A stretch of DNA of 64,000 bases, taken from TPA_inf: Saccharomyces (Eukaryota). The stretch spans positions 544,001 to 608,000 of the forward strand of contig BK006947.3 in NCBI GenBank assembly GCA_000146045.2. The letters are read 5' to 3'. The notes beneath the pieces were generated by a model. It was not told where the DNA came from. It saw only the letters and a list, made by a program, of their open reading frames with translations, and made no database searches. The first letter of the stretch is position 1. Each line of letters begins with the position of its first letter. A program made the position numbers and the translations under genes. This document shows positions 1-64,000 of this stretch, in pieces.

Positions 1-978
1 TCTGGTAACTTAGTGACCAATTGTTCGTGGAATCATTTTTGGTTGAATGAAGGTTGGACCGTTTACTTAGAAAGAAGAATTATTGGTGCCATTCATGGCG
101 AACCAACTAGACATTTCAGTGCTCTGATTGGTTGGAGCGATTTGCAGAATTCTATTGATTCTATGAAAGATCCTGAAAGATTTTCCACTTTGGTACAAAA
201 CTTGAACGATAACACTGACCCTGACGATGCCTTTTCCACTGTTCCGTACGAAAAGGGGTTCAACTTACTATTTCACTTGGAAACTATTTTGGGTGGTAAG
301 GCTGAATTTGATCCATTTATTAGACACTATTTCAAGAAGTTTGCCAAAAAATCATTGGATACTTTCCAGTTTTTGGATACTTTGTATGAGTTCTATCCCG
401 AAAAGAAAGAAATTTTGGATTCCGTTGACTGGGAAACTTGGCTGTATAAACCAGGTATGCCACCAAGGCCTCATTTTATTACGGCTTTGGCTGATAATGT
501 TTATCAATTGGCTGACAAGTGGGTCGAAATGGCTCAACATTTGAAAACCACAGAGGATTTCCGGTCTGAATTTAACGCTATTGACATTAAGGATTTTAAT
601 TCAAATCAATTGGTTTTGTTCTTGGAAACTTTGACACAAAATGGCCATTCCAACAAGAAACCAAAAGATTTTGACTGGGCCAAGTTTCCCGTGGCATCTA
701 GGGCACTGTTAGATATCTATCAAGATAACATTGTTAAATCACAGAACGCGGAAGTTGTTTTCAAGATGTTCAAATTTCAGATCTTTGCCAAGCTGCAAGA
801 AGAATATAAGCATTTGGCCGATTGGTTGGGAACTGTAGGTAGAATGAAGTTTGTCCGTCCCGGTTACAGACTATTAAACTCTGTAGACCGTCGATTGGCA
901 CTTGCAACTTTCGACAAATTCAAGGACACGTATCATCCAATCTGTAAAGCTCTTGTGAAACAAGATTTAGGTCTTTGA
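1..978 (+). CDS. LAP2: 3' part of the leukotriene A4 hydrolase-like aminopeptidase. It is truncated at the 5' end by the window edge, and the stop codon TGA is at 976-978.
   Basis: The open frame runs from position 1 and its translation matches the C-terminal region of the yeast LTA4 hydrolase homolog. The ORF track starts at a GTG at position 13 only because the true ATG lies upstream of the window. Confidence 0.85.
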   Translation, partial: SGNLVTNCSWNHFWLNEGWTVYLERRIIGAIHGEPTRHFSALIGWSDLQNSIDSMKDPERFSTLVQNLNDNTDPDDAFSTVPYEKGFNLLFHLETILGGKAEFDPFIRHYFKKFAKKSLDTFQFLDTLYEFYPEKKEILDSVDWETWLYKPGMPPRPHFITALADNVYQLADKWVEMAQHLKTTEDFRSEFNAIDIKDFNSNQLVLFLETLTQNGHSNKKPKDFDWAKFPVASRALLDIYQDNIVKSQNAEVVFKMFKFQIFAKLQEEYKHLADWLGTVGRMKFVRPGYRLLNSVDRRLALATFDKFKDTYHPICKALVKQDLGL

Positions 979-1267
979 AAAGGGACGTGTCGTAACATGA
1001 ATACGTAAACAATTAAATATAACCTACTAATGAGCCTTCATTGCTACTTCTCTGGTTCTAATTAGTGGCGGAGTTCTGTGTCGTGCGATACGAATTTTGC
1101 ACTTTTGTCACATGCAATCGAGGCAAAAAGAAAAAATAAATAATAACAACGAATATAAATACAAATCGAAAGAATTCAGATTGAATTCAATATTGCAGGG
1201 CTTTGAACACTGAGTTTGGAACTATCAGCCGTCAAATACGCATAAAATAACATCAAATACTCCAATA

Positions 1268-1877
1268 ATGAATCAGTTAGGAGCTTTAGCCGTAAGTTCT
1301 AAATTGTAAACACATTTGCATCATTGAAAAACTATACTAACGCGTTAACCTTTTTTCTATATTTCTATAGCAAGTTTCACGTTTCACTCAAAACTTCTCC
1401 ATGGAAAATATTAAGAGCGAGTTCCAATCCTTGCAATCTAAATTAGCAACCCTTCGCACCCCGCAAGAATTTTTCAATTTCAAGAAAATTTCCAAACCTC
1501 AAAACTTTGGGGAAGTTCAATCCAGAGTGGCGTATAACCTGAAGTACTTTTCCAGTAACTATGGTTTGATTATTGGTTGTTTGAGCATTTACACATTATT
1601 AACAAACTTGTTGCTACTCTTTGTTATTGTTCTAGTCGTAGCTGGTATTGTTGGTATAAACAAACTAAAGGGTGAGGAGCTCGTAACTCCATTTGGTTCT
1701 TTCAAGACCAACCAACTATACACCGGACTGGTTTGTGTTGCTGTGCCAATAGGTTTCTTAGCTTCGCCAATCTCAACTTTGCTATGGTTGATCGGTGCTT
1801 CTGCCGTCAGCGTTTTCGGACATGCATCATTGATGGAAAAACCCATCGAAACTGTATTTGATGAAGAAACTGTTTGA
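1268..1877 (+). CDS. YIP3: PRA1-family membrane protein, intron-containing. Exon 1 is 1268-1291 (MNQLGALA), the intron is 1292-1370, and exon 2 is 1371-1877.
   Basis: The ATG at 1268 is followed by a GTAAGT 5' splice site at 1292. The TACTAAC branch point is at 1335-1341 and the TATAG 3' splice site ends at 1370. Exon 2 continues in frame into the track ORF 1401-1877. Hydrophobic segments are consistent with the Yip3/PRA1 family. Confidence 0.85.
1292..1370 (+). other. Spliceosomal intron of YIP3, 79 nt, with GTAAGT, TACTAAC and YAG signals.
   Basis: Canonical yeast splice signals are seen directly in the sequence. Confidence 0.85.
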
Positions 1878-2404
1878 ACACTCCTACAAGTGTTGGGAAA
1901 AGGAGTCATTCTTTTCTATTGTGTATTTTACTCTTCTTCAATATTTAGTTAATTCTTGTCTTTTATTCTCTTTCTCCGTCAACATTAGTATTTAATTGTA
2001 TACAGACACCATTCATAATTGCAGTTAGCTTCTCTGTTCTTTCTCATTCCTAGGATTTACAATGCAGTCTTACCTTATTTGTTTATGTTTTTTTCGTTTA
2101 TCAAGCGTGCAATCAATTACTGAAGATTCACGTGCCAAAACGTAAAAATAATAATAACATAACCCGAGAGAGGCAAGATTAGAATCAATTCATCTTTTCA
2201 AACAAATGGTTATATCGACTAAGCGAAGTGATTAGATGGTGTACGTCGCAGATATTCAACAGTGACGAATTATATGCGATTGTAAGATTGATTGGCAAAT
2301 CGTATTCCATTACTACTATTAACAACTGATGGCATCTAGAAGGTAAAAAGGGTCAACGTAGATGAGGTAGAGTTTGAGCTTAGGGCCCTGCCGAGTTTTC
2401 ATTA

Positions 2405-2737
2405 GAAGACCTCTACTACACTTCAAAATGAAATACCCCTGCATCACCAGATTCATCAACCTAAACGTACAAGACGTATGAAACACGTATGAAACAGTTG
2501 TTGCGAAAAAAACAAGATTAAGTATTTTCAAAGCCCCGGTTGCCTTGATGAACCTAAACGTATAAATAGTTGAGCAATCAGTTTAGCTCCGAAGATCTAT
2601 GCTTCCACCCTTTAGTCAGATTTAGATCCTATATAGATTATATGGGATAAGTAACATTCCGTCAATCAAGCTGCTCTTCTGACAGGTATTAATATTGTTA
2701 AGACGGCTAGTATTGACTAACTTCATGACACAACCAC
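2405..2737 (+). repeat. Diverged sigma-like solo LTR (older copy) immediately abutting the intact sigma element.
   Basis: Blocks of similarity to the adjacent sigma occur in the same order, for example caaaatga.ata, ataaatag.tgagcaat.agtttag.tccga, gcttccacc.cttagt, and gataagtaacattccgt.aat. The right end, catgacacaacc-ac, resembles the sigma terminus, and the element is followed by the same ACCAC flank. Confidence 0.5.
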
Positions 2738-3077
2738 TGTTGTATCTCAAAATGAGATATGTCAGTATGACAATACGTCACCCTGAACGTTCATAAAACA
2801 CATATGAAACAACCTTATAACAAAACGAACAACATGAGACAAAACCCGACCTTCCCTAGCTGAACTACCCAAAGTATAAATGCCTGAACAATTAGTTTAG
2901 ATCCGAGATTCCGCGCTTCCACCACTTAGTATGATTCATATTTTATATAATATATAAGATAAGTAACATTCCGTGAATTAATCTGATAAACCGTTTTGAC
3001 AACTGGTTACTTCCCTAAGACTGTTTATATTAGGATTGTCAAGACACTCCGGTATTACTCGAGCCCGTAATACAACA
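2738..3077 (+). mobile_element. Ty3 sigma solo LTR, 340 bp, with TGTTGTAT...ATACAACA termini. It is flanked by a 5-bp target-site duplication ACCAC at 2733-2737 and 3078-3082, and lies 16 bp upstream of tRNA-Pro.
   Basis: The 8-bp inverted termini, the length and the internal sequence are characteristic of sigma. The position 16-19 bp upstream of a tRNA gene is the signature of Ty3 integration. Confidence 0.85.
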
Positions 3078-3093
3078 ACCACACGAAATAATC

Positions 3094-3196
3094 GGGCGTG
3101 TGGTCTAGTGGTATGATTCTCGCTTTGGGCGACTTCCTGCCTAAACAGGAAGACAAAGCATGCGAGAGGCCCTGGGTTCAATTCCCAGCTCGCCCC
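3094..3196 (+). tRNA. tP(UGG)N1: tRNA-Pro(UGG) with a 31-nt intron at 3130-3160. The exons are 3094-3129 and 3161-3196.
   Basis: GGGCGTGTGGTCTAGTGGTATGATTCTCGCTTTGGG ... TGCGAGAGGCCCTGGGTTCAATTCCCAGCTCGCCCC folds as a cloverleaf with anticodon UGG. A GGTTCAATTCC B-box is present. An identical second copy sits at 24115-24217. Confidence 0.9.
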
Positions 3197-3370
3197 GTTA
3201 TCTTTTTTCACCATCAGGGCGGAATTTTTTTGTTTAGCATCAATCAACCTAACCTCTCATGCTTCTCCAAGCTGAAAGAAGTAAACTCACTCTATGTACG
3301 TGTTGCAACATATATCTGCCAAAAGAATGAAAGTAGGTTCAGAACAAACAGATTGAAAGGAGACCAGTAA
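3113..3370 (+). CDS. Small ORF overlapping the tRNA-Pro gene. It may correspond to a putative or uncharacterised small ORF in the reference annotation, and is probably not a real protein-coding gene.
   Basis: The ORF track shows a 90-aa frame at 3098-3370 with an internal Met at 3113. Its N-terminal half is simply the tRNA sequence translated. A second copy (24119-24406) diverges exactly where the tRNA ends. Confidence 0.15.
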   Translation: MILALGDFLPKQEDKACERPWVQFPARPVIFFHHQGGIFLFSINQPNLSCFSKLKEVNSLYVRVATYICQKNESRFRTNRLKGDQ

Positions 3371-4099
3371 AACTATATGGGGGGGGTTGTTCTTCCCGCC
3401 TCCTTCTGGGATTATGAAGACGCGCTGATCTGCTATAGTTCAACGTCCTTTTCGCTTACTATTTCTGGTAAGAAATATAAGGAATTCTCGGATTAATTAC
3501 TTTTCTCGAAAGGGGATTCCGAACACCTACCGGAAAAAAATAGCAGCCCTTAAGGGGAGAGTACGGCTCTTGGCATGACGGGAGGCAGGACAGCACTAAA
3601 GGCAGACTAGTCACTGAGCGCTCCAAGTTGGGTATGATAGTATCTTCAAGTTTTGGTCGAGTAGCTATTCCTCTTCTTCAAAGCCACTTACGCTTCGCCC
3701 AATAATGTCATGATTTACAAATAAACCTTCCTCTCCGAACCCTTAAAAGTAGGCAAATTGAGAAAATTTTTTGCTCGTCTTTTTTTCTCTCGTTTCGATT
3801 ACCTTATTGGGAACTTCTCGAAGAACTCGGCGAAGAGGTCCAGAGGAAGATTACTGACTATCATCAAGCCTTGTTTCTTTTGGCCTCTTCAGTAAGCTGC
3901 AAATGCAGTATTGGCTTTTTTAAAAAAGAAAAAGAGAAGGAAAGCGGAAACTAGTCTTGTTGCTCTTCTAGTGCAGTTGTTGTTTGTTCATTTGTTTCTT
4001 AATAACAGTCAACGAGAAAACTTGCGCGTGCAGTAGGAAAATAAGTAGCAAATTACATTACATGGAAAACTTGCAACCATCTGTGAGCACAGGCGACCA

Positions 4100-5290
4100 A
4101 TGAGTACTTTCAACAGTTACAGCCAGCCAAAGGAAAGCAATGATAATAGTCATAATAATGTCAACAAGAGCAAATCGCTGTTAGATATAATATTTGGTAC
4201 TAATGTATCGGAATGGGCTTTTTCTGAGAATGCTTTAATGAAAGCTATGGATTTGAAAATAGAACAAGAAAAGACTAAGCAGCAATATTATAAACTTGAA
4301 AACTTGAATCGTTCGATAGAGTTGTTTAAGCTTGCTTCCAGTTCAGGTCTGCCCATAAATCAAATACATAAACTATTCAACACCGACCATGGCGTACCGG
4401 CGTCTTCGCCGATGAAGGCAGGGGGCAATCAACCACATAACAATACAGAAGGCACGCAATCTTCAGAAAATCTGCCCAGATTGAATGGTTCTATGAAGTC
4501 ATTAAAACCTCTAAATATGAACACAGTGTCACCAACTCCAATGAGTCGACAGCCCTCTCCATATAAGTTTCCAGCATCATCCTCTACCGGCGGTATATCA
4601 CACTCCACAGTTACAAATGTACAACGAAGAGCTAATTCTCCTGCAAGAATAGGTGCATCCGCAGTTGCTGCGTTGAATGACAATATTTCCATTAAGGAGG
4701 AAGATGTGGCTAGGCGAATTCCCTCTGGTACAAAATCTCAAGAATCGCCTTTAAACAAGAAGCCGACTTCTCTTCACAGCCGTAACTTGTCACTTCCAAT
4801 AGGAAAGTTCACCAATCCTAATATTCCTTCTACAATGACATCCATACTAAGTTTCAATAGAGACCAACAGCAGCCGCTATCTCAACCACTGCCTCCTCCT
4901 CCACAACAGCAACAGGATCTCCACACGCACAATTTACATACTATACCAAGGAAACCTGGAATGGTTCAAAAAAAGCATAGGCGTGCAAGATCCACATCCT
5001 CCTTTGGAGTGATCGATTTAAGTATTATCGATGAAGCAAAAGAAAAACAAGTACAGAGATCACCATCCCCTATACATTCTAACGTGTCCGTAGCACTTAC
5101 CTCACATGACAAACCAATTGAATCCAATATGAAGGAACAACCAAATATGCTGCAATCGGTTCGTGAAGGACGTCAAGTACACGATGACTTGGATGACAGA
5201 ACATGCAGTGAAAGCAGTAGTAGAAACGAAAGCCCCGTAAGAACCATCACAAAGGATAATTCTGTAGGCAAGATTTTAAATAGTACTTGA
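4100..5290 (+). CDS. BOP3: Ser/Asn/Pro-rich protein of unknown function with a poly-Pro/Gln stretch.
   Basis: This is a 396-aa ORF. Position and composition match BOP3 (YNL042W) in the conserved gene order. Confidence 0.8.
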   Translation: MSTFNSYSQPKESNDNSHNNVNKSKSLLDIIFGTNVSEWAFSENALMKAMDLKIEQEKTKQQYYKLENLNRSIELFKLASSSGLPINQIHKLFNTDHGVPASSPMKAGGNQPHNNTEGTQSSENLPRLNGSMKSLKPLNMNTVSPTPMSRQPSPYKFPASSSTGGISHSTVTNVQRRANSPARIGASAVAALNDNISIKEEDVARRIPSGTKSQESPLNKKPTSLHSRNLSLPIGKFTNPNIPSTMTSILSFNRDQQQPLSQPLPPPPQQQQDLHTHNLHTIPRKPGMVQKKHRRARSTSSFGVIDLSIIDEAKEKQVQRSPSPIHSNVSVALTSHDKPIESNMKEQPNMLQSVREGRQVHDDLDDRTCSESSSRNESPVRTITKDNSVGKILNST

Positions 5291-5467
5291 GTGATCATTA
5301 TTTTCTTTTTGATGTTCCCCCTACGTATGTATACACCCATATATTATATAGATACCCGCCGCATACCAACATAAAAAAGGTAACAAATATTTGAGATATA
5401 GAGCATCGCTACATTATGGGCAAGATGCGTCTTTGTGAGACGATTTTAAACAGAAGTTGTTCATCTC

Positions 5468-7987
5468 TCAGTGATCAATACCTATCAACATGTCAAATTC
5501 ATCAGTGGAAAAATTTAAAATTTCGAATACCTGATCCTTCTTGTTCGGATACAAATGAATCAACAGTTTCCTGAAGATATTATAAAATAGCGACAACTTC
5601 TTGAAACATTCATCGCATATTTCATCAGCTATCATTGGTGACGTTAATTTAAATAGTAAATTACCTTGAACATCTGTTAACGCCTGAGGTAGATAATAGT
5701 TCAACTTATCATGCACATTTTTTCTGACCATGTCTAATTCCATCAATGAATTATCCCTCAGGGCTAAGTACATATCATAATCCAATTCATCCTTTACTGA
5801 GTCCACAGGAAAAATCATATTGACCAAATTGCTGTAAAGGTCTAAACCTGTATTCTCAAATAGGAATTTTATTTGTAAAGTTAGCATTTGCTTAGTATAT
5901 TCCTTCAGTTTATCACAAACCCAGATGGTGATTTTCCGGCTGTCATCATCTTGTGCAAACAATCCCTCAAAAGGTTGAAGTCTAGATTTAATTAAATCGA
6001 AACAGTTTATCTCTATAGTTAGCAATGATGCCTTTTCTTTTTCATTTTTTTTCGCCAAAGGAAAAGATGTTTGCAATTGTTTTAACAGAACATCTTTTAT
6101 TGGTTGTTCTACAATTGTTTGTAAATTCTTAGATGAGAGCAATTTATTATCTTCTGATTCCTCATCTTCGGCAGCATGTGTCTTTTCATAAATTTCAAAT
6201 AACTCTACCAATTTATTCATATACTCTGATAGCCACTCTGGTGGCAGTAAATCATCTGAAGAATTTTTTGTTTCCGCCATGACTGTTTGCTTCATATAGT
6301 CTTCATAGTATCCAATAATTCTGTTTTTGGAAATGTCTTCCAACGACTTTAAATTGTTAATAATAGAACTATCGTCCTGAATTCCCTTTCTCTCGAACAT
6401 AACTCTGTAAAGTTTCAGCAGCCTCACAATCTCGAAATTGATGATCGGATTTTCTTCAAACCTCACGATTTGCTCGATACGAATACGACACGAATTGGAT
6501 AGCGACTGGATGATATCGTTCAGCAATTTGTTGTCGATGCCTTTCAAGAATGTCTTGTTTTGTTGAAGTATAGAAATTGGGGTATCTTTTAAGTCTTCAT
6601 CCTGAAAGTCAAATAGTGACTTCACGAAATCAGCTTCATTTGCGATGATGGAATGAACGGACGCTAGTACGTCACCAATATACCTAATTGGATCGTGTGC
6701 CGATAATATGATGGGTTTAGAGGTAGTTGAATTCATATCGAATTGAGACAAAAACTCATCCAGAATACTCTTGGATCTCAGTGTGGTCACTCTTTTCAAC
6801 AACTCATTAAATAATTCTAGATCACTTGACAGGAAGACCAGACTCTTCCGAAAAATGTTTAAGCTTTCTTGTTCAGTAGTACCATGGTCATTTAATAAAT
6901 TTGAAGAGGATTCAAAACTATATAAAAAATCGATCAAATAATTGAAGATTTTTTTGTTTGTCTTTTCTAAAATTTCATTAACTCCCATTATCAAAGCATT
7001 TCCAGCATTCAAATTAGGAAGCGTCAGCAAGAAACTTGATTCATCTTTAATATTGATTACTTTCTTTACTACCTCGAAAAAGATGTTGTCTATAGTACCA
7101 TTGGTGATTACATCGTCCTCTACCTGATTCAAAGTAAACCTATCCCTTATAGATAACAGTATTTTTTTTTTCAGCTTCAACTGCTCTGCCTTTAAACGGT
7201 ATTGATCTATTTCCTGAAGTACCACGTTATTTGTTGGAACCTCATTTGTCTCATTACTTAGTAATTTTTCGCTCGTTCTTTGTATTTTTTCGACGGAAGA
7301 AGATAATCGTTTAATCCTTCTAATGATAGGTTTGAATTCCTCAAGTACCGTAATATGTTCCTTTAGCAGTTGAGATTCCAAATCAGTCCTCAATGCTCTT
7401 CTTGCCAAAGTACCTACATATTCAGGATTCATGAGCTTTTGTTCATCAAGGGACAATCTCTCTTTATTCTCTTCTAGAACCTTTAGGGATTTTCTTAGTT
7501 GGACTGTGGCCTGATAGTTAATCAATGTGTAATTGTTCAATATCTTGGATAGTTTATTCGAAAGAACCAAATTTGTGGTATTTTTGTTGGAACCACTTGA
7601 CGGGGATACTAATTTTGATAAATCAAGGTTTTTTGGCTCGTAATTCGTGAAATTTTGAGATTCTTGCTGCGATAGTTTTTCATCCTGGGAATTTTGCCCT
7701 AATTGTTTGCTTGGATTTGAAAGCTGTATTTTATCAATGGAAGACATTGCGTAATGTGTCATTTTCTTATGTAGGTCTTTCGAACCAGCACCATCATTAT
7801 CTACTGGCAAAGTTGCATTATTATTGGAATAACGTTGAAGGTCGGGCAACTTAAACTGTAGATCTAGTTTACCGGTGGGCTGTGACTGTGCATCTGAGGT
7901 TAAGTTTAGTCTTGGCTCAGGTTCTGGTAATTCTGGCGTGGCAGTATCCGCCATTGCGTAGGTCTGATAGTCTACAACGAAATCCAT
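5468..7987 (-). CDS. COG6: Conserved oligomeric Golgi complex subunit 6.
   Basis: 839-aa ORF matching the COG6 family, in the expected position. Confidence 0.85.
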   Translation of the reverse strand: MDFVVDYQTYAMADTATPELPEPEPRLNLTSDAQSQPTGKLDLQFKLPDLQRYSNNNATLPVDNDGAGSKDLHKKMTHYAMSSIDKIQLSNPSKQLGQNSQDEKLSQQESQNFTNYEPKNLDLSKLVSPSSGSNKNTTNLVLSNKLSKILNNYTLINYQATVQLRKSLKVLEENKERLSLDEQKLMNPEYVGTLARRALRTDLESQLLKEHITVLEEFKPIIRRIKRLSSSVEKIQRTSEKLLSNETNEVPTNNVVLQEIDQYRLKAEQLKLKKKILLSIRDRFTLNQVEDDVITNGTIDNIFFEVVKKVINIKDESSFLLTLPNLNAGNALIMGVNEILEKTNKKIFNYLIDFLYSFESSSNLLNDHGTTEQESLNIFRKSLVFLSSDLELFNELLKRVTTLRSKSILDEFLSQFDMNSTTSKPIILSAHDPIRYIGDVLASVHSIIANEADFVKSLFDFQDEDLKDTPISILQQNKTFLKGIDNKLLNDIIQSLSNSCRIRIEQIVRFEENPIINFEIVRLLKLYRVMFERKGIQDDSSIINNLKSLEDISKNRIIGYYEDYMKQTVMAETKNSSDDLLPPEWLSEYMNKLVELFEIYEKTHAAEDEESEDNKLLSSKNLQTIVEQPIKDVLLKQLQTSFPLAKKNEKEKASLLTIEINCFDLIKSRLQPFEGLFAQDDDSRKITIWVCDKLKEYTKQMLTLQIKFLFENTGLDLYSNLVNMIFPVDSVKDELDYDMYLALRDNSLMELDMVRKNVHDKLNYYLPQALTDVQGNLLFKLTSPMIADEICDECFKKLSLFYNIFRKLLIHLYPNKKDQVFEILNFSTDEFDMLIGIDH

Positions 7988-9379
7988 TGTGAGTAAACTT
8001 CACTGGGGATTTTGTTACGATAATGTACAATATACTTCAGATACTACAGCTTTCGGATGAATATTTACTAGAATGAATTACTACCTTAGATGTATATTTT
8101 GTATGAAAGCGTCATTACGCCAGTTGTATGTATTTTGTCGTCTGAGACGGCAGGTGATATATAAGTAAAATGGAAGTATAAACGAACAGAAAGCAATCAT
8201 TAACAATTTACTTATAGATTTCGACTAACATACGCATCGGTAGGATTAGATACCAGTTTTTGAAATCCAATTTTTCCCTCGTATATGGAATGTGCTGAGA
8301 GTTTTCCTCAGGGATATGCGTATCAACAAAAGAGAGGTGGTAATACATGCAATCATATAGCGGTTTGTTTCTTTAATACTATATGTTGTCACTTATAATC
8401 CTGTTATATTATTGATCTTTAGGTTTCAGCTGATCCTTCTAATATCCCTCTATTGGTTTCGTAATTCGTGTTATCCTTTAAGAAGATCCTAGCGACATAA
8501 TCATACTATCAACTGTTATGTTACCGTTTGGTGAACAGTTGGCTTTTTGCTCCGGCATTTTTGATTAAAAATAGGCTCTTGTTAAGCTACTGGAATTTTT
8601 CTATATTACCAGGCTACTCTTGATATGGCACCGGAATGTAATAGGAGTTACAAGACCATTTCAAGTTAAAGAAAAATTACTGGAAAAAGGGTAGTAACGT
8701 ACGTGGACGAAATAAATAAGAAGGACGTAAATTTAATACAAATGCACAAGTAAAGTTATCGGCTCCTATTCTTCACTAATTCCATGCATATTAAGAACTG
8801 CTGGAATAAGAATTGACCGTTGCTTATTGACTAGTGGCCATGTTACTAGTATACCTATCACACACAATGTAAGAAAGTGACATAAGCCATGAGATACAAT
8901 CTCAAATCTAGTAAAAGCCGAAATACAAGAACTGATGATGTAACAGAGTAATGCATAACAACGTGCAATGCAAAGGAAGAAATAATAGTGTTATTACGTA
9001 GGACATTGATTTCCTGTCATGACTATTATATCCTCAATGAGCGCATATAATGCATTCTGTATATTCAATAATACCACCTTATCAAATAACGAATACCATC
9101 GATTATCAGTAAATTCATGTATCACTCGCGTAAATTCTGAAATTCAGCCCACTAGGAAGACGTTTATATCAGTTTACTTTTGTACAAGTGACTTATTGCA
9201 AGCAATTTGTACGAAATATGCTTACACTTTTCATTAGTAAAAGAACCAACCACCCATCATTAACATCTTTTTATTTTTTATCCTTATCGTGTAAAAAAAA
9301 CTTAAGAATAGACATCCTGGTGACGCATATCGACGAAAGCACACAACAGCGTCAAAAATTGATTAAAAGGTAAGTTATC

Positions 9380-10750
9380 ATGCCCACACCTATGACGCCT
9401 GTCAAGGTCGGCGCTTTAGCCTGCCAGAGGAACTCATTTCTCTTCGATGGGTTCAAAACACTGGTTGTTTCTTGCGAACCAACGAAGAATAAAAAGGGAG
9501 AGATTGAAGGTTATGAGATTGAACTACAAGATACTATTCTGTTCCCCGAAGGTGGGGGCCAACCAAGTGATTCTGGTTTTTTGAAAATTGTTGAAGGGAA
9601 TCGTAATTCGTCGAAAATTGAGAAGATATTAGTTTCACACGTTTCTCGTTTCGGTTTACATGCAAAGCATCATGTCAATGACTACATTGAGCCCGGAACA
9701 ACAGTGGAAGTGGCCGTGGACGAGCAAAAGAGAATGGATTATATGCAACAACATACTGGTCAACACTTGTTAAGTGCCATTCTGGAACGCAACTACAAAG
9801 TAGACACTGTATCTTGGTCGATGGGTGGTATCATCACAAAGAAAAAACCTGTTCTAGAGCCTAGCGACTATTTCAATTATATAGAGTTGAACAGGAAATT
9901 GACTCTCGACGAAATAACGAACGTATCAGATGAGATTAATCAGTTGATCATCAACTTTCCTCAGGAAATTATTGTAGAGGAAAGAATCGGTGAAGAAACA
10001 GTAGATGAAGTTAGTACATCCAAAATTCCAGACGATTACGACCTCTCCAAAGGTGTTCTACGTACTATCCACATCGGTGACATTGATTCTAACCCATGTT
10101 GTGGTACACATTTGAAATGTACCTCTCAAATAGGTTCCATTTTAATTCTTTCCAATCAATCAGCCGTAAGAGGTTCAAACTCAAGGCTCTATTTCATGTG
10201 TGGGAAGCGGGTTTCTTTGTATGCAAAATCTGTTAATAAAATTTTACTGGATTCTAAAAACTTATTGAGTTGTTCAGAAACTCAAATTTCTGAGAAGATA
10301 ACAAGGCAAACCAAACAAATTCAACAATTAAATAAAAGAGAACAGTATTGGATAAAGAGATTAGCACGTACCGCTTCTGAAGAATTAATGAACACACTGA
10401 AAGCCAGTGGAAAGAAAAGGGCTTATTTTATGGAAGAAGAATACGGAACATTGGAACTGTTGCTACAGATCCACAAGGAAGTATCTAATTTTTTGAAAGA
10501 TGATACAGAAGGTTACGAAATTATCCTATGCGGTTATGAAAGACAAACGAACACTGGCTCACTGCTAATTCTTTCGGAATCGGGTGAAAAAATTGCCAAT
10601 TTGGCTGCTAACTTAGGTTCGATACTACAAAACCTAAAAGGCGGTGGTGGTAAGAAAGGTGGCAAGTGGCAAGGTAAAATTACATCCATTTCGAATGCCG
10701 AGTTTGCCGCCCTCTCTGATTATTTAAGCCATGATTTCGCATCATGTTGA
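9380..10750 (+). CDS. Free-standing protein resembling the alanyl-tRNA synthetase editing domain (AlaX-like).
   Basis: 456-aa ORF. It carries HTGQHLLSA (HxxxH) and CCGTH (CxxxH) zinc-binding motifs typical of the AlaRS second additional/editing domain. The position corresponds to YNL040W. Confidence 0.85.
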   Translation: MPTPMTPVKVGALACQRNSFLFDGFKTLVVSCEPTKNKKGEIEGYEIELQDTILFPEGGGQPSDSGFLKIVEGNRNSSKIEKILVSHVSRFGLHAKHHVNDYIEPGTTVEVAVDEQKRMDYMQQHTGQHLLSAILERNYKVDTVSWSMGGIITKKKPVLEPSDYFNYIELNRKLTLDEITNVSDEINQLIINFPQEIIVEERIGEETVDEVSTSKIPDDYDLSKGVLRTIHIGDIDSNPCCGTHLKCTSQIGSILILSNQSAVRGSNSRLYFMCGKRVSLYAKSVNKILLDSKNLLSCSETQISEKITRQTKQIQQLNKREQYWIKRLARTASEELMNTLKASGKKRAYFMEEEYGTLELLLQIHKEVSNFLKDDTEGYEIILCGYERQTNTGSLLILSESGEKIANLAANLGSILQNLKGGGGKKGGKWQGKITSISNAEFAALSDYLSHDFASC

Positions 10751-11047
10751 GAAATGTGCCATTTGTATACGCAGATTTGTTGTATACATAATGGTAGGTA
10801 TTTATCGTGATCAAGTCTCAGGAAGTCAATAAGCATGGTCTATTCTTTTCTTTTATGTAGTTTATAATAGGCAACTTTAATGTTCCCAGAAGACGCGTTT
10901 TCCATTACTTATTATACCCAAAAAAAAAAATTAAAAAAAAACAACTTCGAACATGCAAACGCAAAGCGAAGGAAATTATAACTTTGACTTCTAACCTATT
11001 AAAGAAATACAAACAACCGGCAAGGAGCCACTGATTACCAGGTATTT

Positions 11048-12832
11048 ATGAGTAGTATTGTTAATAAAAGTGGTACACGCTTTGCCCCTAAAGTAAGGCA
11101 GCGTAGAGCCGCCACTGGAGGAACACCAACTCCAAAGCCAAGAACCCCTCAACTTTTCATTCCCGAAAGTAAAGAAATAGAAGAAGATAATAGTGATAAC
11201 GATAAAGGTGTTGATGAAAATGAAACGGCTATTGTTGAGAAACCTTCGCTAGTTGGAGAACGCTCTTTAGAAGGCTTTACCTTAACCGGCACTAATGGAC
11301 ATGATAATGAAATAGGTGATGAGGGCCCCATTGACGCCTCGACCCAGAACCCCAAAGCAGACGTTATAGAAGATAATGTGACTCTAAAACCGGCACCCTT
11401 GCAAACCCACCGAGACCAGAAGGTACCGAGATCCAGCAGATTAGCTTCACTGAGTAAGGACAACGAAAGTCGTCCAAGTTTTAAACCGTCATTTCTCGAT
11501 TCTTCCAGTAACAGTAATGGGACTGCGCGACGTTTATCTACAATCTCCAATAAGCTTCCTAAAAAGATAAGGCTTGGAAGCATTACAGAAAACGATATGA
11601 ATCTGAAAACTTTCAAAAGACATAGGGTTTTGGGCAAACCTTCTTCGGCTAAGAAACCAGCAGGTGCACACAGAATCAGTATTGTCTCCAAAATTTCTCC
11701 ACCTACGGCAATGACCGATTCTTTGGACAGGAATGAATTTTCGTCAGAAACTTCTACATCAAGAGAAGCTGATGAGAATGAAAATTATGTGATTAGCAAA
11801 GTCAAAGATATCCCGAAAAAAGTGAGAGATGGGGAGTCTGCTAAATATTTTATCGATGAAGAGAATTTTACGATGGCAGAGTTGTGTAAGCCAAACTTTC
11901 CTATTGGTCAAATATCTGAAAACTTTGAAAAATCTAAAATGGCAAAAAAGGCAAAATTGGAAAAGAGAAGGCATCTTAGAGAACTCAGAATGCGCGCACG
12001 ACAAGAATTTAAACCACTACACTCATTGACTAAAGAAGAACAGGAAGAAGAAGAGGAGAAGAGAAAGGAAGAAAGAGATAAACTACTCAACGCTGACATT
12101 CCTGAGTCAGACCGCAAAGCACATACGGCGATCCAACTGAAGCTTAACCCTGATGGTACTATGGCAATTGATGAAGAGACTATGGTTGTTGACAGACACA
12201 AAAATGCTAGTATCGAAAATGAATATAAAGAAAAAGTTGATGAAAACCCTTTTGCCAATCTTTATAATTACGGGTCGTATGGTAGGGGTTCATACACAGA
12301 CCCGTGGACTGTGGAAGAAATGATAAAGTTCTACAAGGCGCTTTCTATGTGGGGGACAGATTTCAATTTGATCTCACAATTATACCCTTATAGATCAAGA
12401 AAACAAGTGAAGGCCAAATTCGTTAATGAGGAGAAGAAACGTCCAATATTGATTGAATTGGCCCTTCGATCTAAGCTACCGCCTAATTTTGATGAGTATT
12501 GCTGCGAAATCAAGAAGAACATTGGTACAGTAGCAGACTTCAACGAGAAACTAATCGAATTACAAAACGAGCACAAACATCATATGAAGGAAATCGAAGA
12601 AGCAAAGAATACGGCAAAGGAGGAAGACCAAACTGCACAAAGGCTAAATGATGCTAATTTGAATAAAAAGGGATCTGGTGGTATTATGACAAATGATTTG
12701 AAAGTTTATAGAAAAACGGAAGTTGTTCTGGGTACAATTGATGACTTGAAAAGGAAGAAACTCAAAGAAAGGAATAATGATGACAATGAGGATAATGAAG
12801 GAAGTGAAGAAGAGCCTGAGATTGATCAATAA
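11048..12832 (+). CDS. BDP1: TFIIIB B'' subunit containing a SANT domain.
   Basis: 594-aa ORF. It has a SANT-like segment WTVEEMIKFYKALSMWGTDFNLISQLYP and highly charged termini. Size and position match BDP1. Confidence 0.9.
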   Translation: MSSIVNKSGTRFAPKVRQRRAATGGTPTPKPRTPQLFIPESKEIEEDNSDNDKGVDENETAIVEKPSLVGERSLEGFTLTGTNGHDNEIGDEGPIDASTQNPKADVIEDNVTLKPAPLQTHRDQKVPRSSRLASLSKDNESRPSFKPSFLDSSSNSNGTARRLSTISNKLPKKIRLGSITENDMNLKTFKRHRVLGKPSSAKKPAGAHRISIVSKISPPTAMTDSLDRNEFSSETSTSREADENENYVISKVKDIPKKVRDGESAKYFIDEENFTMAELCKPNFPIGQISENFEKSKMAKKAKLEKRRHLRELRMRARQEFKPLHSLTKEEQEEEEEKRKEERDKLLNADIPESDRKAHTAIQLKLNPDGTMAIDEETMVVDRHKNASIENEYKEKVDENPFANLYNYGSYGRGSYTDPWTVEEMIKFYKALSMWGTDFNLISQLYPYRSRKQVKAKFVNEEKKRPILIELALRSKLPPNFDEYCCEIKKNIGTVADFNEKLIELQNEHKHHMKEIEEAKNTAKEEDQTAQRLNDANLNKKGSGGIMTNDLKVYRKTEVVLGTIDDLKRKKLKERNNDDNEDNEGSEEEPEIDQ

Positions 12833-13019
12833 GAGACATTTATATGCATACATAATGGATAAATAGCACAACTTTTTGTTGTATTATATCATTTTCTTCA
12901 GGTGTACCGCGGCATCAATAAATGAAGCGATGTTCGGAAGAAAAAATTGGCAACGAAAACAGTATTATGAAAGTTACATATGAGGATCGTTCTATAAGCA
13001 AAAGAAACAAAAGGATGAT

Positions 13020-13783
13020 ATGATTAGTAAAGAGTATGAATTTGGTAAGACTAGTATACTGAATAGAAAGAAGTATACATTAGTTATCGATGAAGACAAG
13101 AATGGCAATTTTATAAGATTTACCGTTTTACCTGTATCTAACCGAAAGTTCAAAAAAGTCAAGCAAAATGGGAGGGTAGAGATTAACATGGGCATACAAT
13201 ATCACCAAATTGTACTTATTTTACTACTGAATATTTTGTTCTATGTAATTTGCCTAAGATCAAGATTTCTCGAACATATTAATAGAACTTTTGAAGTGAC
13301 AATCGCGCGAAGTTTCCAGATCTTAATTATAATGGGATTGTTTGCCTTAGGTACAATTATACTTGTGAGGGGACCTAGTGTGGAAACTGTAACAATTTTC
13401 AAAGAAAGTGGACTACAGCTGTCCAGAGTGAAGGGTATGGTTATATTTCCTCAACAATGGAATCGGAAGTTCTTTGAACAAGTAGAGTTTATATCCAATG
13501 AAAGAATTATTGATGTAGTGATCAATGAAGGATTCTGTCGGGGATTTCGAGTGATATTCTATCTTGCAGCAATTGTACGTAAATCGTCTACGCTTAAGCT
13601 ATTATTTCCAGTATGTATTCAAGCGAATTTAAGATTGTTTCTTACTTCAACGATCTGATTAGAAATACTAACACAACAATGCAGTCAAATTTGCCCAGTA
13701 TCGATGACCAACGTCTAATATACAACATATCTAGAAAATATCTCAGTAAGCAAGAAAAACCCCTGAGCAGACCAAAAGATTGA
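13020..13783 (+). CDS. GPI15: GPI-GlcNAc transferase subunit (PIG-H homolog), intron-containing. Exon 1 is 13020-13610, the intron is 13611-13684, and exon 2 is 13685-13783. The protein totals 229 aa.
   Basis: The track ORF 13020-13658 runs into a GTATGT at 13611. TACTAAC is at 13666-13672 and the AG is at 13683-13684. Splicing joins ...LLFP to SNLPSIDDQRLIYNISRKYLSKQEKPLSRPKD, ending at a TGA at 13781-13783. Confidence 0.8.
13611..13684 (+). other. GPI15 intron, 74 nt. It is unusually 3'-proximal, lying after codon 197 of 229.
   Basis: GTATGT, TACTAAC and CAG signals are seen directly in the sequence. Confidence 0.75.
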
Positions 13784-13919
13784 ACATCAAATTATCATTA
13801 CAGAAAATCTTGAGACATTTTGGTATATACTTATATTTTAGTGTATGTTTATATATAATTATAGATAAGAATTTGAACACACTTAAGTTGCAGAACAAAA
13901 AAAAGGGGAATTGTTTTCA

Positions 13920-15002
13920 TTACATGGTAGATAATTTGTTGATGATTTCATTCGTGAAGTCAGTAGTAGAAGAGGAACCACCAATATCTCTAGTGGTATG
14001 CTTACCTTCTGCGATCGTTTCATGAACTGCCTTTGAGATTCTAGTAGCATATTCATTCAAACCCAAATGGTTCAACATTAACGTGGAGGAAAGGATCATG
14101 GCAGTTGGGTTAGCCACATTTTGGCCTTTAATATCTAAACCAACATGTCTGGAACCTGGTTCGAAGACAGCATAGTCCCTGCCAAAGTTGGCACCTGCCA
14201 CCAATCCTGGACCACCGATCAAAGCAGCGCCAATGTTGCCTAAGATGGTACCGTACATTGAAGGGGTAACTAGGACATCAAATTGATGAGGTTTGGCCAC
14301 CGCCTGCATGGAGGCATTGTCGACAATGATGGACGATACGTCAATATCAGGATATTCTTTTTGGCCAATTTCAGTTATTATATTTCTGAACAGACCGTCA
14401 CCTAACTTCATGATATTTGCCTTATGCACAGCTGTGACAGACTTTCTGTTGTATTTCTTGGCGAAGTCAAAGGCAAATCTGGCGATCCTTTCTGTCTTAG
14501 GTCTAGTCATAACTTTCAAAGATTCCACTACACCAGGGACGGATTCATGTTCCAGGCCTGAGAACTCACCCTCCGTGTTTTCTCTAATGACAATCAAATC
14601 TATGTCTGGAATTCTAGTCTTGACACCCTTCAAGGATTTGAAAAGGGCCACATTGGCGTAGATATCTAGTTGTTTACGCAAAGCAACGTTTAGTGAACCG
14701 TGACCTGTTTGGTCAGCAGGAGTGTGCCATAGCCCCTTAAGACCAATCTTATTTCTCTTTAGAGACTCAACAGCTTCATAGACGCCTTCCTTATGATCTG
14801 TTTGCTTAATGTTTATAGTTTCCCAGTCGATCGGGATATTTTCAGCCTCAAAAATGGTTCTCACTGAATCAGTGATTTCTTTCCCAACACCGTCACCAGG
14901 TATCAAAGTGACGGTGAAACGACCGCCATACTTCTTGGGTAGGGTGCGTTCCGCCTGAGCGGCAGTGGCTAAAGTTCTCTTAGCAATTGTTCTGTTAAGC
15001 AT
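13920..15002 (-). CDS. IDH1: NAD+-dependent isocitrate dehydrogenase subunit 1, with an N-terminal mitochondrial presequence.
   Basis: 360-aa ORF with isocitrate/isopropylmalate dehydrogenase family motifs. The N-terminus MLNRTIAKRTLATAAQAERTL is an amphipathic targeting sequence. Confidence 0.9.
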   Translation of the reverse strand: MLNRTIAKRTLATAAQAERTLPKKYGGRFTVTLIPGDGVGKEITDSVRTIFEAENIPIDWETINIKQTDHKEGVYEAVESLKRNKIGLKGLWHTPADQTGHGSLNVALRKQLDIYANVALFKSLKGVKTRIPDIDLIVIRENTEGEFSGLEHESVPGVVESLKVMTRPKTERIARFAFDFAKKYNRKSVTAVHKANIMKLGDGLFRNIITEIGQKEYPDIDVSSIIVDNASMQAVAKPHQFDVLVTPSMYGTILGNIGAALIGGPGLVAGANFGRDYAVFEPGSRHVGLDIKGQNVANPTAMILSSTLMLNHLGLNEYATRISKAVHETIAEGKHTTRDIGGSSSTTDFTNEIINKLSTM

Positions 15003-15389
15003 TTTTCTCTTACAATTATGGAGGAAAAGGGAGAAGAATGAGGATAGGGAGAATAATGAACCTTGATTGTTACCAGTAATATTAAGGTACTGTTGAAATA
15101 GATCTACGGTAGAGTAAAGAAATCAATCAATCAAGAATAAGCCAATGAAGCGGAAGAAAACAAGAAAAAAGACCTATGGAAAATATAGATAGTCCTATGT
15201 GCTCACCCACATAAAACACTTATATATATATTCAGTGTAGGCATGTATTGTACGGGGATATATATATGAGGGTCTTCCTTTAATCGCTAAATAACAATAC
15301 CGAGCTACCAAAAAAAATAAAAGAAGGTTTCTGCAATATGGTTGGTTGATGAGTGACCTATGACGCCCGATGCTCGGAGAAGGTGGTCA

Positions 15390-15540
15390 GGCACACGTGA
15401 TTCACCTAAACTCGGCGCCGAAAAAAATTTGATCAGCCGTACAGTGTGATTGTTATCACGTGATAGTAACGTAAGTCACGTGCTTTCTAACCATCACCCC
15501 GCACGAACGTTCGTTCCCGTTTCGATGTTGACGTCAGAAT
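15390..15540. promoter_or_regulatory. Motif cluster in the IDH1/NCE103 divergent intergenic region. It contains three CACGTG E-boxes (15394-15399, 15457-15462, 15477-15482) and a palindromic TGACGTCA ATF/CREB site (15529-15536) about 280 bp upstream of NCE103.
   Basis: Exact motif matches are seen in the sequence. TGACGTCA is the bZIP (Cst6/Aca-type) recognition site reported to control NCE103 in low CO2. CACGTG is the Cbf1/Pho4/Tye7-type site. Confidence 0.5.
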
Positions 15541-15813
15541 GAGCTAACTTGACGCCACTGAATTAATTCGCATTGTCACCATGACGCTTATCAAGCCGAA
15601 AAAATTACTAGTGATTCCTTCCTCCCCCTCTCTCGATGAGTAATTTTGAAATGAACAAGTAGGCTGACATAGAGTACTATAAATACTTAGGAAGTAATGA
15701 TTCTCGAGGATAGGTAAGAGCTGTCCTCTTCTAATTCTTGTTCGTTTTCTTCTGAAAACCCCAACCACATCAACTACAGCTAAGACTACAAATTTCAATT
15801 ATTACACATCAGA

Positions 15814-16479
15814 ATGAGCGCTACCGAATCTTCATCTATATTCACATTGAGTCACAACTCAAACCTACAAGATATCTTGGCCGCCAATGCCAAATGGGCC
15901 TCCCAGATGAACAACATACAGCCAACTTTGTTCCCAGATCACAATGCGAAGGGCCAGTCCCCTCACACTCTTTTCATCGGCTGCTCCGATTCGCGTTACA
16001 ACGAAAACTGTTTAGGTGTCTTGCCCGGCGAAGTGTTCACTTGGAAAAATGTTGCTAACATATGTCACTCAGAGGATTTAACTTTGAAGGCCACTTTAGA
16101 GTTTGCCATTATTTGTCTAAAAGTTAACAAAGTTATTATTTGTGGCCACACTGATTGTGGTGGTATAAAGACATGTTTAACTAACCAAAGGGAAGCCTTA
16201 CCAAAAGTTAACTGTTCTCATCTGTACAAGTACTTAGACGATATTGACACCATGTACCATGAAGAGTCACAAAATTTGATCCATTTGAAAACGCAACGTG
16301 AAAAATCTCATTACCTGTCGCACTGTAACGTCAAAAGGCAGTTTAATAGGATTATTGAAAACCCTACTGTGCAAACTGCTGTACAAAATGGAGAATTACA
16401 GGTATACGGTCTGCTTTACAACGTAGAGGACGGTCTACTGCAAACAGTTAGCACTTACACAAAAGTTACCCCAAAATAG
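15814..16479 (+). CDS. NCE103: Beta-class carbonic anhydrase.
   Basis: 221-aa ORF with beta-CA zinc-ligand motifs CSDSR and HTDCGG. Confidence 0.9.
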   Translation: MSATESSSIFTLSHNSNLQDILAANAKWASQMNNIQPTLFPDHNAKGQSPHTLFIGCSDSRYNENCLGVLPGEVFTWKNVANICHSEDLTLKATLEFAIICLKVNKVIICGHTDCGGIKTCLTNQREALPKVNCSHLYKYLDDIDTMYHEESQNLIHLKTQREKSHYLSHCNVKRQFNRIIENPTVQTAVQNGELQVYGLLYNVEDGLLQTVSTYTKVTPK

Positions 16480-16692
16480 TTTTAGCCTCACCGATATACT
16501 TATATAATATTCATTGAAATAGAAAGACATTTACAAAGTAGACGGGGATATTTAGCCCCACTCATATAAATTATGCATTATAACTTTTATAAAAAAAAAG
16601 AAATCACACTTAAATAAATGTCTTAATTGCACATTCCATGTTCAGATATACACTATCTTACCTTTTGAATAGGAATGATGGAAAAAAAATTA

Positions 16693-16765
16693 TGCTTCCA
16701 ATCGGATTTGAACCGATGATCTCCACATTACTAGTGTGGCGCCTTACCAACTTGGCCATAGAAGC
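16693..16765 (-). tRNA. tT(AGU)N1: tRNA-Thr(AGU).
   Basis: The reverse complement reads GCTTCTATGGCCAAGTTGGTAAGGCGCCACACTAGTAATGTGGAGATCATCGGTTCAAATCCGATTGGAAGCA. It has anticodon AGU and a GGTTCAAATCC B-box. Confidence 0.9.
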
Positions 16766-17479
16766 CCGTTATTACGGTCTGTGATCCAGCAAATGTCAGA
16801 TATAACGAATTGAAGTTGCTTTTCCCATCAATGTTTGTCAAGTTGAAACGCTGTAGCACACACTAAGCATTAACGACTATATTACAAGTAAAGCATCAAA
16901 TGATTACTTAAAAGAGTAATCGCAAACTATATTGAAGTTGGCAAAGGCACATGATCCAAATGGTAACGATAACAACATATATGAAAAGTAGTGTTCTAGG
17001 AAACTTCGATAGGGGAGAAAGTACGTAAAAAAAATAATTTTGAGTTGGATTCGAAGTTCCATTAATATCTTGGATAATTAAGTTTGCTGCGTGAGAGACA
17101 GGCAGATTCGGCTTCACAGGAATAAACTCCTATAATTTAAAGGAACTTGTTAGTGTTAGCACTATAAGTAAGAAAAAGTAAATTCTGGCAGTGTTGCTTT
17201 TAATCGCAATAATATTTGATTTACATTCAAACAGTTTCATATACCTCTTTGATAGAACATATTTGCATATGTGTTTATTTGTTTTTTATTTTTTTTTGAT
17301 TACTTCTTTTCAAAAACTAAATGTGAACAAAGAAGAAAAAGGAGTATAAAAGAATAAATAATAGCGGTATTACGTGTGTTGGAAAAAGAATCATAGATCG
17401 TCAATGGACTAGTATTTGTATTACCAGTATTATTATAATATGGATCGTAAGAAGATAACATAAAACATAGAAACAGTTG

Positions 17480-17606
17480 TCAAATCCTTGCACAATTCTA
17501 ACATTCATTATCCTATTACATTATCAATCCTTGCATTTCAACTTTCCATCAAATTTAATGATTTGTTTTCAATCTTTATGTCTTCTTTTTACATCGCATA
17601 TGATAC
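17480..17606 (-). repeat. Fragment of an old, diverged Ty1/Ty2 delta LTR (left part). It is interrupted by the tau insertion and continues at 17978-18032 and 23993-24000.
   Basis: cattatcctattacattatcaatccttgcatttca...catcgcatatgata aligns to the Ty2 LTR sequence cattgatcctattacattatcaatccttgcgtttca...caccgtatatgata. The alignment resumes after the tau element with ctagtattacaaataatactaaacagatgatg. Confidence 0.55.
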
Positions 17607-17977
17607 TGTTGGAACGAGAGTAATTAATAGTAACATGAGTTGCTATGGTAACAATCTAATGCTTACATCGTATATTAATGTACAACTCGTATACGTTTAA
17701 GTGTGATTGCGCCTATTGCAGAAGGAATGTTAAACGAGAAGCTCAGACAATACTGAAGCTGTGTTAAAGATCTATTAGTTGAACATGATATGGTAGGTAC
17801 ATATATGAGGAATATGAGTCGTCACATCAATGTATAGTAACTACCGGAATCACTATTATATTGGTCATGATTAATATGACCAATCGGCGTGTGTTTTATA
17901 TACCTCTCTTATTTAGTATAAGAAGATCAGTACTCACTTCTTCATTAATACTAATTTTTAACCTCTAATTATCAACA
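17607..17977 (+). mobile_element. Solo LTR of 371 bp with TGTTG...CAACA termini and a perfect 5-bp target-site duplication GATAC (17602-17606 and 17978-17982). The length and termini fit a Ty4 tau element.
   Basis: Termini and TSD are read directly from the sequence. Family assignment to tau rests on the 371-bp length and the TGTTGGAACGAGAG start, and is from memory rather than alignment. Confidence 0.7.
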
Positions 17978-18386
17978 GATACCATGCTAGTATTACAAAT
18001 AATACTAAACAGATGATGTTAGAGTTTCATTCTGAAAAGAATGTGGATTTTGATGTAATTGTTGGGATTCCATTTTTTATAAGGCAATAATATTAGGTAT
18101 GTAGATATACTAGAAGTTCTCCTCGAGGATTTAGGAATCCATAAAAGGGAATCTGCAATTCTATACAATTCTATAAATATTATTATCATCATTTTATATG
18201 TTAATATTCATTGATCCTATTACATTATCAATCCTTGCGTTTCAGCTTCCACTAATTTAGATGACTATTTCTCATCATTTGCGTCATCTTCTAACACCGT
18301 ATATGATAATATACTAGTAACGTAAATACTAGTTAGTAGATGATAGTTGATTTTTATTCCAACATACCACCCATAATGTAATAGAT

Positions 18387-21300
18387 CTAATGAATCCATT
18401 TGTTAGTTAATAGTTTAAATGTTTTTATCGGAAGAGGTTTTGTCATCACATCAGCAATGTTCTTCTTGGTCTCGATGTAGTATACGTATAAATTATTACC
18501 TGATACTTCATCTCTAAGTCTCATTGCCTTTGTGCCAAAAAATCTGTTTCTAAATTTCTCTTCATTTGTAGACTTAATTATACTGATCGTTGATCTACTA
18601 TCAGTAAGTAAGCCTTTAATAATTGGTTTCTTGTTAAGTTCTTGCACAAGGTGACTGAGGTTATTCAATAGCGGAATAGCTTCACTGACTGCGTGTATTT
18701 CTGCTTCTGTAGTTGAAGTGCATGTTAACGAAGCCTTTGTCGACTTTCCTCCAATCACTTTTCCGTTGAGTAGGAAAATGTTACCAATTTGTGACTTGTA
18801 ATATGGTTGGTTACCATATGAAGCATCGCTTATTGCGACTAGTTTATTATCTGGCTTGGTAGGTTTGTTTTTGTGCCATATTAATTGTTTATCTCTAGTG
18901 TCCCACATGAATTGTATTAACTCATATGTCATGTCTAAAACTTGCCTAGAGGGGAATAGTATATGTTGAGCAAGTGTGTTGATGTAGTATAGTAAGTCAA
19001 ATCTAAATTTATATCCAACATATGAAGCTAGACCAATCAACTTTTGCATTTCATGTACTTTCTCTTTGTATTCATCTTCATCTATTTCTAGTTCATCCTG
19101 GTCTATATAATGACCTGGTTGACCTGGAGCTCTAAGTTTCTTTCCTTTTGGGTTCAAAGGTACGTTTAGTTTGGGTAATTTTTCTGTCAAGGATTTTTCC
19201 ATACCTAATTTCATGTACTTGCTTCTTTGATATTTGATCTCTAATCCAAGTATGTCGTACTGAATGTCGTTATCACTTTCACCCAGATTTATTATCTTTG
19301 TATCGTATTGTTTCTTGAGTGTTGTTATGATTTTCTTATTTGCATTTAAGTCTTTGCTGAATAATATCATATCATCAACGAATAAGCAAATTGTTACTTG
19401 ACTATTTTTAAATACGCATGACCATCCGCGAACTTCTTGCATGTCGCAACAATTTATTAAATATGATTTAATGGTTTCATACCAGTTTGCACCACTTTGT
19501 TTCAAACCATAGAGTGATTTTCTCAAACGTAGTAATTTATCATTCAAACCTAAATGTGGTGGAGGTCTTATGTATAATTCTTCTTTGATATCAGCATATA
19601 AGTAAGCAGAGGATATGTCCAGCTGTGTGATATAATAGTCGTTGTCTAATGCGATTGACAGTGACGTCATCAGTGCATAGTGATGTACGGTATTGGATTG
19701 CATATCAGAATCATATGTATCGGGGTGTTGAATGTCGCCTCTTGCAACAAATCTAGCTTTGTGTGTACCATCACGTTTCTTGTTAAATATAAACATTGAG
19801 TTTATTACTTTTTTAGGATCTATGTCATTTCTATCATAATATTTGTTTGTATCCCAAGTGTTCATTTTCAATAGTTGGCTAATTTCTTTATGATAAGCTT
19901 CAACATATCTGTCTTTTTCTTTGTTGTCTTTATTATAAGTAATTGCTTCATCATATCTTAAGGTCGTTCGAACTGGTTTGATCGATTTCACTCCTTTTAT
20001 TGCTGCAATTAAATTTATGCGTTTCTTCGATCTTGGTGGTTCCAGACTTCTCATATTCTTATTATTCCATGTGTCTCGGGATACCTCAATTTCAGTTTCA
20101 TTATCTTCTAATGATCTTTTCTTACTTTTGGTAGTAGTCAGAACATTAGAATCATCCATACCACCCAAACTGGAATTAGTCTGACGAGAGTGTATGTGTG
20201 GAATATCTTTTGAAACATCAGAAGTGTCCGTAGGAGATTGATGGGTTAAGTCAGGAAGTGGGAGGTCGTCAAGAATAGAATCAGCCGTAACATTTTTTGA
20301 GGATTTGTCAGGCATTATATTAGGAGTCGCATGGTCAGAAGATCGATATTCTGGCGGATCCGTATCAATGGAGGGTGTATTATCACATACAGCCTTTGTT
20401 TCTATGGAGATGATGGGAGTAGTGGATTCACTGTTGGACGAACGGTCATCTATTGAGGGCGTACTATTTGTAGTCCTGTATTTGATATTTGTATCACTAT
20501 TTCGTTGAATATATGGTTCCTCCGTACCACCCAAACGTGTAGTTTTGATGTTTTCAAGTCCATAATTAACTCTATCCTGTGAGGTCAAATCAATCATATC
20601 ATTGGGACTACCAGGTCGCTTTTGGTTTCGTGCAGTGAAGGTAGACGAGTGTCTAGGTGAAGTAGTATCTGATTCAACGGTACCAACCATTTCGGTACTC
20701 TCTTTATTAATGATATGGGGTGTACGAGATCGTATAGTAGATGGAAGAATATTGTATTCAGATATGTCGGCATCAACTTCTTTTGGTGCACGTACTTTTT
20801 GGACTGGTTCCTTGTCTAATTGTAAAGGGTTTATTGATTGGGACGAGAAGTCGTTCACTAGAGGATCAGAGTTTATTTCAATCTCCGATTGATAGTCATG
20901 ATCAGATTCTGTATTTTGATCATATGACTGCTCCGTTTCATTTTGTTCAATAAAAGATTGGTTATGGGCTGTTAAACGATTGAGATCATCATCAAAAGTG
21001 AGTGTATCGTAGTCGAACTGGTCCAATTTCGTTTGCTTGTTTTGTAATATAACGTAATTGGTAGTATCTACTGTCTTTTTTAATGATGGAAGATAGATAA
21101 TATAGCCATAAGAGTTTCGTGACGGATGTAAGGCGTAACCTGGAATGCCACGAGGATGTATTTTCGAGTCGGGATTATGGTTGTTAACTATAACCGGTTG
21201 ACCGAAAGGTAGTATAGTAGTAATGTCCAGTCCAGCTAAACCTGCATGTTGTCTTGCGGATTTATCGTTTTTTGGTGAGACTAATGAATTTCTGATTATA

Positions 21301-22427
21301 GTAGAAAATTCGACTGCTGAGAACCATAGATGATTTGGTAGACCACTGCAATGAAGCAGTGTGCGACAATCGTTTAATAAAGTACGATTTAATCGTTCAG
21401 CGACACCGTGTGCTCTAGAATCTGCCGTGGTTGTATAGCATGCAGTAATACCTCTGTTCGTAAAGAACTTATGAAGAGTTTTGTTAGTGTACTCGGAGCC
21501 ACGATCCATCTGGATAACTAGAACGCGAGCATTGAATTGGTTCTTAATAAATGCTAATATCGATGTAAAAACATTGAGGATAGATTCTTCACGACGGTCG
21601 TGTAATGGGTACACCCATTGGAATCTGGTTTTCTCATCTGTAAACGATATAAAGTAAGAAGGTGCACTTTTCGGTAAGTGATGTACAGGACCAAATATAT
21701 CGGTATGCAAGTACTGAAAAGGCTCATATGATTCTTGGTACTTTAGTCGTGATCCTTTGACATGTCTATGTTTCGTGCTTTTGCCGATTAGACAGTCAGG
21801 ACATTGATATGTGCTAGCGTTAGACCATTCAATATCCGATTCCTTCAAATATGTAACTGCATTCTTCTTAAGAGACTTCTGAATACTTCGGAAGTTAGCA
21901 TGTCCAAGCATTCGATGTATTAACGGATATGGATATTTATTTACGCTTTTGCTTTTGTTGACGTTGTTTATTGTTAGCTTTGAAATGTGCGAAGGAATTA
22001 GGTATTTTTTAGATAACCAGTAAAAGTCTCCATGTTTGACTATGGGAGCTAGTACTGTACCATCCGATCTTTCTAAAGTGTTTCTGGTAAAGCAGGCAGT
22101 AATATTTTGATTAGCCAGCTCACTCAAACTTAATAGATCATAGGCTATGTTTGGTGTGTGTAGTGCTTTTATTGATGTTTTGGTGCCGTTCTGAAAGTTG
22201 AAGTGAAGATTACCAATGGCATTTATAGGAATGTCTTGTTTTTGAGCATCGACTATGTTTATTTCAGAATTGGGTGTTGCATGGTGTAAATAATGGGCTG
22301 ATCTGACAAGCGTTTGCGAAGCTCCTGAATCAATAAGAAGGTGATCAGGTAGTTCGTCATTCGAGTCTACTGTGTGTGTTGGCTTAGATTCTTTCTGTTG
22401 CTGGCCTAAGACTAAGTTCGTTGTCAT
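18387..22427 (-). CDS. TYB: Ty2 TYB (pol: protease, integrase, reverse transcriptase, RNase H). It is normally expressed only as a Gag-Pol fusion through +1 ribosomal frameshifting.
   Basis: 1346-aa continuous frame with the DSGAS protease motif, an integrase HHCC zinc-binding motif/DDE region, and the YVDDM reverse-transcriptase motif. It ends just before the PPT. Confidence 0.8.
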
Positions 22428-33204: not shown

Positions 33205-34773
33205 CTAGTTTCCGAACTGTCTTAGATAGTCTTCCCTTATGTGCTCCTCCATTTCATTGCCGTTGAGTGCTTCGACGTGGCGTTCGTGTCCCCTCTGTTG
33301 GTTAAGCAGATTTACCCAAATATTTACGCAGAAACCCATGGAATCCTCAATTTCACGCTTTTTCTTGGGACATCTGCACCTGCAGCCACACCCAAATTCC
33401 CTTCCCTCGTCGTAGGCCGCGTTTTTACGTTTGAATTTTGAGTCACTGGCTAAGTAGGAGAATTCCTCATTCCCCATGGCATTATGTGGACAATGCTGTA
33501 TTGTGGAGTGTCTATATCCGATGTCTCTAAAATAGTGTACATCGTCCAAATCCAGAGTTAGCGACAATCCAATAGAGTGAACAGGAGCGTCCCCCCATCT
33601 TTCCTTCCAAAATCCACCACTTTTCTCCAAATATTGAAAAAAACTGTTGTAAATGTCATTGTCGAACACGCTTAGCCGCGCAATCTCAAAATTACTCCAG
33701 AAATGGCATAGATTGTACTCTTCATTGAAAAATTTGTCTTCTACGATATGCTTCCTAGAGCGAGCCTTATGTATCAAATTCATTATTCCCTCTTTGTCAT
33801 CATTTATCTGTTGGAAATCATCACCCTTTTTCAAAAGCTGCTCGATGGCTATCTTTTCGGATATCTTAGCCTTGGCCTGAAAATCATAGTTGATCCAGTC
33901 CCGTAACTCCGGATCATCGGATTCAAAAATGTCGTAATCCTTTGTAAATAGTTTCCATAATGACCCAAGCGTAACGCCTTTTTGACTGATAAAGCTTTTA
34001 GTGTGTCTAAACAAATTTGGGACTGTCCAATACAATTCGGGGATGATGATCGTAAATCCATATTTCTTATTAGTTCGGAGCATCTCCAAAAAGGGATCGT
34101 AGGTAATATCACAGAAAAACTCAACATCGGGTTCCAATCTCCAATACCATTCGTACTTCTGTACTAGCGGGTGCTTGTAAAATAATCCTGAATAAAACCG
34201 GCACATCTTATGATATGATTCTAAGTTTCCGTAAAGTATGCTTCTATCACCTTGATCCTCAATTGCGTTGTAGAACTCGAACGTATCCTTTACGTCACTG
34301 GGAAAATTCCAAGATATCTCATCGATAGTGCCAAATTCCACCAGCGCGCCCACTGTAACATCACGTACTTTTGCTTTGAAGTCCTCTTCAAACGGCTGGT
34401 CATTTAAGAACACATATGGATAGTGGAACCACTGATTGAAATGCTCTTCTATACTGTTGATAGTCTTGATAACATCTTCTAGCTCCCCGTTCCTTGTTAG
34501 CATGACAAACGAGGCATTCTGCTTGATGTACGATGGATTCAACAAATAGTCCTGAGTATTCACACAATTCGAATAAAAGGGTCTGTCCCTCTTCGTCGCA
34601 AGATCCATCTTGGAAAACGGAAGAAAATTTCCCATAGTTCCGTCTACGGATGCAGGCTCAGATACAAGTACCACATACATGGTTATGACGAAGGCAATCA
34701 GGATGCACGTCGCCGTAAGATTGCAATGGATACATCCCAGAAATGCATTTATCGTCCTTCTTATTAGCAACAT
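33205..34773 (-). CDS. KTR5: Golgi alpha-1,2-mannosyltransferase family (KRE2/MNT1-like) type II membrane protein.
   Basis: 522-aa ORF with an N-terminal TM anchor and the conserved KTR-family catalytic region (YHKMCRFYSG..., HFWSNFEIA). Confidence 0.85.
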   Translation of the reverse strand: MLLIRRTINAFLGCIHCNLTATCILIAFVITMYVVLVSEPASVDGTMGNFLPFSKMDLATKRDRPFYSNCVNTQDYLLNPSYIKQNASFVMLTRNGELEDVIKTINSIEEHFNQWFHYPYVFLNDQPFEEDFKAKVRDVTVGALVEFGTIDEISWNFPSDVKDTFEFYNAIEDQGDRSILYGNLESYHKMCRFYSGLFYKHPLVQKYEWYWRLEPDVEFFCDITYDPFLEMLRTNKKYGFTIIIPELYWTVPNLFRHTKSFISQKGVTLGSLWKLFTKDYDIFESDDPELRDWINYDFQAKAKISEKIAIEQLLKKGDDFQQINDDKEGIMNLIHKARSRKHIVEDKFFNEEYNLCHFWSNFEIARLSVFDNDIYNSFFQYLEKSGGFWKERWGDAPVHSIGLSLTLDLDDVHYFRDIGYRHSTIQHCPHNAMGNEEFSYLASDSKFKRKNAAYDEGREFGCGCRCRCPKKKREIEDSMGFCVNIWVNLLNQQRGHERHVEALNGNEMEEHIREDYLRQFGN

Positions 34774-35579
34774 CTGCTACCTTATGACGATGTGCCGTAT
34801 TGAGACACATTTATTGATGACACCTCCATTGAACAAGACTATTTGTGCACGGAAGCACTCATATCTACTACTTCGCATTTTTTTGAAGACCCTTTCTCGA
34901 ATGCCTGCCCAAATTTTTCAATTTTCTTGGCATCATCCACACACCGCATGCTTAAAGTGTACTATCCAAAAAATGAGAGAAAAAGCAAATACCTAAAAGC
35001 ACCCCACCTCTTCCATATCCCACGTAATGGCAATTGGCATATATGCTCGGCAAGGGAAATTACTGGTCGTAATATAGTGCAACATGCAACTTGCCAGGCG
35101 CACTATAGTCACATCTTATTATGTTAGCAGTTGAGCTCCAGCTTTGACTGCACTTTAGCTTAGTTGCAACTTCGCCCCTCTGTTGGGGGCTGAAAAGTAC
35201 ATCCGCGCATTTAACAATTGCTAAGCTATCTTGAATAACATTATACTAATTAATATCTATAGAAGCAGAATGTCTACTACGTCGAGGACCCTACCCCTGT
35301 ATTTGTGCCTTGCATGAGCGAGCTATATATCAGCGATACGTTTTTTTGTTTTCCTTTCGACCTTCTTGCCTACCCTCTCACTTTTCCCACCTGAATTTTT
35401 TTTATCATATTAGTCCGATATTGAGTTTATAAACCTTGTGAAGTGCTAGATAAAGTACAATCAAAAGAGCAGGCAATAGCCATCACAGCAGTTTAGTACG
35501 ATTATACACTCTGAACGCGAGTAAAACTAGGTTGTATTTTTAGTCTCGATTGGAAGTTTCGTCAGACAGTACAAGGAAG

Positions 35580-37616
35580 ATGTCATTCAGCAACGGAAAT
35601 ATGGCTTCCTACATGACTAGTAGTAATGGAGAGGAGCAAAGTATAAACAACAAAAACGATATAGACGATAACAGCGCTTACAGACGTAATAATTTCAGGA
35701 ATAGTAGCAATTCAGGATCACATACGTTCCAATTATCGGACTTGGACTTAGATGTGGATATGAGGATGGATTCCGCCAATTCATCGGAGAAAATATCAAA
35801 GAACCTTTCCTCTGGCATCCCGGACTCATTTGATTCTAACGTGAACAGCTTGCTGTCTCCGTCAAGCGGTTCTTATTCTGCAGATTTGAATTACCAAAGT
35901 CTATACAAACCAGATCTTCCACAGCAACAGTTACAACAGCAACAGTTACAACAGCAACAGCAACAGCAACAGCAACAACAACAGCAACAGCAGAAGCAAA
36001 CACCAACTTTAAAAGTCGAACAATCTGATACATTTCAGTGGGACGATATCTTAACACCTGCTGATAATCAACATCGGCCATCCCTCACAAACCAGTTTTT
36101 ATCTCCAAGATCTAATTACGATGGTACCACTAGGAGCTCGGGCATTGACTCCAATTATAGCGATACAGAATCAAACTATCATACGCCTTATTTGTATCCA
36201 CAGGACTTAGTTTCTTCACCTGCGATGTCTCACTTAACCGCGAATAACGATGATTTTGACGATCTTTTGAGCGTCGCATCTATGAACTCAAATTATTTAC
36301 TGCCCGTAAATTCACATGGTTATAAACATATTTCAAACCTTGATGAGTTGGATGACTTGCTATCTTTAACATATTCAGACAATAACCTTTTATCAGCATC
36401 AAACAACAGTGATTTCAACAACAGTAATAACGGAATTATTAATACCGCTGACACTCAAAACAGTACCATTGCCATTAATAAAAGTAAAGTCGGTACTAAC
36501 CAAAAGATGTTATTGACTATTCCAACTTCTTCCACACCTTCTCCTTCCACTCATGCTGCCCCGGTAACACCCATCATTTCTATACAGGAATTCAATGAGG
36601 GACACTTCCCAGTTAAAAACGAAGATGACGGAACGTTACAACTAAAAGTTCGGGATAACGAAAGTTATAGCGCTACTAACAATAACAATCTACTTCGTCC
36701 AGATGATAATGATTACAACAACGAAGCTCTCAGTGATATTGACCGCTCCTTCGAAGATATCATTAACGGTCGAAAATTGAAACTTAAAAAATCAAGAAGA
36801 AGATCTTCTCAAACTTCCAATAATAGTTTCACTAGCAGGAGATCCTCGAGATCAAGAAGCATATCTCCCGATGAAAAAGCTAAATCTATAAGTGCAAATA
36901 GGGAAAAGTTATTGGAGATGGCAGATCTTTTACCATCCAGTGAAAATGACAATAATCGGGAGCGCTATGACAATGATAGCAAAACTAGCTATAACACCAT
37001 TAACAGTAGCAATTTTAATGAGGATAATAATAATAACAATTTGTTAACAAGTAAACCAAAAATTGAATCGGGCATTGTCAATATTAAAAATGAACTAGAT
37101 GACACTAGCAAAGATCTTGGCATACTTCTAGACATAGATAGCTTGGGCCAATTTGAGCAGAAAGTTGGTTTCAAAAATGATGATAATCACGAAAATAACG
37201 ATAATGGCACATTTTCTGTTAAGAAAAATGACAATCTAGAAAAACTAGACAGTGTAACAAATAATAGGAAAAATCCTGCGAATTTTGCTTGTGATGTATG
37301 TGGTAAGAAGTTTACAAGACCTTATAACTTAAAGTCACACTTAAGAACGCATACAAATGAAAGGCCATTTATTTGTTCTATTTGTGGTAAGGCGTTTGCA
37401 CGTCAACATGATAGAAAGAGACACGAAGATTTGCATACAGGTAAGAAAAGGTATGTATGCGGTGGTAAGCTGAAGGACGGTAAACCCTGGGGTTGTGGCA
37501 AAAAGTTTGCAAGAAGTGATGCTCTTGGTAGGCATTTTAAAACTGAAAGTGGTAGAAGATGCATCACTCCCTTGTACGAAGAAGCCAGACAGGAGAAATC
37601 GGGACAAGAGAGTTAA
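35580..37616 (+). CDS. CRZ1: Calcineurin-responsive C2H2 zinc-finger transcription factor with a polyQ tract and three C-terminal C2H2 fingers.
   Basis: The C2H2 fingers are [42 protein letters not shown] and an atypical third finger. The start is [11 protein letters not shown]. The track ORF begins 10 codons upstream at a TTG. By printed labels the ATG reads at 35570-35572, but the ORF-track arithmetic gives 35580. Confidence 0.85.
35911..35995 (+). repeat. Mixed CAA/CAG repeat encoding the CRZ1 polyglutamine tract ([10 protein letters not shown](Q)n).
   Basis: The repeat is seen directly in the sequence. Printed line 35941 contains only 50 nt, so the exact repeat length here is uncertain. 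Confidence 0.7.
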
Positions 37617-37919
37617 TTATTTTTGTTTTTTTAAGCTTTGAATAGGAATTTTTTTTTTCTATATAATAAATATGTAATTTCATAATGACAGTGTAGAAAT
37701 TATGGCTAATCTAATCCATGCAAAGGTATTATTTGGTTATTGTTTTTGTAATGAAATAGTATAAAACAGTGATATTCTTACGGATTAATAGTTTTTACGC
37801 CCGTCTGAATTTTCTAAGCTGCCGAAAATAATGGCAAGTAACAAAAAGTTATTGTATGAGGATGCGTTTTACGTGGCAAAAGTTTTGATGCCAAATAGAC
37901 AAAAGTAGCTCAATTCAAC

Positions 37920-39374
37920 ATGACCTCATCATCTGGTGTTGATAATGAGATTTCCTTAGACAGCCCGATGCCAATTTTCAATGAGAGTTCTACTTTAAAG
38001 CCAATTAGGGTTGCGGGTGTAGTAACAACAGGGACAGATCATATCGACCCTAGCGTACTACAGGCATACTTAGATGATACTATTATGAAATCCATTACTT
38101 TGGGGCAGCTAGTGAAAAATGCGGATGTGTTAAATAAGAGATTGTGCCAACACCACATTGCCTTGAACGCCAAACAGTCGTTTCACTTCCAAGGCAATAC
38201 ATATATCTCCGATGAAAAAGAAACACATGATGTGGTGCCTTTGATGGAAGTTGTTTCACAATTAGATATATTACCTCCTAAAACGTTTACAGCGAAGACA
38301 GGGACAAATTTTGGGAACGATAATGATGCAGAGGCTTACTTACAATTTGAAAAACTAATAGATAAAAAATACTTAAAGTTACCTACTAGAGTCAATCTCG
38401 AAATTTTGAGAGGTACAAAAATACACTCCTCCTTTCTATTCAATTCTTACTCTTCTCTTTCTCCCCAATCAATTCTAAACTTGAAAGTTTTTAGTCAATT
38501 TTATAATTGGAACACAAATAAAGGATTAGATATTGGGCAAAGAGGAGCAAGACTATCTTTGAGGTACGAGCCACTGTTCTTACATAAACTATTACACAAT
38601 CCGCATTCTAATGAAAGTCCCACGTTATTTCATGAGTGGTTTTTAGAGACCTGCTGGAGATCCACTAAGATATGTTCACAAGGCACTAGTGCGCCCTATA
38701 TGTATTCAGGTACAATGTTATCTCAAGCAGGCGATCAGTTAAGGACAATTTTGGGTCATACATTCGTGCTGGACAAGAGAGATCATATTATGTGCCCTAC
38801 TAAGGGTTCGATGTTGAAGTGGAGTAATGAACTTTCGCCTGGAAAGCATTTAAAGACCCAATTAGAATTGAACAGTGTAAAAAGTTGGATGAATGACGAC
38901 TTTATTACTTTTTCTACTACCATTAAAACAGGATATCTAAAGAACTTATCCTCACAACAATCCTTGCCTGTACATATATGTGATAAGTTTCAGAGTGGTG
39001 GGCCCAGCGACATTCGGGGGTTTCAAACATTTGGGTTAGGCCCCAGAGATTTATATGATGCAGTAGGTGGTGATGCTTTTGTTTCCTATGGTCTTAGCGT
39101 ATTTTCTCGATTGCCCTGGAAAAAAGTTGAAAAGTCAAACTTTAGGTTACATTGGTTTTTTAATGGGGGTAAATTGGTTAATCATGACAATACGTCGTTG
39201 GGTAATTGCATAGGACAGCTTTCAAAGGAACACTCCACATCCACAGGTATTGGTCTTGTACTAAGGCACCCAATGGCAAGATTCGAGCTAAACTTTACTT
39301 TGCCTATTACCGCTCACGAAAATGATTTGATAAGAAAAGGATTCCAGTTTGGTCTTGGTCTGGCATTTTTATAA
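37920..39374 (+). CDS. SAM50: Mitochondrial outer-membrane beta-barrel assembly (SAM/TOB) core subunit of the Omp85 family.
   Basis: 484-aa ORF with an N-terminal POTRA-like region and a C-terminal beta-barrel ending in ...GFQFGLGLAFL. Confidence 0.85.
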   Translation: MTSSSGVDNEISLDSPMPIFNESSTLKPIRVAGVVTTGTDHIDPSVLQAYLDDTIMKSITLGQLVKNADVLNKRLCQHHIALNAKQSFHFQGNTYISDEKETHDVVPLMEVVSQLDILPPKTFTAKTGTNFGNDNDAEAYLQFEKLIDKKYLKLPTRVNLEILRGTKIHSSFLFNSYSSLSPQSILNLKVFSQFYNWNTNKGLDIGQRGARLSLRYEPLFLHKLLHNPHSNESPTLFHEWFLETCWRSTKICSQGTSAPYMYSGTMLSQAGDQLRTILGHTFVLDKRDHIMCPTKGSMLKWSNELSPGKHLKTQLELNSVKSWMNDDFITFSTTIKTGYLKNLSSQQSLPVHICDKFQSGGPSDIRGFQTFGLGPRDLYDAVGGDAFVSYGLSVFSRLPWKKVEKSNFRLHWFFNGGKLVNHDNTSLGNCIGQLSKEHSTSTGIGLVLRHPMARFELNFTLPITAHENDLIRKGFQFGLGLAFL

Positions 39375-40319
39375 GAATACATTCCTTTTAATGTCAAGGT
39401 GAAGCTATCGCCTAGCTTCCCATTCAATATTTTTCATATGTTATATAGCAACATATTCTATAAAAGCCTCACTAATAGCTGTGCTGCACGTATGGTAATT
39501 AATTCCTGATTCAGAGAACTCAGAAATCCAATACGTTTGCCTTAAAATGGAGGAGCAACTTTTTCTGTGCTAAAAGTTGCCGCTCATGTATTGAAGGCAT
39601 AATAAAAGAAACCAAATAATTTGTAGAACAAAATGGCAGATAATTGTGCTAGAAGATAAATACTTATATATCGCACCATCGTTATTTTGAGTTTTCTTTT
39701 AGTAGTTCGTGTGATTGCAGCAATGCGATCTTTATCCTCAACCTCATTTCACACAAAATCAAGACTATGATGCTGTTCAATTTTACTAGTCCGTGTCCAC
39801 TTATATATATGCAAAAGTATTATCAAACACTTTAGAAAAGGAAGAAAATGTTTTTGAAATAAGCCAACATGTTCTAGTATTTTAACTTGGGGGGCGTTTA
39901 ATATTTCTGTTAGTTTATCAATTTGGCCTGCCATAAGAATTTCTGACAAAGGTTTTGTGGTTGCACATACTCTGAAAAATGGGGAAGTTTGAGCCACGGT
40001 TCACCCATCTTGAATGTGTGTTATAAGTGGGCTACTGCAGTAGACCAAATTGAAAGGATTTTTTGAACACTGGAGAAAAAAACACTAGGTTCGATTCTTT
40101 AAATTTAATACATGTCAAGGTCCGACCCAGCTTTCCACCTCAATATCAAAGCAATTTTTAATTATGCATTATAACGGTACCTATTCTCAATATGTCTTGA
40201 CGTTCCAATATCATGTTAAACAAAGGTAGTCAAGGACGAAACATTTCCAAAACGGATCATCACCACCATAATGATTGAATTTACAGGCTTAACGGTTTTT
40301 AAATTTATTCTTCGCATGA

Positions 40320-41291
40320 TTAAATTGCAGATGCTGGTCTAAGATACAAAGTATGTAGCAGAAACTTTATCCATTGTTCGTGGTACTTGTCCCAATGATC
40401 GTATAATGTAATTTGCTCTTGAATCGTATCCATAACCTCCTCAAGATCTACAAGAGATTCTGCCATAAAACGATTAAAAGCTATTTGAACAGGAGAACTA
40501 GAATTTTTAGGATCTCTGATGGCTTCAGAAGCCGCAGATGCTAACGATGATCCTTTGGTTGGTTTCCCATGAATGGAAATCGTAATGAATAAACATGCAA
40601 CAGCGATAATATGAGGAGGGTAAAGCAAATGAACATCATTTATATAACTGTCGTTGATTAAGGACCAACAGTTTTGTAGATCATCTGACGATAGTGTTAT
40701 TTGAAATGGCGGTTGCTTTAAGACTTGAACAATTTGCTTTAAGGATTGATAAGGGTGGTGGACAATTAAGTAACTTTCCAATTCTTCTAGTAAGTAGAAC
40801 TCAAACTCAGTAACTTTAGTAGGGTCAGGAGGAATAAATTCGGGCCATAAGGTACGGGCTTCACTTACCAAAGTTCTGATATATTGCGGGCATTCTTCAA
40901 CTTTGCATGCTAAATATACACACGTAGTAACCAGCATATATAGGTTTATTTCTCTAACTGAAGCCTTTATTAAAAACCTTGATAGATAAATATGTGCTGT
41001 AGCCAGTGCATACTGTCTTATATTTAGTCTCCTTCCAAGCTTCATTATCAGGAAATAGCAGTAGATCCTTAGATTATAATCTTTATCATAGTGTAAGTCT
41101 CGGTGAGTTATTGGTATATTCTTTGTGATGGATTGTTCGATGCCGTTTTGCTTCGAATCCATTACAATATTCAAACCTTGAGGAAACAGCTGGCACTCCA
41201 ATAGCCATAACTTCTGCCTCTCTTTAGCCAATGATGCCTTGGTATATTGCCAATGATGCCTTTGTGTAGATGTCCAGAAGCTCCCCGACAT
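40320..41291 (-). CDS. SSN8: Cyclin C of the Mediator CDK8 module.
   Basis: The cyclin-box protein starts at MSGSFWTSTQRHHWQYTK... The track ORF has 13 extra upstream codons. Confidence 0.85.
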   Translation of the reverse strand: MSGSFWTSTQRHHWQYTKASLAKERQKLWLLECQLFPQGLNIVMDSKQNGIEQSITKNIPITHRDLHYDKDYNLRIYCYFLIMKLGRRLNIRQYALATAHIYLSRFLIKASVREINLYMLVTTCVYLACKVEECPQYIRTLVSEARTLWPEFIPPDPTKVTEFEFYLLEELESYLIVHHPYQSLKQIVQVLKQPPFQITLSSDDLQNCWSLINDSYINDVHLLYPPHIIAVACLFITISIHGKPTKGSSLASAASEAIRDPKNSSSPVQIAFNRFMAESLVDLEEVMDTIQEQITLYDHWDKYHEQWIKFLLHTLYLRPASAI

Positions 41292-41586
41292 GTCTAACTT
41301 TTGAGATTCAGATGCCTTATCGCTCTTCAACTAAAGTTTGAGAGGGCATTTTTTGTTCGAACAATATGAGTGCTAACAAGGTTGCTACCACATCAATGAA
41401 CTCTACTCCTGTATGAACCCTAATTTTCCTTCATGAAAAATGAATTTTCGATGTTTTTCCGTGGATTTTATATTTTTTCAAATATATAAAGGAGTAAGAA
41501 AATAACTTTGTTTATCCTATGTTGCGGTAAAGAACTAAATAGTGGTCTTCACCTGTTTTCTAATTTCTTCTCGTTTAAAGTTCTTC

Positions 41587-41926
41587 AATCCATGACCAAA
41601 GAATCGTCACAAATCGAAGCTTACAAAATGGAGTAAAATTTTTTTTACTCAGTAATATGCTTTGGGTTGAAAGTCTCCCACCAATTCGTATGCGGAAAAC
41701 GTAATGAGATTTAAAAATTTTAAATTGTTTAAATCAACTCATTAAGGAGGATGCCCTTGGGTATTCTGCTTCTTGACCTGGTACCTCTATTGCAGGGTAC
41801 TGGTGTTTTCTTCGGTACTGGATTCCGTTTGTATGGAATCTAAACCATAGTTATGACGATTGCTCTTTCCCGTGCTGGATCGAGTAACCCAATGGAGCTT
41901 ACTATTCTTGGTCCATGGATTCACCC
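41587..41926 (+). ncRNA. NME1: RNA component of RNase MRP, about 340 nt.
   Basis: The sequence AATCCATGACCAAAGAATCGTCACAAATCGAAGCTTACAAAATGGAG...GGATGCCCTTGGGTATTCTGC...GGTCCATGGATTCACCC is the yeast MRP RNA as I remember it. It has P1-P4 pseudoknot-forming ends and a TATA-like ATATATAAAGG about 90 bp upstream. No ORF is present. Confidence 0.75.
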
Positions 41927-42087
41927 CTTTTTATTTTTTTAACAGTTTGTTGTTTACACTACTTTTTAGCAGTGTAAAACTTTTGCATAGTTAAATATGC
42001 CGAACTGATCTAATAAAAAGTCTGAATAACTCAGATGAGTTATTTATTGGTAAACTTGTGTAAGAAGAAGATGGAATAGTGAATAAT

Positions 42088-42180
42088 TCATCAAATGATG
42101 AAATACCAATGCAACAGAGTCAAGCTCTGAGTTTCAAAAAGAAACATGGACGAGATTGCTTTTTTATTACTGACCATGAT
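42088..42180 (+). ncRNA. snR66: C/D-box snoRNA candidate, probably snR66. It has a C box AUGAUGA at 42095-42101, a D' box CUGA at 42127-42130, and a D box CUGA at 42170-42173. A terminal stem forms between GAAUAAUUCAU and AUGAUUAUUC.
   Basis: Boxes and the terminal stem are seen in the sequence. The location about 160 nt downstream of NME1 matches my recollection of the SNR66 locus. Confidence 0.5.
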
Positions 42181-42601
42181 TATTCATTACTTACCATTGT
42201 TCCTCATTCTATATAATTGATTGGGCACCACGTAAATTCTTGAGCCTTTTCGGTAGTATTCAATCGCAATATGGGGTAGTTTACGGAAGTGCTGTAAATG
42301 ATGTCTAAAATGAACAACTATGCGTCCTTATTGTGACAATGAATTCCCTTCTTAAATCTCTATAGAGGTCGAATAGATGAATACTCAACACAAAACACTA
42401 TAAAATAAAAAAAAATACAAAAGTGTTTATATTTTTGCTGTGCGTGCTAGCTCATAGCACCCTTACTTGTACGCTATCAGACGATAGAATTAAAGAGACA
42501 CTTCGTCTGAATCCACTTATACTCTTTGTTTTAAAAGGTACTGCACCTTCTATGACCTTGATTTGCGTAACTTTAAATCCATATGACTAAGTATCTTCCA
42601 A

Positions 42602-42820
42602 TCAGCTGTTAAATTGACTGATGGCCATCAAAATACATGCTAAACTAACATATGGACTGGCCCTTTCACCAACACGTGCCATTTTCCAGAAGGCCCCCAA
42701 AACCTCATGATTTTTGTAACGATCTAGGAGAGACGGCCACTGCCCATGAACATAAGAACATGAACAAATCAGTAACAATATCACTTGCAGAAGAGAACGA
42801 AAATTAAATAATGCAGACAT
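42602..42820 (-). CDS. KSH1: Small conserved secretory-pathway membrane protein (Kish family), 72 aa.
   Basis: [72 protein letters not shown]. The track ORF has 11 extra upstream codons. Confidence 0.8.
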
Positions 42821-43106
42821 ATTCTGTCGTGGAAAAAGGACGCAACTTTGCAAAGTAAATCGATCCGGCTCTCTAGTTATTTTGCAAACGATGTTTACCG
42901 CTGTTCTGTCTTTATCCTTGAGTTGTCGTTGCTCACTCTATTGAAGATCAAAATTTCGCTCAAGAAGAGCAGTCCCACCATGCGTACACCACACTACAAA
43001 AATGAATGTTATATCGTTTTTTCATGAATTACAAATGTCTATCGAAAAGTTCATTACTAAATATAATAAGATCAGGATCATTAAGAGATAAATTCACTGT
43101 GTCAGG

Positions 43107-43847
43107 TTACTTCCTGATAAGCTGAAACAAGTGGGTTCTTTCCTTAAGATAATGTTCAAATTTACTAAAATCTGTAATTTCAAGAACGTCAAAATTTCTT
43201 TTAATCTTGTTGAAAAAATGTTTATCAGCTTTTCTTCTCTTCTTGTAAGCCATCAAGATTACAGGTGGGTTTATGCAGTGAGTGAGATCAAGTAGTGTTT
43301 TTTCTAGTAATGGAAAAGCTTCCTCGAGATACACACAATCAGCTGCCAAAACTAGATCAACGTTATTTGCTTGCATAGCACCTTCTTGAGGTGAGAAATC
43401 TGCCGACAGCGGCTCACCCCACCAAAGTTCCCTCGCAAGAACTTCATACTGAACTTCGTCCAGTTCTATATTTCTTTTCAATAGTGGTATCAACTTGTCA
43501 ATGTCCGTAACATATACTTTAGTGCCATCGTGGAATGTGTTTTTTTCCAACAACCCCACGCACAATCCAACTAAACCTGTACCACTACCCAATTCTAAGA
43601 CTTTTTTAAATTGTTTCGTACCATTGACCGTCTTACTTAGCAGATGGTCAACTGATTTCTCGAGTATGTACTCGCACAACAGTTCGCCAGCGATCCAGAC
43701 TTTACCGCCACAACCACTTTCACCGCCATCTTCACAAATTTTCAATGCAGGCAATAATTTTCCACCGAAGGAAAGGTCTGTTTGACCGAGATGCTCCTTT
43801 GGCCTAGGAACAACTAGATCTCCAAACCCACCAAATATACTCTCCAT
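43107..43847 (-). CDS. EFM6: Class I SAM-dependent lysine methyltransferase (family 16 / FAM86-like).
   Basis: The LELGSGTGLVGL motif I and a DxxY-type motif are present. An alternative start two codons upstream at 43853 is possible. Confidence 0.8.
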   Translation of the reverse strand: MESIFGGFGDLVVPRPKEHLGQTDLSFGGKLLPALKICEDGGESGCGGKVWIAGELLCEYILEKSVDHLLSKTVNGTKQFKKVLELGSGTGLVGLCVGLLEKNTFHDGTKVYVTDIDKLIPLLKRNIELDEVQYEVLARELWWGEPLSADFSPQEGAMQANNVDLVLAADCVYLEEAFPLLEKTLLDLTHCINPPVILMAYKKRRKADKHFFNKIKRNFDVLEITDFSKFEHYLKERTHLFQLIRK

Positions 43848-44262
43848 ACTCAATACCTCACTAGTCGCGTTTTTATAACGTTCTAGGGAAAATTATGGGC
43901 CATTTTTTTACATAGAGCCTGCTCATCATAACTTTTGAATTATTTAAATACGAAGAATTACTTTCAGTGTTTGGGTGTGAGGGACTTTTCGTTTGGTCAA
44001 GCCAAAAAAGCTTAAGAGAAAAGAAAAATCTCTTCTGGTTTTACTTGACTAGGTTTCCAAATTATAATATCCGTATTATTAACGTGACACTCAGTATTCT
44101 CCATTCGTTTACGGGAACGTTGATATGTAAACATATGCAGATCCTCGTATTTTAGCAACGACAGGGAGAAACAAGAAATGAGATAGGATGAAAAAAAATA
44201 AAAGTTAGATATTTCTATTTAATTAGAATTCCGCGTAATAAATAATGACACGCTATTATAGT

Positions 44263-47160
44263 TCATGTATTATTATCCATTACAGGACTATCCTCTTGAA
44301 TTACGGGCGTATCCAACCTTCTTTCAAGTTCTTCTTCAGTTGAACACAACGAAATGGAATCGGCCAAAAATGCCTCTTTGGCCATAAAATCGAAGTGTCC
44401 AACCAAAAGCTCCATGTCACGTTCGGTATTCACGGATGCTGTTTCGTAATTTTCAGGATACACTAGTGCTGTTTTGCCATCATCAAGGATTAGGTATTGA
44501 GGATTCACTACTAACGTATGCTTGAGATGTGGTTCAAAAAATCTCCTTAGATCTTCGGCAGTATTTCCAGCAACCAAATTTTGAACCAAAAAACCATTTT
44601 TCTTAGCCACCTCTACTTTAGGTTCCGTATCTTGAACCTCGAAGTTGATTAGTTTAGCTGTGGTGCGAGCTTGAAATTCTTGTGCTTTCCTTTCCTTCTG
44701 CAATTGTTTAAATGATTCATATAGTGGGTAAGCTTCTGCTAATGATAAGACTGGTTTATTGCTTGCGCCATTATCTTCTTTCTTAATAAATACAGATCTC
44801 ATGGGCTCTCTGTCCTGAGACTCGGAATATAGGCCGTAAGCTTTGGCTAGTTCACGGATGAAGTGGCGTTGAGGAGGCCTCATAGGTTTGAAATGCAAGC
44901 TTGAACGTGTTTTATCGTCCATTAATTTATTAAGAATAGCTTCAATTTGTGAACACCATCTTTCTTGCTTTGAATATACTGATAATGCTGCCTCTGTAAA
45001 CGGTAACTGCAGTTCTTCAAATGTTGTAGCAACAGAGACCAGTTTTTTTAACGCATCTAGTTCATTACTTGTAAAATTATTGGTTTCTTCCTTAATTCCA
45101 AATGCCTCCTTCAATTCCTTTAGTCGTTTCAAAGCTTCACATTCTTCATTGCAATCCAGCACGGAAGATTCAGTTACACTTACTCTATCACTTTTTGCGC
45201 CACAAGTAACACTTTTTTTGATCCTTCCACATTTACAATAAATTTTCACTAGCGTGGCACAAGGTAAATCGGGACACTCTGTCTTACCATGGCACGGTTT
45301 AGGACATTCATGATTACAATTGAGCCTTTTTTGCCCACAGGTCTGTTTACACACCTTTTGGCAATTTCCTGGTAAATGACATGTTTTTTGGCAGGTATGA
45401 TAACAGTAAGAGAGTGGTATCCCACATTTTATTCCACATGATACGTCTGTTTGAAAACAAACCGTTCTCACTTTAGTTTTCTTCCCACATTTACAAGGTT
45501 TAAATACGGTTTCCGTACATGGCGGGCACGACACATCCAAGGAATGACAGGTATGTGGCATTGGTTTATGACCACACGTAGATTCGCCACGCACAACTTT
45601 AATACATGGATGATTACATGTAGGTAGCTTCGTGCCACAACGCACGGGTGCAGGAACAACTGTATTGCCACATGGGCAGACCAGATCGTTCGAATCACTC
45701 TCTAAACAGGGCGGACACTTTCCTGGGTGACATTTTCTCTGACATTTATGAATTCCACATGATAGGGTCAAGTTACACGGTTTTAGGCAGATATGTTTTG
45801 CTTCCACAAGAGACTCATCCAACAAATCTTGCGTTCTGAACAAGTTTTTCTTCCTTCTTATCGCCGATGGCCTACCACTGCAGCACCTATCGGTGCATCT
45901 ATGTCTACGGCATGACATCAGGGATTCGCATTTAATATTGCAGCGAGGCCTTCCTTGAAATCCACATGGAACTGAAAATGTACTTTGCTCACAAGCACAT
46001 TTTACACTATCAATTTGCAAGCAGGGTTCCATACAGGCTTTATCATGACAAGTGAAGGGGCACGAATGTTTGCCACATTTTAGTGGTTTACCGCATCTTG
46101 AGTCGCAGGTTGGTATCGGATCATCACAATGCTTACGAGGCTTAGTCAGTTCCTCTAGGGCTGTCCGGCCACAGGGACAAGTTTTCAAAGAGCTAGGCAA
46201 AAATGGGCATGCCTTTTCTCCATTAATTGTGGGTGGGCTTATGCAAGATTCTATGAATGAATGCTTGCGACATGAGTAGTCGACAACTCTATTATCTGCA
46301 CAGGCAAACACGCCTATCCACCTGTTCCCATTTTCATCCTTCGACGACTTACCGGACTTGGGAAACTTTGTTTCACTACACTTTATGTTAGCACGAGTGT
46401 GGTTACCACAGTAGCATTTTATTTGCTTTTTCGGACTATCTTTACTAATTATCATTTCTGGACATGGCCCACATAAGCCAGGGTGGCATTTCTTTTTACA
46501 GGTGTGGATGGAGCAAGATAAAGGCAATCCACATACTTCTTGACAGTTGAAGTTTTTTTTCATAACTTTAGACTGGTAACAAAAGATACTTTTCGAATGC
46601 TTACCACAGTGGCACATAATCTCGACCATTCTAGTACACTCTGGATGCGGCCCTAGATGACAAATTTTGGAACAACCATGCATACAAGTAGAAGCATTGC
46701 AGGTTTGTCCACATGAGTTAGGATCCAGCGGATTCGGATCAGGATTAACAACTTTACCGCACCAACATGTGGGCCGATTTTTTACCGGAACTCTTTTGCT
46801 AACATAATAGCAGTTTGGACATTTCCATATTCTATCTACGGTTTTTTCCGTTGATTTTAACGCCCATTCTCTTATGCATCCGTAATCAAACACTCTATAA
46901 CATCTCTTGCAAGCAAACATTTGGCACGTATAATCCATCTCTACTGTACAAATCATACAAACATATGAGTCACCGCTAGAAATTTCCTGGATCGCACGTT
47001 CGTAATATTGCATATCATCATCACTTTCCTCTTCATACGAACTAGGCTGCTCGTTGGCGTCTTCAACACTCGAAATACACCCATCGCTTAGGTTGTGATG
47101 TCTATAAGTGTCACCGCCGTCTTGATTTTGCTCCAGGCCTAAAGACTCATGTTCGGTCAT
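44263..47160 (-). CDS. FAP1: NF-X1-type zinc-finger protein with an R3H domain.
   Basis: 965-aa ORF with a RING-like N-terminal Cys cluster followed by about 8 tandem NF-X1 Cys/His-rich repeats (C-x-C-x..-H-x-C-x3-C...). Confidence 0.85.
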   Translation of the reverse strand: MTEHESLGLEQNQDGGDTYRHHNLSDGCISSVEDANEQPSSYEEESDDDMQYYERAIQEISSGDSYVCMICTVEMDYTCQMFACKRCYRVFDYGCIREWALKSTEKTVDRIWKCPNCYYVSKRVPVKNRPTCWCGKVVNPDPNPLDPNSCGQTCNASTCMHGCSKICHLGPHPECTRMVEIMCHCGKHSKSIFCYQSKVMKKNFNCQEVCGLPLSCSIHTCKKKCHPGLCGPCPEMIISKDSPKKQIKCYCGNHTRANIKCSETKFPKSGKSSKDENGNRWIGVFACADNRVVDYSCRKHSFIESCISPPTINGEKACPFLPSSLKTCPCGRTALEELTKPRKHCDDPIPTCDSRCGKPLKCGKHSCPFTCHDKACMEPCLQIDSVKCACEQSTFSVPCGFQGRPRCNIKCESLMSCRRHRCTDRCCSGRPSAIRRKKNLFRTQDLLDESLVEAKHICLKPCNLTLSCGIHKCQRKCHPGKCPPCLESDSNDLVCPCGNTVVPAPVRCGTKLPTCNHPCIKVVRGESTCGHKPMPHTCHSLDVSCPPCTETVFKPCKCGKKTKVRTVCFQTDVSCGIKCGIPLSYCYHTCQKTCHLPGNCQKVCKQTCGQKRLNCNHECPKPCHGKTECPDLPCATLVKIYCKCGRIKKSVTCGAKSDRVSVTESSVLDCNEECEALKRLKELKEAFGIKEETNNFTSNELDALKKLVSVATTFEELQLPFTEAALSVYSKQERWCSQIEAILNKLMDDKTRSSLHFKPMRPPQRHFIRELAKAYGLYSESQDREPMRSVFIKKEDNGASNKPVLSLAEAYPLYESFKQLQKERKAQEFQARTTAKLINFEVQDTEPKVEVAKKNGFLVQNLVAGNTAEDLRRFFEPHLKHTLVVNPQYLILDDGKTALVYPENYETASVNTERDMELLVGHFDFMAKEAFLADSISLCSTEEELERRLDTPVIQEDSPVMDNNT

Positions 47161-47426
47161 TTGTAATGCCTACGACTGCAAATAGATTAGAGCAGTCTCG
47201 TCTCACGCTGTTTCACTTGGTTGTTGCCACTGTCGCAAGAAAGAACTTTTATATTTACGACCTTTTCACAGAGCTCATCGATAATTTTTATAATAGTATA
47301 TTACCCGAAAATCTTCCTTTATGTGCGGGATGTATAGATTATTGAAATGTCTTTTCCGTAGTACTACAGCAAAAATGCAATAATACATATCAGATATACA
47401 CATATATACATGAATGTTCTGAAAGT

Positions 47427-48899
47427 TTAATCTCTTTCAAAACAGACAGCAAAGAAACCAATACCACCGTCACTTTTTGGTAGTGCCCTGATACAACCCT
47501 CGGCAAGCTGTTGAGGGTCATAGGTGACTCCATCTCTAAAAACCTCTTCGAACTCTTCTACCTTGCCTCTTCTAGGCCAAGAAGGAATAACTTCTCTTTT
47601 TGGCGCTACTTTCCAACCCCATTCTCTAACTGACTTATCTAAAAGAAGGTCTATGACGACTCGTTCATTTTCTTCCGCATGAATGGAACATGTGCTGTAT
47701 ACTATTTTTTTAGCCGCTGGGAAACTCATTGCATGCTTTACCATCTGGAACTGAAATGAACTCAGCTTCGCTAACCTTGTCTGTAGTTCTTCCTTTGCTA
47801 TAAACTCCTCTTGCTCATCCGGCACAATGCCACCATCGTCATCTTTATCATCAATTTTCCTTCTATTAAATGAGTCAAAAAACTTACGACCAAATATACC
47901 GCTACCGGAGCAGCTCGGATCTACAATAAAACAAGTAACGTCCTTATATTTTTCAGGAGTAGCGAGCTTTGTAAAATCACCTACATTGACACTGATGTTG
48001 GGAGAACAGCCAGCTATCTTGATCATTTTTTGTAAAACTTTTGCTCTTTCAGGATCCTTCTCGAAAGCGTATATTCGAGTATTATTGTCCTTCGGTGGTT
48101 CGGGATATATATAAGAGGCCGTATGGGTAGTCTTATTACCTGGAGCAGAGCAGGAATCTATCACAATATCACTTGGTCCTGGATTCAAAATGTGGGCTGG
48201 AAAACAAGAAGCACGATCTTGAATGATAATCTTCCCATGCTTATAAAGCTCATGTGCTGTAATTTTGTCAGACGGATGAATTCCAAACAAGTTTGGAATA
48301 AACTCATCATAATAGATAGACCCAGGAACTAGTTCAGACCATTTGTCTACCTTTAAAGTAAACTTCTTCCTCAATTCGGCTAACACCGGCTCAGTCTCAC
48401 CATTTGGATGGCATTTTAATGGATTGATTCTAATCCATCTAACAGGAGGAAGGTCATTGGAAATATCCTCGCTTAATACCAACTCAGATAGCTCTCTTAC
48501 TTTCAATTTGAGTTTCAATTTGACCATTTCGCTATGCAATGGGCTCTTAAACTTCAAAACATAATCTTTGATGGGGTGTTTGCCCATTTGAATTCTTTTC
48601 TGCTTAGACAACAGCAAATCATGGCAAAGCAATAACAAAGTTAGCCTTGAAAAGAGTGGTTTGCCCTTTTTCTTGGGTATATCTTCCAATATGTGTGCCT
48701 TTTTCATCACTTTCTCCAAATATGGTTTATATTTCCAACACGAATCGAGAACTGCATAAATATGTTTTGGATTACTTTTCAGCTTATATCTTTTACAGCT
48801 TTTCAGTACCAGCGTCTGCATAGAGCCGGAAATCCTTTCTTTTGCAGCCTCCTTCTCAATATCTTCTAGCACCCATGTTGCATCCCTGTAGAAATTCAT
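47427..48899 (-). CDS. RCM1: NOP2/Sun-family rRNA (cytosine-5) methyltransferase.
   Basis: 490-aa ORF with the SAM-binding motif [10 protein letters not shown] and the catalytic Cys motifs DPSCSGSG and STCS. Confidence 0.85.
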
Positions 48900-49226
48900 G
48901 CTTTTTCGTAGCTAACTTCTCAGTGAAACACTTGGTGAAGAACCAGCTCTTCTCTTAACCTCATCGAATATTTTAGGCCAGTTTTTTTTTTCCTCACTTG
49001 CCATTTTCCCGCACCGTTTGGAAATCTCGAGGAAAATGCTTCTTTCCAAAAGTTTAATCAGGTCACTAATTAGGTAAATAGAGCTGGGAGGAAGCATATA
49101 CAGTGTTTCGTCTGTGGAAGGAACTTTTATTTTTCTTAAATGTTTTAATTTTTAGTGACCTAATTCACATAACAAAATATTGAGAAAGGGAAAGTTGAGC
49201 ACTGTAATACGCCGAACAGATTAAGC

Positions 49227-51347
49227 ATGGATTCTGTAATGGTTAAGAAAGAAGTACTGGAAAATCCAGACCATGATTTAAAAAGAAAGCTAGAAGAGAA
49301 CAAAGAAGAAGAGAATAGCCTCTCTACTACTTCTAAAAGTAAAAGGCAGGTTATTGTTCCCGTTTGCATGCCAAAAATCCATTATTCACCGCTGAAAACT
49401 GGTCTTTGCTATGACGTTAGAATGAGGTATCATGCAAAGATTTTCACATCGTACTTCGAGTACATTGATCCACATCCAGAGGACCCAAGAAGAATATATC
49501 GTATTTATAAAATACTAGCAGAGAATGGTCTGATTAACGACCCCACTTTAAGCGGCGTGGATGACCTTGGTGATTTAATGCTGAAGATACCTGTAAGAGC
49601 CGCAACCTCCGAAGAAATCTTGGAAGTTCATACAAAGGAACATTTAGAGTTTATTGAAAGCACAGAAAAAATGAGCCGAGAAGAGTTATTAAAAGAGACT
49701 GAAAAAGGTGATTCCGTATATTTCAATAATGATTCTTACGCGAGTGCTAGGCTGCCTTGTGGTGGCGCCATTGAAGCATGCAAGGCGGTTGTCGAGGGGC
49801 GTGTAAAAAACTCTCTAGCTGTCGTAAGACCACCTGGCCATCATGCAGAGCCTCAAGCTGCGGGTGGTTTTTGTCTCTTCAGTAATGTTGCTGTTGCTGC
49901 CAAGAATATCTTAAAGAACTACCCAGAAAGTGTAAGAAGGATAATGATTTTAGATTGGGATATTCATCATGGTAATGGCACACAAAAGTCATTCTATCAA
50001 GACGATCAGGTGCTATATGTGTCATTACACAGATTTGAAATGGGTAAATACTATCCTGGGACCATCCAAGGACAATATGATCAAACTGGTGAGGGTAAGG
50101 GTGAAGGATTCAATTGTAATATTACTTGGCCGGTCGGCGGTGTTGGTGATGCAGAATATATGTGGGCATTTGAACAGGTAGTTATGCCTATGGGGAGAGA
50201 ATTCAAGCCTGACTTGGTGATTATTTCTTCAGGGTTTGATGCCGCGGATGGTGATACTATCGGACAATGTCATGTCACCCCAAGTTGTTATGGACACATG
50301 ACACATATGTTAAAATCTCTAGCTAGAGGTAATCTTTGTGTAGTTTTGGAAGGTGGATATAACTTGGATGCGATTGCAAGAAGCGCTTTGAGTGTAGCAA
50401 AAGTACTAATAGGGGAGCCTCCTGATGAACTACCTGATCCATTAAGTGATCCCAAGCCTGAGGTCATAGAAATGATAGACAAAGTAATTCGGTTACAGTC
50501 CAAGTATTGGAACTGTTTTAGAAGGAGACATGCTAACTCCGGTTGTAATTTTAACGAACCTATTAACGACTCGATAATATCTAAAAATTTTCCTCTGCAG
50601 AAGGCTATTCGTCAACAACAGCAACACTATTTAAGCGACGAATTTAATTTCGTTACTTTACCGTTAGTAAGCATGGATTTACCAGATAATACAGTGCTAT
50701 GTACTCCAAACATTTCCGAATCTAACACTATAATTATAGTCGTTCATGATACTTCTGATATCTGGGCAAAGAGAAATGTTATTTCAGGTACAATTGACTT
50801 ATCCTCATCAGTTATCATTGATAATTCTCTAGACTTTATCAAATGGGGACTTGACAGGAAATACGGCATCATTGATGTAAATATACCTCTAACTCTGTTT
50901 GAACCTGACAATTACTCAGGAATGATTACATCCCAAGAAGTTCTAATATATTTATGGGATAACTACATCAAGTATTTTCCTTCTGTTGCCAAAATTGCTT
51001 TTATTGGAATAGGAGACTCATACTCAGGTATCGTACATCTGCTTGGTCACAGGGATACTAGGGCTGTTACTAAAACGGTAATTAATTTCTTGGGAGACAA
51101 GCAGTTAAAGCCACTAGTTCCTCTAGTAGATGAAACATTGAGTGAATGGTACTTCAAAAACTCACTTATATTTTCAAACAATAGCCACCAATGCTGGAAA
51201 GAAAATGAAAGCAGAAAACCAAGAAAAAAATTCGGTAGAGTTTTGAGATGTGATACGGACGGGTTAAACAATATAATTGAAGAAAGATTTGAAGAGGCTA
51301 CAGACTTTATACTGGATTCGTTTGAAGAATGGAGTGATGAAGAATGA
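49227..51347 (+). CDS. HDA1: Class II histone deacetylase catalytic subunit.
   Basis: 706-aa ORF with Arg/His-rich HDAC active-site motifs (RPPGHHAE, DWDIHHGNGT, GFD..DGD) and a C-terminal Arb2-like domain. Confidence 0.9.
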   Translation: MDSVMVKKEVLENPDHDLKRKLEENKEEENSLSTTSKSKRQVIVPVCMPKIHYSPLKTGLCYDVRMRYHAKIFTSYFEYIDPHPEDPRRIYRIYKILAENGLINDPTLSGVDDLGDLMLKIPVRAATSEEILEVHTKEHLEFIESTEKMSREELLKETEKGDSVYFNNDSYASARLPCGGAIEACKAVVEGRVKNSLAVVRPPGHHAEPQAAGGFCLFSNVAVAAKNILKNYPESVRRIMILDWDIHHGNGTQKSFYQDDQVLYVSLHRFEMGKYYPGTIQGQYDQTGEGKGEGFNCNITWPVGGVGDAEYMWAFEQVVMPMGREFKPDLVIISSGFDAADGDTIGQCHVTPSCYGHMTHMLKSLARGNLCVVLEGGYNLDAIARSALSVAKVLIGEPPDELPDPLSDPKPEVIEMIDKVIRLQSKYWNCFRRRHANSGCNFNEPINDSIISKNFPLQKAIRQQQQHYLSDEFNFVTLPLVSMDLPDNTVLCTPNISESNTIIIVVHDTSDIWAKRNVISGTIDLSSSVIIDNSLDFIKWGLDRKYGIIDVNIPLTLFEPDNYSGMITSQEVLIYLWDNYIKYFPSVAKIAFIGIGDSYSGIVHLLGHRDTRAVTKTVINFLGDKQLKPLVPLVDETLSEWYFKNSLIFSNNSHQCWKENESRKPRKKFGRVLRCDTDGLNNIIEERFEEATDFILDSFEEWSDEE

Positions 51348-51622
51348 GGAAAAACTGGCCATTAATAATTTTTTTTCGGCAACCTTCATGCCTTATGAAA
51401 GTTGAATAATAATAAAGTTGTTACAATGTTCATTGTATAATCCAATATATCTAAAATAGGAAAAAGAAATGAACAAATGCATTAAGCTGTGTTTTACTAA
51501 GTATTATGGGAAAACGTATACATTAAAGTGGATGCTTACATATATAACACATTGTAATAAAGGTTCTTTGAACATGTTACCAGCCTCTTCAGAGATCGAT
51601 CCGGTTCTGTTGAGCCAAATAC

Positions 51623-53539
51623 TCACTTATCCAAGGATAACTTTCGTCCCGCGAGGAGCAGTGGTTTTGGAGGAGGTTTAGGCTTTAAATGTGAAGGCTT
51701 AGGTGGTGGGGTAGGTTTTGTTTTTTTGTCTTTTGAAATCGGGCCACTTGATTTCAGCATTGTTGGCTTATCTATCTCCCCTTTCTCATGCAGCTTGACC
51801 TTGGACATTTTCCTAGCGTTGAATGACTCCTCAGAAGAGTTGAGTTTATCGATCATACGCTGTTGAATGGAGTTCTTCAAATTCTGCTTAGATACGTCCA
51901 AATCTTCATAAGATGGTTTGTTAAGATCGTCTTTGGAATTATCAATCGTATTAACGAATGTCGACTTAAAAGGTGAATTTTCGTGTTTCAAATTTACCTT
52001 TGTAGACGTTGGGGTGAAGCTAGTGCCTGGTAGGCTTGATGAAGTAAGAGATTCCTTTACGGATTGGTTTTTTTTTATGTTACCGCGTGTGGAATAAGAA
52101 CCTAGAGATCGAGTTTTCTTTAATTCATCTACGTCTCCAGAATAAGATTCATCTGAAGAGGAAGAAGAATCTTCGTACTGGGGTATTATGTTTTGTAGTG
52201 GAAAGTCTATTGAATTATTCTGCCTAAAAGTATGTGCTTCAGAGACAATTGCCTGCTTTAACTTGGTTGCGGAATTTGCCTTGAGTTCGTTGTCATTATT
52301 TGAAACACTACTCGCTAGCGGTTCAACAAGTGGAGGATCCAATGCGTGGTACATATTCTGTGATTTGTCAAAAAGTGGTTGAGAACCTTTGGCGGAATTA
52401 CTGAAGCTAGCGTCATATGCTATTTGTGATGGTTTTCTATTAGGATGCATTTGTGCTGTTGTAGTATTATCAGCCATGCTGATTTGAAATGTAGCGTTCG
52501 GCATCGTATTTTCCATGGTTGTGGGAGAGTTCAAGCTTAGAATATTTTGTGTTGCCGAAAGCTGATGAAGTTCGGTCAAATTCAAATGGCTACTGGGCGC
52601 CTGAACCACTTGTATGTCATTTATTGGACACGGAACATTTTGCATAATTGATATCCTCTTCAGTAGTTGATAAACGTTAGGCCTATGGCGCGGATCTTGA
52701 ACCAATATATCACGTATTAAGCCTTTCAACTGTTCACTGTAGTTCGGATACAATGGAAATTCAAACTTTCCGCTTAATATGGCAAGATCACCGCCCTTTT
52801 CAAACGGTGTTGTGTAATAGCAAAGCTTATATAGAAAAATACCCAGCGCCCATATATCCGACTTTTCATCTATCGGCAGACCGCGAAATGTATCAATCAT
52901 CTCTGGCGACCGGTACTGTGCAGTTGTGTTTTTCAAAATGTCTTGCTGAACATATGATAGCTCTTGTGAATTCCTAGGAGGCCTTATAATACCGCATACA
53001 GAACCAAAGTCACAAAGCTTGTACTCATTATTGGCTGAGATAAGAACATTTTCTATCTTTATATCACGGTGAATTAACGGAGGTTGCAAAGCATGCATAG
53101 CGGCAACTCCTTGAGTAACTTGGCTCATTATTTGCAAAATTTCAAATTCATGAAGCCTGTTTTGTAGCCTTGTGTTCATAAAATCAATGAGACCACCTCT
53201 TTCACAATATTCCATTAAGACGAATACTTCATACGAACCATTATGTAACATTGCCTTAGCTGCATGAGAATCAATGTAAGATACAACATACCTATTGTTT
53301 TTCAGCAACCTCATAGCATCTACTTCAGCTCTTAAAGTGTTTAGACTAGGTTTGTCTGGAACAATGACTCTTTTTAAGCATGCAACGCTTGAATTAGAAT
53401 GTGGGTCAGGTGGGTTGATTAACGCGGAATATACTTGAGCGAACCCACCGCTTGTTAGATATTTAATGATCTCAACCTGATGTGACCCAACTGTTAACTG
53501 TGTACCTACATTGTAAGTGCCAATTTGAGGTTGATTCAT
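51623..53539 (-). CDS. ARK1: Ark/Prk-family Ser/Thr kinase that regulates actin patches and endocytosis. It has a Pro-rich C-terminus.
   Basis: 638-aa ORF with an N-terminal kinase domain (VACLKRV, HRDIKIEN, DFGS) and a PPPKPxxLKPKPPPKP tail. Confidence 0.85.
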   Translation of the reverse strand: MNQPQIGTYNVGTQLTVGSHQVEIIKYLTSGGFAQVYSALINPPDPHSNSSVACLKRVIVPDKPSLNTLRAEVDAMRLLKNNRYVVSYIDSHAAKAMLHNGSYEVFVLMEYCERGGLIDFMNTRLQNRLHEFEILQIMSQVTQGVAAMHALQPPLIHRDIKIENVLISANNEYKLCDFGSVCGIIRPPRNSQELSYVQQDILKNTTAQYRSPEMIDTFRGLPIDEKSDIWALGIFLYKLCYYTTPFEKGGDLAILSGKFEFPLYPNYSEQLKGLIRDILVQDPRHRPNVYQLLKRISIMQNVPCPINDIQVVQAPSSHLNLTELHQLSATQNILSLNSPTTMENTMPNATFQISMADNTTTAQMHPNRKPSQIAYDASFSNSAKGSQPLFDKSQNMYHALDPPLVEPLASSVSNNDNELKANSATKLKQAIVSEAHTFRQNNSIDFPLQNIIPQYEDSSSSSDESYSGDVDELKKTRSLGSYSTRGNIKKNQSVKESLTSSSLPGTSFTPTSTKVNLKHENSPFKSTFVNTIDNSKDDLNKPSYEDLDVSKQNLKNSIQQRMIDKLNSSEESFNARKMSKVKLHEKGEIDKPTMLKSSGPISKDKKTKPTPPPKPSHLKPKPPPKPLLLAGRKLSLDK

Positions 53540-54375
53540 GTTGATTTATCTGGTTGCTTAAAATACCTAATTATGCAGAGTAATATTTCTTTCTCAGGGA
53601 AAGAAGTTGGCAAAGAAAATATAGGACCACGAAGGAGAAACAATTAGCACTTTTAGGATGTTTCCTTGGCCTATTCTTATTTTATTATCATGAAAAAATT
53701 ATTTTTTCTGCACGTTGATTTACCAAAAGAATAGTTAAATCAACAAGGCTTAGAATTCGGACCCTATTGCTGCGAGGCGAAAGAGGGCTATGCATAAACA
53801 TGAGTTCGAAATAACCCGTAAATCATAAACAAACCTAAATAAGCCGTGGTTAGCGGCCTTTTTTCGTTATTACCCCAAGATAAATGTGCAGCTCTTGTAA
53901 GCTCAGCATACATACTTGTTGAGTGTGTCAGGAACTGTTTTCAGGAACCCAAGGTTGAAGTGTTAAAATTAAGAAGCTGGATTGTGCTCTCCATATTAAA
54001 TGAAGCGTAGTTACAAATCGTTGGCATGGAGAAGTTTGCCTCGTGTTTACATTTACAATACTAAATAGTTGTACTGAGGTTTGACGAATATAAGGGAGTA
54101 AGGAGCGCATCGTGTTTCTCTCTTCAAGTTAATACTATGGAGACCTTGGCCATTTGAAAGTACTATAAAAAGCCACTGAAGTAGTATCATTCCCGGCTGC
54201 TTCCAAGTTGGCGAGCCGCAAGACTCAATGCCGCTGTATATTTTTACTGGGAAACAGGTTTGAGTGTTCACAGATTGAAATTTTTATTAAGACCTATTAA
54301 GTGAAATACTGACAGATACTATGTACATGTAGGGGTAAGTTGGTGTATGGTGTGTACAGCCAGGAGCAGCTCCAT

Positions 54376-55230
54376 CTATAGCAAGCTTGAAGAGTACATA
54401 TGGACGCTTAGTAACGTCTGGTTAGGCCGGTCTCTCGATAAAACCGCGAACCCGTTTCTTTCCCCCTGCCAGTCCTCTCTGTTAAGAGTTGAAGCCAGTT
54501 TAGTGATGCCGCCCAGTACTTCTATCGTATAATCTCCAAAAAGTGTGTATAGTTCGCTTACAGAGGGCATTTTCGATGAAATATCCGCGAACCCCAAGGC
54601 GCTCACTGATCCAGCATCTAAAATCGAAATACTCCCATGGTTGTGGTGGGATAGCGAGTCCAGAGTGTACTGGTCAAAGCATATCTCTGTAGACAAATCG
54701 TGGAATGGCACTATCGAGTTTTCTCCGACGGTCATGAGTAGACATTTCTGCCGGTTGCTTCCTTCGAACGGGTACACTAGTTTCTGAGTGATATCCATTT
54801 TAGTAAAAGCTTTCCCGACACCCTTTCCGAAGATTCTGCCGACCATTTCCCCAAATCCCAGTCCTACCATTTTTTCCATATCAGCATCGCTATTCAGCTT
54901 ATTTTCCTGCAGATACTTCAGAAGATAGCCCCAAGCGGTGAGTAGTAGGACAATAAAGTTCAGCGCACAAGAAGTTATTTTCAAAGGACCCTTCCACTTA
55001 AATGGTGCGCAGTTGAAAAGAAACTGCATGGTTTGAATTATGTTAGTAGCAGTATTCAAAGCGGTTTCCGCTTTGTTTTGTGGTTGCGGTGCGGCAGTCA
55101 CAGTTGTGATTTCGGTGATTGTTGACGTAGTAAATACAGTTGTTACATCGACCGAGTGACAAAGTACGGTTAGGGAGGTAACCAACGCAAGGAAAAGGAC
55201 GGTTGTCCTTGATTCTCTGGAGTAAAGCAT
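54376..55230 (-). CDS. Paralog of the 28999-29853 ORF, a signal-peptide-bearing protein of unknown function.
   Basis: Near-identical 284/288-aa product, for example F-to-S at HDLFTEICF/HDLSTEICF. The position corresponds to YNL019C. Confidence 0.7.
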   Translation of the reverse strand: MLYSRESRTTVLFLALVTSLTVLCHSVDVTTVFTTSTITEITTVTAAPQPQNKAETALNTATNIIQTMQFLFNCAPFKWKGPLKITSCALNFIVLLLTAWGYLLKYLQENKLNSDADMEKMVGLGFGEMVGRIFGKGVGKAFTKMDITQKLVYPFEGSNRQKCLLMTVGENSIVPFHDLSTEICFDQYTLDSLSHHNHGSISILDAGSVSALGFADISSKMPSVSELYTLFGDYTIEVLGGITKLASTLNREDWQGERNGFAVLSRDRPNQTLLSVHMYSSSLL

Positions 55231-55935
55231 AATCTCGCGCACGCTCTTGCTATTGACAGCCTCGTTGTATCAACTTGTGTTTAGGAAAGGAGGCAGAATA
55301 AAGATTAAAAATGGAAGAAAAGACTCAATGGTTCCAGCGAAACAAAGATGTTTGAAAAAAAAAATAATTCAGAAACGAGTCTCTTGTCAGGAAAGCAGTG
55401 TCAGGAAAACAGTGTCTGTTCTATAGTTTGTGTTGTGTCCTTCAAGCACTTTTGGTGTTAAAAAACCTTGCTAAAGTTTTGTACAGGTTTATACCGTTGT
55501 GCAAAAACTGCTGCTAGGATAACTGAACAGTTGTTTCTGTGGCAGATGTTGTGAATAGGCGCCTTTATTTTAAGGGTCCAGTGATCCGCGATGTGAATAA
55601 ATACGCGCGCCTCTCTCGAAGGAACCTTCTGGGGCTGCTTCTGTCGATAAGAAAGCTTGGCAAAGGCCTTACTTGGCATTTAAGTAAAGCCTTTGCTTTA
55701 CTGCTTCTTTCCCGCCTTTTTGGTGCATTGGGTTAATTGATGAATATGCGTAAAATTTAAATCAGACTATGAAAACATATATAACAACTATTACAAGAGA
55801 GGTGGTAGTCTACTTGAAGAGGCGCGCCAGAAGAAAACGGTGGTAAGTACGAAGTTATGTGTAGACTAACTTGCTTGTTAAAAAGTATTTGGTCAGCCGT
55901 GCCAAACAGTTCGAACTATCAGAACTTCTGACGGT

Positions 55936-57774
55936 TCACTGATGTACAAAAGTTGAGAGCCATTTTCGTAACCAGCTTTTTGTCCCACGCTCAGAAGGAT
56001 GCATTGGTACGGTCACTTCGATATTCCTTCTTTGTGAGTGGAGCCAGAGCTTTTTATTAGTTTTTAGTTCAGTTGCTGTGCGAGACTCACGAACAAGTAG
56101 CAGCCGGCATGGTTTAGATGGTTCTGGCACGGTAAGCTGAGGAGCGCTATTATTATTGCGGGTACTACAGTCATTAGAAGATGGAATGGATTCCTTGCAT
56201 ATGTCTATCAGTGCCTGAAACGCCCTCTCAATGAGGGAGGTGTCAGGACTCAAAATTAAGGATTGTTCGGCGGGATGCGGTAAGCCTTCGTATACTAGGT
56301 TGTTGGACGGAAAAATCTGATACGGCTTGATCTGAATGTTAGGATCGACCTTACTGTCTAAAGTATCGAGAGTGATGTTTCCTTTTCGGTTTAAAGACTT
56401 CTTCTCGCCGACATCGAGAGAAAAATGAATGTGATCAAGAACCAGATCTATTTCTCTTTGTGTGTTTTTCCAGGGACAAGAAATGGAGTAGGGCTCAATC
56501 CTCTGGAAACCTTCGTATTTGTATTGGTATGAATAAAAACGGCACTCTGCTTCCTCCATAAGTTGGTCGTAGCTGGGCATTGTATCGAAGTTGAAGGGTC
56601 TCTTCCAGAATGGAATACTTTTATTTGAAGGGTTGTAGTACCTTCTGGGCTCAGATTGTTCGTCTAAAAGCAGGTATTGAACAGCTATCATCTTGCGCTC
56701 AAATTTAAATTCGAGGGAATCGTAGTCAATGTTCTTTGTACTTCTCAGAAAGAGTGGACAGTATTTTCCCATTTTGCTTTCAAACCAGTTCTGTGGCCTG
56801 TCAAGGTACTGTTGCATGTATGAAGGAACTACAGTAGTCAACGTGTGGTTAGACTGGGAAAATTCCGCTGTGGACACGACGCTGCAGCTTATATTTTGAT
56901 TGCAGGGAGCAGGAGCGCAGGCATCTTGTTTAGATTTTCGGCTTGGATAATGTTTGTGGTGATCAGTGGAATTTGTTGGGCAGTAAATTTCAGTTGGAAT
57001 GATAGATTCATTCGTCTCTTTTGTTCTGGAGTCCTTGGTGCGGCGGAAATCAAAGCAAGTCACTTCTGCGTTAAGCGATGCGAAATTGCCGTCTGGAAAT
57101 GACGATATGTGTGGAGAATGAGGAGGATTCCATGACGAATAAACTGATGAGGATGTGCTAACAGATGAGGTTAGTGAGGGTACCGATTCGTTGTTTTCTG
57201 ATGCAGAGTCTGTTGTGGGAGATGTGGTAGCGTTATTTCTTTGCACAAGAGAAGATGGGAGCATAGCACGGTTGTGGGAGGAGGAAGAAAACATCACGTT
57301 GCAAGTATCGTTTACGGAGTGGGATAAGAGGTAGGAGGTTGTCATAGCGGTGCTTTCTTCCTGATGCATGGCAGAAGAAGTTGGCAGTAATTCGTTTATT
57401 ATGGTGACATTGTCGTGATTAGAAAGGACTGTCTCTTTTACCATTGCCTCGGGTATGTTTTTTGGCGCCTGCCTTGAACTTACTCCAGAACAAGCCTCAG
57501 CAGAAGAATGACCGGAATGATTCCTCTTATACACGTTCCAGAGTGGAGCATTCTTGACATCATAAAAAAAGTTGCTGACAGGATCTTTGGACTGGTTGAC
57601 GTTAAGTGGTTCCGTAGCTGGTCTGATGTTTTCTTGTACGGTATCACTGACGGCTGAGAAACCTTCAGAGGAACCGTTTTCGGGAACAGACTTGGAGGAT
57701 TGCAAATTAAGCCATTGAAAGTCTAGCCCAACCTTGTTGCAGAAGGCCTTGAACTCCTGGAAAGATGTAGACAT
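55936..57774 (-). CDS. Paralog of the 26477-28315 ORF, a Ser/Thr-rich protein of unknown function.
   Basis: 612/618-aa product with scattered substitutions relative to the left-arm copy (S-to-N, T-to-A, G-to-R and others). The position corresponds to YNL018C. Confidence 0.75.
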   Translation of the reverse strand: MSTSFQEFKAFCNKVGLDFQWLNLQSSKSVPENGSSEGFSAVSDTVQENIRPATEPLNVNQSKDPVSNFFYDVKNAPLWNVYKRNHSGHSSAEACSGVSSRQAPKNIPEAMVKETVLSNHDNVTIINELLPTSSAMHQEESTAMTTSYLLSHSVNDTCNVMFSSSSHNRAMLPSSLVQRNNATTSPTTDSASENNESVPSLTSSVSTSSSVYSSWNPPHSPHISSFPDGNFASLNAEVTCFDFRRTKDSRTKETNESIIPTEIYCPTNSTDHHKHYPSRKSKQDACAPAPCNQNISCSVVSTAEFSQSNHTLTTVVPSYMQQYLDRPQNWFESKMGKYCPLFLRSTKNIDYDSLEFKFERKMIAVQYLLLDEQSEPRRYYNPSNKSIPFWKRPFNFDTMPSYDQLMEEAECRFYSYQYKYEGFQRIEPYSISCPWKNTQREIDLVLDHIHFSLDVGEKKSLNRKGNITLDTLDSKVDPNIQIKPYQIFPSNNLVYEGLPHPAEQSLILSPDTSLIERAFQALIDICKESIPSSNDCSTRNNNSAPQLTVPEPSKPCRLLLVRESRTATELKTNKKLWLHSQRRNIEVTVPMHPSERGTKSWLRKWLSTFVHQ

Positions 57775-58311
57775 TATGTGGGCGAAAAACAAAATTAGAC
57801 CAACGCTTTAGCAAATTTTTTCAACCTCAAATTGATATTTGAAGATTAGATCGGATGGTTTTTTTTCCTGTGGTGTAGGCCAAGCTTAAACAAGGTTTTA
57901 AGTGAAAGTGGAAATAATTGTGATAAACATGCGGAAAGAGTGCCAGCCTTAAATAATTCCGCATTGTTGCTATGTCGTTTTGTTTTTGTTTTTGTTTTCG
58001 TCTTATTGGTATTTGTTCATTTTACGACCACAAAGGATCCAGGGCTTCTACTTGCACAGGGAGGGTTGCTTGGTTAATACAATGCAAAGGTCAGAGATAT
58101 TAAGATTTGTGAAGGGTGCATTCAATGAGTTTTTCCTTTAATGTGCCCTAGAAAGGAAGTAGTACGAACATTTCTCAGTCGGAGTTTGCCGGAAATTCGA
58201 ATGACAGTGTAAGTTGATTTTTGTGGCACAGAGATAATGAGCGGTGGTTCTGGCACACATTTGTGACGTTGGTTTGATAGTGTGGAGGGAGGGTGAAAAA
58301 CAGATAACAAT

Positions 58312-58385
58312 GGTCTCTTGGCCCAGTTGGTTAAGGCACCGTGCTAATAACGCGGGGATCAGCGGTTCGATCCCGCTAGAGACCA
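58312..58385 (+). tRNA. tI(AAU)N2: tRNA-Ile(AAU), second copy, in the right arm of the inverted repeat.
   Basis: Identical to the 74-nt sequence of the 25867-25940 copy, in opposite orientation. Confidence 0.9.
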
Positions 58386-58906
58386 TTCTTTTTTTACATT
58401 TCTCGCAATGTGATTTATTTTGCTTACCCTTCCCACTGCCGTTACAAGGGAGGTGAACGAAGAGGCTTGTTAGCATAAGGTTTACGCGTTGCGGTTGTAA
58501 GCACAATGTTCTTACTAAACCTCTGAAGATTAATTATCCTAACGTATACTAATTAATTCAAAGAGAATATTTACTCGTTCTCTTTTCATCATTTTGTAAC
58601 ATAATTCTTTACGTATTTTCACTTCGTACTTTTTTCAACTTTTTTTGCCTTCGCTTCTTTTTTGTTGTAATTTTTCAATTTTTTTTTTTCATCGTTGGCC
58701 GTCTTTCCTTGTCCTTCATTTTCCTCTCGTAATAATCATTCAACTACGGTAAAGCATGCCTTTCCTTTTTTCTACTCTGCAGTTATTTTCATAATATCTA
58801 CTGTTTCCATTTCGTGCTTTAAGTTAGAGTTTAATCTTCCCTTCTATCATCTTAATAGCAGGTTCATAATAAGAAGATTACCACATCTACTCTTTGTTCG
58901 ATTCCA

Positions 58907-60268
58907 ATGTCTGAAAATAACGAAGAACAACATCAACAACAACAACAACAGCAACCTGTTGCCGTCGAAACTCCCTCGGCAGTTGAAGCTCCAGCATCAG
59001 CAGATCCTTCTTCTGAACAGAGCGTCGCTGTCGAAGGCAATTCTGAACAAGCTGAAGACAATCAGGGTGAAAATGATCCTTCCGTAGTTCCTGCTAATGC
59101 TATTACCGGTGGTAGGGAAACTTCCGATAGAGTTTTATATGTTGGTAACCTAGACAAAGCTATCACCGAAGACATTTTAAAGCAATATTTCCAAGTTGGC
59201 GGACCAATTGCTAACATCAAAATCATGATCGATAAGAATAATAAGAACGTCAATTACGCTTTTGTTGAATACCATCAATCTCACGATGCCAATATTGCCT
59301 TACAAACATTGAACGGCAAACAAATTGAAAACAACATTGTCAAAATCAACTGGGCCTTCCAATCCCAACAGAGTTCCTCCGATGATACATTTAACTTGTT
59401 TGTCGGTGATTTGAATGTTAATGTTGATGACGAAACTTTAAGGAATGCCTTCAAAGACTTCCCATCCTACTTGAGTGGTCATGTTATGTGGGACATGCAA
59501 ACTGGTAGTTCAAGAGGTTACGGTTTTGTTTCCTTTACTTCTCAAGATGATGCACAAAATGCCATGGACAGCATGCAAGGTCAAGATTTGAATGGTAGAC
59601 CGCTAAGAATCAACTGGGCTGCTAAGCGTGATAACAATAACAATAATAATTATCAACAGCGTCGTAACTACGGTAACAACAACCGTGGTGGTTTCCGTCA
59701 ATATAACAGTAACAACAATAACAACATGAATATGGGGATGAATATGAACATGAATATGAATATGAACAACAGCAGGGGCATGCCACCAAGTTCAATGGGA
59801 ATGCCAATTGGCGCCATGCCATTACCATCTCAAGGCCAACCCCAACAATCCCAGACCATTGGTTTACCTCCTCAAGTAAATCCTCAAGCTGTTGACCACA
59901 TCATTAGAAGTGCCCCACCAAGAGTTACTACTGCCTATATCGGTAATATTCCGCACTTTGCCACTGAAGCTGATTTAATTCCGTTGTTCCAGAACTTCGG
60001 TTTTATTTTAGATTTCAAGCACTATCCAGAAAAGGGCTGTTGCTTCATAAAGTATGACACTCATGAACAGGCCGCTGTTTGTATTGTTGCCTTGGCAAAC
60101 TTCCCATTTCAAGGCAGAAACTTGAGAACCGGTTGGGGTAAGGAAAGATCAAATTTTATGCCACAGCAGCAGCAACAGGGCGGTCAGCCACTTATAATGA
60201 ATGACCAACAACAACCGGTTATGTCTGAGCAACAACAGCAACAGCAGCAACAGCAGCAACAACAATAA
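58907..60268 (+). CDS. PUB1: Poly(A)/poly(U)-binding protein (TIA-1 homolog) with three RRMs plus a Q/N/M-rich prion-like region.
   Basis: 453-aa ORF. RNP1/RNP2 motifs are present (LYVGNL, YAFVEY, LFVGDL, GYGFVSF, AYIGNI, CCFIKY). A low-complexity NNNNNYQQRRNYGNNNRGG...NMNMGMNMNMNMNMNN segment and a C-terminal polyQ are also present. Confidence 0.9.
   Translation: MSENNEEQHQQQQQQQPVAVETPSAVEAPASADPSSEQSVAVEGNSEQAEDNQGENDPSVVPANAITGGRETSDRVLYVGNLDKAITEDILKQYFQVGGPIANIKIMIDKNNKNVNYAFVEYHQSHDANIALQTLNGKQIENNIVKINWAFQSQQSSSDDTFNLFVGDLNVNVDDETLRNAFKDFPSYLSGHVMWDMQTGSSRGYGFVSFTSQDDAQNAMDSMQGQDLNGRPLRINWAAKRDNNNNNNYQQRRNYGNNNRGGFRQYNSNNNNNMNMGMNMNMNMNMNNSRGMPPSSMGMPIGAMPLPSQGQPQQSQTIGLPPQVNPQAVDHIIRSAPPRVTTAYIGNIPHFATEADLIPLFQNFGFILDFKHYPEKGCCFIKYDTHEQAAVCIVALANFPFQGRNLRTGWGKERSNFMPQQQQQGGQPLIMNDQQQPVMSEQQQQQQQQQQQQ
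59725..59768 (+). repeat. (ATGAAY)n hexanucleotide repeat encoding the (NM)n tract of PUB1.
   Basis: aacatgaatatggggatgaatatgaacatgaatatgaatatgaac. Confidence 0.8.
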
Positions 60269-61383
60269 ATATTATGAAGAAAAGTGGAATGAAACAAAAA
60301 GAAAGAATAAAGAGAGGCAACCTACAAATCCCAAGATAAAATAAAAAAAGAACGACAAGAATCCATTCATTATATTATACTATTTTTAAAAAAAAAATTA
60401 CTACGAAAAAGGGAGAGAAAAAGAAGAAGAAACTCAATTTACTATTGCTCGAAAAATAAAAGGGCCTATAAACTTACTCTATTTTTTTAGTTTTTCTGTG
60501 TCTTATTTCCTTCCTTCGTCACTGTTTAATTTTTAATACTATTATTTTCCTTTAAAATGTGAAAGTCATTGCTAATAGTGTGATAAAAATAAAGAACGTA
60601 TTTTCTGAAGGCTTTCTTTATTATATTTCCTTTTTCCTTTCTTACCCTATTTTTTTTAAACATCCATCCCACTGTATTTTGTCGAGTCCATATATATAAT
60701 TTTTGTTTTTATTTTTTACAACTTTTGTTAAGTATATAAAAATGCTACCTAGCGTTATGGAGACATGTCAGTCTTGAGTCCAGGCACATAAAGGCAACAG
60801 CCACTACCACTGCGCACCCGTGACGCTGCTCCAACGTTCTCATTAAGTACGGAACTGTGTTTCGAACAAAAGAATGGCTGTTAAGACCAAAAAAAAGGCA
60901 GCTTAACAGGAACCCGGCTGGTTCCACAGGACTTTTCTTTCTTTAGGGAAAGGTTGTGAAAATGACAACCAAAAAGTCGCGACGCCAAATATCAAAAACC
61001 TAGATGATATTACTTCGTCTGCCAAACACCTCCTTTCCCTCTATCCAGCCCTTATTTTTTTTCCAAGAGCTTCATATGCACGCCCGAATCATTTCGAATC
61101 GCGTACGTGGCAGGTTGTGGCTGGCATCTTTCCCAAAAGGAAACGGACCAATACCACGCATCCCCGAGCTCTTGGTCTTTCTTTATCTTGCATAGCCCAA
61201 AAAATAAAATGGGGCGGGAAAAAGGGGGCATATCAGAGCATCGGGAACTTCTTTCAATGCAATATATATGGCACATATAAAAAATTCTGGCTTCATTATG
61301 TTAGGTGCAGAGATTCCGTTTAGACCAATTGAACGGTAACCAGAAGGTAATCTTAAATATACAAACAAAAAACAAGGTCCATA

Positions 61384-61611
61384 ATGACAAAGAATTTCAT
61401 CGTCACTTTGAAAAAGAACACTCCAGATGTGGAAGCTAAGAAGTTCTTGGATTCAGTTCATCACGCAGGTGGCTCTATTGTACACGAATTCGACATCATT
61501 AAAGGGTACACCATCAAGGTACCAGATGTTCTCCACTTGAACAAGTTGAAGGAAAAGCACAATGATGTCATCGAGAACGTCGAAGAAGACAAAGAAGTTC
61601 ATACAAATTGA
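61384..61611 (+). CDS. PBI2: Cytosolic inhibitor of vacuolar proteinase B, 75 aa.
   Basis: MTKNFIVTLKKNTPDVEAKKFLDSVHHAGGSIVHEFDIIKGYTIKVPDVLHLNKLKEKHNDVIENVEEDKEVHTN. It has a subtilisin-propeptide-like fold. Confidence 0.85.
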   Translation: MTKNFIVTLKKNTPDVEAKKFLDSVHHAGGSIVHEFDIIKGYTIKVPDVLHLNKLKEKHNDVIENVEEDKEVHTN

Positions 61612-61718
61612 TTCCTGAGATAAACGCAAACACTTTTTTACTCGGAAATTTTCTCTCCCCGATTGTAAATTTATTTCTCGTCTACTATAATAATTCACCA
61701 AAAAACAGCAGAGCACGT

Positions 61719-61720
<2 letters not shown>

Positions 61721-61758
<38 letters not shown>

Positions 61759-61760
61759 TA
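61721..61760. repeat. (TA)n dinucleotide microsatellite between PBI2 and HEF3. Further (AT)n/(TATATA) runs occur at about 62140-62190.
   Basis: tatatatatatatatatatatatatata is seen directly. Confidence 0.8.
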
Positions 61761-62318
61761 TATACGAATATATTTATGACAGTCTAAATCGTTGCTCCTG
61801 TTCAATTTTAACGCTCTTTTATAACTGCTGTGGCGCCATTTCTTTGGCATCTAAGATGTGTCTCGGGACTTTCTTTTTCTGGTCATCTTGCTTTCCTTGC
61901 CTTGTCATTAACAGAGCTAAACTGTGTTGAGGAAGTGGTCTTTTAAATTTTCAAGGTCGCGGCCCGTGCATTGCGCGGCTGGATGTCTTTTAGGGGAGCG
62001 ATGCGCTTGCACAAAAGAATAGCCTTGATTTCCGCTATTAATGGGTATATTCTTCTAACAATTTGAGTTTTTTCTCCACTTGTTTCTTTCTTCTTTCTCT
62101 TTTCCATTCACATTTTGCTTTACTTTTCTGGATAATATATATGTGCATATATATATATCCATTTAAATATATATATATATATATCTTTTGTCCTCCTCTC
62201 CAGTTACTTTTGCGCCAGAAATTCCTTCTTCTTTTCAATCTAATAGAGAAGGGTAGATAGTGTGGTGCAAAAAAAGAGCCTTTTAAACCAAAAATAAATA
62301 AAAAAAAGGAATCACAAA

Positions 62319-64000
62319 ATGTCAGATTCACAACAATCAATCACCGTTCTAGAAGAGCTTTTCCGAAAGTTGGAAACTGCTACTTCAGAAACAAGAGAGG
62401 GTATTTCTTCGGAGCTTTCCTCATTTTTAAACGGGAACATCATCGAGCATGACGTTCCCGAAGTTTTTTTTGATGAATTTCAAAAAGCTATCCAGAGTAA
62501 ACAAAAGGCGCTCAACACGCTGGGTGCGGTGGCTTACATAGCAAATGAAACTAATCTATCACCTTCTGTTGAACCGTACATAGTTGCGACGGTCCCTTCT
62601 GTATGCAGTAAAGCTGGTAGTAAAGATAATGATGTTCAACTTGCGGCAACAAAGGCCCTCAAAGCCATCGCTAGTGCTGTTAACCCGGTTGCCGTTAAAG
62701 CACTCTTACCTCATTTGATTCATTCGCTGGAAACTAGCAACAAGTGGAAAGAGAAGGTTGCTGTTCTCGAAGTAATCTCTGTATTGGTAGATGCCGCTAA
62801 AGAACAGATTGCCTTAAGAATGCCGGAACTAATTCCCGTTCTTTCGGAATCCATGTGGGACACTAAGAAAGGAGTTAAGGAGGCGGCAACGACAACCATC
62901 ACAAAGGCAACTGAAACTGTTGATAATAAGGATATTGAGAGATTTATTCCAAAATTAATCGAATGTATTGCAAATCCAAATGAGGTGCCTGAAACCGTTC
63001 ATCTCTTGGGTGCAACTACTTTTGTAGCCGAAGTAACTCCAGCGACTTTGTCTATTATGGTTCCTTTATTGAGCAGAGGTTTAGCCGAGAGAGAAACCTC
63101 TATAAAACGTAAAGCTGCGGTTATTATCGATAATATGTGTAAATTGGTTGAAGACCCGCAAGTTGTTGCTCCATTCTTAGGTAAACTACTACCAGGGCTA
63201 AAGAACAATTTTGCTACTATTGCTGATCCTGAAGCGCGTGAAGTTACATTAAAAGCTTTAAAAACCCTGAGACGTGTGGGTAATGTCGGGGAAGATGATG
63301 TGTTACCAGAAATATCGCATGCTGGTGATGTTTCCACAACACTGGGCGTCATCAAGGAATTACTGGAACCTGAAAAAGTGGCCCCAAGGTTCACCATTGT
63401 GGTTGAGTACATAGCCGCGATTGCCGCAAATCTAATTGATGAAAGGATCATTGATCAGCAAACGTGGTTTACACATGTTACACCTTATATGACTATATTT
63501 TTACATGAGAAAACTGCAAAGGAAATACTAGACGATTTCAGGAAAAGGGCAGTAGATAATATTCCAGTTGGACCGAATTTCCAAGACGAAGAGGATGAGG
63601 GTGAAGATTTGTGTAATTGTGAATTTTCCTTGGCATATGGTGCCAAAATATTACTAAACAAGACTCAATTGAGGTTGAAGCGAGGTAGGAGATATGGTCT
63701 ATGTGGTCCTAATGGTGCCGGAAAATCCACTCTAATGCGATCCATTGCTAATGGCCAAGTTGACGGGTTCCCCACTCAGGATGAATGTCGCACTGTTTAT
63801 GTGGAACACGATATCGATAATACACATTCGGACATGTCCGTTTTAGATTTTGTATATTCCGGCAATGTAGGAACTAAGGATGTTATTACCTCGAAATTAA
63901 AGGAGTTTGGGTTCAGCGATGAAATGATAGAAATGCCAATTGCATCCCTATCTGGAGGTTGGAAAATGAAATTAGCTTTGGCGAGGGCTGTTCTGAAGGA
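62319..64000 (+). CDS. HEF3: Translation elongation factor 3 paralog (ABC-F ATPase). Only the 5' part is present, because the CDS is open to the window end.
   Basis: MSDSQQSITVLEELFRKLETATSETREG..., HEAT-repeat N-domain, followed by a Walker A GPNGAGKST at about 63700. No stop codon occurs before position 64000, which is why it is absent from the ORF track. Confidence 0.85.
   Translation, partial: MSDSQQSITVLEELFRKLETATSETREGISSELSSFLNGNIIEHDVPEVFFDEFQKAIQSKQKALNTLGAVAYIANETNLSPSVEPYIVATVPSVCSKAGSKDNDVQLAATKALKAIASAVNPVAVKALLPHLIHSLETSNKWKEKVAVLEVISVLVDAAKEQIALRMPELIPVLSESMWDTKKGVKEAATTTITKATETVDNKDIERFIPKLIECIANPNEVPETVHLLGATTFVAEVTPATLSIMVPLLSRGLAERETSIKRKAAVIIDNMCKLVEDPQVVAPFLGKLLPGLKNNFATIADPEAREVTLKALKTLRRVGNVGEDDVLPEISHAGDVSTTLGVIKELLEPEKVAPRFTIVVEYIAAIAANLIDERIIDQQTWFTHVTPYMTIFLHEKTAKEILDDFRKRAVDNIPVGPNFQDEEDEGEDLCNCEFSLAYGAKILLNKTQLRLKRGRRYGLCGPNGAGKSTLMRSIANGQVDGFPTQDECRTVYVEHDIDNTHSDMSVLDFVYSGNVGTKDVITSKLKEFGFSDEMIEMPIASLSGGWKMKLALARAVLK

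Follow-up and report, generated by a model that had tools for sequence, protein, structure and literature searches.

Upstream of the proline tRNA gene tP(UGG)N1 of Saccharomyces cerevisiae, two solo long terminal repeats (LTRs) are arranged head to tail, and these most likely go back to two independent integrations of Ty3-superfamily elements, far apart in time, into the same 5-bp target before the gene. From comparison among strains and species, both elements can be identified and assigned to families, and the sequence in which they arrived, the target of the younger one and the empty site of an outgroup are established. The analysis covered a window of 64,000 nucleotides of the S288c genome (contig BK006947.3, positions 544,001 to 608,000 of the forward strand), and a blastn search across the whole of it returned no further copies of either LTR.

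The tRNA-Pro gene and its 5′ flank

The locus is composed of the following features, given in window coordinates:

2409..2413, + strand: ACCTC, putative left copy of the target-site duplication of the older insertion, directly 5′ of the LTR start
2414..2732, + strand: older degenerate solo LTR of the Ty3p lineage (YNLWsigma2, chrXIV_s349), 319 bp, predicted termini TA...CA
2733..2737, + strand: ACCAC, left duplication copy of the younger Ty3 and probable right copy of the older element; single in old-only alleles
2738..3077, + strand: young Ty3 sigma solo LTR (YNLWsigma3, chrXIV_s350), 340 bp, termini TGTTGTAT...ATACAACA
3078..3082, + strand: ACCAC, right duplication copy of the younger Ty3, at −16..−12 from the mature tRNA 5′ end, read from the sequence
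3083..3093, + strand: acgaaataatc, remaining 11-nt 5′ leader from the target to the mature tRNA start, colinear in four other species
3094..3196, + strand: tP(UGG)N1, tRNA-Pro(UGG) gene with intron, Rfam RF00005

The tRNA gene was identified with Rfam RF00005, which matches 3094–3196 on the + strand over the full length of the model (48.7 bits, E = 4e-9). In this match, the anticodon is UGG (Pro), with a 34-nt insertion after the anticodon-loop start CUCGC-UUUG; ARAGORN in bacterial mode did not report this intron-containing tRNA-Pro. [quoted passage not shown] Here, the spacing from the sigma end to GGGCGTG at 3094, as read from the sequence, is 16 nt (3078–3093), which places the element within this range. 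The preliminary description of the locus, which had reported a 340-bp sigma at 2738–3077 flanked by ACCAC on both sides and ending 16 nt before the tRNA, is thus confirmed by sequence reading and Rfam. The 3083–3093 leader presumably contains the Pol III transcription start, the position of which is taken from the literature (PMC5911963, PMC6673722).

Family and age of the two LTRs

The younger element is in every respect a modern Ty3 LTR. It has TG...CA ends and the 8-bp inverted repeat TGTTGTAT/ATACAACA expected for Ty3 sigma, and it is identical at 339 of 340 positions to the 5′ LTRs of the full-length Ty3 elements chrIX_u11 and chrVII_u14, the sole difference from both being located at 2992. 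Letter for letter, it equals chrXIV_s350 (sacCer2 546739–547078), and 2423–2684 equals chrXIV_s349 (sacCer2 546424–546685); hence, window coordinates are sacCer2 chromosome XIV coordinates minus 544001. In the annotation of Carr et al. (2012; PMC3511429), chrXIV_s350+_TY3 is listed as YNLWsigma3, a solo LTR of the “active” short-branch clade, and is scored as present in 4 of 20 SGRP strains.

Further alleles were obtained from assemblies fetched via the neighbouring BOP3 protein, comprising ten S. cerevisiae loci and, subsequently, three assemblies with other BOP3 alleles. YNLWsigma3 is present in two of these 13 assemblies, and the remaining 11 carry an old-only allele with one ACCAC (...catgacacaACCACacgaaataatcGGGCG). 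Specifically, eight of the ten loci fetched initially contain the old LTR alone, followed by a single ACCAC (...cttcatgacacaACCACacgaaataatcGGGCG), and all three later assemblies are likewise old-only. Measured from an upstream anchor, the tRNA lies 358–360 bp away in the eight old-only loci (359 bp in six of them) versus 704 bp in the window. Since the old-only allele is shorter by 345 bp, i.e., the 340 bp of the LTR plus 5 bp, and retains a single ACCAC, this pentamer is a genuine Ty3 target-site duplication, as the preliminary description had proposed. The old-only allele preserves the target exactly as it was before the young Ty3 arrived, and YNLWsigma3, still polymorphic among strains, inserted recently in the interval from the old LTR to the tRNA. 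The survey of strains for such alleles, which the preliminary description had suggested, is essentially already provided by the published SGRP scores of 4/20 for the younger versus 22/22 for the older element.

The older element aligns with sigma over its whole length, at 68.9% identity in a global alignment (z = 32 against shuffles), and reaches 75.0% identity over 316 aligned positions (z = 40) with the S. paradoxus Ty3p reference LTR (AY198187). In blastn, the match extends over 246 bp (E = 5e-39) to Ty3p versus 122 bp (E = 1e-19) to sigma; within the window, the blastn core shared with sigma spans 122 bp at 75% identity (E = 4e-17). The old LTR and Ty3p have in common a duplicated GTATGAAACA motif (GTATGAAACAC-GTAYGAAACA), of which sigma contains one copy, without the duplication. 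The ratio of transitions to transversions is 58:21 for the old LTR versus Ty3p, 47:47 for the old LTR versus sigma, and 28:30 for sigma versus Ty3p; the substitutions of the old LTR relative to the Ty3p reference are, thus, strongly transition-biased (58 versus 21), unlike those in the comparisons with sigma.

These identity figures agree with Carr et al. (2012; PMC3511429), whose Figures 2 and 5 place the Ty3p clade separately from Ty3. In their annotation, chrXIV_s349+_TY3_1p is YNLWsigma2, an inactive solo LTR fixed in 22 of 22 scored SGRP strains, formerly annotated as Ty3, which “corresponds to a copy of Ty3p”; this sister lineage is known from S. paradoxus. The old LTR is present in all 13 S. 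cerevisiae assemblies fetched. Judged by its alignments, the old element is, hence, a member of the Ty3p lineage and not a strict Ty3 sigma. Compared with the 262 bp of the RepeatMasker annotation, the LTR is here extended to 2414–2732, and its putative target-site duplication is added. It starts with TA, owing to a G to A change, and ends with CA only if the LTR terminates at 2732. Of the older sigma which the preliminary description had seen at 2405–2737, the alignment to sigma throughout its length stands, and so does its earlier arrival, to which the old-only alleles attest; its bounds, however, are 2414–2732, and it stems from Ty3p and not from Ty3 proper.

Given the head-to-tail arrangement in the same orientation, with a pentamer common to both elements at their junction, a tandem originating from a single event could be considered—by local duplication, by unequal crossing-over or by rearrangement of one element. 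Such an origin has practically no probability: the two LTRs, 69% identical (31% diverged), come from different lineages, only the older is fixed, the younger being confined to a minority of strains, and the young LTR matches active Ty3 at 339/340 positions. It is refuted by the old-only allele, with its one ACCAC in 11/13 assemblies, together with the divergence of the copies. Highly improbable, too, is a derived state of the sigma-less allele, in which the two-LTR state would be ancestral and YNLWsigma3 would have been lost repeatedly via recombination between the ACCAC copies. Both allele states do occur and sigma is flanked by a 5-bp direct repeat, but insertion is far more frequent than precise excision via a 5-bp repeat. 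Furthermore, sigma differs at one of 340 positions from active Ty3 and resides in the short-branch “active” clade of Carr et al.; it is carried by a minority of strains and by none of the assemblies retrieved via other BOP3 alleles. The reading of two separate integrations, the older one preceding the younger, holds.

Target sites of the two integrations

While the target of the younger Ty3 can be read from the old-only alleles, that of the older element has to be approached via its boundaries. An ungapped alignment to the 5′ ends of Ty3 and Ty3p puts the first base of the old LTR at 2414, with six mismatches (TACTACACTTCAAAATGA versus TGTTGTATCTCAAAATGA). The first 8 nt are unusually mutated (TACTACAC versus TGTTGTAT), with transitions throughout, and the left boundary at 2414 presupposes that this mutated stretch is free of indels. 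The first six mismatches all fall within the terminal 9 nt and are all transitions (TACTACACT versus TGTTGTATC). The pentamer in front of this boundary, ACCTC (2409–2413), matches ACCAC at four of five positions, for which the chance probability is approximately 0.019.

At the right end, the preliminary description had let the terminus ...catgacacaacc be followed by ACCAC, whereby three bases were counted twice; the actual sequence is ...catgacaca/ACCAC/tgttg, with ACC shared. If the LTR ends at 2732 (...GACACA), it would have a canonical CA terminus and be framed by the duplication ACCTC/ACCAC, located at −16..−12, i.e., at the target of the younger Ty3. This requires the loss of 3 nt, from ACAACA to ACA, in an ACA/ACA/ACC triplet-repeat context.

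An outgroup with an empty site is provided by S. paradoxus CBS432 (L017), in which local alignment of the 700 bp preceding the orthologous tRNA gave no similarity to an LTR (z ~0). Its empty site reads ...aaaagACGTCataaaataataGGGCG / ...cttgaataaaagACGTCataaaataataGGGCG, with ACGTC at −16..−12 opposite ACCTC. When the S. cerevisiae flanks are joined at ACCTC + acgaaataatc, they align with S. paradoxus without a gap over the last 38 nt. The alignment score is 19 for an LTR end at 2732 versus 15 for an end at 2735, the latter needing a 3-nt gap; this is a modest advantage. The 12 nt adjoining the tRNA read C[A/T]TAAAATAAT[C/A] in S. paradoxus, S. uvarum, S. eubayanus and S. kudriavzevii, and CACGAAATAATC in S. 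cerevisiae, and this colinearity across species makes it unlikely that nucleotides were lost from the right flank in S. cerevisiae. The left-flank alignment is based on one close outgroup, S. paradoxus CBS432; orthologues from S. mikatae and S. jurei were not among the hits of the protein search, and in S. kudriavzevii, S. eubayanus and S. uvarum the left flank is too diverged to align, so that these species contribute to the 12-nt colinearity only.

The principal competing explanation is a near-miss, in which the old LTR would extend to 2735 (...ACAACC, the last base changed from A to C), end 13 nt from the tRNA and have its duplication at −13..−9. The younger Ty3 would then have integrated 3 bp further upstream, and ACCAC would combine the three terminal nucleotides of the old LTR with 2 nt of flank. 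This boundary results when the final 27 nt of the old element are aligned ungapped to the Ty3p and Ty3 ends (...GACACAACC versus ...ATACAACA), and Ty3 strand transfer is reported to occur over a range of 1–4 bp and not at a single position (PMC5911963). The near-miss is nevertheless rather unlikely, considering that the implied duplication, ACCTC versus ACACG, matches at two of five positions, that the LTR would end with CC instead of CA, and that a 13-nt spacing is atypical. In addition, it forces the 3-nt gap relative to S. paradoxus, though the 12 nt by the tRNA are colinear in five species, and the left flank plus duplication then agrees with S. paradoxus at about 6 of 10 positions, as opposed to 9 of 11 if both elements used the same site.

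On the basis of the 4/5 duplication and the gap-free S. paradoxus alignment, it is, thus, quite probable that both integrations used the same 5 bp (−16..−12), a reading that draws on one outgroup and calls for the 3-nt loss at the old LTR end. The identical position claimed in the preliminary description is exact with regard to the younger target and, in all probability, applies to the older one. Under the same-site reading, the T of the S. paradoxus pentamer ACGTC is kept in the leftmost pentamer, and the other two have A; this would date the T-to-A change to after the first and before the second insertion.

An old-junction allele reading ...GACACAACAACCAC would prove the 3-nt loss. An allele keeping ...ACAACAACCAC at the old junction was not found in the three S. 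cerevisiae assemblies with other BOP3 alleles, the junction being the same in all of them. The last 60 bp of the old LTR are polymorphic among the assemblies, with gacaCaacc changed to gacaAaacc (L001), gacGg to gacTg-type changes (L002), a 1-nt insertion (L006) and catgac changed to caggac (L018); in L007, the anchor-to-tRNA distance is 1 nt shorter (358 bp). None of the variants in L001, L002, L006, L007 and L018 restores the ACAACA terminus.

Several other sequences were considered in the course of the comparison. A stretch of S. kudriavzevii about 330 bp upstream of the tRNA (“cctctactgaaaaatgaaat”) resembled an orthologous ancient LTR by eye and was rejected, with z ~0 in local alignment. 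The contig L011 (ENA ERZ922844, “synthetic metagenome”), tried as S. paradoxus outgroup, was discarded as chimeric. Around 2484–2495 of this contig, there is a junction, with 99.5% identity to S. cerevisiae up to the tRNA-Pro and, beginning with the tRNA, S. paradoxus-like sequence at ~91% identity; the two parts were apparently joined across the conserved tRNA during assembly, and the BOP3 protein P0002 of the contig clusters with S. paradoxus Bop3p. In S. arboricola H-6 (L014), a Ty3-type LTR 3′ end appears to be present at ~2458–2504, before the orthologous tRNA-Pro at 2521. Sigma positions 289–333 match −63..−24 there (z = 7.2; 0 of 200 shuffles reach the score), and the implied LTR end lies ~16–17 nt from the tRNA. 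If true, the same site would have been used independently in this species as well. Just upstream of this LTR end, a reverse-oriented fragment resembles a Ty1 delta by eye.

Proposed history and comparison with known Ty3 systems

According to the proposed history, a Ty3p-lineage element would have inserted at −16..−12 after the split from S. paradoxus, thereby duplicating an ACCTC-like pentamer. It would have been reduced to a solo LTR, become fixed and decayed; in the right-hand copy of the duplication, T would have changed to A, giving ACCAC, and the old LTR probably dropped one ACA of its ACAACA terminus. Much later, an active Ty3 would have integrated between the old LTR and the tRNA, its target being the old right-hand ACCAC, which was duplicated again. 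The young Ty3 would also have become a solo LTR, YNLWsigma3, which is still polymorphic. For both elements, LTR–LTR recombination is the presumed route to the solo LTR, and the 3-nt loss is, likewise, an inferred step.

The targeting mechanism that would account for this pattern is well described. From the A and B boxes within the gene, to which it binds, TFIIIC sets TFIIIB (Brf1–TBP–Bdp1) at a fixed upstream distance, regardless of the upstream sequence, and Brf1 and TBP are sufficient for Ty3 targeting (PMC6673722). The Ty3 intasome docks on TBP and Brf1 via the C-terminal domain and the chromodomain of the integrase (PMC8632968). Strand transfer has been located 2–3 bp upstream of the transcription start (literature including PMC8632968) or, for Ty3 integration at tRNA genes, 1–4 bp upstream of it, the start itself lying ~10 bp upstream of the mature end (PMC5911963). 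At the last position of the duplication (also given as position 4), C is preferred (PMC6673722), as is the case for ACCAC. Going by this general Ty3 biology, TFIIIB would play the same role at the tP(UGG)N1 locus, with the internal promoter of the gene as the probable anchor for its positioning. With the ruler anchored in the tRNA gene, a pre-existing upstream LTR leaves the target unshifted; the next element inserts on its gene-proximal side and displaces it by a further 345 bp.

Taken in this manner, the locus is likely a two-layer fossil, in which the extinct Ty3p and modern Ty3, whose LTRs are ~18% diverged, would have used the same pair of phosphodiester bonds, and in which the pentamers ACCTC, ACCAC and ACCAC order the events as Ty3p insertion, T-to-A change and Ty3 insertion. 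If so, it would constitute sequence-level evidence that a nucleotide-precise, TFIIIB-anchored ruler was already in place in the common ancestor of Ty3 and Ty3p.

The LTRs, their families, the YNLWsigma3 polymorphism and the targeting mechanism have already been published, and the locus is a tidy case of a known mechanism. The modest addition made here is a nucleotide-level argument for the use of the same 5-bp target by Ty3p and modern Ty3, founded on the duplication around the older element together with the unoccupied site in S. paradoxus. YNLWsigma2 and YNLWsigma3 of SGD (annotation of Kim et al. 1998, re-analysed in PMC3511429) are the same sequences as those described here, and the text consulted in PMC3511429 contains no comment on the re-use of one target. 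As a teaching example, the locus illustrates that integration is measured from the internal promoter of the tRNA gene and not from the upstream DNA, and that insertions stack with the youngest nearest to the gene.

In its 5-bp duplication, 16-nt spacing, last-position C and independence from the upstream sequence, the locus resembles TFIIIB-directed Ty3 integration (PMC5911963, PMC8632968, PMC6673722). Unlike induced Ty3 insertions, it is a natural two-layer record with one layer from the extinct Ty3p; there is no mechanistic difference. Among known elements, the old LTR is closest to the S. paradoxus Ty3p of Fingerman et al. (2003), as cited in PMC5911963 and PMC3511429. PMC5911963 reports Ty3p ~6 bp ahead of the site where tRNA transcription begins; with this site preceding the mature end by ~10 bp, the spacing amounts to ~16 bp, as at tP(UGG)N1. 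Unlike the S. paradoxus Ty3p reference, the old LTR is 25% diverged, starts with TA and not TG, and is ~45 bp shorter.

Re-use of tRNA genes as such has precedents, and Patterson et al. (2019; PMC6673722) counted 36 tDNAs with pre-existing Ty3 insertions. To place the pair among its counterparts in S288c, LTR neighbours were surveyed in all five parts of the GFF of Carr et al., the pairs being compared by annotation. Only two directly adjacent pairs of Ty3-type LTRs are found, of which the chrXIV pair alone is in the same orientation; in the other pair, chrXVI s426+ (Ty3) and s427- (Ty3p), the LTRs are 47 bp apart and in opposite orientation. Three further Ty3/Ty3p pairs are split by a Ty1 or Ty2 LTR (chrVIII s233/s235, chrXI s273/s275 and chrXIV s359/s361), and 5 of the 15 Ty3p relics in S288c lie beside a Ty3 LTR. 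These neighbours all show the repeated use of one tDNA by Ty3-type elements. The rarity of so clean a record, which the preliminary description had emphasized, holds insofar as this is the cleanest case among the S288c pairs; the phenomenon itself is not new.

Downstream of the LTRs, an 85-aa ORF (3113–3370, + strand, within the ORF 3098–3370) begins with an ATG within the tRNA-Pro gene, and several S. cerevisiae assemblies annotate it as a gene, e.g., at 2015–2272 in L001. It has no Pfam match and is presumably the dubious or uncharacterised SGD ORF YNL042W-B. A run of eight G at 3380–3387, ~185 bp 3′ of the tRNA gene, is conspicuous in the AT-rich intergenic region and otherwise unremarkable. 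Further into the window, File S3 of Carr et al., with converted coordinates, annotates Ty1 LTR fragments, a Ty4 LTR and a full-length Ty2 at ~8281–8481, 8799–9127, 17377–17977 and 18033–23992; the full-length Ty2 is chrXIV_u30, of the YNLCTy2 type, near the tRNA-Thr at 16693–16765.

Follow-up and report, generated by a model that had tools for sequence, protein, structure and literature searches.

The RNase MRP RNA gene NME1 in a 64-kb stretch of Saccharomyces cerevisiae chromosome XIV

Identity and extent of the RNA gene

Between the protein-coding genes SSN8 and KSH1 lies a region in which the open reading frames point to no gene, and the question is whether it harbours a gene for a non-coding RNA. 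An earlier note, made from the sequence alone, had placed the RNase MRP RNA gene NME1 there, at 41483-41926 of the whole stretch of DNA that was analysed (64 kb, hereafter the window), and had named a covariance-model search as the check. The entire 64-kb window was scanned with Rfam 15 at gathering thresholds, and RF00030 (RNase MRP) matched at 41589-41918 (+), scoring 74.1 bits (E 1.1e-18) where the gathering threshold is 50. The match spans model positions 1-266 of 266 without truncation and bears out the proposed gene. We conclude, with a probability of about 0.98, that NME1 occupies 41587-41926 (+), on S. cerevisiae chromosome XIV between SSN8 and SNR66/KSH1; this single-copy gene encodes the RNA subunit (340 nt) of nuclear RNase MRP (Table 1).

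A related gene with which this one could be confused is that for RNase P RNA (RPR1-like), as the RNase P and MRP RNAs have CR-I, CR-IV, CR-V, P1-P4 and the P3 module in common (PMC10966300). In Rfam both families belong to one clan, CL00002, of which only the top-scoring member is reported per site. RNase_MRP, above its gathering score, is the sole clan member kept at 41589-41918, and therefore MRP outscores RNase P at this site. In addition, the loop of P8 is GAAAA, the purine-rich GARAR that is unique to MRP, CR-IV has 6 nt and not 8, and the chromosomal neighbours are those of NME1. That the gene encodes an RNase P RNA is thus very improbable.

The neighbours were assigned by their own matches (Table 1). 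The gene order SSN8 - NME1 - SNR66 - KSH1 - EFM6 has been tabulated for chromosome XIV, and the order around NME1 in the window agrees with this table (PMC9731477). Since SSN8, snR66, KSH1 and EFM6 flank NME1, the locus is that of S. cerevisiae chromosome XIV. NME1 lies on the strand opposite to SSN8 and the two are divergent, with 295 bp between the SSN8 ATG (41291, -) and the NME1 5' end. The description of the locus as SSN8-KSH1 intergenic holds for the protein-coding genes, but snR66 sits between NME1 and KSH1 and is the immediate downstream neighbour.

The earlier note had described a 340-nt sequence without an open reading frame, and 41587-41926 is indeed exactly 340 nt long, with a G+C content of 39%. 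In no frame does a stretch without stops exceed 49 codons, and only ORFs of 42-45 aa with TTG/GTG starts overlap the region. Each of the strings quoted for the RNA was found once in the 64-kb window: the 5' start AATCCATGACC...GAAGC corresponds to AATCCATGACCAAAGAATCGTCACAAATCGAAGC at 41587-41620, the 3' end GGTCCATGGATTCACCC lies at 41910-41926 and the mid-region GGATGCCCTTGGGTATTCTGC at 41749-41769. Of the proposed span 41483-41926 the end at 41926 stands, but 41483 belongs to a promoter element and the RNA starts at 41587. The RNA folds with -103.1 kcal/mol, compared to -76.4 ± 5.5 for dinucleotide shuffles (z = -4.87), and none of the 100 shuffles was as stable.

The published length of NME1 RNA is 340 nt (PMC3737539); one paper gives 341 nt and not 340. 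In the MRP RNAs CR-IV has 6 nt, vs 8 in RNase P, and its fourth nucleotide is U266 in Nme1 (PMC13184271). Numbered from 41587, nt 266 is a U and the fourth residue of CR-IV. As the published U266 and the 340-nt length both fit, the register with nt 1 at 41587 is checked. Conservation across species runs from nt 2 to nt 337 and, together with P1, confines the termini to about 41587-41589 and 41920-41926. A full-text literature search for primers matching the proposed NME1 5' and 3' ends found none, and the exact termini therefore rest on the published length and the residue numbering, within about 1-3 nt.

Two candidates were discarded along the way. A scan for bacterial-type promoters and terminators is unsuited to a yeast gene, and the lone 'terminator' that it gave at 41778-41803 is a domain-2 hairpin within the RNA. 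The 'NME1' of PMC10498592 is an unrelated human metastasis gene.

Table 1. Position of NME1, its structural parts, its flanking elements and the neighbouring genes in the window (RNA numbering with nt 1 = 41587).
Feature	Position	RNA nt	Strand	Remarks
SSN8 (YNL025C)	40320-41291		-	323/323 identical to PDB 7kpv_B, S. cerevisiae Mediator cyclin C
Tbf1-type motif AACCCTAA (ARCCCTAA), tentative promoter element	41416-41423		+	about -170, one copy
Putative TATA box TATATAAA	41483-41490		+	-104 to -97 from RNA 5' end; one of four TATATAAA in the window
NME1, RNase MRP RNA gene	41587-41926		+	RF00030 match, exact strings, 340-nt span
P1 5' strand	41588-41599	2-13	+	12 standard pairs with 41908-41920
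P2 5' strand AAUCGUC	41602-41608	16-22	+	7 Watson-Crick pairs with GACGAUU
P3 domain (helix, internal loop, helix)	41614-41665		+	basal pairs; distal stem formed in every species
P3 basal helix, 7 bp	41614-41620/41659-41665	28-34/73-79	+	standard pairs, conserved
P3 distal helix GAGUAAAA/UUUUACUC	41631-41638/41643-41650	45-52/57-64	+	
Internal T8 run, distal P3 loop and 3' strand	41639-41646		+	sole run of at least 5 T within the gene
CR-I GAAAGUCUCC	41669-41678	83-92	+	matches Rfam consensus GAAAGUCCCC
P4 5' strand	41671-41673 and 41675-41678	85-87, 89-92	+	U at 41674 (U88) bulged
P8 hairpin CGUAUGCG-GAAAA-CGUA	41687-41703	101-117	+	4-bp stem
GARAR pentaloop GAAAA	41695-41699	109-113	+	P8 loop, MRP-specific
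Variable domain 2, specificity-domain replacement	41704-41841	118-255	+	includes GGATGCCCTTGGGTATTCTGC hairpin 41749-41769
CR-IV AGUUAU, 6 nt	41849-41854	263-268	+	directly 5' of P2 3' strand; invariant
P2 3' strand GACGAUU	41855-41861	269-275	+	pairs with 41602-41608
P19 hairpin	41862-41885	276-299	+	folds in all four species
CR-V UAACCCAAUGGAGCUUAC	41885-41902	299-316	+	matches Rfam consensus AACccAAUGGGGCUUA; invariant in four species
P4 3' strand	41894-41900	308-314	+	within CR-V
P1 3' strand	41908-41920	322-334	+	C at 41913 (C327) bulged
Y-shaped RNA element	41943-42007		+	begins 17 nt past NME1 3' end; conserved
Y-element outer helix CAGUUUG/CGAACUG	41943-41949/42001-42007		+	
Y-element inner hairpin	41953-41978		+	variable
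Y-element hairpin GCAUA-N6-UAUGC	41985-42000		+	conserved
AGNN-capped hairpin, Rnt1p-type	42023-42046		+	10-bp stem, loop AGAU; 37 nt upstream of snR66
snR66, C/D-box snoRNA gene	42083-42183		+	RF00477, 114.6 bits
KSH1, 72-aa DUF1242/Kish protein	42602-42820		-	family match
EFM6-like ORF, Methyltransf_16 lysine methyltransferase	43107-43853		-	family match

Architecture and conservation of the RNA

The Rfam alignment is confident over P1, P2, P3, CR-I, P8, CR-IV, P19 and CR-V, and all pairs of P1, P2, the base of P3 and P4 are standard. The RNA thus has the complete set of structural elements by which an RNase MRP RNA is defined. The conserved P4 partners mentioned in the earlier note are present: CR-I (GAAAGUC...) pairs with CR-V (...AAUGGNGCUUA) in a long-range pseudoknot of seven Watson-Crick pairs. 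Domain 2 was aligned poorly, with posterior probabilities of 2-5 and several non-canonical pairs flagged. A weak alignment is expected here, because domain 2 of yeast is atypical and markedly unlike that of other eukaryotes (PMC13184271).

Relatives of the RNA were collected by scanning metagenome contigs with one CR-IV...CR-V pattern, which gave six loci (L001-L006). The RNA of L004 is identical to NME1 of the window (340/340) and that of L002 differs by 1 nt, while L003 and L001 belong to different yeasts and are 72-74% identical to it. All four (L001-L004) match RF00030 above threshold with 72-84 bits and carry snR66 downstream of the MRP RNA gene, the gene pair being syntenic. L005 is a chance match with no other MRP motif and no Rfam match at E <= 0.01.

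The sixth locus, L006, lies on a yeast contig at about 1417-2433 (+) and holds an MRP RNA homologue of ~1.0 kb with ~800 extra nt in domain 2. At its 5' end P1, P2, P3, CR-I and GGAAAC (GARA) are found, at its 3' end CR-IV, P2, P19, CR-V and P1. The 5' part gives a partial Rfam match of 27 bits, and the full model does not span this RNA.

The helices of the RNA are kept by paired changes. In P1 two-sided changes from A-U to G-C, C-G to U-A and A-U to G-C are found by RNAalifold in L003/L001, and in L006 P1 is retained from different sequence. P19 shows compensatory changes from C-G to U-A and U-A to G-C (RNAalifold), and P2 one from G-C to A-U in L006 (AAUCAUC/GAUGAUU). The distal P3 stem is built from other sequence in each case, namely GGAGUCC/GGAUUC in L003, GAGUG/CACUC in L001 and a long stem in L006. 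As this covariation comes from only three or four distinct species, it is qualitative support, and the compensatory changes are fully consistent with a functional structured RNA.

Hardly any change is seen across the relatives in P4, CR-I, CR-IV, CR-V or the GARA(R) loop. The core AAGUCUCC that forms the P4 strand is the same in all four species, and the full CR-I string is the same in the window, L003 and L001, as are P8 and its GAAAA loop; L006 has GGAAAC in place of the latter. The P4 pairing strands are unchanged in the four species, and covariation thus speaks neither for nor against P4. Domain 2 shows little sequence identity between the window, L003 and L001, and in all three it consists of a conserved AU-rich hairpin followed by three hairpins. 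An alignment of five sequences with MAFFT and RNAalifold had shown the distal P3 and domain-2 helices as 'broken'. This is a misalignment, and folding species by species between the invariant anchors keeps the helices.

The same observations weigh against a decayed, non-functional MRP RNA pseudogene that has kept enough sequence to score. Nothing specific speaks for it except the poor Rfam alignment of domain 2, which is expected from the divergence of the yeast domain noted above. However, the match covers the full model, no core helix is disrupted, the conserved regions do not vary and the TATA box is conserved in position. Moreover, the gene is syntenic together with snR66 in diverged yeasts, and the changes between them are compensatory and not disruptive. 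We consider decay even less probable than an RNase P identity. Just as hard to credit is that small proteins are encoded and the RNA match is incidental, for the ORFs of 42-45 aa at 41508-41636 (+), 41787-41924 (-) and 41860-41994 (+) exist mechanically, but they have TTG/GTG starts and at most 45 aa and run across the ends of the RNA. Between species the region differs by paired compensatory substitutions and by indels of many lengths, as is typical of a structured RNA but not of a reading frame, and an E of 1e-18 across the full model is not incidental.

With the identification as NME1 the function follows from the literature. NME1 RNA is the catalytic subunit of an RNP with ten proteins, of which eight are common to RNase P and Snm1 and Rmp1 are added (PMC3737539). 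The proteins are Pop1, Pop3-8, Rpp1, Snm1 and Rmp1, and the RNP cleaves pre-rRNA at A3 (PMC3737539, PMC7277114, PMC10966300). RNase MRP is essential and cuts at A3 in ITS1 as well as in the 5' UTR of the CLB2 mRNA (PMC7277114); the A3 cleavage in ITS1 serves 5.8S maturation. The CR-I/CR-IV/CR-V pseudoknot around P4 forms an active site that is almost the same as in RNase P, the helices form the coaxial stacks P3-P2-P19 and P4-P1, and P3 recruits Pop6/Pop7/Pop1 (PMC10966300). GARAR is a conserved element found only in MRP and cross-links to the substrate (PMC3737539). The purine pentaloop of P8 docks on P4 (PMC13184271) and, together with Pop1, Pop4 and Rmp1, shapes a pocket for single-stranded substrates (PMC3737539, PMC13184271). 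By analogy, the RNA encoded in the window, with its ten proteins, would supply the active site via the CR-I/CR-IV/CR-V pseudoknot. Its P3 would recruit Pop6/Pop7/Pop1, and its GARAR loop would dock on P4 and contact the single-stranded substrate.

NME1 is already known. Its genetics, biochemistry and cryo-EM structure are on record, and the gene itself holds nothing novel. Compared to S. cerevisiae NME1 (YNCN0013W; cryo-EM 7C79 cited in PMC13184271), the RNA of the window has the same length, U266 register, GARAR, P1-P4, P8 and P19. The gene also has the same flanks SSN8, SNR66, KSH1 and EFM6 and the same place within the flip/flop region of chromosome XIV. No difference was detected, the identity being supported indirectly by the L004 contig (340/340) and the 100% identical SSN8 protein. 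The locus therewith serves as a positive control, an ORF-invisible non-coding gene recognised from raw sequence on which covariance model, covariation and synteny concur.

Human RMRP shares the catalytic C-domain, with P1-P4, the CR-I/IV/V pseudoknot, the 6-nt CR-IV, the P8 purine pentaloop and the P3 module (PMC13184271). It also shares the cleavage of ITS1, which takes place at site 2 in human and at A3 in yeast (PMC7277114, PMC13184271). It differs in its polymerase, Pol III in place of Pol II (PMC7277114), and in the specificity domain (domain 2), which has a completely different structure (PMC13184271). The nuclear RNase P RNA, RPR1 in yeast, is of common ancestry with a shared catalytic core and eight shared proteins (PMC3737539, PMC10966300). 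However, in RNase P RNA CR-IV is 8 nt long, the P8 loop is not of the purine type and an S-domain binds tRNA, whereas NME1 has the 6-nt CR-IV, the GARAR loop and domain 2 (PMC3737539, PMC13184271).

Promoter and the spacer to snR66

We infer that the element at 41483-41490 would act as the TATA box of NME1. L003 has a TATA element at -99 and L001 one at -84. The TATA-like string ATATATAAAGG that the earlier note had named is present upstream of the RNA and occurs once in the 64-kb window, but it covers 41482-41492 (11 nt) and not 41483-41498. The spacing also had to be corrected, as the TATATAAA core lies at a distance of 104 to 97 nt from the RNA start and not of about 90. Further upstream is a Tbf1-type motif, a kind of motif that is linked to snoRNA-type promoters and that may be a promoter element here. 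The upstream region of L003 has three RCCCTAA copies, at -205, -165 and -152.

A run of Ts such as T8 would terminate RNA polymerase III. The internal T8 run would therefore stop Pol III within the gene, which argues for Pol II transcription of NME1. In the literature yeast NME1 is transcribed by Pol II and human RMRP by Pol III (PMC7277114), and NME1 shows a Pol II ChIP signal and Mediator-dependent occupancy (10.1101/352906). As far as the sequence can tell, the TATA placement and the T8 run agree with this published Pol II transcription, and Pol II would transcribe NME1 from a divergent promoter that contains a TATA box and is shared with SSN8.

Downstream, NME1 and snR66 are separated by a spacer of 156 nt, in which no canonical TATA box was found. 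Close to snR66 it contains an AGNN-capped hairpin, and equivalent AGNN hairpins are present in L003 (AGAU) and L001 (AGUU). snR66 is a known Rnt1p substrate (PMC4334505), and the hairpin at 42023-42046, judged by its sequence, is consistent with an Rnt1p-type processing signal. Nearer to NME1 the spacer folds into the Y-shaped element of Table 1, in which L001 shows a single compensatory change in each of two helices, the outer helix and the conserved hairpin (three species compared). It is conceivable, though we think it rather unlikely, that NME1 and snR66 are transcribed by Pol II as a single conserved unit or are a closely coupled pair, and that the Y-element helps to specify the 3' end of NME1 and/or the site of entry for 5' processing of snR66. 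An explicit statement on a dicistronic NME1-snR66 unit, on their co-transcription or on the pathway of NME1 3'-end formation was not found in the literature searched. If this were true, the novelty would at most lie in the Y-element and in the coupling of snR66 to NME1, since Rnt1p is already known to process snR66, and a prior description is possible.

The inversion region and other features of the window

Through NME1 the entire window is anchored to S. cerevisiae chromosome XIV, an aid in reading its other features. The window contains the whole 'flip/flop' inversion region of this chromosome described in PMC9731477, at 25866-58386. Its inverted-repeat arms, 26114-29930 and 54299-58137, are about 4 kb each and 98-99% complementary, and each carries a Centroid-family ORF (612/618 aa) and a membrane-protein ORF (284/288 aa). 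The arms are capped by tRNA-Ile(AAU) genes at 25866-25941 (-) and 58311-58386 (+). The invertible segment between the arms is ~24 kb long with NME1 inside, and it has the REF (S288C-like) orientation relative to the ORFs outside. These are an ORF of 389 aa on the left (24522-25691, -) and one of 453 aa on the right (58907-60268, +), which we take to be YNL035C and PUB1, respectively.

Left of this region two overlapping ORFs of 478 and 1346 aa at 18387-23820 (-) resemble Gag and Pol of a Ty1/Ty2-type (copia-like) retrotransposon. They sit between a tRNA-Thr(AGU) gene (16693-16765, -) and the putative YNL035C. In addition, two Rfam tRNA matches of 103 nt each, at 3094-3196 (+) and 24115-24217 (+), both with 48.7 bits, were not called by ARAGORN. 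The second of these adjoins the Ty element, and the two are probably copies of an intron-containing tRNA gene.
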